A stretch of DNA of 64,000 nt, from contig NC_068990.1 in the NCBI RefSeq assembly GCF_001194135.2, forward strand, positions 78,570,139-78,634,138, in the 5' to 3' direction. Made by a program: the position numbers and the translations under genes. Positions 1 to 64,000 of the stretch are shown here, piece after piece; position 1 is the first letter of the stretch, and each line of letters begins with the position of its first letter. The stretch is from Octopus bimaculoides. Taxonomy: Eukaryota. The notes under the pieces are model-generated. The model ran no database searches, was not told the DNA's origin, and was given only the letters and a program-made list of their open reading frames with translations.

Positions 1-75
1 CTCTCTCTTGCTATATATATATATATATATATATTGGAGAGTATTGTAGTTCGCTTGAAGCATTGTGTATTGTTT

Positions 76-296
76 GTAAAGAATAAAAAGTTTAGAATGG
101 TACAACAATGCACTATAATACAAAAAATGGACTATATACCTGTTGTAAAGCAGAGACTCCATCTAAGAAGATCTGAAGAAGGAATTGTAATTCCGAAATA
201 TCATCGGACTAGAGATAACCAAATTACAACAGGCATATAGTCCATTTTTTGTATTATAGTGCATTGTTGTACCATTCAAAACTTTTTATTCTTTAC
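76..296. repeat. Long inverted repeat: 73-bp arms (76-148 / 224-296) around a 75-nt spacer
   Basis: The reverse complement of 224-296 matches 76-148 at 71/73 positions (mismatches at 94/278 and 138/234). Confidence 0.95.
162..213 (+). ncRNA. Candidate minimal type I hammerhead ribozyme (Penelope-like type)
   Basis: CTGAAGA (173-179), extra A180, stem II GGAAT/ATTCC (181-185/190-194), GAAA (195-198), palindromic ATAT in place of helix III, AUC cleavage triplet (200-202). Stem I is gat/atc (170-172/203-205) plus tcta/taga (162-165/210-213) across a 4x4 internal loop. Confidence 0.55.
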
Positions 297-1309
297 GCAC
301 ACACACACACACACATATATCACATATTTATCTGTTGGAGTGATGAGGACTAGCTAGTCATCTTTAGGTGTGACATGAATAAGTTGAAAGTGAAGAAGGT
401 TGCACATCCTCAGCCTCATTCTCTCATCTGTGACTATATTCAATCGAGTGGCAAGGTCAGGTCAAGATGATTGAAGATGGAAATAGATGTAGTGGATGAC
501 TAAGATATCTTGCAGTCTCTGTTAGTCAATCTGCACACGTATTTGTAGATCTGGGTAAGAGTTTTTTCTGAGCAAGACTAGTAGTTGCTCCCACATGCAA
601 ATCCACTGTTTCCACTCCACCAATATCAAAGGGAACGGCTACCAAGATAGGTCTATGAGTACTGCAGTTAAAATGTAAAGGGACAGAAAGATAGCATAAG
701 ACATCTCATTAAACTCTTTTAACACTGTCCTCAACCTATTGGTCTGGGTTGATAGTTTTTCTCAATTCCAAAAGGATGAAGGACAAAATTGAGCTTGGAA
801 GGAGCACCAAGACTCAGAACGAATATCGAAAGACTTTCTCTCCAATTCTCTAAGGATTTTCCTAACTTGCTGTTTTAAACATGTTTAATTAACAAACATT
901 TGAAATGACCTGAAGTGATTAGCTAAAAATATTTTGTGGACACAGGCATTGAGGAAGAAGAGTTACAACATTAGTCAAAAGCAATGAATTCTGGGAGGCC
1001 CAAGTGTGTGGAATGACACTAGCGTGGTTGAGTAGACGGTAATCATACTAATGGCATCTTCTTCGGGCAAATAAATTTATAAACAACAAGAACTATAATG
1101 AACATTAGTGAAACAGTTTCACTGGGAACAGAAAATGGTTAATGGACTCATTTTGCCGAGATGTTAATCACCAGGGCAGGCAATACTTTAGATAATAGAC
1201 CAGATATTAGGTGTTTACATTACTGGGATGGGTAGCCATGTTAATTAGTTGCAGTATAATTAATTGTCCTGGAATGAAGTTTATACCACAATATGTACAA
1301 CCTATCTTT

Positions 1310-1340
<31 letters not shown>

Positions 1341-1552
1341 AGGAAACAGTCTTGCACAAACACACAGAGTCAATTAGCTATGCATATATACACATACACT
1401 CAAACATATACATATACACACACATACAAACACACAACACCAGGCACACGCACAAACATAGAAATACACATATGCACACAAGCACTCATATACATACACA
1501 TAAATACACACTGAGACAAACAAGAATGAATGGATGCGTGTACATGTATATT

Positions 1553-1599
<47 letters not shown>

Positions 1600-2284
1600 A
1601 CATATATACACGAACATGCATAAAGAAAGAAGAATATATACAGAGAACTTTACATAAAAACAAGCAGGCTGATCCCCACCCCCAGACAAGTAGGTACACA
1701 CACACATACACACCCACATAAAAGAAAACACACAAACACACACACACACTCACGAACCATGTTAAAGAGAACCTCAATGTAGAGTTATGTCAGTGAAGTT
1801 ACTAAACTCCACCGTCACCACCACTTATGTGTGATGGAACTTCTCACTTCACAGAGCCAGGAGAGAGAGAGAGGGAGAGAGAGTTAATGGCAATTGTAGG
1901 TCAATGTTGTTGTTTGATCAGATCTACAATCAAAGACATTCCAACCTTGACCATCCCAACCTTTTACAAGTTTACCTAGCATTAGGTTATCCAAAATCTC
2001 CTTTTCTTTTCCAACAAGTTGATTAGGAATTGAGAGAAATTTGGCTGTTATTTCTTGCAGATTGAGTGGTCACAAAGCAGTCTCCCTTGCTGGCTCCTCC
2101 TGTTGGTTTGACGACACTGATATAGGTGGTGTATGGCATGTAGTGGAGGTGGGGTCAGACAGGGTGTAATGGGGTTTAAATTATTGATCCCTGAAAGAAC
2201 CCAACACAGGTACATTAAAGGAAAATCCAAACTAATAAATGCAACATACAAAGTTTTCTACTGATTCGATTGTAACCACTAATA

Positions 2285-2470
2285 ATAAGAATCCTTGGTA
2301 CTCTAGGCCTAAAATTTTGCAGGGGGAGGGGCAGTCAATTACATTACGTTATTTTATTGGCCCCAAAAGGATGAAAGGCAGTTAACCTTAGAGGAATTTG
2401 AATTTAGAATGTAAAGATGGACAAAATGCCACAAAATGTTCAGGATACAATTCTGCCAGCTTGCCACCTT
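2285..2470 (-). mobile_element. tRNA-derived SINE, family B (head GGCGAGCTGGCAGAATCGTTAG)
   Basis: Reverse complement matches the better copies at 24775-24986 and 25573-25790, including the GCCTTTCATCC central motif. That motif resembles the Sauria/MetaSINE central domain (recalled, unverified). Confidence 0.7.
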
Positions 2471-2535
2471 AATGATAATTATGATAATGATAATTATGAT
2501 AATGATAATTATGATAATGATAATTATGATAATTA
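2471..2535. repeat. Higher-order (ATAATGATAATT)n microsatellite
   Basis: About five 12-bp units derived from TAA/TGA triplets. Confidence 0.9.
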
Positions 2536-2539
2536 AAAA

Positions 2540-3495
2540 GCACAACTAACTAAAAAAAATATAACCAAACAAACCAGCCTATAATGCACTAAAGAGAGAG
2601 ATTGGTGTGAAAACCACTGCATGGCAAATACCCAATTAGAACCAGGGACCCAGACCAAACCCTTACCCCTCAATAGCTGACATGCTCTGGTCTCAAATCA
2701 GAAACTGAGGGGTATATATCACTGCTGCTCAGGATCGGTTCCTTCCAACTAGGAATTACCAGAGTAATGTTCTGAGACATGAAAGTAGCCCAACATGTTG
2801 CATATGTAGAGAACATTCAGAGACAACTGACCTCATAATCTCTGAATGCAGCTGACAAGCATCAACAGAGACATGATAGGATATAGTTATTTGGTCAACA
2901 TGCTACTCATACAACCTCCATCACAAAGAGAATTGGTGGGAGCATAAACCATCACATGTTGTGCAGAATGGCTGAAGTTATCATCCTTTGGAATATCAGT
3001 GTCCAGACTGATTGGGGAAATGAATCAGATATCGTTGTGAAAAATCATGTTGTAAAGACTTGTTTTTTGTTTGATGTTGCAGCCCCAATTGACAAAAAAA
3101 CATTTGAAAAATTGAGCAAATATAAGGACTTAGAGACTAAAACTGGAAGAATGCGGCATCTCAAAGCAACAACATAGTTATTGGGGCACTTGGAATAATA
3201 CCAAAAGGAGCAAACAGATATAAAGACCAAATTGTGAATTGCAAAAGATCATACTTATGGGTACCTCACATAACTTATGTCAATTTCTCTCCATCTCAGC
3301 ACAATTTTAGTCATTCATTTATATTTATATTTATAAAAATGAATAACATTTTTTCTCATGACACACATCAATTTTTCAATTACATGGCACCTCATCTATT
3401 TTGCATCTTTAGATTCAAAAACTTGTTCCTTGACACTTCTAGTTAAGATATGGGTGCAACTCAGACAAATCAAAGCAAAGGCAAAACGTAATAAT
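2540..3495 (+). mobile_element. 3' fragment of an R4/Dong-clade LINE (zinc knuckle + restriction-like endonuclease + 3' UTR), decayed
   Basis: Translations include KPLHGKYPIR, TAAQDRFLPTRNYQ and CCICREHSETTDLIISEC (degenerate CCHC). ORF 2956-3177 reads ILWNISVQTD..SDIVV..FDVAAP..EKLSKYKDL, followed by VIGALG. Ends in a TAA-type tail. Confidence 0.8.
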
Positions 3496-3690
3496 AAGAA
3501 TAATCCTTTCTACTACAGGCACAAGGCCAGCAATTTTGAGGGAGGAGTGTCAGTTACATTATCCCTGTGCCACACTGGTACTTATTTTATTAACCATAAA
3601 TGTTATAATAGGTTAAACTGACCTCAGTGGCATTTGAACCAAGAACATAAAAACCCAGAAAAAATGCTGCCTAGCATTTTGCCCAATGAA
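3496..3690 (-). mobile_element. SINE family B, decayed
   Basis: Tail cctttctactacaggcacaaggcc and body match the other family B copies. Confidence 0.7.
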
Positions 3691-4702
3691 GAATAATGAT
3701 GATTATGATGATGATGATGATGATAAGAGTGAAGAAAAGACATACACTGAAAATGCAGACTGGATAAGAGACACCGAAGGATCCTACAAAAATTTACCAG
3801 AACAAGGATGGGAAGACATCACAACAGCAGAACTAAGAATGACACTCATGAGTGGAAATTCCCTGATAATGACAGGGTGTCAAACTTCTGGCTGGCATCA
3901 CGTGCGCACACAAAGAGTTCAGTTATTCAATGAAATTATGAGAGATCCTACAAAACACTTGAGAGTTATTACTTACCAACTCGTGAAGAATAATGAAACC
4001 AAATTTCCCCAAAACTATCAGCCCATAATATGTCTGTCTACCATGCATAAAATTTCAACATCAATCCTCATGGAGACAACATACAAGTTTAAGGAACAGA
4101 ACAATATTTTCCACAATGAACAAAAAGGGTGTCAACGAGGCTCATATGGATGCAAAGACCAACTCTTAATCAATCGTATGATCCTTAAGAACTGCCATAA
4201 CAAATGCAGAAATCTCAATTCCACATGGATTGACTATAAAAAGGCCTTTGACAGCATACCACATTCATGGATCTTGAAATCCCTGGATATCTTCAAAATT
4301 TCTCCTGTGATTTCAAACTTCCTGAAGCACATGTCAGTGCGGAATATGTTATACCACTCTAATGGAGTAGTGACCACAAAAAATATTAATATCAACTGTG
4401 GCACTTTCCAAAGTGACTCACTTTCACCTCTAATTTTTTGCATAGCCCTAATATCCCTTAAAAGTGAACTTAACAGAACAGGGTATGGGTATAAAACTGG
4501 TGACAAGAACATAAGCCATCTATTTTATATGAATGACTTAGAACTCTATGGCAAAGACAATAATAAGCTTGAAGGACTACTATGTACAGTGAAAGTATTC
4601 AGTGATGACAGTGGGATGAAATTTGGTCTTGATAAATGTGCCAAGGCCACTTTCCAGAAAGGGAAATTAAAGACCTCACATTCAGTAGTGTTTAGATGTT
4701 GA
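3686..4702 (+). pseudogene. Reverse transcriptase ORF remnant of the R4/Dong LINE
   Basis: NYQPIICL, EQKGC..GSYGCKDQLLI, WIDYKKAFDSIPH, GTFQSDSLSP, HLFYMNDLELY (YxDD mutated to YMND), GMKFGLDKCA. The first about 14 codons are microsatellite-derived. Confidence 0.9.
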
Positions 4703-5548
4703 CACAGTTATAAAGGAATTCGAACAGGAACAAACTTACAAATACCTCAGAATAAATTAGGGCTCTGGCATTCAGCATGCAAGCACAAAGGAGAAGATCA
4801 GGAAGGAATGTTACAGGAGAGTTCGAGCAGTCCTAAAATCTGAGTTAAATGCACGTAACAAGGTGTTAGCAAATTGTACAAGCACCACCCTGAGGCTGTA
4901 ACTGAGGGAGAAAATGTAATGACTCTTTAGGACTTCCCAATAGGTACAGACCAGACCATGAAGGCAAATAAACCAGATATCGTTGGGAATGACCAAAACA
5001 ATAAAGTCTGTTTATTGATTGACATGAGCAAACCCTGTGAGCATAATATCTCGGCAAAAGAATTTGATAAGCTCAGAAAATATAAAGATTTGCTAATTGA
5101 AATCGAAAAAATGTGGCGTCTCAGGACGGTTACAATACCAGTGATTGTAGGTGCACTTGGAACCTTCAAAAAAGGAACTGAAAATTATTTAAGAATGATC
5201 CCTGGTTTACCATCCATGCAGGAAGTACAAAAGATTGTCTTAACTTGCTTACATCACACATACTGAGAAGAACATTGTCACTGTGAATTTTCTTTCCTTT
5301 TTTTACCCTTTATTTTCTTTGTTTATTTTTTAATATTTTTTATTTTTTCCTTTTTCTCTTTGTCTTTCTCCCATTTTTTCCCTATCACATGACTTTGTAA
5401 ATGAACAATCTGGTGTATTTATTTTAATGCCCTACCAATGTATGCAGTGAGTTTCTCTGCCTTAGGCGTCAAGGAAGACACTCGGCAAGAAATGGAAACA
5501 AGATTAAAAGAAGAGGATAATAATAATAATGATAAAAATAATAATAAT
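3728..5548 (+). mobile_element. 5'-truncated, internally deleted R4/Dong-clade LINE
   Basis: RT region, then the post-RT segment KEKIRKECYRRVRAVLKSELNARNK, then a jump near 4880 to the RLE domain with no zinc knuckle. An AT-rich 3' UTR and a (TAA)n tail (about 5518-5550) follow. Confidence 0.92.
4958..5266 (+). pseudogene. Restriction-like endonuclease (PD-(D/E)xK) remnant of the R4/Dong LINE
   Basis: ANKPDIV..CLLIDMSKP..KEFDKLRKYKDL..VIVGALG. Confidence 0.88.
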
Positions 5549-5550
5549 AA

Positions 5551-5748
5551 CCCTTTCTACTATAGGCACAAGGCCTGAAATTTGAGAGGAGGGGACTAGT
5601 TGATTGCATCAACCTAAACGTTTAACTAATACCTATTTTATTGGCCCTAAAAGGATGAAAGGCAAATTTGGCCTCAGCAGAATTTGAGCTCAGAACATGA
5701 TGGGCAAAATGGTGCTAACGATTCTACCAGCTCACCATAAAGAAAGAG
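5551..5748 (-). mobile_element. SINE family B
   Basis: Tail-to-head match to family B; shares its TAA tract with the Dong tail. Confidence 0.8.
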
Positions 5749-5769
5749 AGATACTAAAAGACAAAAGGA

Positions 5770-6002
5770 GTATATCAAAGTAATAGAAAGGGGAAAGAAC
5801 TGAGAGAAAAGGGAAGAGTTATAAAACAGAAGAAATGATAAACTGATTGAGAGAGAAGAGAGAGAGGAAGAGAAACAGAGGACAAGAGAGAGAGAGAGAG
5901 AGAGAGAGAGGGGGAGAGAGAGGAAGAGAGCGAAGTGAGAAGGAAAGAGGGAAGAGAAATAGAGGAAGTGAGAGAGAGAGAGAGAGAGGGGGGGAGGGAG
6001 TA
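5770..6002. repeat. (GA)n-rich low-complexity tract
   Basis: Visible GA/AG repeats that explain the S/L-rich spurious ORFs. Confidence 0.9.
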
Positions 6003-6120
6003 GTTGAAATATAATAAGTGACCATCAAAATAAAGTAAAAAAAATCTCATCATGTTACAAATATAAATAAATTAGATAAGAAGATGAAATGGTTATATTT
6101 AAGCAGCACTGCACCTATGG

Positions 6121-6169
<49 letters not shown>

Positions 6170-6349
6170 CATACTGCATACTTGTCAGCAGTTGTGATGT
6201 TAACATTGTTTGTTGCCCATTATGACTGGATGTCAACTGGAAGACAATCTGACGGTAAAATCCGTCATAAATAACAACTCTCAAAAAAGAAAAAAGAAAA
6301 GAATGGATGTTAAATGTTGGTTGGCCTGAGATCATAGCATAAGGTGGCA

Positions 6350-6413
6350 TGCAGTGAGAGAGAACATGAAACTATGTGGTTGGGAAGCAAACTTCTTACG
6401 ACACAGCCACACC
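6350..6413 (-). mobile_element. Head fragment of SINE family A
   Basis: Reverse complement of the GGCTGTGT..AAGAAGTTTGCTTCCCAACCAC head seen at 24110 and 32588. Confidence 0.65.
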
Positions 6414-6548
6414 NNNNNNNNNNNNNNNNNNNNNNNNGGGGGGGGGGGAGGGGACTCTTTTGAAGTTACAAACTTAAACATATATTAGTATGCATAAAGC
6501 ATGGTTGCTTCCGAAAGAATAAAAGGAAGAAGAGGACATACTACTCAC

Positions 6549-6601
6549 CGTTGTGCTCAGTCATACATCAACACACACACATAAATATATCTGTTAATCT
6601 C
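6549..6601 (-). other. Candidate 53-nt non-coding exon
   Basis: Minus strand reads ctactcactgttgcAG|GAGATT...CAACG|GTGAGT. No plausible reading frame, and no transcript evidence is available. Confidence 0.3.
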
Positions 6602-7049
6602 CTGCAACAGTGAGTAGAGGCCAGGTAAAAAAGTCTCCTCTTCATTATCATTTTTGAAATAGTAAAGCACGTCTATAGGTTCCACATTATTAGCTGTACG
6701 CTCATGAGTTCACTTCCCACAATAGACATTATTCTGGGTCTCCTGGACATGAGCAGCAGACTCATCAAGGAAAGAAACATTACTGTCTACACAAATTAAT
6801 TAAAAGAATCACTAACTGAATGACAACTGAAAATTGTTTATGAAGGGAAACAGATTCAATTGGCAAAGGGGAGAAACCGATGCGTTACATGATCCAGATT
6901 TCAGTTGGCAACGTTCTGGGTTCAAATGAAACAGGTTTAATGTAGAACTGCTTAGCTTTGTTAATAAAAATAATTCGGGAGATGAAAGGCAGTTTTATAT
7001 TTCAATGAATGAAAACAAAGTTTGAATTTCAACTCAGTCATCTACCACC

Positions 7050-7094
<45 letters not shown>

Positions 7095-7900
7095 GAAAAC
7101 CAGATTAAGTACTGAACTCCTGGTTAACAAGATTAAGAGTTCATATTCTGTTGCCTTCTGTGGAATATTAATTAGACTTCATTAAGCAGTAATCATGGAG
7201 ATACAAAGTAAGAAAGAAACTGAAGCAGAAGTAAAACAAGCTGCGTTAACAACATATTTGAGGGAACGTTCTAAATAAGTGAACCAAAGAAACTGTAGTA
7301 GTAGTAGTAGTAGTAGTAGAGCTAATGGTGGTGTTGGTGGAGGTGGTGTCAATATTTCTGAATGAAAGATAATTGTCCAATCCAAGTTGTCTATGTTAAG
7401 AGTGCTGGTAGTAATGATGATGATGATGATGATGAAAAGAAGAAAGACTTGTTTTATTGAAGCATTGGGGTGACTAAAACCTGGAACACAGAAAGAATGA
7501 CACAGTGTTGCTTTATGTGTGTCAGAGGGGGAGAGAGAGAGAGAGAGAGAGAAAGAGATGGACAAAGAGAGAGAGATAGAGAGGCAGAAACAGAGAGAGT
7601 GGGAGAAACAGAGACCTAATTTCCTAGTTTCAGTAAACACTAGCAGGATTTAAATACACAACAACAACAACAATACTGATTTCTAAGAAAGGCTACCTAT
7701 ATTGAATGAAGATCTAGTTGAGTATATCAAACCTATTAGTTTACTGGTATACACTTTATCAGCCCAAGAAAAGTAAAAGACTTTGAGCCAGAATTGAACA
7801 GACTAAATACTAGAAGACATTTTGTCAGCTGACTTTCTGTCTCTGATATTGCCCTAATAACAATACTACTACTGTTGATAATAATAATAACAATAATAAC

Positions 7901-8065
7901 AATAATGGTTTCAAATTTTCACATTGACTCCAGTATTTGACTGGTATTTTATTTTATTGACCCAGAAAGTACGAAAGGCAAAACCCACTTTGTTAGGATT
8001 TTAACTCAGAACACAATGAGTTGAAATAAGCAAAATTGCAGGACACTCTAACAATTCGGCCACAT
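7901..8065 (-). mobile_element. SINE family B, decayed
   Basis: gaaaggca..actcagaac motifs following a TAA/CAA tract. Confidence 0.55.
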
Positions 8066-8080
8066 CATTAACCAATAATA

Positions 8081-8112
<32 letters not shown>

Positions 8113-8419
8113 ATTTTCTTTAGACATTTGCAAGACCAAAATTTGCAATTCAAATCACAAGAAGAACAAGACATCACATCATTTGTGCATGGGATCATTT
8201 GCTTCAATGAAGTGGAATAACTTTAACAGGAATGGAAACTTATCTCTGGCTCTTTTGATCTTCTTCATGATAATTTATAGCTTTCAGTCAAGGCGACAGA
8301 TATATAGAGAAGGGAGTATTTTATGAAAAAATGGGTCCAGACAGATGGTAACATTTCACTGTTGGATGCATGTCTTCATATTTCAAGGGGATTTATTAAC
8401 ACTAACTCATTAACACTAT

Positions 8420-8990
8420 TATTCTATGTGGCAGATGTGCAAGAACAAAAAGCACCAGGAGCACATGGGATTTAGATTCTCTCAAATGCCCAGGAGGCTC
8501 TCTTGAGGTTGTAGATAGTTCCTGTTACCGAGGTCAGGGGTTTTCAAACTGTGGTCCGTGGACCACAGGGGGTTCGTAGACAGCAAATATGGGCAATTTG
8601 ATTTTATATGTTTTTTAATCGAAATCTTTTAATTGACAATAAACCTATTTGTTAAATACTGTTAAATAAATAAATGTAAAAATATATGTTATTTTAAGCA
8701 AATATTTATGTATAAATTTCATAAGCATTTATAAGGGGGTCCCCAAGGTAAAGCCTGAAATATAAAGGGGTCCGCAAGTCAAAAAGTTTGAAAACCCCTG
8801 ACCTAGGTGACCAAATTAGCAATGGTAGAAGATGTTCTGAAAGTATTGTTGCTAGAATAAGAATTGGATGGAAGAGGTTCAGAGAGCTATTATCTCTGTT
8901 GGCAACAAAAGAACTCTCTCTCTCAGAGTGAAAGGTAGACTATAAGATGCTTGTGTATGAACAGCTATACTCCATGGTAGTGAGACATGT
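8420..8990 (+). mobile_element. Decayed RTE-clade LINE fragment (end of RT and thumb), interrupted by a hAT MITE
   Basis: LCGRCA, LEVVDS..YLG|DQISNG..SESIVARIRIGWKRFRELLSLLATK..RVKGRL..HGSET. Homologous to 63780-64000. Confidence 0.8.
8535..8800. mobile_element. hAT-superfamily MITE
   Basis: Perfect 16-bp TIRs CAGGGGTTTTCAAACT / AGTTTGAAAACCCCTG; 8-bp TSD ACCGAGGT (8527-8534) vs ACCTAGGT (8801-8808). Confidence 0.9.
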
Positions 8991-8998
8991 TGGTGTTG

Positions 8999-9035
8999 CC
9001 TTGGCAGAGGTTTGCACTCTCTGAGTGCTCTTGTT
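8999..9035 (+). mobile_element. Possible 3' end of a Helentron-associated non-autonomous element
   Basis: CCTTGGCAGAGG (subTIR-like) followed by the hairpin GCACTC-tct-GAGTGC. The arrangement is recalled from fish/mollusc elements, and no matching 5' subTIR was found. Confidence 0.3.
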
Positions 9036-9224
9036 AATAATGATTTAAGTTATTTAAAGTTGTTGCACACAATTTTCACACCCTGAACACTGTCCTGCTA
9101 TGTTCTAAGTCTCCACCTACAACCAACAGTAGTACTACCACTACTACTATGACCACCACCACAACAACTACAGCTACTATCCCAACATTCACAACAACAC
9201 CACCAATAAAGGATACCTCCACCA

Positions 9225-9435
9225 CCATTACCATGAACAAGATGAACCAACAAAGGATCCTGCAGGTGGTTGCTCGGCCTTCTAGAAAAGGCAACCAAAT
9301 CCCTCTCAAACCCCTCTCTACCATCATAAAAAGGAATGCATTGAATCCTTTGGTTACAGGAAAGGGCTGTTGTTCTATCTTTGATCATTTATACTTGTTC
9401 AGGGATGACCTGAGGTTAAACAACAACAACAACAA
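9225..9435 (+). mobile_element. Old interspersed repeat, family E (AAC tail)
   Basis: Shares ctagaaa..gc..ccaaatc.c.ctcaaa with copies near 10140, 10320 and 61700, and on the minus strand near 2040, 12710, 14330 and 33440. Ends ggttaaacaacaacaac. Confidence 0.5.
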
Positions 9436-10380
9436 GCCACCACCATTGTTTCAACAAGGAAGCTTTTAGCCTGTATATGGATACTCAGATTGCTAGAAAT
9501 AGCTACCATGACAGCCTTAAAACTATATTGAAAAGAGACAATTGGAAGAGGAGGAGGAGGGGTTAAACAACATTCCCATCGTTACCATAACAACAGAAAA
9601 CTGTCACCAAAACCAATTTTTGGGACAAACTCTGTAAATATTTATGTCAAGACAGCAGGGTCACAGAAACATTTAACCAACTCTACCAATGTGTGAGGGA
9701 GGGCGAGAGATAATGGGTGTGTATGAGAGGAAGAGAGAGACAGCATGTTTGTGTCAGAGAGAGAGAGAGAGAAAGAAGAGGTAGAAGGAAAGAAATCCTC
9801 CATCACCCCAGGTCACACATTTAACAAGAACCATTTGTTCAGAGAAAAGATAGAGTAAGACTTACAAAACACACACACTTGTCTGTCTGTATAAAGAGAC
9901 AATAGCACACACCCATCATTATACAGGCATCTGTGTACACACACACACACACATTTCTCTGTACACAGAAGAATCCCATATGTTGGCCAAGAAGTCTGAC
10001 AGGTTGTGTAAGAATGAGGGTGGGGGTGGAAATAGGAAGAAATGATGTTCATGCATTTCCATCAGCAATATGAATGAAATAAAATTTGAAATCCAAAATT
10101 TGGAGTCTCCCTCCATCTAACCATCATGAAATGATGTTGCTCAACATGCTAGAAACAACAGCCAAATCTCCTTGAAATCATAACAACACTCTTAAACAAA
10201 GAAAGATGCATTGAATAATACAGTCCCTTATAGACAAAGAGGTCATGGTTGAAAGTTCTTTGCTCACTTAGAACTGATCGAAGACTAAACAAAGCCAATG
10301 ACGATGCCTCTACATAGATGCTCAACATGCTAGAAATAGAAGCAAATCTCTCAAATTATTTTATTGTTTTTAACCTTTTT

Positions 10381-11063
10381 GTTGCCATATGCCAGTACCG
10401 CCTGACTGGCCATCGTAGGATTTTCGAGCGAGATCGTTGCCAGTGCCCCTGGACTAGCTCTTGTGCGGGTGGCACATAAAATACACCATTTTGAGCGTGG
10501 CCGTTGCCAGTACCACCTGACTGGCCTTCGTAGGATTTTCGAGCGAGATCGTTGTCAGTGCCCCTGGACTGGCTCTTGAGCGGGTGGCACATAAAATACA
10601 CCATTTTGAGCGTGGCCGTTGCCAGTACCGCCTGACTGGCCTTCATAGGATTTTCGAGCGAGATCGTTGTCAGTACCCCTGGACTGGCTCTTGAGCGGGT
10701 GGCACATAAAATACACCNNNNNNNNNNCCAGTACCGCCTGACTGGCCATCGTAGGATTTTCGAGCGAGATCGTTGCCAGTGCCCCTGGACTAGCTCTTGT
10801 GCGGGTGGCACATAAAATACACCATTTTGAGCGTGGCCGTTGCCAGTACCGCCTGACTGGCCTTCGTGCGGGTGACACATAAAAGCACCCACTACACTCT
10901 CTGAGTGGTTGGCGTTAGGAAGGGCATCCAGCTGTAGAAACTCTGCCAAATCAGATTGGAGCCTGGTGTAGCCATCTGGTTTCACCAGTCCTCAGTCAAA
11001 TCGTCCAACCCATGCTAGCATGGAAAGCGGACGTTAAACGATGATGATGATGATGATGATGAT
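10381..11063 (+). mobile_element. 3' UTR fragment of an RTE LINE with (GAT)n tail
   Basis: Nearly identical to the 3' UTR that follows the RTE ORF end at 20480-20926; ends GGAAAGCGGACGTTAAAC(GAT)n. Confidence 0.88.
10392..10865 (+). repeat. 115-bp tandem repeat within the RTE 3' UTR
   Basis: Units start at 10392, 10507, 10622, 10728 (after a gap) and 10843. Confidence 0.92.
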
Positions 11064-11529
11064 TTCTGTTGCGGATAATTTTGAAAATAATGAAGAACTT
11101 TATGAAATAATTATCTTTATGAAGCAAATGTCTGGGACAGGAATCAACCGAAAATTTTGATAGAAGGTTTTAATTTAAATAATTCTAAAACAAGAAATTT
11201 GAAACATAGAACCAAGGGTGGTCTTGGGTGGGTTGGTCTCAAAAGTGTTAAAGAAAATGTGGTTGTGTGGGTGAAGTGTGTCTAGGGTAAAAGATAGGTA
11301 GGGCATGGCTGGAAAGTATTTTTTGATCACAAGTCTATTCAAAGAAGGCTGGTTTAGGGCTAAATAACAACTTTATAGATCCAACTGAAGAGATCTGATA
11401 TCCTACCCAAACAGGGGTACAGTCTGTTCTGGGATACTTCACTCTACTTCCTCTCCATCTTTAGCAACAGGAGATCTAACACAATGCAATAACAATTGAA
11501 GTTTGGTAAGAATTGAAGCCATTGTGGCT

Positions 11530-12047
11530 AAATGTAATATTTGTTTATTCCTATTATTTTGAATCAAGCATGGATTATTTCATAGCCTTAAGATTTTGAA
11601 TCAAGCATGGATTGTTTCATAGCTTCAAGATTTTGAATCAAGCATGGATTATCTCATAGCTTCAAGATTTTGAATCAAGCATGGATTATCTCATAGCCTC
11701 AAGATTTTGAATCAAGCATGGATTATCTCATAGCTTCAAGATTTNNNNNNNNNNTCAAGCATGGATTATCTCATAGCTTCAAGATTTTGAATCAAGCATG
11801 GATTATCTCATAGCCTCAAGATTTTGAATCAAGCATGGATTATCTCATAGCTTCAAGATTTTGAATCAAGCATGGATTATCTCATAGTCTCAAGATTTTG
11901 AATCAAGCATGGATTATCTCATAGCCTCAAGATTTTGAAGATGTGATTGTTTATTTTGAGAATGACATTGTTGGGTAGGTGTAAGAGTTCAGATCTGGCT
12001 GATCTGAATATAAAAGAGGTAAAATATTAGGGCCAGCTAAAGGGTTT
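11530..12047. mobile_element. piggyBac-like MITE remnant carrying an internal satellite array
   Basis: The body after the array (gatgtgattgtttattttgagaatgacattgttgggtaggtg) matches 14401-14620. Right TIR is degenerate (GCTAAAGGG); left TIR not seen. Confidence 0.75.
11557..11937. repeat. 37-bp minisatellite, at least 10 copies (a gap hides the true number)
   Basis: Unit TTTTGAATCAAGCATGGATTATCTCATAGC(C/T)TCAAGA; GAA at 11561, 11598, 11635, 11672, 11709, then 11789, 11826, 11863, 11900. Confidence 0.95.
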
Positions 12048-13169
12048 ATGGTAGCCATGGCAGTGGTGGTGGTGGTAGTGGTAGCTAATTTGCATAGTTT
12101 TCCATTGTATTTAAAACAAGGCCCAGAATCTTTTCTTCAGTTACTAAACAGCAATTAATGTGGTGGTGGTGGTTGTATCAAAGTGGTGTTGCAGTCGTGG
12201 CTACAAGTCACTGATGTGGTGTGTCTCTTAGATGAGGCATTAAACCCCATTTGTTTCTCATCTCATAGTAATTAAACAGGAACAGAGAGAAAATAGCTCA
12301 ATGATTAAACACTGAATTAATTAAAAAGCAATTAATTCAATGATTTAGGACTGAAATTAAATTCTTTCTGCTTTCTGATGACAATGAAACATTTTGTGAT
12401 TAGTTTTACTTAATCTTGGCTTCAAAACATCCGTTTCAAACCCTACAAATCTTTGTAATAAAATTCATTTGTTCTGAAACAATTGCAAATGTATCAGGGC
12501 CTTTAAGGAGTTGTGCCTCACCAAAGTCTTTTATATAACAAGGCAAGTCATTCCATGTAAAGCAGACATTGTTTAGTCTTAAGGCAATCCTAACCGAGCA
12601 GAATTAAGATCCAAGACACTCCATACATGACCATTCCATTGTTTTAGGAGTATACAAAACTTATATGTCTAATGTACACTCTCCTTTGCTGATGTGATTG
12701 GGTGTGATTCGAGGGAGATTTGGCTGTTGCATCCAACAAGTTTAGTGACTATACAGGCTCCCTCAATGGTTCAGTATATAATAGAGTTAGTCAATCTAAT
12801 GGAATACTTGTGTCTCTGTGGGTTCTTCATTAAAGTAACAATACATTCCTCAAAGGGAGTGAAATGGCTTAAAGAAAAGTTGAAATTGCATTGCATTGTC
12901 AGTAGGAGTTTTATGTCTTCTATTATCTAATGTGTGTATAACCCCCACTTCTGGATAACAAGTAACTAACAATAAGGGGGAACAAGCGTAAAGAAAATGT
13001 CATTTTGTGACGAGGTATTAATAGTTAATTAGACATGGAAATGAAGAGTGGTGTTTGTTGGTGGCTAGGACAGGTTTCTATGGAAAGGAACAGTTAAATT
13101 TGATTTAAAAGAATAGGTGAAGGGCTTTGAGATTTAGCTTTGTGGAATTAAGTAGATAAGAGATAATTA

Positions 13170-13750
13170 TTATGCTGGACAGAATACATTAATGGCCTGG
13201 GTAAATTGCATGGTGCAACTTGGCTCATCAGAAGGTGATCTTCTGCATGCACTGAATGGATTCACAGCTAAGTGCTGCAAGACAGGGATGAAAGTTAGTG
13301 TTGCAAAGACTGAGGCATTGGTCAAGAATGTTGGGTAATGGCCAAAAGAGTACAATTGTGTGTACAAGAGGCTGAAATAGGGTTCCACTAAAAGGTGTCT
13401 GGAGTAACATTACTTGACAAGGTATACAACTCAGAGATTAGGGATTCTTTCCAGGTTGAAATGTTACTTCTTTGCATTGAGAGGTCACAGCTCCAGTATT
13501 ACAATTAGAATGTCGCAGGAAAGAATCATAACATGGATTCTTCATGATGTGCAAACCAGTAGGAGATCTAAGAGTAGACGAAGAAAGAGATGGGTGGATA
13601 ACATCCATAGTCTCAGCTGGTCACACTTGGCAATCCAGCCGGAAAGTCTAATGAGGGTTTCTTCTCATAGGACACTATGGAGGAAGTGCATGAGGGCTCT
13701 ACCCCATCACAACTCTCACAGGAATAGTGGGTGGAGAAAATGGATGGATA
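13170..13750 (+). mobile_element. Decayed RTE-clade LINE fragment (Rex3/Expander-like)
   Basis: LGSSEGDLLHALNGFTAKC..GMKVSVAKTE (post-YADD RT motif), then RRKRWVDNI..RTLWR; ends GAAAATGGATGGAT. Confidence 0.6.
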
Positions 13751-13854
13751 GGTAATTTACATACATTTGTGTATGTGCGCACGCTCATGTGTGTGCATGT
13801 GTGTACATGCATGTATATGTATGCATGTATGTGCGTGTGTGTGTGTGTATATAT

Positions 13855-14015
13855 GGATGCAGGTGTGACTGTGTAGTTAAGAAGTTTGCCTTGCAATTAC
13901 CTGGTCTTGGGTTCAGTCCTACTGTTTGACACCTTGGCCAAGTGTCTTCTGCTATAGTCCAGGTTAACCAAAACCTTGTGCATAGATTTGGTAGACAAAC
14001 TGAAAAAAGCCCATC
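13855..14015 (+). mobile_element. SINE family A, 5' half, decayed
   Basis: tRNA-like head with GGTTCAGTCC B box, then CACCTTGGCCAAGTGTCTT. Confidence 0.75.
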
Positions 14016-14030
14016 ACACACACATATATG

Positions 14031-14102
<72 letters not shown>

Positions 14103-14400
14103 AATATACAAAACAAAAATGTCACAGATAGCATATTGATGGCTTAAGAGTTTAGTAGAAAGCAGAAGTGCCACACAGTGAGATTGAACCCAAAACTATG
14201 AGATTAGAAAGTAAACTTTTACATCACATTGCAATATCTGTCCTCTGTTGTTGTTTAAACCTAATGAAAGGTGTTTGGCCATTTTCCAATATAACCTTCC
14301 TTTTTAAAGATGGTAGGCGGAGATTGAAGGAAATTTAGCTGTTATTTCTAGCATGCAATTACAAAGGCTCCCACAAGTTATGATCATGTGACCACCTTAA

Positions 14401-14620
14401 CCCTTTAGCATTCAGATTTTTCTGTCAAATATTAAGCTTATTTACTCACATTGTTTTGAATGAAATATGCATTATCTCATAACTTTGAAATTTCGATGAT
14501 GTAATTGTTTATTATTAGAATGACATTGTAGGGTAGGTGTGAGAAATCAGACCTGGCCAGTTTGAGCATAAAACAGGGAGAATATTTGAGTTGGATATGA
14601 TTGGTTTAAATGCTAAAGAG
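14401..14620. mobile_element. piggyBac-like MITE, complete
   Basis: TTAA at 14397-14400 and 14621-14624; TIRs CCCTTTAGCATT / AATGCTAAAGAG. Confidence 0.88.
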
Positions 14621-15721
14621 TTAACCTCACAAGCCATGTGCCATGCAATGACACTGGAATTTTGAAGTAAATTATTTTTCCAAAGAGGGGTAGTACCCAT
14701 GAAGTTTGTGGCCCCACCCAGACTAGTGAAGCCCAATGTAGTTGAAATGGTAGCCACCAGTACATAAACAAACCAAAAAAGATGTTGGTGATCTAGTTAG
14801 CAGTGTGATATTAGTTGGAGGAGAGGAAATATGTCAAAGATTATCTGAGATTATTTGACATGTCCTGTCAGAGAGAAAGAACTAGGACTTGAGTCTTTAA
14901 GACTGTTTTTAACTTTAGTTTAAATGTTAAGCCTGATGTTAACATTTAAACCAGCTGTCTCTCTCCCCCCACTCACTCAAAGTAAAAATGAGAACCTAAT
15001 GAGACAAGATGTTTCATTTGATCATTAATAATTAGACAGCAGTGGTGAGCAGCTTTGGATTAAAATCTGTTAAACATTCAGATTTTCGTAACATCATGTT
15101 TTAAAAAAAAACATCTCAAAAAGTTGTTAATCAAAAAACAAGGAAAAAATATGTTTTTCTTCTGCTTCCATATTTTGTTGTTTGTTTTATTATCAGAAAC
15201 AAAATTACTTTTGAAACAGCCTGGAGCTCTGTATGGCAGATATTCTAAAGAATATTCTCAGGATTTTCAAGGAAGGAATTTTTAGTTTCGTTTTATGAAA
15301 ATCAAAGATGGTGGAACAAGTCTTTTTTTCTGCTTTGAATATTTTTTTTTTTAATGGTGAATATATTAATGAAACAATAAATACATGACAATAATGATGA
15401 TGGCTCAGATGATAGAAATCTGGATTATATCATGTCCAAGGCTTCCTGTTTTTTAATGTTTCATTTTTACATTTTTTTACCTCATTTTCTTAGGATGAGA
15501 TATAAAGCAGTAACAGAGAACGCCCCCCCCCCACGACCACCACACACACACACCTCACTTGTATGAAATGGGAAAATAATATTATGAAATATAGTGAAGA
15601 CCAAACTTTTATTCATAATTCTGAATTGAAAGTATGGAGAAGTTGATTTTGATATTTGTTTCTTTGGGGTAGATAAAAAAAAAAGGATAAGTAACAAGAA
15701 TGGAAAGAGGCCTGCTATATC

Positions 15722-15920
15722 TCATCATCATTTAACGTCCGTTTTCCACGCTGGCATGGGTTAGACAGGAACTGGCAAATTGAAGACTGCACCAGTCTCC
15801 AGTGTCTGCTGCTTTGGCCTGGTTTTTATGACCGAATGCCTTTCCTAACACCAACACCATGTTATGAGTGCTTTTTATGTGGCACCAGCAACAGTGAGGT
15901 CACCAAGTAATTTGCAAGAC
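15722..15920 (-). mobile_element. RTE-type 3' end or RTE-dependent short element
   Basis: (CAT)n followed by TTTAACGTCCGTTTTCCA, the reverse complement of the 20850-20926 terminus. Confidence 0.7.
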
Positions 15921-15996
15921 AAACGTCAACCCCCTCCATTGAGGGGTGAGGAGTATCAAGGGGTGTGACTTTGTGCCAGGAGATTAGAGATTAGAG

Positions 15997-16350
15997 CAGG
16001 GTTTCTTAACCTTTTTACCCTTGCATAACCCTTAAAATAAATCACATGTCTCAAGGAACCCCTGCACAAGAAAAATTATACACCATATCTTTCTCATATT
16101 TTTCCATCGTAGTTCACATGGTAAATATCATATATATATGTTGATATCATATATATATGTTAATAACATAATAGGTTAGATAGGATGATGTCTATATTAC
16201 GATATTCCAATAACCAATAATACGTTGTGCATGTCTAGGAATATTACGATCATGAAATTAGCATTAGCTTATCTCACTCTTTCTCGTGGAACCTCCAGGA
16301 ACCTTTTGCGAAACCCTCGGGTTCCGGGGAACCCCAGTTGAGAAACGTTG
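15997..16350. mobile_element. hAT-superfamily MITE
   Basis: TIRs CAGGGTTTCTTAAC / GTTGAGAAACGTTG; 8-bp TSD GATTAGAG (15989-15996) vs GATTAGCG (16351-16358). Confidence 0.8.
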
Positions 16351-16379
16351 GATTAGCGTATGAAAAGGGCGCAAGAAAT

Positions 16380-16680
16380 AGGTGTCTTGCAGAAAAGAAG
16401 ATACATGGCTACCTGATTTGGAGAAAGAGAGAGAAGATACAATGGGTGAGGATACACACAAGTCACAGGAAGGTGGACGTAAATGGATCGAAGGATTTGA
16501 TAAGGTAAGTGGGTGGGTAAGATTGAGAAGGGAATGTGGTTAACAGACACAAATAGAGAGGTGTTAAGAGGATATATTGTCGAGAAGAGATTAAACAGGG
16601 ACACATTGTGTGCAGGTAAGTTCTTGAGGGTAGGTTGAAAGGAGAGAGAAGGGGAGGGGGTTTAGAGAAAATAGGATTTT
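16380..16680 (-). mobile_element. Possible highly decayed Penelope-like GIY-YIG remnant
   Basis: VTCVYPHPLYLLSLSPNQVAMY has spacing similar to the FTCxSxNxIYxIxCxxCxxxYIG region. Weak. Confidence 0.22.
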
Positions 16681-18367
16681 GTTGAGGTTGCTTTTGTTTA
16701 AAGTGAACATAGGCATTGCATGTGAACATAGGCTTTCAAGTGAACATAGGCTTCAGCTTTTAGTTCAAATCTTTTTCCATCACTTGTGTTGCTAATACCA
16801 TTGAGAGATACTGCATAATTTCCAGTTTGCTTCTCTTAAAATCTCAGAGTTGAAGAACAATCAATATTTCATGAGGAAATGCTAATAAATTTGCAGGAAG
16901 TCAATGACTTGGGTTGTATTCCTCTCTAAAAATTCTTATATTTTATTATAATAAAGCTTATATAAGTATATCTGAAACACTGCTAGCCCTTCTCATCACA
17001 TTTTATGCTGTTTTTTTTTCATCAAACATTTCTTTACTAAAAGAACCTCCAGCTTTGTAAGGTCCACTTCTACTACTTGAACCTCCACTTTTGTTGCCCT
17101 TCACAAGAATTGCAAAATGAACTTCTTAACCATTCAATCACACCACCACCACCATCATCATCATGATTGTTTTAACATGAGTGAGAAAAGACTTTGTTGA
17201 AGTAGATTTTAACTATAGCTGGATGCTCTTCCTGTCTCCAACAAGTAATGTAATATTTTCCTGGAGTCCATCATACAACAAATACCCTAGTCATGCTTTT
17301 GAAGACGAGTATAAACAAATGATAAACTTCTGTATGAATGATGACCCTTGTTTATAATCAGGGCACACAAAACAAAACGAAATACACACTCATATATTTA
17401 TAAATATTGTAACTGAAAGGAGATCCAAGAATCGAAGTAATTACCTTGGTCAGCACTCCCGCAAATACTGGCTAAAAGAGTATACAGAAAGGAATCTGAA
17501 GAAAGGGACCGATAAATCCAAGAAGTCTTTGTGAGTCACAGAGTATAACAACATAAGGAAAAGAAAGGAAAAACTGCTATATTTATTCAGCAACATACTG
17601 GTTGGATAAATCATTTTGCATCTCTAAGTAGAAGCTTTCTCATTACAAGAAATTTGGTTCTTCTCACCAAATTGTCTGCATCTATATCTGGGGGGATTCA
17701 TCCAAGTTTCCTTGAATCAACTGATTCATCATTTGCTCAAGAAGAAATGACTAGGAAATGTAAGTAGTATCACTTGATATTATAAGTAAATATCAGTACC
17801 TCCAATCTTTTTCTTGTATACACACACAAACGATGGGATTCCTCCAGTTTTCGTCTACCAAATGCCACTCATATGGCACTGACCATCCGTGTTGTTGCAA
17901 TGGAACTACAAACTGTGTGGCTGTGAAATGAATTGCAAAACCTCCTAACCATGCCAGTGCTCCTACACACCCACACAGATACTCACATAGACATAAGCAT
18001 TTAGAATAGTACACGTACACACACACACACACATATATATAGACACACATGGCTTAGAAATGTAAATAGATAATCTGAAAGAAAAACAAAGTTTTATTTT
18101 TTTTTCATCTGTTTTTATCTCCTTTGTTACGACATAAAAATAGGATGAAAATAGAAGAAATATTTAAAATTCATTGAGAAAGATAGAGTGTGTTGTAAAG
18201 AATTCCATCCAAAGTGGCATTCTTCAAGGGTTGTAGTGTTTGTGGAATGGTTATTGTGTGGAGGAGGGTTTAGAGTGTATGAGGGGAAGGGATTAAAATA
18301 AAAAAAAGATGTTATATTAATTTCAACACAGGCTATAATTAGTGGGAAGTATGTGGATACATGCAGG

Positions 18368-18414
<47 letters not shown>

Positions 18415-19026
18415 AAACATCTAACATAGGAGGATGTATTACATACATACAACCCACCCCCACCTCACCCTACCACATCAAGCCAGTGTGTAGGTGCAGC
18501 CGAACAAATACACACATTTAATCATGTCAATCTACACACACACACACACACACATAACAGAGTGTGAAAGAGATATTCATGTGGACACACATTTTATGTG
18601 TTTATGAAGTTGTGTGGGTGGAGTGTGTGTGTGTGTGTGTGTGTGCGTTTGTGTGTGTTTATGTATTGCATGTGTGAACAAACTCTTAAGAATATTTTAA
18701 GAAGGAATTGAAGCAAAAGTAGGAGTAGAATTAAAGTAGAAGTAGGAGTAAGTGTGGGGGGNNNNNNNNNNNNNNNNNNNNNNNNNNNNNNNNNNNNNNN
18801 NNNNNNNNNNNNNNNNGGGGGGGGGGGAGAAGAAAACAAAGAGTTTGCCTATTTGCAGTTTTGTTTGTTTGTTTGTTTGAAGCAGGAAGTGGTTGTTGAT
18901 TGTGGGGGTAGGTGCGAGGAAGAGGAGGCGGTGGAGGAGGTTTTCACAGTTAGACAGAGATGTCATTGTGTTAGTGGTGGTGGTGATGGTTGGGGGTGGT
19001 TGGGGGTGCCATAAGGCCAGTCCAGC

Positions 19027-19064
<38 letters not shown>

Positions 19065-19994
19065 TTCCATACAATTACTACATTCTCATTTGGAACCAAA
19101 AGTTTCTCCAATTTTTAAAAAAAAAGCAACTTCTTTTCATTCATGAATATTTTCAAAGTGACAAGTATGGTTATGTAAGAGAGGGGCTCCTGGCCAAGCT
19201 GGGGCTCTTGGACAAGAGAATCTCACAGCTGAATTCATATCACTTATGTTGGCAATGCATGAATATCACAACTTCTCATTTCTCTCTTACAAAACTACAG
19301 ACTTTGTATTTAGGCAAAAGAAACTAATATTTGTTAGAAAGAAATACTGTGGCTTTGTTAGTAAAAGGGATGGCTATCATCATAATCATCATCATCATCA
19401 TCATCATCATTATCCTTTCCCTTGCATGGGTGGAGTGAAGTTTGTTGAAGCAGATTTTCTATGGCCACATGCCCTCCTTGTCAGCAACTCGGTTACCAAA
19501 TAAGGAGTTGCTTCCCTCCCATGGCTAGACATGTTTCGACAGAAGATTGGAAATGGAAGACACTGCTTGTACAACAGTGATGCTTGTTTACAACCACTGC
19601 ATGATGTCAAGGCATATATCAGAATCATCAATCAAATCAAAATGGAAATTGTAGTTGTGGCCAATTCCAGTGCTGCCTGACTGGCTCCCTCTGCTGGTGG
19701 CTTGTGAAAAGCACCATCTGAACGTGGTCGATGCCACTTTCCACCTGCCAAGTCAGTTTCTGCACCAGACAAAAAGGAACTGCAGTATTTCAATTACATC
19801 GTTTGATGTATTTTTGGAGTTCAAATCCTGTCAGGAATCAACAGGAACCTGCCTTCTCCCTGGCACCACTGGGATCAGAGAGTTGCTGGATGATTAAATC
19901 TTCCTGATATCTGATCATCACTTTCTAAATTACCAAATAAGACTCATTAAAACTTTATACATGTATGTATTATCATTAATATTCAGAATATATA

Positions 19995-20042
<48 letters not shown>

Positions 20043-20072
20043 ATGGATGTACATACACACACACACATATAT

Positions 20073-22300
20073 ATGATGATGATGATTGTTTCATCTTGAC
20101 AGATGACAGCTGTCCCATCAATACACTCACAACACCCCATCACACAGTACAATCACTCCATTGATGAGCCCTCAATACTTTTAAGACCAGCTGCTGACAG
20201 ACAGAGTTTAAAACACAAGTGATAGATATTATTCAAGTGTGGCGTGCAAGAGAGACGATTGCGCTGGTATGGACATGTGGTGAGAATGGAGGAGGATAGC
20301 TGCGTGAAAAAGTGCCACACCCTAACAGTTGAGGGAACCCGTGGAAGAGGTAGGCCCAGGAAGACCTGGGCTGAGGTGGTGAGGCAAGACCTTCGTACAT
20401 TGGGCCTCACCGAGGCGATGACTACTGACCGAGACCTTTGGAAATGTGCTGTGCGTGAGAAGACCCGGCAAGCCAAGTAAGATCGTTGCCAGTGCCCCTG
20501 GACTGGCTTGTGTGGGTGGCACATAAAAGACACCATTTCGAGNNNNNNNNNNNNNNNNNNNNNNNNNNNNNNNNNNNNNNNNNNNNNNNNCCATTTTGAG
20601 CGTGGCCGTTGCCAGTACCGCCTGACTGGCTCCTATAGGATTTTCGAGCGAGATCGTTGCCAGTGCCCCTGGACTGGCTTGTGTGGGTGGCACATAAAAG
20701 ACACCATTTCGAGCGTGGCCGTTTTCGTGCGGGTGACACGTAAAAGCACCCACTACACTCTCTGAGTGGTTGGCGTTAGGAAGGGCATCCAGCTGTAGAA
20801 ACTCTGCCAAATCAGACTGGAGCCTGGTGTTGCCATCCGGTTTCACCAGTCCTCAGTCAAATCGTCCAACCCATGCTAGCATGGAAAGCGGACGTTAAAC
20901 GATGATGATGATGATGATGATGATGATACATCTTTGCTGTTTGGAATCTGATTCTGAAGGAATGTTTTTGTGAACTAGCATATGTCTTTTAAGTCCAGAT
21001 ATTATCTTACAAGTTTTGTGACACATAACACAAATCGTAAGAAGTGGTTGTGGGTCTCAAGATCAGTACCTATCTGGGCATTACGATTTTCATGTGACTT
21101 CATATGGTTCACATATTCTGCTTTTGACAACAGAACACAATCACACACAATATATATCCAATGTTCACTGTTGATTACAGTTCCAATTGTTCCCTTGCAA
21201 CAGGCCCTTTTAAACTCAGAGTGCTAAATCATCTTTTCCTCCCAGGCATTGCAACCAGTCCTAACAGCACCTCTCCACTTGTTCCAATCCAGAACATCAT
21301 TTTTCCCCAATCACTTCTGTTCATATTTAGTTTCTTCAGGTTTTCCTTCACACAGTTTTTATACCTTTTCCTCGGCTTATGTTGTGGTCGTTTACCAGAG
21401 TTGAGCTCCCCATGAAAAAGATGTTTTGGCAATCGTTCATCTTCCATTCTATTAACATGTCCATCCCATCTCATTTGAACCAAGATAACATATTGTTCAT
21501 TCGAGCTACAATGTGCCAAGTGCAAAACTTGTGTATCTGGTATGAAAGATTCCCACTTGACTCCCAAGACACATCAGAGCTACTTTTGATGAAATCTCTC
21601 CGGCATTTTCATATGACACCTGAAAGTGGTTCACATCTCACTCAAATAGAGAAGTGCAGTCAATACACACGTTTTATAGACACTGTTTCATTGTCAGCTT
21701 TGGGGTTGTTCTAGGTCCTTTAGCAAAATCACTTCTGATTGCAAACCCAACACCACTTTTCCTTTTTTCTCCCTTTGGCTTCCCAACCCAGAATAATGTG
21801 AAACCTGCTGCTCTTTTGACAAGATGATCTTCATCTGAACATCTTGTTTCAGAAGAGCTGCAACATTAAGACACCATAGCTTCTTAGTTACAAGACCTGG
21901 TCTTCTTTTAAGCCTATCTGCTCGATCTAAAAGGGTTCTCACATTCCAACAGGTCAAGAGAAATCTCATTCCTTGTATACTTGTTATCATTGTTTATATC
22001 AATTCTTTGTTCATTCCTGCTCAATTCAACCACCGTTAGCTGCAGTAAACTAACCACCAGAGAAAAGACAGACAATTTTTAGTGCCCCTTTCCTAGCATC
22101 TTCCCAGTATATCCAGGTGACCGGTGTTCTCCTTAAAAGGGCTGTTCAGACACAAGATCCTCCACCAAAAACAATTCCTGTCCCTGTAAATATCTTAGCG
22201 ATGTTAAGATAAGAACCCTACCACATTATGTGCAGATCCGTAACTGTATGCTTCCAACCAGTCAAATCTGCATACGTCACCACACCCCTATCACTATGGG
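20073..22300 (-). mobile_element. Internally deleted RTE (BovB-like) LINE: 5' UTR and APE N-terminus fused to the C-terminus, with C2H2 fingers and an (ATC)n tail
   Basis: TCWNVRTLLDRADR (APE start, ORF 21694-21990) joins near 21697 to VYKTCVLTALLY..QMRWDGHVNRMEDERLPK..GELNSGKRP. Zinc-finger remnants at about 21092-21155, 20970-21032 and 20164-20224; tail at 20073-20087. Confidence 0.85.
20238..20926 (+). mobile_element. 5'-truncated RTE LINE nested inside the minus-strand RTE
   Basis: ORF 20244-20480 reads QERRLRWYGHVVRM..GRGRPRKTW..DRDLWK, followed by a repetitive 3' UTR and a (GAT)n tail. Confidence 0.92.
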
Positions 22301-24109
22301 ACTTTTGAAAAGTGATGAATGTACGACGATGAACACTTTTGCCACTCTCTGGGTCAAAATAGTACATTATAGTGACAAGCAAACACACACACACACCAGT
22401 ATTCTGCTTATAGTAGAAATGTGAGAAATAAAAATTAGAACAAGTTTTATTTCCTTAACAAAATAAAAGCCCTGCAGATGCAGTGAAATGAAATATTGTT
22501 CTTTGAGAAATGATTCATTTTAGATAGAACAGAAGCTTTCTTTTAATGACAATTAATTAATTAACAAGAACCCAAATTAGCACTAATTCTCTTGACTCTA
22601 ATTAACAACATATTTTCTTGTATTTTTTTTCTGGGTGTGGGTTGCATGAGACTTCCAGTTATTTGAGGAAGAGAGAGAGAGAGTTTATTCGGCTAGAAAT
22701 TGCAAGAATAATCAGCAGTTAATAATAACAGAATTTGAAATTTTTATTTTCAAATGCCTCACCAAATTCCGAACTATGATTAATTATATAAACCACGTAG
22801 AATGTGTGGTATTGGGTCTGTGTTAGAAATCCCTTTACTGAAGCAGAGCAGTGGTAAAAACAGTGTAAATGCTGGTCTAAATACCCTGGAAAACATTTAA
22901 TTCTGGGTGGTTTATATAGTCATAGTTCTGGTCAACCAGAACTGACCCAGGGTTAAACAGCAACAACATCAAGGGCCTTTTTTTTTTTTTTTTCGGGGAG
23001 AAGACAGAGTTGCCTAAAGGAAGCTTTGTATATTGCCAGGGCTTATTTTAACACTGAAAGATAAAGGAGTGATTTTAATGTTATAAGAAGGAAAATTAAA
23101 TGTTTTTCAGAGTCTATAGACCAACATTTACGCTGTTTATTACCACTGCATTGCCTCAGCAAAGGGATTTCTAACAAAGACCCAAGGCCACACATTCTGG
23201 CAGGCTTTTAGAGTTAATTACATTAACTACACTCTTTAGTTCAACAGAAAAAAAAATGAAAGGCAAAGTTAACCTCGGGTGGGATTTGAAGTCAGAACAT
23301 AAAAAGAGAATAAATAATTCACATTTCGTCAGTTGTTTTGATTCTATCAATTAATTTTTTCCTCCCCCTTTAGGTAGCTGCCGCAGTAATGAATTCCACC
23401 ACATCACACTAGGAATCTCTGTCCAATTAGCTTTAGCAAAATCCACAATTTCATTGTAGTTGAGTGGTTTTCATCCTGTATTAAGGCAAACCTTACAATC
23501 AATATTATTCTTGTTTCTAACCTTGCCATAAGGCCTAAAATTAGTAAGAGAGGAATATAAAAGACAGAATTAGGTTGACTGGGATTTTAGTTATCAGCAA
23601 TAAAAATCCAGACAGAAGAAATGTGGAAATAACTGTGACAAGGTCCAACCTTCAAATGTCAAAATAATGTGGGGCATTTAATCATGCACTTGACAACTTT
23701 TTCTCACTCTTTTAGCATTAGTCACAATTTTTAACACTGGTATTAATTAAATGGGTATGGTACATAAATGATTATTCATTTAATCAACCCTGGTCAGATA
23801 AAAAGAACAAAAAAACCCCACAGGGTTGACCCAGGTAGAAGTTGAACTCAGAAAGAGGAGGAGGAAAACTGAATACTGTTATGCATTTAATCTGGTGCTC
23901 TAACACCTTTGCCATCCCAGTCACAATAATAAACAACACACACTCGTATATAAATATCTCAAACATTTCGTGTTGGTTTAATAGTATTAATGCACCCTTA
24001 GTTACCTCCCTTACACTATCTTCAAAATTTAATAACCTCTAAGCAGCCTCACAGTTTGCCCCAGAAAGGGACACAGTTACACTTAGCATATCGCGAATGG
24101 TAAAATGTA

Positions 24110-24452
24110 GGCGCAGGCGTGGCTGTGTGCTAAGAAGCTTGCTTCTCAACCAAATGGTTCCGGGTTCAGTCCCACTGCGTGGTATCTAGGCAAAGTGTTT
24201 TTCGTGAGTGGATTTGGTAGATGGAAACTGAAAGAAGCCCATTATGTATGTATATAGTTATATGTATATGTTTGTCCCCCACCTCATCGCTTGACAACCA
24301 ATGTTGGTGTGTTTTTTAGCGTCTCCGTAACTTAGTGGTTTGGCAAAAATGACCAATAAAATAAATACTAGGCTTTAAAAAAATAAGTCGAAAAATTCAA
24401 GGCGGTGTTCCAGCATGGCCGCAGTCTAATGACTGAAACAAGTAAAAGAATA
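24110..24452 (+). mobile_element. SINE family A, near full length with an internal deletion
   Basis: A-box-like TGGCTGTGTG, B-box-like GGTTCAGTCCC (24163-24173), central TA/TG microsatellite, 3' end CAGCATGGCCGCAGTC..GACTGAAACAAGTAAAAGA. Confidence 0.88.
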
Positions 24453-24590
24453 TCTTATCGATATTCGAAGGGATGAAAGTGGATGTTTTCAGGATTGTAA
24501 TTACAGCCAGGTGACAATATGGAGCCCAGTGAAATGGGAGAGAAAGCGTAAAAAATGAAGTTCAGTGTCAACCAACAGCAGGGGTTTCAT

Positions 24591-24986
24591 AATAAGGGTT
24601 TCAAATTTTGTCACAAGGACAGCAACTTTGGTGGAAGGGACGAGTCAATTACATTGATCCCCAGTGTTCAACTGGTATTTATTTTATCGACCCTGAAAGG
24701 ACGAAAGGCAAAATCGACCTTAGTGGAATTTGAACTCAGAATGTAAAGACAGACAAATAATAATAATAATAATCCTTTCTACTATAAGCACAAGGCCTGA
24801 AATTTTGGAGTAGGGGGACTAGTTGATTACATCGACCCCAGTATTTCACTGGTGCTTATTTAATCGACCCCGAAAGGACGAAAGGCAAAGTCGACCTCAG
24901 TGGAATTTGAACTCAGAACGCAGTGATGGGTGAAATACTGCTAAGCATTTCGTCCAGTGTGCTAACGATTCTGCCAGCTCACTGCC
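24591..24986 (-). mobile_element. Two tandem SINE family B copies (24591-24755 and 24775-24986)
   Basis: Both contain gaaaggcaaa.tcgacct.agtggaatttgaactcagaa; separated and followed by (TAA)n. Confidence 0.88.
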
Positions 24987-25040
<54 letters not shown>

Positions 25041-25572
25041 GTTGTTTTAGAAACATTAAAAAAAGTCTCTAAGAAGTTGTGACATCCATGCTTTGCCAAA
25101 GAGTGATTTCAGTTACTATAGCAACCTTTGTTGGGTAAAACAGGAAACTTTCATTATCATATGAGGGGATCTTAGCTTTGTGAGCAAACAAAACAACTTT
25201 ACTTCAAATGAGGAACTAGGTGGGGGTGATCTTTCCAGACCAGTTGCAAATTTAAGTTGTGTAAGAAACCATGGGGCCAAATTTGTGCTCAGAAAAACAA
25301 TCAGTCTTTTAGTAATGAAGAGAATTACAACTTAAATTACTATTTTGCATCTTCAGGTTTGAACAATTTTTCACAGGTTTTGTTAGCAGAAAGTTTTAAA
25401 TTTGAATGCAGAAGGCTTTTCTTCTGTTCTGAGTTCAAATTCTGGCTTTCATCTTTTCGGGATTCATAACATAAGGACCAGTCAAGCACTGTGGTCGACG
25501 TAATAAACTTACCTCACCCCCAAAATTTGAAATTATTATTATCATCATCATCATCATTATCATTATTATTGA

Positions 25573-25995
25573 GGTGGCGAGCTGGCAGAATCGTTAGCAT
25601 GACAGGCTAAATGCTTAGTGGTATTTCATCTGTCTACATGTTCTGAGTTCAAATTCTGTTGAGGTCGACTTTGCCTTTCATCCTTTTTTGGGGGGGGGGG
25701 GTGATGAATTAAGTACCAGTGAAACACTGGGGTCGGTGTAATCAACTCACCCCCTCCCCAAAATGGCTGCCCTTGTGGCAAAATCTGAAACCAAAATCCT
25801 AAGCATGCTGGACAAAATGTTTAGTGGTATTTTTTCCGTCATTGCATGCAGAGTTCAAATTTTGCATGGGTCAACTTTGCCTTTCATTCCTTCAGGGTCA
25901 GTAAAATAAATACCAATTGAGTGCTGGGGTCGATGTATTTGACCAGCNNNNNNNNNNCCCCCCAATTTCAGGCCTTGTGCCTATCATTAAAAAGG
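25573..25995 (+). mobile_element. Two tandem SINE family B copies (25573-25790 and about 25797-25995)
   Basis: Head GGCGAGCTGGCAGAATCGTTAG, B box GAGTTCAAAT, GCCTTTCATCC domain, and (TTA)n before and after. Confidence 0.88.
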
Positions 25996-26814
25996 ATTGT
26001 TGTTGTTATTATTATTGAGAAGTCACCAATAAACATCTGATAATACGAAATCCCTTCCTAATCTCTTCTCTAGTCCAGCTGATAAGCAAACTCTCTTTCC
26101 TTCCAAATTTTCAAGTCATTTTACATTGCTCTTTATATCAAAGTTCATGGAAAAGCATGAATGCTCCAACTTCCTCTTCATCCAATTAAAAATCATAGTT
26201 TCTATTCCGATGGAAGAATATTGCATTTTTTCTTTCATTGATTTATCACAAATTTTGTAAATACTCGTATGATTGGCTATAAATATAGTATGATTGGTTA
26301 TGATTGGTTATAGGTTTCCAACAGGAAGAACAGAAATTGGAGGGAGTAAATACAACAAGGTACTTTTGTCCCACATACACACACGACAATTTCCATCCAA
26401 AGTCCTGCACAGTTAAGATTGAACCAAGAATCAAACGCTTCAGCACAACTGCTCTACTTGTGTATACCTGTGTATAGTTGCATAATTAATCGATCCAACA
26501 CAGGCAAATGTGCAAAGGAGACGAGTAAACAGAGTGTTCACACCAATGAATCATTGAATAAAGTGCAGTGAGGAGATAGTAAAACAGTTATGGCTGTCTT
26601 ATTTATTCAATTATTTTGTACTTGTGTCTAGGAAGTATTTACATAAAACTTGTTGGGGGGCAAATATTTGCTATTAACAATCCAAACTTGTGATAAATAT
26701 TACCAATCAACCAGATGCCATCAGTTGCTCTCTTCTTCAATCTTACAAGGTCTGTCATCATTTTCTTTTTCATGCACCTTGAACTCATTATTATATTAAA
26801 TGATAAAGCAACGG

Positions 26815-27012
26815 GTTGGCAGAATCGTTAGCAGAATCGTTAGCAGAATCGTTAGTAAAATGCTTAGTGGCATTTTGTTCATCTTTACATTCTGAGTTCA
26901 AATCCTGTAAAGGTCAATCTTGCTTCTCCTACTTTCACAGTTGAGGTCAATGTAATCAATTCATTCCCACCACCCTAAAATTGCTGGCCTTGTGCCAAAA
27001 TTTGAAACCATT
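26815..27012 (+). mobile_element. SINE family B with a 12-bp triplication in the head
   Basis: (GCAGAATCGTTA)x3, then the family B body. Confidence 0.8.
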
Positions 27013-30000
27013 GTTATATTACACTGTATTATGTAATATTAATTCAATATAATAATAATATATAGTTTATTTATAATTATTTTTGTTATTTTACATCCAT
27101 TTTAACATGATGCATTGATTGTAAGGAAATTTATGCATTCCTAGAGAACTGATAAAACCATTCCCCTGTGATGGATGGTTTTTCTACAGCAAAGCAAACA
27201 ACAGGAAAACAAGTGTGAAATATGTCAACCTGAGACGAGGGGAGGGGGGGGAGAAAGAGACAAACAGTCTTGTGTGTTGCCTTGGGATATTTTTCATTTT
27301 TTTTTCAATTTATCCCTTTAAAATTGTTTTTCTAAAATATTCAAATAATAACAAGATCACACATCTGTCTTGAAGATTACCTCCTCCCTCCCTCCCTCTC
27401 TCTGTTAGTCAATTAAATTGCTCTAAAGAAGATTATGCAAATAAAAGTTAATCTTTTGTTTATTGTAATATGATTTTTTTCTGGTTTTGAGTAAAACACG
27501 GGTGAAATGCAGCGGAAAACATTAGTGAAGTGGAGCATAAAATTGAACATTCTTTTGGTTTGATGAATAAAAGCATTCTAGGAGCTTCTACTTCAAGGAG
27601 TTCTAATGACACCAGTTCAGGTTATTCTTACCATTTCAGTGAACTCCAAACTTCCTTGTTCAGATTCTGGTGTATTTTTATTTGAAATGTGGAATAAAAT
27701 TCTTTGAAAATAGTTTTGAACCAGGTGAGGAATGAGTGCTACGCTTGAGGATTTCATTTTCAATGATTTGTGACAGACACATTTTCATTTTTGTTAAACC
27801 ATCAAAACCCTAACTGTTCTCATTTGAGTCTTTCTAAATAGATGAAAGTTATTGTAGGGGATGTACAAATCTGGTAATTTGAAGAATATTGAAGGGAACT
27901 GAAAAAATTTTATGAGTGATAATAAATCACAAGGTTGTCCGTTAATGCATTTTAAAGAAAAAAACTAGATCGGAATGGGTAGAAAACTAACTTTGGGGAG
28001 ACAAAACTTGAAAAAAAGATCATTCTATTGTTACTTTGTTATATATTCTATATTACATATGTCATAATAAATATAGTATGTACTATATACATACATGTGT
28101 ATATATGTAATATACATACATGTATAGAGAATATACAATATATATATATATACATTTGTAAACAATATGTTATATATACACATATGTGCATATAATTTAC
28201 TGCTGACAAGAGAGTGATATATTGGAAGTTAACAGCTTCTGTGCAAACTCAGTTAACGACATCGTCTAATTACAGATGATCAATTGGTCAAGTGGTACAG
28301 GGTGTGTATGCAATTAAATTGAATGAAGATTGTATTAATAGCAAGAAAATCAAAAGTATGATAATAGAGGCATCAATGTCCTCACATTACCATAAACAAT
28401 AGAGCAGCAGAAACAAGGCAAGTTCTCTCTTCATCTCTCAAGTAAATATCTCAATCTCAAGGGAAGGAGATGTGGAACGAAAATGGAGATTGGTAAAGCT
28501 GTAAGAGTTATTTGAGAAACTACGCCCTACACCCTGTATGGTCTTTGAAGAGCATCGGGTAAACCACAAAGCACCATCTATTCCTTTATTGTGCTATGAA
28601 AATATATGAGTGAGATGTTTGTGTTAGATGCTCAGTGTAATATAGGGAGAGAGACCACATCAGCTAGAAGAAAGTGATGAGAAAAGCAGGGATGGTATGT
28701 TAACATCAGAGAAAAATAAGAAGGCTAAAATCAAACATTCTCCAAGTAGGAAGGCCTACAAAATAGAGGAGTGGAATAATTCCAGAAATTGGTAGAATTA
28801 ATAATGTAAAAAAAAAACAAGGAAAACTGAATGCAAAATATTTTTCAATGACAGTTTTAGACATCCAGGGTTCAACTGGAACAACACTAGCAGGGTTGTA
28901 TGTTGGTAGAGGAAGGATTTGTCATACCCAATATTCCAGTGGGAGTCAGAGGAAAGAAATTTATGGGATAAACTATAGAATCTGAGAAAGACAATACTGG
29001 ACTGTGTCAAAGATAAACATTGGCATAAGGAAGAGTTTAACATTTTAGGTATTATCTTTCACTGGAGTTTGAGGGATGATTTGCCAAAGGATGCAGCTGA
29101 AATAATATTCCATTTTTATTTTAAGGATACCTAAAGGGCTGTGTTTCTGGACATGATACTTAGTCTTTCTCTATATCTATTAGTTAGAAGATTGGCATCA
29201 GGTTTTCTGTGAATCTTGTTTCCCAAAGACTGACGCTCGCTGCCAGGACACTCTACCCTTATTGTGATAGATATTGAGTAAAGTAGTAGCTTTTTGTTGG
29301 GATCATGGAAATGAATATTATTTTAAATTTGTTATCGTATGATGATAACAAGTCTGTTGTCAGCAACTAGCATCTTTGGCATCTCCTCCCTCTTCCTCCA
29401 ACGAAGACATTAATATTACACAATTTATGAAAAGAAATTGTAAAATCCAGTGAATGGGGGCTAAAAAAATATGAACCAATTTGAAAACAACCATTTCACT
29501 CTTGAAAATTCCACAACCAATTTCAGCAGATAAAAACAAAAAGAAAAGAAGCATTAAAAATGATTAAAAAAGATAGAAATGGGAATCCATGGGAAATATT
29601 TAAAATTTATTTTGTTATTTGTTCTTGGAAAGAAGAGAAAATTGAATGTTTACTGACATCTTTATCACCGTAAAAACATTTGAAGTTAACCCAATTATTA
29701 AAACAGTGGAACTTCACACTTTAGTTTTTGGTTAAATTGATGCATTCATTAAATAATAATCTTAATTCCCAATTTCTTTTATTGGTTGAACAGTAAAACT
29801 CACTTCAAATGAAAAAAAAAAAATTGAATTTTCAAATTAGAATATATTTCAACCATCAAAATATATTTTATCTCCAAAGACAATGTTTTAAAGCAAAATA
29901 ATAACATTGAAATTTGTTAAATAGTTTCTTCTTTTACTGAGAGATGCAACAAAATCTTGTCAATTTACCATTAAAATATTTAAGAAAAATTTGAAAAATA

Positions 30001-32029
30001 TAAATAAAAATTATTCAATTGTTTTGCCATATTAATCTGGCTGAACAGGTCTTGTTCTCTAAATCTTGCACTGGTTTCAGTTATTTGACTGTGGTCATGC
30101 TGGAGCAACACTTTCTAGTGTTCGGTTGATCAAACAGACCTCACTACTCATTTTAGCCTGGTATTTATCAATTTTTATCAGTTAAACTGCTAATTTACAA
30201 TACGTAAAGAAACACAACAAATCAAGATATTTTCTAGTCTTCCTTTTGATGTTAGCATGGGTGTTTATGATTAGGAAAAGATTTAGTTGGAATATATCTT
30301 TTATTTAACTCATGAAAAGAACAATCATAGATCAAAAAAGAATGACTCTAAACAGATGATGGCCCATCAAAGAAAAACTGCAGACCAAAAAAGAGGACTC
30401 TAAAGAGATGATGGCCTATCAATAAATAATCATAACCCACAACAATAGAGGGAAAATTTACATAATTTCTTCAAACAACATAGATTTAAGAGATCCACTA
30501 AGCACAATAGACCTCAGTTTTGTTTCTTTCATTTATTTTCTATTCTATCATTATGAATGTAATGTCACACATCTTTTTAATAAGTACTCTGCTCACTTTC
30601 AAGATCTCAACTGCTTCTTCTTTTCTATTCTGATACAAAATAATGACTACAGGAATAGCCAAGTGCACCTCTTCAACACCTAAAATAACTGTCACAAGAG
30701 CAAAACAGGGGTACATGCAAAATTATATGATTCACTCAGCTGGTCTGTGTGGAGTCCTTTTCACAGTGTGCAATATGTTGGTTTTTGCACAAGTATTTAC
30801 AAAAAAAAAAAAAAAAAAAAGAACTATGTGTGTATGTGTGTGTGTACATGCATATGTATGTGTAGAGTTGGATGAAGACCTACTGATGACCTAACCCCAC
30901 CCCAACAATTATGTCCCATTATCCTTCATCTGTCCTATTGTTGAGATATAAAGACATAAAGAATGTTGAATGTGAAAGAAGAGGTAATAAAATACAGGTG
31001 TTTCTTTTTTTCCAGGCTATCTGTCTGACCAAATCTCACAACTATATTAAATATATCCTGGTCTTAAATTCTATTTAACACTAATTAGCAAATCAATGAG
31101 TAATTCATTTACTTATAATCAGAGCAACAAGATAAAAATGCAAATCTTCAACACACGTGCGTGTTTAATGGTTTAATCTCACACACACACACAAATGTTA
31201 ATGCATGGGTCATATGTATCAGCATACATAAACCTAGTCAAACATTAACTGATAAAACATTCAATAAATGAAAGTATGAAGGGGTGCGGGGTGTGGGGTA
31301 AGAAAGCAGGTAAACAGTTGCCATCGACTAGATTCCACTCACAAGTTGCTGGTCAACCTCGTATGTAGACAGATGTATTGTTATCTTTTTAGATTAGGAG
31401 GATAAAAAAATAAAGGAAAATTTGATTTTGGTGCATTTAACCAATTAGTGGGTTAATTAGAGGAAATTTAACATTAAATTGGAAATGAAATTATATGGTG
31501 GTTTTAGTCTTTGTTTCGTTTGTGATTTTACAATAGTTGAAAAAAAAATTTTAAAAAGGGTTGAGCAAAAGACCATAAATTTCTAAGGGATTAAGTTGAT
31601 TAATGGTAATTATTTCATTGATGAAAGATAAAGGTGACCACTGGTCATAATCAAAGTCAGAACAGGCAGTGGACAGAAGTGTGTGGAAGGTATTTATGAA
31701 GATGCTCAATCAATTCTAAAAAGAAGAAAAACACTGCTCAGCAGGCAGCCTGATCCTTGGGTACCTCTACTCAGTAGGCAGCCTGATCCTTGGGTACCTC
31801 CCCTCTATGTTGGCCCACATGGGTAATAAAAAAAACAGATCCTTGGGTACCTTAAGTGAAGTTGACTCTGTTGATGTTGTGTCAGATCAGGTCACTTCTT
31901 ACCAATGTTTTCCATCAATAAGTTTTTATTGTTCCATCAATAAGTTTTTATTGTTCCATCAATAAGTTTTTATTGTTCCATCAATTCCATCACTTTACTG
32001 CAAAGACACACCTGTTGTAAAAAGCACGA

Positions 32030-32237
32030 TCCAAACGTAATCGATGCCAGGCCCACCTGAGTGGCTCCTGTGCCAGTGGCACGTAAAAAGCACCCACTAC
32101 ACTCTTGGAGTGGTTGGCATTAGGAAGGGCATCCAGCTGTAGAAACATTGCCAGATCAGATTGGCTCTCCAGACCTCAGTCAAACCGTCCAACCCATGCC
32201 AGCATGGAAAACGGACGTTAAAAGATGATGATGATGA
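32030..32237 (+). mobile_element. RTE-type 3' end with (GAT)n tail
   Basis: GCACCCACTACACTC..GGAAGGGCATCCAGCTG..GGACGTTAAAA(GAT)n. Confidence 0.8.
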
Positions 32238-32587
32238 TTGTCATAAATCTTCTTTTTCCTGATTTTGAGGGAGCCACAACAAAGATGTTCAACCTACTAA
32301 AAATAAAGGGAAAATCTACCTCAAATAACATTGAACCATCTTAAAAAATGGACACAATGAATATCATACTCCTAGGTACACTAGTGCTTAAAGAAAAAGA
32401 AAAGGAAGAAACAGAAGAGCCACAACATGGTGGAGATGAGTTTGATCATCTGACTGATCAGGTTTGATTAATCAGTGGCTTGATTGATTAGGACTGACTT
32501 AGTGATTACCAACAACAACCATTTTTAATGTTGTCAAGAATATTAAAATGACTTGTTTATTAAATATATTTACATATTTTTTCAATA

Positions 32588-33005
32588 GGCAAAGGAGTGG
32601 CTGTGTGGTAAGTAGCTTGCTTACCAACCACATGGTCCCGGGTTCAGTCCCACTGCATGACACCTTGGGCAANNNNNNNNNNGGTCCCGGGTTCAGTCCC
32701 ACTGCATGACACCTTGGGCAAGTGTCTTCTACTATTGCCTCAAGCTGACCAAAGCCCTGTGAGTGGATTTGTAGACGGAAACTGAAAGAAGCCTGTCATA
32801 CACACACACACACGTGTGTGTGTTTGTGTGTCTGTGTTTATCCCCCCACCATCACTTGACAACCGATGTTGGTGTGTTTACGTCCCTGTAACTTAGCGGT
32901 TCAGGCTTACAAAGAATAAGTCCTGTGGTTGATTTGTTCAACTAAAGGCAGTTGCTCCAGCGTGGCCGCAGTCAAATGACTGAAACAAATAAAAGGGAAA
33001 GAATA
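32588..33005 (+). mobile_element. SINE family A, full length (spans a 10-N gap)
   Basis: Head, CACCTTGGGCAAGTGTCTT, central CA/TG microsatellite and the family 3' end. Confidence 0.88.
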
Positions 33006-33064
33006 AATTCCAAAAAGCGTCAGGAATAAATCTGATTATTTCTTAAAGTTGTTGAAATACCTTT

Positions 33065-33173
33065 ATCATCATCATCATCATCATCATCATCATCGTTTAA
33101 TGTCTGCTTTCCATACTGGCATGGGTTGGACGGTTTGAGTGAGGGCTGGCAAGCCAGAAGACTGCACCAGGCT
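33065..33173 (-). mobile_element. Short RTE-type 3' end
   Basis: (CAT)n followed by CGTTTAATGTCTGCTTTCCAT. Confidence 0.75.
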
Positions 33174-34223
33174 ATTCACCAATGACTTTTTAAGTAGATA
33201 TAAGTGTGTGACAAATAATCAAGTGAAAGACATCACTTCAGTGATATCTCTGTAGCAAGTGGTGCACTGGGTCAAGGCCAACACACTCAACTCTCTCACC
33301 GTTCCAGGCCACATATCAGTGAATGTTGTTGAACTTTAGGTCAATTTTGATCGAGGCAGACCTATGATCAAGTGTATTCCACCTGTGACCATCCCATCCT
33401 TGTATATTTGATCTTTATTTATTTAAAGTAGTGTGTGATTTGAAGGTGATTTGGTTGTTATTTCTAGCAGACTGGGTGGTCTCATTGAGGCTCCCTCATT
33501 GGCTGTGAGTATGCGACACTGAGTGCAGGAGACACACTGATGTTAAAATGTGAAGATATTGCAGCAGGCTTAAGGAATATTCCATTAGAAGAGGGAATAA
33601 GGCTTAAGGAATATTCCATTAGAAGATGGCGTTACTGTGAGCCAAGGGAAGAAATCAGGAAACTGCTTCAATATGTCCTCACAAAAATGATGACCAAGAG
33701 TTCAATCCTATGTGACTCTTCCAATTGTGTGACTTAAAGAAAAATGAAGCAGTTAATTCCATTAGCAAAACTGTTTATCACCCATTAACATCTTCATTCT
33801 AAATGCCAAATCTTTCTCCATTTTGCTTATTAGAGTTTTTTTTCCGAGATTTCCTCGATAAACATCAACAAATCAAAGTTTTGTGAGTTTCAATAAAATA
33901 TAAAACATAAATAAGATGAGCCAAGTCTCTATAAGGCTATTTGGAATGCTAAAAATAACAGTTTATGTTCCTGAAATAACCCTTACTATCTGGAAAAAAA
34001 AAAAAAAGGGGGAGGATACAATAAACGATGCAGTTCTAGATATATTGTCTGGGGAAATAAGGGGGAAAATGGTTTCGATGGTCAAGCTGGAATTAGATGA
34101 AGGCTTGACCATGGCAAAACAAGTCATAATAGTAGTTCTTAATGACAACATGTTATCATCAAACAAGAGGATTGATGGAAGGAGGGTGGAAGAGAAAATA
34201 GTGTTATGGTTTAAACTTGGGAG

Positions 34224-34268
<45 letters not shown>

Positions 34269-34816
34269 GAATTAGACATATTCACACTGTAGGATATAGC
34301 CAAAAGGAAAGAGTGATGGACAGATATATCACAGGACTAGTGAATTGTATGATTTTATTTTAATGTTTGATGTAGTCAATAAATTTATGAAAGAAAACGA
34401 AAATAGTGTTAGTCTGTAGTGACCTTTTATACCTAGTGTATGTGTGTGTGAGAGAGAGAGAGAGAGAGATGTTTCTGGGCTGAATGACAAGAAAAGGAGT
34501 TTGTTGTAGTTAAGCAGAAAAAAGAAGTGAAAGGAAGTGGGAGGAAAGAAAGGACAAACCTGACACTGAGTTGTTGTTGTTCAGCATTAAAATAAATAAT
34601 GTAATGGGAGGAGGAGGAGACATGGACAGTGAAGAATTACATGTCTCTGATACAACACTGTATTAGTAACAAGATATTAGGAAATACCAGTTGACTGTCA
34701 ACTGTGACCAGTATTGATACCTCATTAGCCATCAGCTGCAATTGTTTATTATCAACAACATATGGAAAAAAATGAAACAAAATTAATGAAATGTGGTTTT
34801 GTTTTGGTCAATTTTA

Positions 34817-35270
34817 ACCCCTTTTAGCATTTAAATTATTCTGTCAAATGTAATGCTTATTTACTGACACCCTTTTGATTTGAAACCTAATTGCTAGATA
34901 TTCAGTCTGACAACATGACTGAACCATCATAATTTCACATGATTGATCTATTAATTGACCAATCAGTGTGAGGCTGTGGGTGTGATATGGTTTTCTTGAA
35001 CATTCTAGAATTTGGCTTCTGGTCCCCTATAAAAACTGCTTGGAGTGCAGACAGCCAAGGACCTGTTGCCATGGAAATTTACACAGTTGACTTTGTATAT
35101 TTTTGGACTGACCACATCTTGTCACACAGATGGCTTTCATTAATTTCAGAGTGACAGTTTATTTTTAGAATGAAATTGTTGGGTAGGTATAAGAAGCAGG
35201 ATCTGGCCAGGTTGACCCCAAAACAGGTAAAATATCTTGCCTGGATATGGCTGGTTTAAATGCTAAAGTG
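34817..35270. mobile_element. piggyBac-like MITE with about 230 bp of extra internal sequence
   Basis: TTAA at 34813-34816 and 35271-35274; ends CCCCTTTTAGCATT / AATGCTAAAGTG. Arms match 14401-14620, which lacks the middle segment. Confidence 0.75.
34959..35078 (+). promoter_or_regulatory. Heat-shock-type promoter cassette: CCAAT, HSE, TATA, X-box-like motif
   Basis: CCAAT 34959-34963; TTCttGAAcaTTCtaGAA 34993-35010 (four alternating nGAAn units); TATAAAAA 35028-35035; GTTGCCATGGAAAT 35065-35078. Confidence 0.55.
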
Positions 35271-36803
35271 TTAAACATAGAAATATTAACCAGACAGAAG
35301 CTAGGCAGGTGGAAAGCTTTGGTTCTATCAATATACAACTTGTACCAAATATTACAATAATTATTACAACACAAGGGATGTAATAAGCCATAAAGATCAG
35401 TTGTCTACAGATGTAAACATTGACCATTCTATGCTCAAACTGACCATTCTACCTGATCAAAACTCAACTCATAAAAGAGGCTTGTATCAATGCCATTTTA
35501 TAATTTTTTTTTTTTGTCATTAACAAACAACTTCACAAATCTCATATCTTGCTCTGAAGCCAACTCTTGTAAGCCAGGCTTATCAATTCCATGCTAATTC
35601 ACCAACTTTTGCAACCATTTTCACATCTAAAACTTTCAGTCAAAAGAGAAAAGAAAAAAACAATTTTTTTTCATGGTGGCAGCTTTGAAAGTAAAAACCA
35701 ATTTTCTATAGTGGTTGCTTTAAATATCTCCTTGGTTCTTTTTTCTTTCCTTTTTTTTCCCATTTCTACCTAGCAACTAACAGCTAAAGAACTGGCATAA
35801 GCTAGAAGAAATGCTAAAGGCTAAAGGAATTCATTGCAGACATTTGATGTATGTTGAGATATTAATGGTTTCTTGCACAACAATGAAGAAACCTTAGTTT
35901 TAGGAAAGGAATTTACAAAGATTTTATGTCTTTTAAAATGTATATGAGCAAACATGAAGCAATTGAAACAGAGGTCGCAAGAATTTACTGCTGTTGACCA
36001 GACATTAAAACAGAAATATCTTCTATGGGTACCACTTCTTTTTTTTGTTTTTTTTTTTGAAAAGGAAGAGAGATGAAAGGGTGAAAATTCAGAATCTCAG
36101 AAAATTCTAATCAATAGGAGAGTTTGCAAAGTTTTAGTCCTTGTTGTTTGTCTGAGAATGATGAAAGACAGAAAGAAACTTCAGAGTATCGTCTTAATTT
36201 ACAGTTAATAAATAACATTAATTTTTATCTACCTCAAGGATTTTTGTACACTGTCTTTGGAACTGTAAAATATGATATCAAACGTGTATGACATGAAATA
36301 TTTGATACACACACACACACACACACAAATGCAAATATGTCTAATAAACACATCTAGTACGGTTTTCTTCTCTTGGTACAAGTTCTATGAAGGTAAGAAT
36401 AATTGGAGAACTTTTTACATGACATAAAGGTGAAGGGAGGAGAGGATTCTGTAGAGGAGTTCTGATCATGTGATCAGGAATTTAATCTTAATAACAAAAT
36501 CCTTATTTTGTGCTCCTCACTAATGTAGCCCTTCTCATCACAGTCTTCACTAAAGCAAGGAAAATATCACATCCAGTTTCATATGCAAATGTCAACATTT
36601 GTAAAAGCCACCCATGCAGATTAATGGAAGTAAGATGTGTGCTTTTAATTTAAATGGATACATACATAGAAACGCACACACACATATACACACATGCACA
36701 CACATATATACATACATGTATTTTCTCTCCCTTTCTCTCTCTCTATATATATATGTATATGTATATATACGAGTAAATGGACAAATAAAAGAAGGGCGCT
36801 CAA

Positions 36804-36960
36804 CCAATTTATTGGGAGTAACATGTATGGATCAAAACAGTTTGATTCAAATTTGTTGGTACTGTTGAGTTTCAAGCGTGACGCTAGTTGTCCGCCATTT
36901 TGAATTTGATTGACAAAAGTTGATTGTTATTACCGTAAAGTGGACTGCGATTGGTTGAGG
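36804..36960. promoter_or_regulatory. CpG-containing promoter-like patch
   Basis: CCAAT 36804-36808, YY1-like CCGCCATTTTG 36892-36902, and ATTGG 36950-36954. Confidence 0.25.
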
Positions 36961-37599
36961 TAGGTCACGCATGGTTTGATGTTGGTATATAGATAACAGT
37001 TAGTTAGAAATACTGCATGATGAACAGGAAATTGACCATGAGGAGGAGAAGAAATGGACCACGAAGTGATTAGGAAGTCAATCAGGTTGTTGGTGAGGCG
37101 GGAGTAGGAAGAGGAGACACATCCAAGTATATTGTAATTCTATATGTGGGTGAGTAGACATGCACATATAGTTTTGCATGCATATGTATATTGATGCGAA
37201 CATGTGCATCTGTGCATTGGTGCACATGTACATGCCTGCACACACACACATGCTTGGTCGAACACATACACACACATGCATGCACATACACACATACGCA
37301 AACCCATTATTCTTGCCGGTTGGGATTCATATAAGCCCCAAGGTAGGATTTTGTACCAATTTGTATCTCTAGAAATATTCTCCTGATGACAGGAATGGAA
37401 TTGTCATCTTGTTTATTTCCGTTATTTTACGATACGGTTTATAATATGGTAGAATAGGTTCCAAACTTTGAAATTGCAATAAAGAATTAACTTTTTATCT
37501 TCAAATTGTGGATTTTATATGTCATGTTGCTTGCAGACAGCTTTATTGTGAGGAGATAAAATATGAGTGACAATAGTGGCTTTATAGGATCTTTCTGAT

Positions 37600-38045
37600 T
37601 TGGCAGACACCATTTTTTATTTAGTTTTTATTTAGTGTGTTTTCTACCGAAACACTTTAAAACTTTGTATACTTGTATATTTTGTGTTATAGAATAGAGA
37701 AAAATTTTTATATTTGAAGTTATTTCATGTTAAAAGTTGTCGTATTTCGGTAATTTCAACCAATCATTGACGTCTATTGAGGTGAAAACAATTACTGCTG
37801 TGGTGGTGCAATGGGATCTTTTCCCTTGAATAAAATTAGTGCCGTTGTTTGTCAACAGCAACTATCGGTGATACTGTTATTTATGACATCGTTCATGCGT
37901 TTGTATTGGTTTTAGCTTTAGGGTTTTAGGGTAAGGGTTCGGATTTTAGAGTTAGGGTTAGGGTTATGATTATTTTTGCCAAATTTGGTGAAAAATTTGT
38001 GGCGGTGTATTGAACAGATTTTCACCAAATTTGGCAAAAATACTC
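37600..38045. mobile_element. Non-autonomous DNA element (Helitron/Helentron-like?) with telomere-like tract and terminal hairpin
   Basis: CpG-richer body, degenerate (TTAGGG)n at 37910-37966, and a 24-bp perfect inverted repeat at 37971-37994 / 38019-38042. The class is an inference. Confidence 0.35.
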
Positions 38046-39937
38046 AAGTCACAGTTATAATGGTGAAGTGTTTTCAACTGATTGATTATTGGATGTAGCA
38101 ATTAGGTCACTTAGAACAGTTTTTGTTTTTTTTTGATAAATATAATAGACTAACCTAATACAGGCATATGTTGTAAGGATAAGTAAACAGGAAATAACAA
38201 TTTCTACCCAAGGACAAAAATCGTGTTACACAGTGTAATCCACAATTGAAGCAAGATTAAGCTCAAACAGCTAAACTGAAGGAGAGATTCAACTGTGACA
38301 CAAAATACATTGACTTCAATTACATTTGAGAACAAGTTTTGGATAAGCTAAAGAACTACAAGAGATTCTGATAGCAAACCTAAGTCTCTATCGTCTTTGC
38401 AATAAATAGGTAGCAGCCAAGATGTCTCACTTGAAATTCTTCATCAAATGATATCGATGGATGACATTCATAATTTACAGACCTAAAGTGGTGACCTAAA
38501 TGTTTGTCTGAAAGAGTTTATACATGAAGAACTCTTGGATTACTGATGTATCTCTAAATAGAAACAAAACATTCTCATGACCCTCACCACTTCCCCTGTT
38601 TTTTCAACTCAGAATCGTTATGTTTCCAACCCAGCCACAATCTACAGCCTTTCATATTTGCCTGATATGTTTTAGCTTTATTTAGAATTATCATGAATCA
38701 CAGGGACTAATCAAATATTGAGGCTTTAATATCTGTCTGTAGATTGGATGTGTGTATACCAATGTATATAGATTAACACACATACACTGCTGTATCTATA
38801 TATGGGGGTATATAAAGAGATATCAATATGTAACATTGAAGAAGGAACAGAGAAAAATATACATTAAATAAAAAAAAAAAGGAAAAATAAAAATATAAAA
38901 AATAAAATAATAAAAGGAGAAAAAGATGAAAGAAAAAAAAAGAAAAACAAAGAGGAAAAGAGGAGGAAGGAGGCAAAAGCCTGGCCATATTTTAGCAATT
39001 GATTAGAAAATCTAATCAATAGTAATGTGATCCTGATTACAGATCGAAGTCATGAATCATTTGAATTTACTATTTCACATGAAATCTAACAGCAACTATA
39101 ACATGATGATGATGGTGATGACTGTAGTGATGGTGGTGGAAGGGAGTTGGGGGGGGGCCTTCCTTATCCAGCTAACAATAACTTGGACCCTGCTTCAGCT
39201 GGTATTTGTTTGGCTCCCTACGCTTCATTTAACATTGAATCAACTCAGAGATTTGAAGACAGAAAAAATACAGACGCCATCGTTAAATTTAGAAAATATG
39301 GCCAACATTAGATAACAAAAAAAATATCCTTTAAACGATAATCACATCTTCCCCAGATAAATCCTGCAAAAGATACAGGATGGAGTCATTAATGCTTTGA
39401 CAGTTGAGTCACTTAAATAAGAGGCTCCACACACACACACACACACACGTCTGTCTGTTTACAAACACGTATGTGTGTATGTGTGTGTGTGTGTGTGTAT
39501 GTGTGTGTGTGTGTGTATGTGTGTGTGTGTGTGTGTGTGTGTTTGGTTCATGAGTTTGTTTTATTAATCACACCTAAAATCAGGCTACTGCTTTCATGGT
39601 GTGTGTGTGTGTGTGTGTGCAGATGAAGAGCTCTTAGAGAGAGTTATTCAGTTCTGGTTTCATTGTATGGATTACATGTGTGGCTACTCTGCACTTGGAC
39701 AGGATACAAGTCTATTGCCAATAACATTTCCTGATGATTTAAGCAGATTTCAACCAAATCTTCAACAGACAGGTGGACTTAGGCAATGTAATATCCCACC
39801 TAATAAAACAACAGAGGCAGCAGGTTAGAAGTTAGGGCCAAGAGGTAGCTTGTCCAATACCTTTATCCACTGGGCTACTGCTGCTCTGGCACATCCACAG
39901 GTTTTACATTCAAATATTTATGTCTTTCCCATATGCA

Positions 39938-39997
<60 letters not shown>

Positions 39998-40937
39998 ACT
40001 TGTTTGATGTGTTTTTGTTTTCTTTTGCTCCTTTTTTTTCTCCGGTTGACTCAGCCTTATTGGTGAATCATAAATGATTTTTGAAGAGGTATTTGAGAAC
40101 TTGGGGCTCATTCAGTTAAACAAAGAGAAAATTCCATGGACAGAGAGGAAGACATAATTGTAAGAAGCGGGGCCAACAGATGTAGAGGTGGGTATGGCTT
40201 AACAAGTTTAGTAACAGAGCAGGGGCCATCACAGCAGAAACAATAAATCTGAAGATTGAAAGCTTTGCATAAAGGGGTTTATTAATCGAATGGATAGCCC
40301 CACCACCATCACCACTGCCACCATTCTGCTTTGAATGCAGTCTTCAAGATCAGTGATTGAAAAAAGGGGCAACACTAAAAATACTACATCGACAAACCAC
40401 ATGGAGAGCAACTGAAGCCAGTAGAATAGGAAGTCATGTCTCCTTTCAAAGAATTTTTAGAACAAAGATTTTAGAGGAGGTTCCAAAAGATGGTGAGTCT
40501 GAGTTTGTATTGCTGTTATTATTAGCTCCTGGTCATCCTTGGTCAGATAAATTTTACCATCAAAGAGATTCTAATCATGAATAATCTTTTATTCAAACAG
40601 TGTATCTTGGAGAATATTAGCCAATGTACCTTCCCATTTTTTTTTAATGTGTTAGAATATGATTTAGAGGGATATTTTGCTGCTATTTCTAGCTGATGCT
40701 CCTTTGTAGCATATCCTGAAATTTTACATTTCCATAATTTTCTGTGAACTTATGGTGCTATATTACATCTAAGAACTGACCATTTTCTTTGGAAGGCTTA
40801 AAAAGAAAAAAAAAGAATTTGTGACAAATACCTTACACAAAACAGCAAACATGATCCCACTTCCAGTCCAGATGCATTATGGGATACTTTGGTTGGGACA
40901 AACATTTCCTATAAACATCAACATGTAACACTTGGTA

Positions 40938-41078
40938 TCTTTTATTTGTTTCAGTCATTAGACTGTGGCCATGCTGGGGCATTGCCTTAAAGAATTTTTA
41001 TAGAAGACATTTGCCCAAGGTGCCACACAGTGGGACTGAACCCAAGACCATGTGGTTGGGAAGCAAGCTTCTCACCAC
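40938..41078 (-). mobile_element. SINE family A, internally deleted and 5'-clipped
   Basis: The 3' end is joined directly to the 5' part (gaagacatttgcccaaggtgcc..gggactgaaccc..gggaagcaagcttct). Confidence 0.8.
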
Positions 41079-41408
41079 ACATGTTTAATAAACATGTAAT
41101 GTGCTTGTTACATGTTTATTAAACATGTTACACTTGTGCTTCCCATATAGAAGTTCAATGTTATTGACAGTATTTCTTGTGTTGACCATTGAAGTGACCC
41201 TTGATGGTAACAGCTCTTTATCTTGAAAAGTTTAAATGTAATTAACTTTGAATATTTACAGAAGAGAAACAAAGTTGTAAGAAAGAGGAGAATTAAAGAA
41301 GTTTTTATTTTTAAACAGAATCAGGTGCAGCTGCCATGCTATGGTATGACGGTTCTCTTCTTCTTTACAATAAAGATGGATATCTATTCACACTGTTTCA
41401 AGCTCAGT

Positions 41409-41730
41409 GAAAGCACCTGGCTTAGTGGTTAGAGTATCTCACTTACAATTGTAGTCATGAGTTCAATTCCCAATGGCACATTGTGTCCTTCAACAAGACA
41501 CTTTATTTCACATTGCTCCAGTTCACTTGGCTGGCAAATATGAATAGCACCTGTAATTCAAAGGGCCAACCATGTCACATTCTGTATCACGTTGAATCTC
41601 TTTGAGAGCTACATTAAAGATGTGCATGTCAGTGGAGTACTCAGCCACTTGCACATTAATTTCATGAGCAGACTATTCCATTGATCAGATCAACAAGAAC
41701 CCGTGTCCTTATAACCAATGGAGTGTCAGT
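41409..41730 (+). mobile_element. tRNA-derived SINE, family C
   Basis: A box TGGCTTAGTGG, B box GAGTTCAATTCCC, then TGTGTCCTTCAACAAGACACTT and a non-tRNA body. Confidence 0.65.
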
Positions 41731-42422
41731 TTATTTCTCAAGCCTGGTAAATTAAAACAATGACTGTCATCAATCTGGACCATAAATACAATTCTGTACA
41801 AATGACTGAGAGAACAGAATTATTGATTCTGGTGAGTCAAACAATATTTTTAATTAATAAAACATTACACCTCTAATGAAAGAAAAAATCCATTAACTTC
41901 AACAAGAACTTATAGTCAAGACAGACAAGAAACAAACAATCCAATGAAGAAATCGTAGTAGATGAAAGCACACAGACAACTCCACACATGTTTCTATCTT
42001 ATTAGGCCTCCTCAGCACTTTTACAGATATTCTTCAAGATTGTAAATGAGAGAGAATAAAGATTTTGAATGAAAAAACATTCACTGATTAGCCAAACTGA
42101 AAATAATGATGGGAAAAAAATGCTTAAGAATATGTTCAGATAATTTAATCTGTTAAGTCACCGAATAACAATAACAACAACAACAGTTATAATGCATTGT
42201 TAGGCTGGTGTTTAGTTCTAGATTTAGTGGTGCTAAGAGGATAATGAACCTTCCTTTGGGTAGAAATATCACTGTATCACAGATATTATTCTTGTATGTG
42301 ATGCTAATTCCTTACAATTCAATCAACTAAACACACACACACACACACACACATCTTGAAGACTGTTTCTGTATTCATTGAATTTCAGTAGTTTCCTTAT
42401 TTTCTCATTTAACTAAAATACT

Positions 42423-42458
<36 letters not shown>

Positions 42459-42699
42459 TANNNNNNNNNNNNNNNNNNNNNNNNNNNNNNNNNNNNNNNN
42501 NNNNNNNNNNNNNNNNNNNNNNNNNNNNNNNNNNNNNNNNNNNNNNNNNNNNNNNNNNNNNNNNNNNNNNNNNNNNNNNNNNNNNNNNNNNNNNNNNNNN
42601 NNNNNNNNNNNNNNNNNNNNNNNNNNNNNNNNNNNNNNNNNNNNNNNNNNNTTTTTTTTTTTTTGTTTTTCAATCCTACAAATGCAAAATAACAAGAGA

Positions 42700-42730
<31 letters not shown>

Positions 42731-44757
42731 CATGTGTGTATATATATTTTAGTAAAACTGAGCTTAGAATGTACGTGTACATTGAAATTACAACCTCGAA
42801 ACTAAATTTATTTCTCCCTGACAAGCTGAAAAGATAGCTTCAAGCTTTGAAGCAGCTGTATGATAAAGAAGCCATCTTCTCTAAATACAACTGGAGCCAA
42901 GCAGCAACAGCGGTGATGGCAAGAGTAAAATAAGGTCTTTGTTTTAGACTTTGGCAGAGTAACCAGAAGTAAAGAGATATGCCAACAGCATTACAAGTGC
43001 TGCAGTGACAAACTGGAATCTATCCTTGGCTCTAACACAAGACTATGTTACATAGATGTAGCACCTTAATAATCAAGCTAAATTCTGTTTCTTTTTTCTT
43101 CTTCTTTTCTTTTTCTTTCTTTTTGCTTGTTTTAATGTTTATTTTTACAACTGCTAGCAATTCCGTTTGTTCGGGTGTTAATCCTAAATATACTTATGTA
43201 GGGCAAGCACTGTAATGTAGTCTGGATCTCAAGGGATAAACTGTTTCAATGAAATAAATATTTTGTTAATGCTTACTTTGTGCGAATGCCATAGAGTGGG
43301 TGGTAGCCATGGAAATTGACACAAGTTGTGAATTTAGTCTTGGAGAAATTTCAACGCTGCAACATCTAACACACACACACACACACACTTGAAATAAAAG
43401 ATTTTAAAAAATGAAAAAAAAACAAAACAAAAAAACAAGGCAACAAAACCATGAAATCTGCTCAAGGGTCAGACAGGCAGCCTGTAGCAGGGAGTGAACC
43501 ATCTACAATACGTATGGCTAATAAGATAGCATCTTAATACTTAAAATCCAAATATGAGGAAGCATTCCTTTATTATATTCACAACAAACAAAAACATCTA
43601 CAATACCGACCAGCAAGAACCGTTTCTTTCATCACAAACCTCTGGGCCCAGCAGAGAGTATCATTAGAAAGAGGAGTTAAAAACACAAGGGCTAACCTGG
43701 ATTTCACAGATGGCTATTTATTAAAAGGTTTGATGACTTAAATACAAGGTTTACTCATTAAATTATGTGTTATAGATTGGAACAAAAGACTTAGACATTT
43801 AAGAAAAGGACAACTTTAATTTGAGAGAGACAGCTAAGAAAGAAGCTCCCACATGGTCGTGTGTTGTTAAGATTAGAACAGAAGGGCATTCAAGAATTTG
43901 TGGTGTCACCTGGAGCAATTTGGAACCTTAGCAAACTGAGCTTTGAAGAGTGTAATTTAAGGCTAAAATTCAAAAATTTCCAACAAAATACTGATGCACA
44001 AACATTCTCCAAGCATTCCACATTCAATATTCAGACTTTCTGCCACAGCTGTCATTGCTGCCATCACGGTCATTGTTGTCAATGGCTTAAATGTTAAAGA
44101 ATATAAAGAAAGAAATCAAGTTCATTAGAGACAAAGTCTGGGTAAATTCTTGTTCAATAGATTTTGGCAGTGATCTGTTTGGCCCACTGTATTAATCCAA
44201 ATAGGAACACAAGGATTAATACAAATCCGATGTGCCGTTATGCTTCTATGTTGTCACACATGATTCTAACTGATACAATAACCAAGTCCATCTTAAATAG
44301 GACACATAATGTAGTTCTAAATAACATTAAAAAAGACTGGATGACTATGGATGGAATGTCTTTGATCAAAGGCCTGCTTGCTTGGCCTGGATGACACAAT
44401 ATCTTTACTCTCGGTAGAACATCTTAAGTGTAAAATCTTCAGTCTTTCGAGAGTAACTGACTTACAATACATTATGTCATCCTTATACACTGGGCTTGGG
44501 GAAAAAGATAAGTCAACAGGATGCTCAAGGCTGGAACGTCTTTGATCATACATCTACCCTTTCAGGTATTTCTAACTCACTTGTCACTCCACTTCTCTCA
44601 CTGACCATACTGTCTCCATTCCAGCCTGGGTCCCACACTAACCCTTACATTCAGTCCTTCCTTCAAGAATTTCTGACCTACACATGTTTTTGCAACTATT
44701 CAAGAGAAATGTTAACCATCCAACCCATGCCAGTATGGAAGGAGAACATTAAGTGAA

Positions 44758-44790
<33 letters not shown>

Positions 44791-44945
44791 CTCACCAGTC
44801 TCAAGTGAATTTAAGAGTTATACAAAGAAGGGCTAACTTGGATTTCACTAGTGACACACAAACATGCTATTGTCCAGTTTCTGGTCAAACCAGGTACAAC
44901 CAATTCAGCTAATGAGAGGTATGCATGAATAAGGAGGAAGTAGAA

Positions 44946-44993
<48 letters not shown>

Positions 44994-45003
44994 NNNNNNN
45001 NNN

Positions 45004-45040
<37 letters not shown>

Positions 45041-45686
45041 AAAGGGATGTTGTTTGTGTATCTATACATGTAAAGACTTTATACATATGTATGTATATGA
45101 TAATTAGAAGAGGTCAGTTCTTCCAGAGAATAGAAAAGCAATCAGGTGATCATTCAAATAAAAAGTATGAGAACTACAATAAGCAAGAGAACAAAACAGT
45201 CTTATTCATGTTATTGTTAGTACTGTAGCTGTGGTTGATGTTATTGTTGCTGTTATTATTGAAGTAGAGGTTCATGTTGAATTGTGGTTCACATGTTGTT
45301 GTTGTTGTAGTGTTCCATGGTGGAGGATGAGTAGGAGGGGAGGGGGTTGCTCTGACAATGAATAATTCAAAGCCATGGCAATCAACATATTGTCTTGCTT
45401 TTCTCCATGACCCCCTCCCTCATGCATCCCACACAATCAACTCACCCCACCCCAATTCGTGAAAGAGGGTGGACTTAATTGGTTGCACCACTCGACCATA
45501 AACATTTGGTTGGCACACATTTTTGCTTTCAAGTAGATTTCACTAGAGACACACACACACACACACACAGATGATGATGATGACTTATATATACATATAC
45601 ACACATAGATATGCATATACATACAGATACCTTACATAGTTAGACTTATATAAATGTGAGGGTGTGTGTATATACACGCAATAAAA

Positions 45687-45848
45687 TCATATCATCATGG
45701 ATTGGATGATTTGACTGAGGACTGGCAAGCCAGATGGCTGCACCAGGCTCCAGTTTGAGCTAACAATGTTTCTACAGCTGGATGCCCTTCCTAATGCCAA
45801 CCACTCCGAGAGTGTAGTGGGTGCTTTTACGTGCCACCGGCACAAAGG
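45687..45848 (-). mobile_element. RTE-type 3' UTR fragment
   Basis: CAGCTGGATGCCCTTCCTAATGCCAACCACTCCGAGAGTGTAGTGGGTGC. Confidence 0.8.
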
Positions 45849-45849
45849 C

Positions 45850-46430
45850 ACAATTTCTTCATGTATTGGTTTCTCTAGCTGTATTTCTTGAAGGTTTGTG
45901 GTTGTCATCACTGAGTGCAACTTTTTGGTATCTTCATGTTTAAGAACTGGCTTTAACATTCAGTTGTTTGTTTGCCACAGATAGGCAGAAAGTCCCATGG
46001 TTGCAATTTTCAATGGCTGCCTTCTTTTCTCAGGAGGTTTATTCAATTTACATCTGTTGCATAGGTTTTCCTTTCATCATCAGCTTTCCTATTTTGATAC
46101 AAGAGAGGAACAAGTTTATAGCAATGAAGTTGTGTGTGATTACAGGCATGGCTGACATGTTTATGGCCTCAGTTTTGCTTCTGGCATTCAGCCACATTTT
46201 CAGAATGGCTCTTACTGTTTGGTAGCACACCTTCCTTATCTTTTCTCTCATTAGTGAGTGCTTAATTTCATCCCTTTCCCATATTTCTAGATACTTACAG
46301 CTGTCCTAAACTTCTAATTCTTTTATTTTGGTGTCTCCCTCTACGGGTCTTAAGAGTTTGATAGCTTTCTCTTGGTAAATGTAGTCTTAGTTTTATTTGT
46401 CGAACCCAAATTCCATTTTGATGTTGTCAC
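45850..46430 (-). mobile_element. Decayed R4/Dong LINE fragment (post-RT region)
   Basis: MREKIRKVCYQTVRAILKMWLNARSKTEAIN and MLKPVLKHEDTKKLHSV; homologous to 4780-4870. Confidence 0.72.
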
Positions 46431-46600
46431 TAAATTGTTTCTGTGTGTGTAGGATACAGTTGGCAATCATTTAGACAGAAAACAGTTTCAAATCATTCAC
46501 ATAGAAATGATGATTGTTTTTCCATACACTCTGTATCCAGAATTGGCTTCGTTTGGGAGACTGCTTTGGGGAAACAGGGAATAACAAAGGAGATAATAAG

Positions 46601-46738
46601 TCTCTGTGTTCTGAGTTCAAATTCTGCCGAGGTTGACTTTGCCTTTCATCCTTTCTGACTATCAGTTGTGTACTGGGGTTGATGCAATTGACTAGTCCCC
46701 TACCCCCAAATTTCTGGCCTTGTACCTATTGTAGAAAG
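46601..46738 (+). mobile_element. SINE family B, 5'-truncated
   Basis: TTCTGAGTTCAAATTCTGCCGAGGTTGACTTTGCCTTTCATCC through GTAGAAAG. Confidence 0.8.
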
Positions 46739-47134
46739 TTTGAGGAAAAAGAATAATAAATTAATTATATGCTACAATCAATAGAAACCTTTGTCCAAAC
46801 CCAAGCAAAATCAAAATCGTCCCCATTGTGACTTCATAGCAATATCCATTCCTGGACTGACTCAAATTACATTCACACATCGCAAATAGGTGCAGTTTTT
46901 TTTGTTTTTTTTCTTCTTGTTTTCTGTTTTTCCTACTTTTTTTTTTATCTTTAAATCCTCTCCTTCAAACATTCATACATGAAAATCAACAGGAGCAACC
47001 ATCATCATTATTATTATTATTATCAAAGCAGCAAGATAGCAGAAACATTTGTGTATCAGGTAAAGTGCTTAGAAGTTTTCCTGGGGATGTAATATCAGCA
47101 AAAAGAAAAAAAAAACACACACTCACACACACAC

Positions 47135-47315
47135 AGGTGCAGGTAAGGCTGTGGGAGTTAAGGAATTTGCTTTGAAACCACGAGGTTGCAGGTTCAATCC
47201 CACAGCATGTCATCTTGGACACATGCATTCTACCATAGCCTGAACCAACCAATACTTTTTTCAGTGAATTTGTTAGCCAGAAACTGTGTGGAAGCGCATC
47301 ATATGTGTATGTGTG
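47135..47315 (+). mobile_element. SINE family A, 5' half, old
   Basis: Degenerate head with GGTTCAATCCC B box. Confidence 0.6.
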
Positions 47316-47944
47316 TGTGTGTGTGGGGGGGGGGGCTTCCCTTGATATCACACAATGTTGTAAATCACTATTGCACAAGCAGTATCATTCATTTCCCGTT
47401 GAAAACATATCTAGTCATAGGGAAATATTCCCTTGCTTGAAAACAGGGGACAGTTAGCAACAGGAAAGGCATCCAACCACAGAAAATCTGCCCCTGTAAG
47501 ATGCTTCCTGACCAATGATGATGATGATGATGACATATATAGAAGTACAACCACAGCTGAATATAAACACACACAGACACACACAAACACACAGAAAATT
47601 CTTCTCCTTTCTGGCTCCAGTTTTTATATTCTGTGACAATGTTCAATTGCTATCATGCTGAAAAACTTCAATAGAAATGTTTAAGACACTTATTTGTTTA
47701 AATGTTACCAATATTCACTCCACGATGTCAATCAGAGAGAGAGAGAGAGAGAGCAGCCATCTGTAAATGAAATCTACAGAATGCAGGAAGAAATTCTTTA
47801 AGAATCGTTTGAAACCATTGTACTGCGAACTTCTCTTGTCCAGTCCAATAACACCAGCTTAGTAAAACAAATGTAACATAGACGGAAATGGTGTCTTCAT
47901 TCATTCATGCATACATACCTACATACATACATACAACATTCATA

Positions 47945-49142
47945 TGAGGAAGTAACCAAAAGAAATTGGAATTTTGCAGTTGACAATATACAACAACTTT
48001 ATCGCATCACTACTGCTTAAATCTCTCTGAGAGATTTAGAAATGTTATTTCTAATTTTGGTAACCAGTGAATATATTTCACTGTATTTATATATGTTTGC
48101 GAGAGGTTGACAGACTTCTTCAACCAGCTGGTCATGCTACTTCAGGCTGATGACAAGCAAAGACTCAGAAACATGTCCCTGAATGCTGGCTAGGTTGGGT
48201 GGAAGGGTTTGTCTCCCCCTCACAAACATAAGGACTCAGTAAATGTGTCAAGGCCGACAGGAAGCGGTCCAGCTTCCTAGGGCTAAACAGCAGTAGTATA
48301 TTCCCTTATTGGGATTGTCACATTAATCGCCTTCAAAGTATTCTCCATTTGAAGCAATGTTTCAGTCCAGGCATGTTTTCTACTATTCAAAGCAATGCTG
48401 GAACTCTTGTGAAGTGATGCCTTTTAACGCCTCCGTCGCTTTTTTTTTCTTCACCTCTTCCACATCTGCAAATTCCGTAGTACCACCTTTTATCACCAGT
48501 GATGACCTTCAAAAAAAGGTCTGGATCAACTTCCAGCTGTTCTTTCAGTCGTGACTGTTTTCGATCTTCTGTGATTAAGTGAGGCACAAATTTTGCTGCA
48601 ACTCTTTTCATTCGCAATTCCTCGCTCAGAATTTGTTGGCAGCAGCTCCGGGAAACACCAGTCATATCAAAAAGTTCATCAATCGTTTGGTGATGGCTGT
48701 CCAAGATTAGTTCATGAATTTTCCTGACGTTTTCATTTGTCCAGGAGGCTGACAGGCATCCTGAATGAAGTTAGTCTTCAAGTGACATGTGACCATTCCC
48801 AAAGCATGGAAACTACTCATAAACTTGTGTTTTGCTCATGGCTGCATCCTTGTAAGCTGTTTGGAGCATGACAACTGTTTTGGCTGCTGTTTTCCCCAGC
48901 AGAAAACAGAATTTCACAAAAGCACGCTGTTCTTTTGTTTCAGCCATTGCAAAAATCGATGAACAAGGGAGAAGCACTGCAAAACAAAGATGCACCACGT
49001 AACAGTATGACCCCACTGGACAACACCAGTCGGCAGACTGATGCCTGAGGGTCACGTCAAGTGGTTTCTTGTGGTAGAAGCCTGAAATACAATGGGTTTG
49101 TCCCACAGAGAACGTTTCTGGTTAATTTTGGGTACCCCTTTG
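47945..49142 (-). mobile_element. Mariner transposon, internally deleted and non-autonomous
   Basis: EQRAFVKFCFLLGKTA..SKTQVYE (HTH) and KRVAAKFVPH..VITGD, joined near 48474 to FADVEEVKK..GEYFEGD*. TA at 47943-47944 and 49143-49144 within a TACA microsatellite. Degenerate TIRs match at about 16/27. Confidence 0.85.
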
Positions 49143-49653
49143 TACATACACATACATACACACAAATGCACAACGTTAAACTAAAAAGAAATACCATTTT
49201 ATGAAATTTAATTATGCATTCACAGATTTCCACTTACCCCCACCATCACCACCACTACAACCAAAGTATAGCAGCTTCTGAAAATGCAATATATTTTTTT
49301 TATTTAGCTTTTGTTTATTTAATGAAAAAATTCTGTTGTATTAAATAGATTTGTGTTTGTTTCATGTCTCACATTGTTTCCAACCCCTTATAATATTGAA
49401 TTGGTGGTCATTCCTTTTAATGGTCAGTGTCAGTGGTGGTGGCATCATCATTGTCGACACCAACATCATCATCACTGCTTGGAAGGAGTCTCTTAATCAT
49501 TTGTTGCCAACAAGGTTTTGTCAGTAATTTGTGCCCATTCAACATAGAAAGAGGAAATGAAAATAATTGAATTGAATTCTTCAAAATCAAATTTATTCCC
49601 CAAAAATGAGTGCGTGTGTGTGTGTAGTAGTAGTAGTAGTAGGAGAGAGAAAG

Positions 49654-49684
<31 letters not shown>

Positions 49685-50550
49685 AGTGTGTGTGTGTGTG
49701 TGTGTGTGTGTGTCTATATATATATTGCTAATACTTATTTTTATGACTTATTCTTGTTTAATGAAAACTACTGGGGATTTGTACATATTTTTGTACATTT
49801 TCCGTGTTTAACATTTGATCCCATTTTAACCCCTCCCCTCCCCACCTCCAATATATATTTAAAGCAAGATTTGTCCAATTTCAATGCGGATCACATTTGA
49901 TTTGGTTGATTTTCTCCTTTCTTTATTAATTTGTTTTGTTTTGTTTTAACCTCATCCTTCCTGTATTTTACAATTATACGAGATGCACAGACTTGCCAAA
50001 AAGATGCTCCACCAATCTCTTCTTATAGTCTTCACATCAACATTGATTCTTGGTTGGTTCCTTTCTTGCTTCCTTCTATGTTCTTATTCTATGCCAAACA
50101 GAATTCTACCATTCAGGCAAGAAACCATCCTACATCAACCAAGATAAAGTGTCAGACTCCAGAATGAAGACAACCAATTATCGGTTCTTGTTTTATAAGA
50201 TTCTGAACAACTTCTACACCATTTCCCTGAAAACCAAACTTAAAACGCATCTTTAAGAAATGGATAAAAGACAGCCATCCTCCTAGATAGTAAACCAACC
50301 TCACTTCACCCAGCTATTGGGAATGGGTACAGAAAATGTGGAGACTATTCCCAGTTGCTAAGTGAAATGGAGCAAGTAGAATTAACTGTTCTGTCCAAAT
50401 ACACCAACAAGACTTGCAGTGGGTTTGAACTCAGGATCTTTACATTTGTCATTCATTCTCTTTTTCCCAGCAGCAGCATAGATACTTTTTCACCCTCTCT
50501 TTAATTATACTCATCACTCTTCCTTTCTCTTTTTACTTTTTCAGTTCAGA

Positions 50551-50588
<38 letters not shown>

Positions 50589-50598
50589 NNNNNNNNNN

Positions 50599-50639
<41 letters not shown>

Positions 50640-52019
50640 GCATACATGCACATACCCACACACACACATACACCACAGACCCAATTTTATATGTCCTGTA
50701 ATGTTGCTGCCAGAATTGGTAGAGCATCAGCAAAACCATTTGATGCCATTGCTTTCAGCCAAGTTCTACTTTATCTTTCATCTTTCTAACATCAACAAAA
50801 CCAGGACTGGAATCTACATAGCTGACTATATTCTAAATAATGGTGCCCTAGCATGGCCAACACCATCTTTCTATTTCCTTTGAAATCAATTCGGATGATT
50901 TGATTAGTGATAAATACATTTGATCAGGAAAGATTAAACAATTGAGACTGTTTATTGTAATTGAGCAGAAGATAAATATACACATACAAATGTATACACT
51001 TGTGCATGTGTGATGAATATGTACAGATACACAGATATATAGAATTGTGTTGGGAGTGTATGGACATGTGTCTACTGTCGTGTGTGTGTGTGTGTGTGCA
51101 TGCATGCGGGTATGTTGTACGTATGTTATACATACAAAATAGATTTCAAGCTTTGATGGATGCAATTTACACTCAATTAGATATAAGTGAAAATTTGAGA
51201 TTATCTCTTTCAGTTAATTAATCTGGCTAATCCTTCAGAAATTACATCAATAAACAACTGTAAAACTATTATCTAAACACCCACACCAATAAAAGTGAGG
51301 AGAAAGCGAAAATGTATACCAAGCAGATGGCATTCATTTAACCCATTGACAAACTATTTGTTCTCTTACACAATGGGTTGTGTGAGTGGGTGGAGGCTTT
51401 GTCGGAATTTAAAATTAAGTTTTTACATTTATCTTTTATTCTTAAATTCCACTTAATTTGTGTCGAAATTCAGGAAGTTTTTAATTCACTCAAAAGACAT
51501 TATTTGTTCATGATTGCTTCTTTGTTTAACATTGGAAAGATGCTGCAACAGTCACTGGTCACGCTGCTACCAGTCGTTGTTGGTACACATCGACTGGAAA
51601 TAATAGCTAACTCGTTTTGATGGCAACGGTAATTTTAACAGTTCTTACAGTAGCAAACGTTATTCAAGGCTGTCACCATTTATGATCTGTGACTCGGTTA
51701 ATTCACAGACAGCACCACTAATTTCAATAGTTCTATAGAAGTCTAGACATTACTCAGCATTGTCAAAGTTTATGGTTTGTGAATTGACATTAAAAGCTGC
51801 ATAAAAGAACTGACCCCTTCCCCCAGCCATTGAACACAACTGTTACTTACAGTGAAGTGTGAAAGAGTTAACTTATTCAGAAAATGATTAACAACACACA
51901 CACACACACACACTCTTTGACACAAGAATAGTGCTTTAGGGACTGATATACTTTGTGCTCTGCTACCCACCACCTTCATCCGACACTCTTTCAATCCTTG
52001 ACCTCCACCCCAAATATTA

Positions 52020-52335
52020 ACACATTGTTCTTTTCACTCCTCCACACCACCAGTCCACTTTTATTCCTCCTCTGGACCTATGTATAAAGAAAGACACTAC
52101 ACTAGAGCACCACTTCCCTCTCACTCCCTCATTCTTCACCAGACCCATCAGTCCACCCCCATTCTATCACGAGGCTGATTATCTAAAAGACTTCATTGGA
52201 TCATCCTCATACCTCTGGAATTCCTTTCTATCACTGCATCACTCTTACCTTCTTTGCCCTTCCCTACAGCCAACCATCACACTTGCCCTCAACGTCAGGG
52301 CCACTTCTACTGCCATCCATTATCTACTTTCCAGC
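52020..52335 (+). mobile_element. Possible highly decayed Penelope-like GIY-YIG remnant
   Basis: ggccacttctactgccatccattatctac resembles HFTC..IIY coding; the pyrimidine bias is similar to 16380-16680. Weak. Confidence 0.18.
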
Positions 52336-52429
52336 TTATTCAATCACTCGAGAGAGCAAGGCAGTTTCTCTGGGACTGGTGACACAAAATGTGTCCAGGG
52401 CCCACTGTGAAGTGGTTGACAAATGAGCA

Positions 52430-52652
52430 GAGAATGCACAGGGTTCTAAGGCCCCTTTAGTGTCCCCAGTATATTGTGTTAAGTGGTTGGTGACAGGAAG
52501 AGCATCCAGCTGTAGAAATCTTGAGTCAAATGACTGATGCATGAAGTAACAGCAGCAAGAGCAGTCAGACGTAACGACTCAGACAGGAACAACCTGTCCA
52601 ATGCATACCAGCATGAAAAGGGGATGTAAAACAATGATGATGATGATGATGA
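52430..52652 (+). mobile_element. Old (GAT)n-tailed retroelement 3' end
   Basis: GGAAGAGCATCCAGCTGTAGAA motif and a CAGCATGAAAAG..(GAT)n end. Confidence 0.65.
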
Positions 52653-54585
52653 TATAAGCATGGCTGCATGGTTAAGACATTTACTTCCCAACCACTTAAC
52701 CAGCAGATTCCGGCTTTAGAGTTGCCAATCATTGCAAGTTCCAATGCACAACATTTTTTTTCAATCAGACTTGCTTTCTGTGATGTGATTCACCTTCCAT
52801 TGTTTCTGAGAGTTAGTTCAGTGCAGGCCAAGGCTAAACTGACATCTTAGAATCTGTTTCCGATATTCTAAAAGGATTCCATGATAAAAGTGAGATTTTT
52901 ATGTTTCATCTTCTTTGCAAGATAGAGATGTTCCGTTAAAAAAAAGGAAAAAAGAAAGACAAAAAAGGCAATGAAAATTTACAAAAGATTTCTCGTAAGA
53001 TTTTTGGGGTTTTTTTGAGAATTTTTCAAGTTGCCAAAATCTTAATAAGAAAATCAACTCAACATCCCTATATATATTGATAAAACCACTAATTAGGGTT
53101 TCTGAAATACAAACTGTAGGTTCCAGTTGTAATAAGAAAAGTAATGATTTCTCAGGTAGCTGTGGGGACTTATTTTTCTGTTGTTAGTAGAATAATCAGG
53201 TGAGTTGATAAGAAAAGCAAGAAAACTGTTAATCTAAAAAGATATTTCTATTTTATTTATTTATTTAATCAATTATTATTGCTTTCTTTTCAAGGTCTTA
53301 ACTGACAACAGATAAACCCAGAAATATACAAAAATGCAGCAATATTTCCAAATTCAAATAATCTCCTGTACAACTGTAGAAAGTATAAACACACAAACAC
53401 ACACAGATACATGTAGACAGAGACACACACACACACACACATGTAGACAAAGGCACAAACCAAGTAGCAAGCATTATGACTGCTCAATCTCATAGAAATA
53501 GTAACCGATGATGATGATCTTTCTCAAAACGTACTCAACACTCTTGAAAAGAGAAGTGCACATGGTATAATGTAGTTGTTGATTTATAACAGAAGGATAG
53601 AATGGAATGGTGAAAACTGGAATGCCATTATTATCCTAGCTCCTCTACTCACAACTTATTTTATAATTTGAGGCCATTAAAACAAGGCTTTTATCAGAAG
53701 AGCTGAGTCTGGTGCGAAAAAGTTAACAAAATTGGAAAAATGTAAGAGTCAACAGCAAGAGGAGGCTGCTTGTGTTTTCTTTGCCTGCAGAGAGAATTTC
53801 TGTTTACGCTAATGTCATTCATAATGCTGTTTTGTAATTTACAATAGAAGGGGGGGGGAGCAGGTCAAAAGAAAGAACAGCCAAGGCACTGCATTGTTCT
53901 GCATCACCACTTCTCCAATGAAATAAAATACCTGGATTATGAATATGAAACATTTACAAGGAATTATCTCTGGATAACTTTTACTTGTGAATATCCAGCA
54001 AGTGTTTGTGATGTTTGGACTGGTGCAGGATGTTCAAGAAATTAGTTGGTTGCTATGGTGAGAAACCCTAGTTTTGGCAGGTTTGATGGATGGACTAACA
54101 AAGTAACTGGAGGAATCCTTTCAGGGAAGAATTGGTTTGCAGGAGAAAAATGTCCAAAATACAATTCAAGTCAAGTTTCTAAGCGGAATCGGAAAGATAA
54201 CTGATTTAGCATTGTTCTACCTAATGCTAAAATGGCTGAGTGTGTGTGTATACACACTTGCCTGTATACAGATGGGGTATATACGAGTGCCATGGGAATG
54301 TATGTATACGTACTGAAAATATATAATGCAAGTGTGTTGAATGCTTCTGGACATGTTTGTGAATGGAAAGTGTGATTGTACACGAGCATTCAGTACATGT
54401 GTTACGGTGTGTGTATATGTATGAACACACACACACACACACGCATTAAAAAGATTGCTGCATGTGGACTTAAGGAAGGGAGGGAAAGAAAAAGGGAAAC
54501 CGACCTAATTAATTCAGAAACTCCATAGCTTGAAGCAGAAATGCATATCAGCTCTAAATGGACAACAGCAGCACACATACACATG

Positions 54586-54633
<48 letters not shown>

Positions 54634-54787
54634 GTGGGGGTTGAAACACAACCATTTTTAAGGAACCTTAATTCCACACTATGCACAGTTTCAAATAGTA
54701 TTTTAAATAAAATATATAAAAATTAGGGTAATGTGACACCCATCCCATACCCCTTGCATATACCCCCACACACACACACAATTAAAT

Positions 54788-54992
54788 ACTTTTATTCTTT
54801 TACTTGTTTCAGTCATTTGACTATGGCCTTGCTGGAGCATCACCTTTAGTTGAGTAAACCAACCTCAAGACTTTGTAAGCCTAGTACTTATTCTATCAGT
54901 CTCTTTTGCCGAACCGCTAAGTTACAGGGTCATAAACACACCAGCATCAATTGTCAAGCGATGTTGGGGGAACAAACACAGACACACAAACA
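54788..54992 (-). mobile_element. SINE family A, 3' half
   Basis: Reverse complement of 24270-24452. Confidence 0.8.
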
Positions 54993-56318
54993 TATACACA
55001 CTTTGATTTAGTTCTGTGGATCCTGATGAAAATGTTTGATTAGTCCCCTTCAGTTGTAGTTTGTGAAACGAAACCTTGATCAACAACAATAATACAAACC
55101 ACAAGAACAATAACAACAACATGACAAGACAAGTGAGAGAGAATTCTAAATGGAAGTCATGACAATAATGTTAGTCTTACTGATGTAAATAAGTATAATT
55201 GTATTTATCTCATTTGGGGAATGTTAGAACCAGTTTCATTCCTACTTGAAGACTCATCAGGGAATGATTAACCAATCAGTTTTGATTTATGTTCAATATG
55301 GATAACTATTAGCTGTTGGGTCGATTTGTGGGCATAAAATATGGTCACTTGTTCTTCGGTGGGTCTCCACATTCATATGAAATTAGGACCAGAATTATTT
55401 TTGCTCAGGGAGAGAGAAAAATATTTGCTTACATAGGTTTGCACTAAATACAGCAAAGCTGCAAAAACTGTCAGTGTTAAAACTCAGATTATCCAATAAA
55501 TGCTGAGTAGAGCATGGTTAATTAACAAGGATATCAATAAAAATAATAATATTAACAACATCCACAACAGTTATAGCAATTAACAGCACAAACAATCAAC
55601 ATCAGTTGGGAAACTTAAAATTAAAAAATATATATATATAAGATAACAAAAATAATAAAATGCAAAGTTTTTCACTTGGCTGAGTACACCAGATTGTGTT
55701 GAAATCATCAACATGGGTTTGATTGGTTTGTGTCAAGCCATAGTTGTGCATTATCAGTGCTGACAAAGTCTAGACACAAACAACAATGACAACACATCAA
55801 TAAATCCATAGACATCGTTCTTACTAATAAAGTCCAACCAAGATTTCTTTGCAGGAATCAAATAAATAAACAACTCGTTGATTTGTTACAGTGGAAACCA
55901 CTGTATAGATTGATTTCTCTCTCTCTCTCTCTCTCTCTGTCCTAATTACTCTATTTTCTCTCTCTCTCTGGTCTAATTATCTATGAAATGAGGGGAAAAA
56001 AATGAAGCTAACATCATCCTCACTCCATCCCCAGCCACATTTATTGATAAACATCACCAGTGAAACTCTGCTCACTACTCAATAACTAAGAAGTGGTCAA
56101 TCTAACCAACAATACCTGAGAGCTCTGACTAATTGCATTTCATGAGAAGGTAATGTTCTCACTATCAACACCAGCTGGACATTTGCCATTAATAAGAAAA
56201 TCAATTATACATTATATCTACATTATATACACATGCATACACTCACTCAAACATGCAGAGACACATGGGTCAGTTAACACAACCGAAATCTATGTTAGTG
56301 TCTGAAATGTCAAGAAAT

Positions 56319-56430
56319 GGGAGATATCTCTGTACTTGATGAAAATATTTTTGTACTTTAAGGAAATATCTCTGTACTTTGGGTAGCTATTTCAGTACTT
56401 TAGGAAGATATCTCAGCACTTTAGCGAGAA
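56319..56430. repeat. Degenerate about 21-bp minisatellite (GGAAATATCTCTGTACTTTA-like), about five copies
   Basis: The atat(c/t)t(c/t)(t/a)gtactt motif recurs about every 21-22 bp. Confidence 0.6.
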
Positions 56431-58130
56431 ACTCATAATAAATCATGTTGAGTCTTGGAAGGGTCATTATGCCAATAACAATAACAACACATACACTGGT
56501 TCAATTTCCTTTCTTTAGTGTTAGTGAATTGGTTAAATATTAAATAGAGAGGCACATGAATGTACACACACAACCACACACACACACATACTCTTTTTTT
56601 TACTCTCACTCTTTCTTTCTCTTGTAAACAACCACACAGGCATTAGACTAACTCTGAGACAGACTCAAAGCAGACCTTGAAGAGAGACAGCAGGTCATTG
56701 ATGAGGCCAAGAATAGTGATGAAAGGAGGACTTTAACAAACAAACATCTGATTTAATCAATACATTAAACAAATGATTGATTAGTTGGGCAATTAGATAT
56801 ATCACTGATTGACTACCAATAAAGAAGTGGTATTGAACCAGTGCATGTCTTTATTATTATTTGTGTAATGACCCTCTCAAGACAAGATTTATTCAACAGA
56901 CAAATTCACATCAAGAATCTTGCAAACCAAACACAAAAACGTCATGAAATATCAATTTAAGCAAAGATTCAGACAGAGATTATTGTCGTTACCAACAATA
57001 ACAGTATCCTATTCTATCCAGCTTTGTTGTTATAATTAGAAATGATGCAACGAGGACCGAAACTTTGGCAATACCAACTTTTAACAAATTGTTAACTCAC
57101 AAATTAACCCTTTCTATGTTTTGTGCCGAGACTAATGAAACAATTCTGGTGAGAGCTGAACTTAGTTTTTAGGCATTTCAGAGCTGAATCACCAATTTCT
57201 TTCTTAAGTTCTTTAGTAAATATCAATGTAGATGTATCAATATGGCTCTTTACATAAACCACACAAGATTGAGTCACAAGAGGAGAAAGTACCACAAATC
57301 GATTTCAACCACATCACAGAAGCAAGCTAATGAGGGGTCACACAACTTGCTAAAAGTAACAAGTAAATCACCCTTAAGTTACACCTTAATGTCTTAAAAA
57401 GGGAAAAACATTGTATACATACACTATGTCAAGAAACATTGGAATGAACAGGGCTAGAACACTTTTGGTCACAGGTTTTCTCAACTGGGGTTAACTTTGA
57501 GTTAAAAAAAACAACATAAGTATGAAAAAAGCAGCTTTAAATTGCTAATGGATATGTTAGCAACACTGAATGTGTGTGTGTGTTTACTTACACCCCTACA
57601 CATTTATTTTTGTGTGTGAGTGATACAGACTCTCTCTCTCTCTCTCTCGTGTGTGTGTGTCTGTGTGTGTGATGCAGGCTCCCTCTCTCGTGTGTGTGTC
57701 TGTGTGTGTGATGCAGGCTCCCTCTCTCGTGTGTGTGTGTGTGTGTGTGTGTGTAAAGTCTTTATTGTTTATCTCTAAAATGTTCACTGATGCATTAAAT
57801 GGACAATCAGTGAACAGGCTGCAGATGTCTGATGTAATGTTTTCAGAGAAAGACATAGCCAAACACCAGTGGTCCAATAAAATCCATGAATGAGAGAGAC
57901 AGGTAATTGAAGCAAAAATTGTGACCTGGGCAACAGGCTGGAAAAAAGCATTAAATATTACAAAGAAAGTTAGCACAGAGTCTTTTTTCAGTTTTTCTAT
58001 TTACTTTGTTTATTAATAGTAAACTGTGACTAACCCAAATATAATAACAAACATTTCTATGTATAATATCAAGTAAAATTGCTTGGTCATAGCAAAGAAA
58101 ATAACAACTTGGAGGTATTTCATTTAAATT

Positions 58131-58325
58131 CATCATCATCATTGTTTAACGTCCACTTTCCATGCTGGCATGGGTCGGACGGTTTGACTGAAAACTGGTA
58201 AGCTGGGGAGCTGCACCAGGTTCCACTCAGATCTGGCAAGGTTTCTATGGCTGGATTCCCTTCCTGATGCCAACCACTCCAAGAGTGTAGTGGGTGCTAT
58301 TTACATGCCACTGGCATCAGCCATG
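58131..58325 (-). mobile_element. RTE-type 3' end
   Basis: (CAT)n TGTTTAACGTCCACTTTCCATGCTGGCATGGG through GTGTAGTGGGTGC. Confidence 0.8.
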
Positions 58326-58840
58326 ACTTCTCTTGGTAAATGTTGAATGTCACAAAATCTTCCCTTTACAAGTTTAAAATCATTTATCAAAGCAAGAAAT
58401 CAATATCATCGATATTGAACAAATTGAAAGTGGTGGTGGTGGTGGCGGTGGTGGTGGCACAGATGGCTGGCTTTAAGTTTCTCTCCAGACCAGAAACATA
58501 TCCAAAACCTACAATCCGGCCACTTAACTTGCTGCTGCTTGGACAGCATTCCCGCCTCCCCACCGTCCAATCATTCTTTACTATGTTTTGCTCTATCCCC
58601 ACCACCCACCCTGCTGTTATTTAATTGTCCTCACCTTTTCTTTGTAAGATATACTTCAACCATTTTCATTTGCTTCCTCTCCTTTTACAAACAACAAACA
58701 CAGTAAAACTGCTGCTGTAAAGAACAACGACACACCTTGCAATCAACGGGACTCCAGAAGAACCCACCTTAAATGGCTGCTTTGCTATTCACCAACCCCA
58801 AAAGGTGTTTTGTGTCTAACAAATAGAAAGCATGGATACT

Positions 58841-59048
58841 GCTTTCAATTTTTGACACAAAACCAGTAATTTAGGGGGTAAAGGGTAAGTTGATTGCATT
58901 AACCTCAGTGCTCAGCTGGGACTTATTTTATTGACCCCAAAAGGATGAAAGGCAAAGCTGACCTCAATGGGATTTGAACTCAGAACATAAAGACAGGTGA
59001 AATTCCGCCAAGCATTTTGCCCAGTGTGCTAACGATCCTGCAAGCTCA
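58841..59048 (-). mobile_element. SINE family B
   Basis: GGATGAAAGGCAAAG..GATTTGAACTCAGAAC..GCTAACGATCCTGC. Confidence 0.8.
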
Positions 59049-59419
59049 TTGTCTGGAGAAAACATGGATATATATTAATTAGTGTAATGAAGGGATTGTT
59101 GGAAATTGATGAAGAAACCATGTGGGGGTAGATTAATGAAGGGCTGTTGTGGGGATTGACTAATTAACTAATTACACTTTTAGAGTATTTAATCTTTCAA
59201 TAATGGAGTTGGACATTGTCTTTTAATAATTTTTCAGTTTGACAAAATAAGTACCAGTAATACAATGAGATGAATTAATTCTGGCTGAGAAAATAATTGG
59301 TCCGTACTTCTTTGAGAAAATTTCTGAATAAATTTTGAATAAAAAGAAAGAAAAGCATTGATAACAAAAAACACATACATAAAAATAGAAACACCTGTTG
59401 AAAAGTATACATGTGTAGA

Positions 59420-59914
59420 GTACAAGCATATATTATTATATATATATATATACACACGTACCTACTTGCATACATATATATACACACACCTACCAATCTG
59501 CATACATATACACACAAACACACCTATATAATATACATACACACACACACAGTTACCTACATGTATAGATACATATACACACCTAGATATAATAAATCCC
59601 TCTACCTACACACACCCACACCTTCCTACTTACCTACATATATACATATACAACCACCCACCGACCTACATTCATCTATGCACACACACCCTCCTAGTTA
59701 CCTACTTATACACACATACACCTTGTATCTACCTAGGAAACACCTCCCTACCTCTCCCCAACCACACACAAGCAGCCAGTTTGTCTTTAACTTTTCAGGT
59801 GACTCACAAGATTTTTTTTACCACAACTGCTCCACTTCTGCCTCCACCCAACCTCTTCCACAACTTGGAGGGGAGGGGGAGGAGAAGAACCAGAACTATT
59901 TACTTACAATACTT

Positions 59915-59954
<40 letters not shown>

Positions 59955-60054
59955 AACACACACTTTATATATATATATGTATGTATGTATTTATGTATGT
60001 ATATCTTTCACACACACTCAATCACTTTCTCACACATATTCTATATTTCTCTTG

Positions 60055-60097
<43 letters not shown>

Positions 60098-60495
60098 ATC
60101 ATTTCATCTTTCTCTCTCTCTCTCTCTCTTCTGGTGTCATTTACAACTGTTATCATGGGTGACCTTGACCATGTCACCACCATCACTACTGCTGTCACTG
60201 CCACCACCACCACAACCACCACCACCACCACCACCACCACCACCAATGGAGAAAGGAATTTTTACATTTAAAGAGAGAGAGTGGGGGTGGGGAAGCAGAA
60301 AAGAAACAGGGTAAAAGGGAGATAAAAAGAAAGAGAGGGTGGGGAGAGCAAATATGAGATAGAAAAAAAGATAGAGTAGAATGGAAGATAGAGAGAGAGA
60401 GAGAGAGAGATAGAGAGAGTATGGAGAATCCTTATCAATAAGTGTAATGAAATAGCTTGTCGCTGATAAAGCAAACACACACACACACACACACT
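59420..60495. repeat. Composite microsatellite block (TA, CA, CATA/CCTA, CT, ACC, GA)
   Basis: Directly visible; explains the 286-aa and 177-aa low-complexity ORFs. Confidence 0.9.
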
Positions 60496-60879
60496 GACTC
60501 GTTAATTGCTTCATAATCCACAATGATCCGTAGAAATGGGACTTCGTTCCAGTTTAAGGCATTGAAAACAGTTACCACAGCACAACAATAAGGATCTGTG
60601 TTTGATGACAGCAGATAAAATTAATTATATTTATCACCCCACACCCCACTATTATCATCCCACTATGGGGTGGGGTGAAGGAACAGAGTGAGACGCATGG
60701 AATTATATTCCTTACCTGGAAAACTCTGAGCTGATATCCAAGGGCTCAACCCTTTCATCTCAAACATTAAGAATCAAGATGGTGGGGGGTGGGGGTATCA
60801 CTGATCAAACAAGATGATGATTGGATGGAAAATGGAGTGAAGGGGTTTGTAAGGATTTCTTCTAGTTTTACACTTTAGT

Positions 60880-61330
60880 CAAGAGGATAGGAGCAGTGTT
60901 GATGACCTTTTAGGGTAGTGACCCCTCTGAAATTGGTCAGTGACATAGTTGATGTTCAGTTTGGGTGTTTTGTAAGTGAACGTATGCAGAGAAAACGTGG
61001 TTGGGAAGAGGATCCCAGAGAAAGGTTTGTGTCTTATGGAATGGGAAGTTGGAAAAGGCTTCTACAAGACACAAGAAGTTTTCTGAAAAACTCTTGTACC
61101 ATATTTAAGGCAGTGTTTGAGGTAAAGCATGAAGGGCAAGATGTAGTCTGTCTGGTGCACATAACCAACAATCTCTTGCAGGCACCAAAACTAGTAAAAG
61201 ATTTTATGTTTGAAGTTGTCCAACTTTTAATCTGGTTACCTTCTATAGTTGTTAGGTTCAGACACCAAACCCCATTATATAACTGGAGCAGCTGAGGACA
61301 CAGTAGTGCTTTGTCCTAGAAACATGCTTT
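60880..61330 (-). mobile_element. Highly decayed CR1/L2-type LINE C-terminal fragment
   Basis: DKALLCPQL..YNGVWCLNLTTIE..KRL resembles YKALVRPQLEY..VW.P...IE..RL, with a later RGH..K motif. Confidence 0.4.
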
Positions 61331-61375
61331 AACTCTAGGGGGTTGCTCATCCAGTATGAGCGACCCCTACATTTA

Positions 61376-61575
61376 AGCTGATAGAATCGTTAGCACACTG
61401 AACAAAATGCTTTGCAGCATCTGTTTTTATGTTTTGAGTTCCAATTCCACCAAAGTTGCCTTTCATGGTTGATAAAATAAAGTACCAATCAAGTACTGCG
61501 GTTGATCTCATCAACTAGACGCCCCCCCCCCTCCCTGCAAAATTTCTGGTCCTGGACTTACAACAGAAAGGAGTA
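61376..61575 (+). mobile_element. SINE family B, decayed
   Basis: AGCTGATAGAATCGTTAGCAC head and family body. Confidence 0.72.
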
Positions 61576-61694
61576 ATTTATAAATTAAATCATTTTATTT
61601 TGACAGACACTAGCAAAGGAGAGAGAGGGGGGAGGGAGGGAGAGAGAGAGGAGGAAGGGGAAGAGTTATGTGAAACTAATTCAGCCACACAACC

Positions 61695-61880
61695 ATTCTA
61701 CTAGAAATAGCAGCAAAATCTCCCTCAAATCACACCATGCTGTCTTATAGAAAAGAAAGAAGGCCCCGGAAAAAGTACTCGTAGAAAAACTATGGTTGAA
61801 CAGAAGCCACAATGGTCACCATGGCCAGAACACCTTTGAACATGGATCTGCTTAATCATAGCTACCAACAACTACAACCT
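61695..61880 (+). mobile_element. Old repeat, family E
   Basis: CTAGAAATAGCAGCAAAATCTCCCTCAAATCACACC; best-preserved copy in the window. Confidence 0.55.
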
Positions 61881-62210
61881 AGTTTAGCTTAGGCTTTAAT
61901 TCATGCACATACATGCGTATGTGTGCAGCTATAATATAATGGAGTTCTTGCTTCACAACAAACATGTAATTATTTCAATCCAAGCATAAGGTTTTATTAC
62001 CATTTTCAATACAATTCATGTCTTCTCTGGTTTTTGTGCAACTTAATAGATTTATACAGGAGAAAGTTCTTCAGTTTGAGAATAAAAAAGATATTTAGAC
62101 AAGTTTATAAATATTAAAGTTAATTTGTTTTAATAAACAGAGTGTTGTTACATCTTCTGAAATTAATTTTGCCCCAACATGTGGTCTAAATACCATTATA
62201 TATAATATGT

Positions 62211-62505
62211 GAGGGTGCATGGCCTAGTGGTTAGGGTGTTGTACTTATGATTGTGAGACTGTGGTTTCAATTCCTGGAATGGGTGATACAGTATGTTCTT
62301 GAGCAAAACACTTCACCTTACACTGCTCTGCTATCACATTGACACCTGATGCATGGTACACCGAGTACCTGTTCAGGTAACATCCATTTGATGGAGGAAG
62401 TGAGCCAACGTACCACCGCTTGATCACCTGACCCCTAGAAACAAATCATTTGAGCAGGTCATTCGGTAAAAAAGCTGAACACTCGTATGTCAGCGTTGAC
62501 GGGGT
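62211..62505 (+). mobile_element. tRNA-derived SINE (head related to family C)
   Basis: A box TGGCCTAGTGG, B-box-like GGTTTCAATTCC, then TTCTTGAGCAAAACACTTCACC. Confidence 0.6.
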
Positions 62506-62762
62506 GGGGGTGGGTCCATCATATATATTTATCATCATCATCATATATATATATATAAAGAATGTCAACTGGTAAAATAAATATATTCATCTCATACCTC
62601 CTCACTTTCCACTCCTCATGAAATAATCTTCACTGATTAGATTTATTGTTTCAGCTTCATAGGACTCTAAATCACACCCCTATGTATTGGTCTACAATGT
62701 GGTTTGAAGCCTGGTCCACTAAAAGAGCTTCTTTGAGATTAGCAATGGATTAGATTAAATTC

Positions 62763-64000
62763 ATATCTGGCAATGTCGGCTATAGCCTAGTCACCCGTAT
62801 TACGAACCAGGTGATACACGAAGGAGTCATACCCAATGACTGGTGTAGCAGCACCATAATCAACTGCTACAAAGGTAAAGGTGACGCTTTAGATACAAAT
62901 AATTACAGAGGTATCAAGCTTTTAGATCAGGTAATGAAAGTCACGGAGAGGGCCATAGCTCAACTGCTTAGGGAGCGAGTCAGTTTAGATGAGATGCAGT
63001 TTGGGTTTGTGCCTGGTAAGACAGCTTCAGGAGAAATACCTAGCCAAGGATAAACCTCTGTTCCTGGCTTTTGTTGATATGGAGAAAGCCTTTGNNNNNN
63101 NNNNNNNNNNNNNNNNNNNNNNNNNNNNNNNNNNNNNNNNNNNNNNNNNNNNNNNNNNNNNNNNNNNNNNNNNNNNNNNNNNNNNNNNNNNNNNNNNNNN
63201 NNNNNNNNNNNNNNNNNNNNNNNNNNNNNNNNNNNNNNNNNNNNNNNNNNNNNNNNNNNNNNNNNNNNNNNNNNNNNNNNNNNNNNNNNNNNNNNNNNNN
63301 NNNNNNNNNNNNNNNNNNNNNNNNNNNNNNNNNNNNNNNNNNNNNNNNNNNNNNNNNNNNNNNNNNNNNNNNNNNNNNNNNNNNNNNNNNNNNNNNNNNN
63401 NNNNNNNNNNNNNNNNNNNNNNNNNNNNNNNNNNNNNNNNATAGTTCTCCAGGCCATAACAGAGGAATTCAAGACAGGATGCCCCTGGGAGCTCCTCTAT
63501 GCTGATGACCTTGCACTAATTGCTGAGTCACTATCACAATTAGAGGAGAAGTTTCAGGTATGGAAGCAAGGACTAGAACTGAAGGGCCTTAGAGTCAACC
63601 TAGCTAAAACCAAAGTCCTCATAAGTAGGAAGGCAGACAAAACACAAACCCCTTCGGGTAGATGGCCCTGCTCAATCTGTAGAAAAGGAGTGGGAAGTAA
63701 CTCTATAAGATGCACCCAGTGCAAGCTATGGACACATAAGAGGTGCAGCAATATCAAAGGAAGGTTAACTAGGAAGTTAGTTGTTTGCAGCAGATGTTCT
63801 GGAGCTATAAATACTGAGAATGTGCAGAAAACAACTTCTGCTACATTCCAGGGAGAAAAACTAGAAGTGGTTGATAGCTTCCGCTATCTTGGTGACCAAA
63901 TTAGCAGTGGAGGTGGGTGCACTGAAAGCGTAGCTGCTAGAATTAGAATAGCCTGGGCAAAGTTCAGAGAGCTCTTACCTCTGCTGGCGACAAAGGGTCT
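62763..64000 (+). mobile_element. RTE-clade LINE RT region, 5'-truncated, running off the window (346-N gap inside)
   Basis: NYRGIKLLDQVMKV, QFGFVPGK, FVDMEKAF, LLYADDL (YADD at 63498-63509), GLRVNLAKTK, FRYLGD. The frame is open from 63441 to the window end. Confidence 0.95.

Follow-up and report, generated by a model that had tools for sequence, protein, structure and literature searches.

A predicted heat-shock promoter cassette in one interrupted piggyBac-type MITE copy of Octopus bimaculoides

In a stretch of 64,000 nucleotides from Octopus bimaculoides (GCF_001194135.2, NC_068990.1, positions 78,570,139 to 78,634,138; hereafter referred to as the window), one MITE copy of the piggyBac type contains about 234 bp of extra DNA in which a CCAAT box, a perfect four-unit heat-shock element (HSE) and a TATA box follow each other in the manner of an HSF-type promoter. 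Among the 12 members of the MITE family present in 186 kb of octopus DNA, this cassette is a one-off at a single locus and not a feature of the family. We favor the explanation, to which we assign a probability of roughly 0.45, that the extra DNA is a later, one-off secondary insertion of promoter-bearing sequence into an old MITE and that it is predicted to bind HSF. Should the cassette work, it would represent a ready-made stress-inducible promoter in cephalopod mobile DNA, and the idea of a heat-shock response rewired by TEs, as developed for Helitrons and ONSEN, would reach the molluscs. The main value of the locus lies in providing the 234 bp as a query with which a one-off can be told from a family.

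A piggyBac-type MITE family and its interrupted copy

We compared the window with six loci from Octopus vulgaris (122 kb, GCA_951406725.2), which had been located through hypothetical proteins matching an ORF in the SINE-like repeat of the window, amounting to 186,187 bases in total, and used a family profile that was built from the copies in the O. vulgaris loci. Of the 12 family members, the window contributes three and O. vulgaris nine. The family consensus has 229 bp, TTAA flanks, a terminal inverted repeat that starts with CCCTTTAG (consensus CCCTTTAGCATT.A.A.) and a central unit of about 37 bp. When up to three mismatches are allowed, TTAACCCTTTAGCATTTAAA has three matches in the window as compared to 0.02 expected. 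Flanking TTAA is present on both sides of the short copy in the window (14397-14400 and 14621-14624) and also in the O. vulgaris copies L004 and L005b. Characteristics of the piggyBac superfamily are TTAA duplication and terminal inverted repeats of 12-19 bp starting with C[C/A/T][C/A/T][T/G/A][T/A/G][T/G/A] (PMC5381638), and recently active piggyBac families and MITEs have been reported in O. vulgaris (PMC13282606). The TTAA duplications, the CCCTTT... terminal inverted repeat and the occurrence as short, non-coding, multi-copy elements in two octopus species led us to assign the family to the piggyBac type, and, as judged from these features, the long copy is a genuine member of it. The first-pass annotation had thus correctly recognized the host as a piggyBac-like MITE.

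The family shares with other MITEs of the piggyBac superfamily the TTAA duplication, terminal inverted repeats that measure 13-19 bp and begin with CCCTTT, a length of about 230 bp, the lack of coding capacity and its abundance. Like the coral CMITE family, which is linked to a piggyBac-like transposon (PMC2872659), it also occurs in tandem arrangement: in locus L005 (O. vulgaris OX597840.1, 6931-7320), two MITE copies are arranged head to tail with an overlap of a few bases and form a tandem dimer. It differs from its relatives in that no autonomous piggyBac partner, i.e., a DDE_Tnp_1_7 transposase sharing the MITE ends, was found in the window or the six O. vulgaris loci, and in that the copy described here is interrupted by foreign DNA. 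None of the ORFs in the family has relatives.

The ends of the long copy (Table 1) form a perfect 13-nt inverted repeat (34823-34835 pairs with 35255-35267), and its arms are 77-81% identical to the corresponding parts of the short copy (34814-34885 with 14397-14465 and 35157-35274 with 14507-14624). With nhmmer, the family model covered 34818-34881 and 35145-35275 and nothing in between, and both arms proved to be collinear on this one model. The middle is composed of the extra DNA, about 233-234 bp long, and a diverged, split MITE central unit. Excision of about 234 bp returns the long copy to the canonical length of 228-229 bp and to an end-to-end alignment with the consensus, and the long copy is therefore one canonical MITE plus about 234 bp. 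The excision score is flat from a join of 34881 with 35115 to a join of 34902 with 35136, which places the left side of the junction anywhere between 34881 and 34902 and its right side anywhere between 35115 and 35136. The earlier statement that this segment is missing from the plain copy at 14401-14620 holds, and a case that had been named as refuting the promoter reading, two unrelated MITE fragments that flank ordinary DNA, is ruled out because the arms are collinear and jointly restore that length. Replacement of the MITE centre is likewise ruled out, as the length arithmetic corresponds to a pure addition of 234 bp.

In the third, degenerate family member in the window, the 37-bp central unit (ATTTTGAATCAAGCATGGATTATCTCATAGCCTCAAG) has been multiplied to about ten tandem copies (11556-11939), which are interrupted by a gap of 10 N. 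In this MITE family, it is the centre that is structurally unstable in general and that appears to be a hot spot of structural change. Divergence from the consensus amounts to 12-16% among family copies (JC 0.13-0.18) and to about 15% in the arms of the long copy (JC 0.16). On the timescale established for O. vulgaris, a JC of 0.09 corresponds to about 25 My and a JC of 0.2 to about 56 My (PMC13282606). When the divergence is read on this scale, the MITE family existed before O. vulgaris and O. bimaculoides separated (13-33 My), in agreement with its presence in both genomes.

Table 1. Features of the interrupted MITE copy, its extra DNA and the other family members in the window (positions refer to the window)
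Feature	Position	Strand	Remarks
Long MITE, element proper	34818-35270		453 bp; TTAA-bounded, read from sequence
Left TTAA target-site duplication	34814-34817	.	read from sequence; identical to right TTAA
Right TTAA target-site duplication	35271-35274	.	read from sequence
5' arm of long MITE	34818-34881	+	nhmmer, family model positions 11-74, E=7.7e-11
Terminal inverted repeat, 5' arm, CCCCTTTTAGCATTTAAAT	34818-34836	+	
Non-canonical middle	34882-35144	+	outside family-model coverage
3' arm of long MITE	35145-35270	+	nhmmer, family model positions 104-237, E=9e-32
Terminal inverted repeat, 3' arm, ATTTAAATGCTAAAGTG	35254-35270	+	
Left inverted terminus of extra DNA, TCAGTCTGACAACATG	34902-34917	+	13/16 complementary to 35115-35130
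Right inverted terminus of extra DNA, CATCTTGTCACACAGA	35115-35130	+	pairs with 34902-34917
CCAAT box, extended NF-Y context, GACCAATCAG	34957-34966 (CCAAT at 34959)	+	about 70 bp upstream of TATA box
GT/CACCC-box-like run, TGTGGGTGTG	34975-34984	+	between CCAAT box and HSE, read from sequence
Perfect four-unit HSE, TTCTTGAACATTCTAGAA / TTCttGAAcaTTCtaGAA	34993-35010	.	sole match in window
TATA box, TATAAAAA	35028-35035	+	17 bp downstream of HSE; only TATAAA in element
X-box-like site, GTTGCCATGGAAAT	35065-35078	+	12/14 to GTTGCCATGGCAAC; overlaps ATG at 35071
27-codon ORF, MEIYTVDF...	35071-35154	+	starts gccATGg; no relatives
55-aa frame	34987-35154		spans HSE, contains 27-codon ORF
Canonical short member	14397-14624 including both TTAA; element 14401-14620 (220 bp)	+	full-length family-model match, E=1.7e-67
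Third, degenerate member	11530-12048	+	family-profile match

Promoter motifs in the extra DNA and their expectation by chance

By definition, an HSE comprises three or more alternating nGAAn units (Perisic 1989, a definition also used in PMC6927752), and the site in the extra DNA consists of four perfect contiguous units in which none of the 12 core positions deviates. The CCAAT box lies 27 bp upstream of the HSE, which in turn is located just upstream of the core promoter. The usual distance between a TATA box and the transcription start amounts to 28-33 bp, and on this basis a start is predicted near 35057, i.e., 29 bp past the first T. Relative to this position, the CCAAT box is found at about -99, the GT/CACCC-like run, which we take to be a GT/CACCC box, at about -80, the HSE at -65 to -48 and the TATA box at -30, and all of these promoter motifs point rightwards. 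The first-pass annotation had placed the CCAAT box, the HSE and the TATA box at 34959, 34993-35010 and 35028, respectively; all three are present with positions within 1 bp, and the promoter order and spacing it had claimed, that of an HSF-type Pol II promoter, was confirmed as well. The X-box-like site it had listed is also present but lies about 10 bp away from the 35055-35060 originally given, and it is weak: 0.29 matches of this quality to the palindromic RFX consensus (GTTGCCATGGCAAC) are expected per window, i.e., it is at chance level.

As judged from dinucleotide shuffles, a four-unit HSE is expected 0.01 times per window. Allowing one mismatch adds one further site at 48711; apart from the four-unit HSE, this site (48711-48728, TTCATGAATTTTCCTGAC), with three perfect units and a fourth containing one mismatch, is the sole HSE-like one in the window. 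For the extended CCAAT motif RRCCAATCAG, two occurrences in the window compare with 0.65 expected. A TATAAA 5-40 bp away in the right orientation is encountered at 4.4% of random window positions, and a TATAAA combined with a CCAAT within 100 bp on the opposite side at 0.8%. Multiplying the expectation for the HSE by the latter value results in a joint expectation for HSE, TATA box and CCAAT box of about 8e-5 per 64-kb window.

These numbers bear directly on the possibility that the extra 234 bp are nothing but junk, be it filler or a dead TE fragment, with an HSE, a TATA box and a CCAAT box that came together accidentally in AT-rich DNA and that are neither bound nor transcribed. We consider this unlikely, yet it has to be taken seriously. 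Even at about 8e-5 per window, chance alone would produce a handful of such clusters in a genome of about 2.7 Gb, the size that we assume for octopus, and the present one was picked from a scan of many windows. A chance origin is also in line with the chance-level X-box-like site, with the single copy of the cassette in 186 kb and with the absence of any gene, Pfam domain or heat-shock signature motif nearby. On the other hand, about 80 bp accommodate four independent promoter elements whose order and spacing are canonical, the HSE is flawless and the CCAAT box is embedded in an extended NF-Y context; moreover, a second four-unit HSE is absent from the 186 kb of octopus DNA, and only three further HSEs, each with three units, occur there.

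Origin of the extra DNA

The inverted termini of the extra DNA (Table 1) sit at the breaks in MITE homology. Their cores, TGACAACATG (34908-34917) and CATCTTGTCA (35115-35124), are complementary by count at 9 of 10 positions. These termini suggest a second mobile element or a solo-LTR-like piece, although we estimate that about one such pair is expected per 500 bp by chance. A complete LTR usually carries a poly(A) signal, AATAAA or ATTAAA; the former is absent from the whole element and the latter from the middle, and a clean target-site duplication flanking the extra DNA was not detected at offsets of 228-239. Neither the 4-6 bp target-site duplication nor the poly(A) signal in R that would be typical of a solo LTR was thus found. 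The lack of a clean target-site duplication speaks against the secondary insertion that we prefer. We also considered a nested hAT-type MITE, which would have CAG..-type terminal inverted repeats flanked by an 8-bp target-site duplication, but while the termini CAGTCTGACAACATG/CTGTGTGACAAGATG match at 12 of 15 positions, the 8-bp flanks TAGATATT/ATGGCTTT do so at only 3 of 8; a nested Tc1/mariner element was ruled out by the absence of TA flanks.

No second copy of the middle was found by blastn (word size 7) or nhmmer (--max) in the 186,187 bases of the window and the O. vulgaris loci, which are a tiny sample in which a family would escape detection unless its copies numbered tens of thousands or more. 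In the absence of a second copy in the 186 kb, the middle cannot be assigned to any TE family. Eleven of the 12 MITE family members in the 186 kb are of the short form, the middle with the cassette being confined to the copy at 34818-35270, which speaks against a spread of the cassette by the MITE family; nor did this DNA give any sign that the cassette or the composite element has ever moved. The first-pass annotation had spoken of a mobile cassette and had proposed searching for the insert inside other MITE arms or on its own; neither form of recurrence was encountered in this DNA. The exact patterns of the terminal repeat and of HSE plus TATA box likewise had no matches in collections of metagenomes, bacterial and archaeal genomes and viruses, and the sequence strings of the cassette and the family terminal repeat had none in the full text of papers.

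All 25 core motif positions of the cassette are intact. If the middle were neutral and as old as the arms, this would have a likelihood of about 2% (0.855^25), which favors a later arrival of the middle or constraint. In view of the TG...CA-like inverted termini, the most likely source of the secondary insertion that we prefer would be a further small mobile element or a piece resembling a solo LTR; filler or captured DNA appears to be less likely. On the basis of its sequence, the cassette would be expected to bind HSF. HSF trimers would occupy the HSE and, together with NF-Y and TBP, would allow transcription to begin near 35057. The transcript would then cross the 3' arm of the MITE and run into flanking repeat-rich DNA, encountering neither a meaningful ORF nor a poly(A) signal for about 1 kb. 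This would yield a read-through RNA that is non-coding and heat-inducible, or else the cassette would act locally as an enhancer. A reasonable match to a 5' splice site, CAG/GTAAAA, is located downstream of the predicted start in the MITE 3' arm (35216-35224), and a read-through transcript could be spliced there as an exon. The third copy has GAG/GTAAAA at this position, and the short copy lacks the site.

A different origin, which we regard as improbable, is that the long form is ancestral. The 453-bp element would then be the relic of an internally deleted, autonomous piggyBac-like precursor that has retained the CCAAT-HSE-TATA promoter of its transposase gene, a short leader and the first 27 codons, and the 229-bp family would have emerged from it by one further deletion. 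If true, the transposase would have been heat-inducible. Indeed, 14 nt past the predicted start, at a distance of about 255 nt from the 5' end, there is an ATG whose Kozak context is strong (gccATGg, 35071), a placement that resembles the piggyBac layout, and its frame has no stop before the 3' arm junction is reached. A deletion would likewise leave no target-site duplication and a flat optimum of the junction, as observed. A precedent is provided by Helitron1_CE, in which HSEs are located upstream of a heat-induced Rep-Helicase gene (PMC6927752), and piggyBac families have been active recently in O. vulgaris (PMC13282606).

Several observations are at variance with an ancestral long form. 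Neither 5.8 billion proteins nor 1.84 billion cluster representatives include a credible relative of the 55-aa frame, and a transposase remnant is absent. The word-indexed protein search with the frame, which yielded no homologue, is weak negative evidence: exact look-up retrieved none of seven window ORFs from the collection, in which the window's own assembly is not indexed. The sole match to the frame in an exhaustive phmmer search (P0121, E=2e-14) was dismissed as spurious, i.e., as a sum of weak per-repeat matches. P0121 is a predicted protein of 1057 aa with 17 near-identical repeats of about 61 aa, and calls for caution with repeat-rich matches. An open frame of 55 codons is unremarkable in itself: a search of 701 bp (34700-35400) met with 15 ORFs of 20 aa or more that lie wholly or partly in this interval. 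Furthermore, the arms of the long copy are not more divergent than those of other members, and 25 intact motif positions are unlikely at such an age.

The 234-bp middle could be the native, HSF-driven 5' region of an octopus transposon, be it the piggyBac-like parent of the MITE or a small LTR or TIR element. We give this reading little credence as well. It would imply a heat- or stress-inducible cephalopod mobile element that can drop complete CCAAT-HSE-TATA promoters into new loci, and we know of no earlier case of an HSF-driven mobile element of this kind in molluscs.

Least probable of all in our view is that MITE and promoter move as a unit, or that a captured hsp promoter is now spreading and seeds heat-inducible promoters near genes: both terminal inverted repeats and the TTAA flanks are retained and the spread of HSEs by TEs is documented for Caenorhabditis Helitrons (PMC6927752), but none of the other 11 family members contains the middle, it is without a second copy in 186 kb from two species, the original MITE insertion alone accounts for the TTAA flanks, and the 5' terminal inverted repeat of the long copy bears two 1-bp insertions relative to the family consensus.

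Comparison with known systems and genomic surroundings

The contribution of TEs to gene regulation in cephalopods is a matter of debate. Annotation assigns about two-thirds of the O. vulgaris genome to repeats (PMC13282606). HSEs borne by TEs are already known from Caenorhabditis Helitrons and Arabidopsis ONSEN, and the octopus locus adds a single predicted case. In Caenorhabditis, Helitrons carry HSEs in thousands of copies, often as arrays, with support from ChIP and RNA data (Garrigues et al. 2019, PMC6927752). The octopus element resembles them in being DNA transposon sequence with a canonical HSE that would potentially recruit HSF and make nearby transcription heat-responsive. In contrast to the Helitrons, where the HSE is a family feature, the octopus family shows a single HSE, restricted to one of 12 copies and accompanied by its own TATA and CCAAT boxes. 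A TE family that spreads HSEs would have them in its consensus or in many copies, and none of the 11 other members has one in the small sample of 186,187 bases.

The LTRs of ONSEN/ATCOPIA78 in Arabidopsis (e.g., PMC13602373) are similar to the octopus cassette in that they represent a compact TE-borne promoter with an HSE just upstream of the core promoter, and the inverted termini of the extra DNA may be of the LTR-like TG...CA type. The ONSEN LTRs differ in that they flank a coding retrotransposon and recur throughout the genome, whereas neither a partner LTR, a target-site duplication of 4-6 bp, a poly(A) signal nor a second copy was found here. A third similarity concerns the proximal promoters of the hsp70 type. 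In inducible promoters of this type from Drosophila and vertebrates, an HSE is located up to about 20 bp upstream of the TATA box with a CCAAT box further upstream, and the cassette shows the same proximity of HSE and TATA box and the same upstream CCAAT box. Unlike them, it is not followed by an hsp coding sequence or a recognizable gene, i.e., neither a chaperone gene nor any other recognizable gene is in a position to be driven by it.

In this respect, the first-pass annotation was accurate in stating that no heat-shock ORF follows the cassette. The longest ORFs downstream of the predicted start comprise 27-37 codons, and the signature motifs scanned for, those of HSP70, HSP90, HSP60 and DnaJ, are absent from every frame of the 64 kb. 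The first poly(A) signal is located at 36004, about 1 kb on, with no AATAAA or ATTAAA between the predicted start and that position. A Pfam search of eight ORFs across the window, three of which lie within 10 kb of the element, did not detect any domain other than a reverse-transcriptase fragment at 3686-4702, and an Rfam search returned nothing relevant at gathering thresholds or with E values up to 1.

The window is a gapped draft sequence, rich in repeats, with a GC content of 37% and an observed-to-expected CpG ratio of 0.25. The reverse-transcriptase fragment just mentioned is of the LINE type (Pfam RVT_1, E=6e-19). Identity to its best relatives reaches only 50-64%, and the ENA contigs to which these relatives led, L001 and L002, are not octopus and produced 0 HSPs with the window. 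A SINE-like repeat with a (GAT)n tail is abundant (10356-11075, 20322-20936, 32026-32250, 44714-44790, 45727-45849, 58130-58316, and others) and contains internal tandem duplications of 115 bp at 10392-10867. ORFs running through this repeat match "hypothetical proteins" of O. vulgaris and O. bimaculoides, and these sequence matches suggest that the respective gene models are repeat-derived. Finally, a large nested inverted-repeat structure at 24659-25946 flanks (ATA)n and (ATC)n microsatellites. Its 155-nt arms (24873-25027 and 25532-25686) are 80% complementary, further arms are located at 24819-24973 and 25792-25946, and the structure may represent a foldback or other inverted-repeat element.
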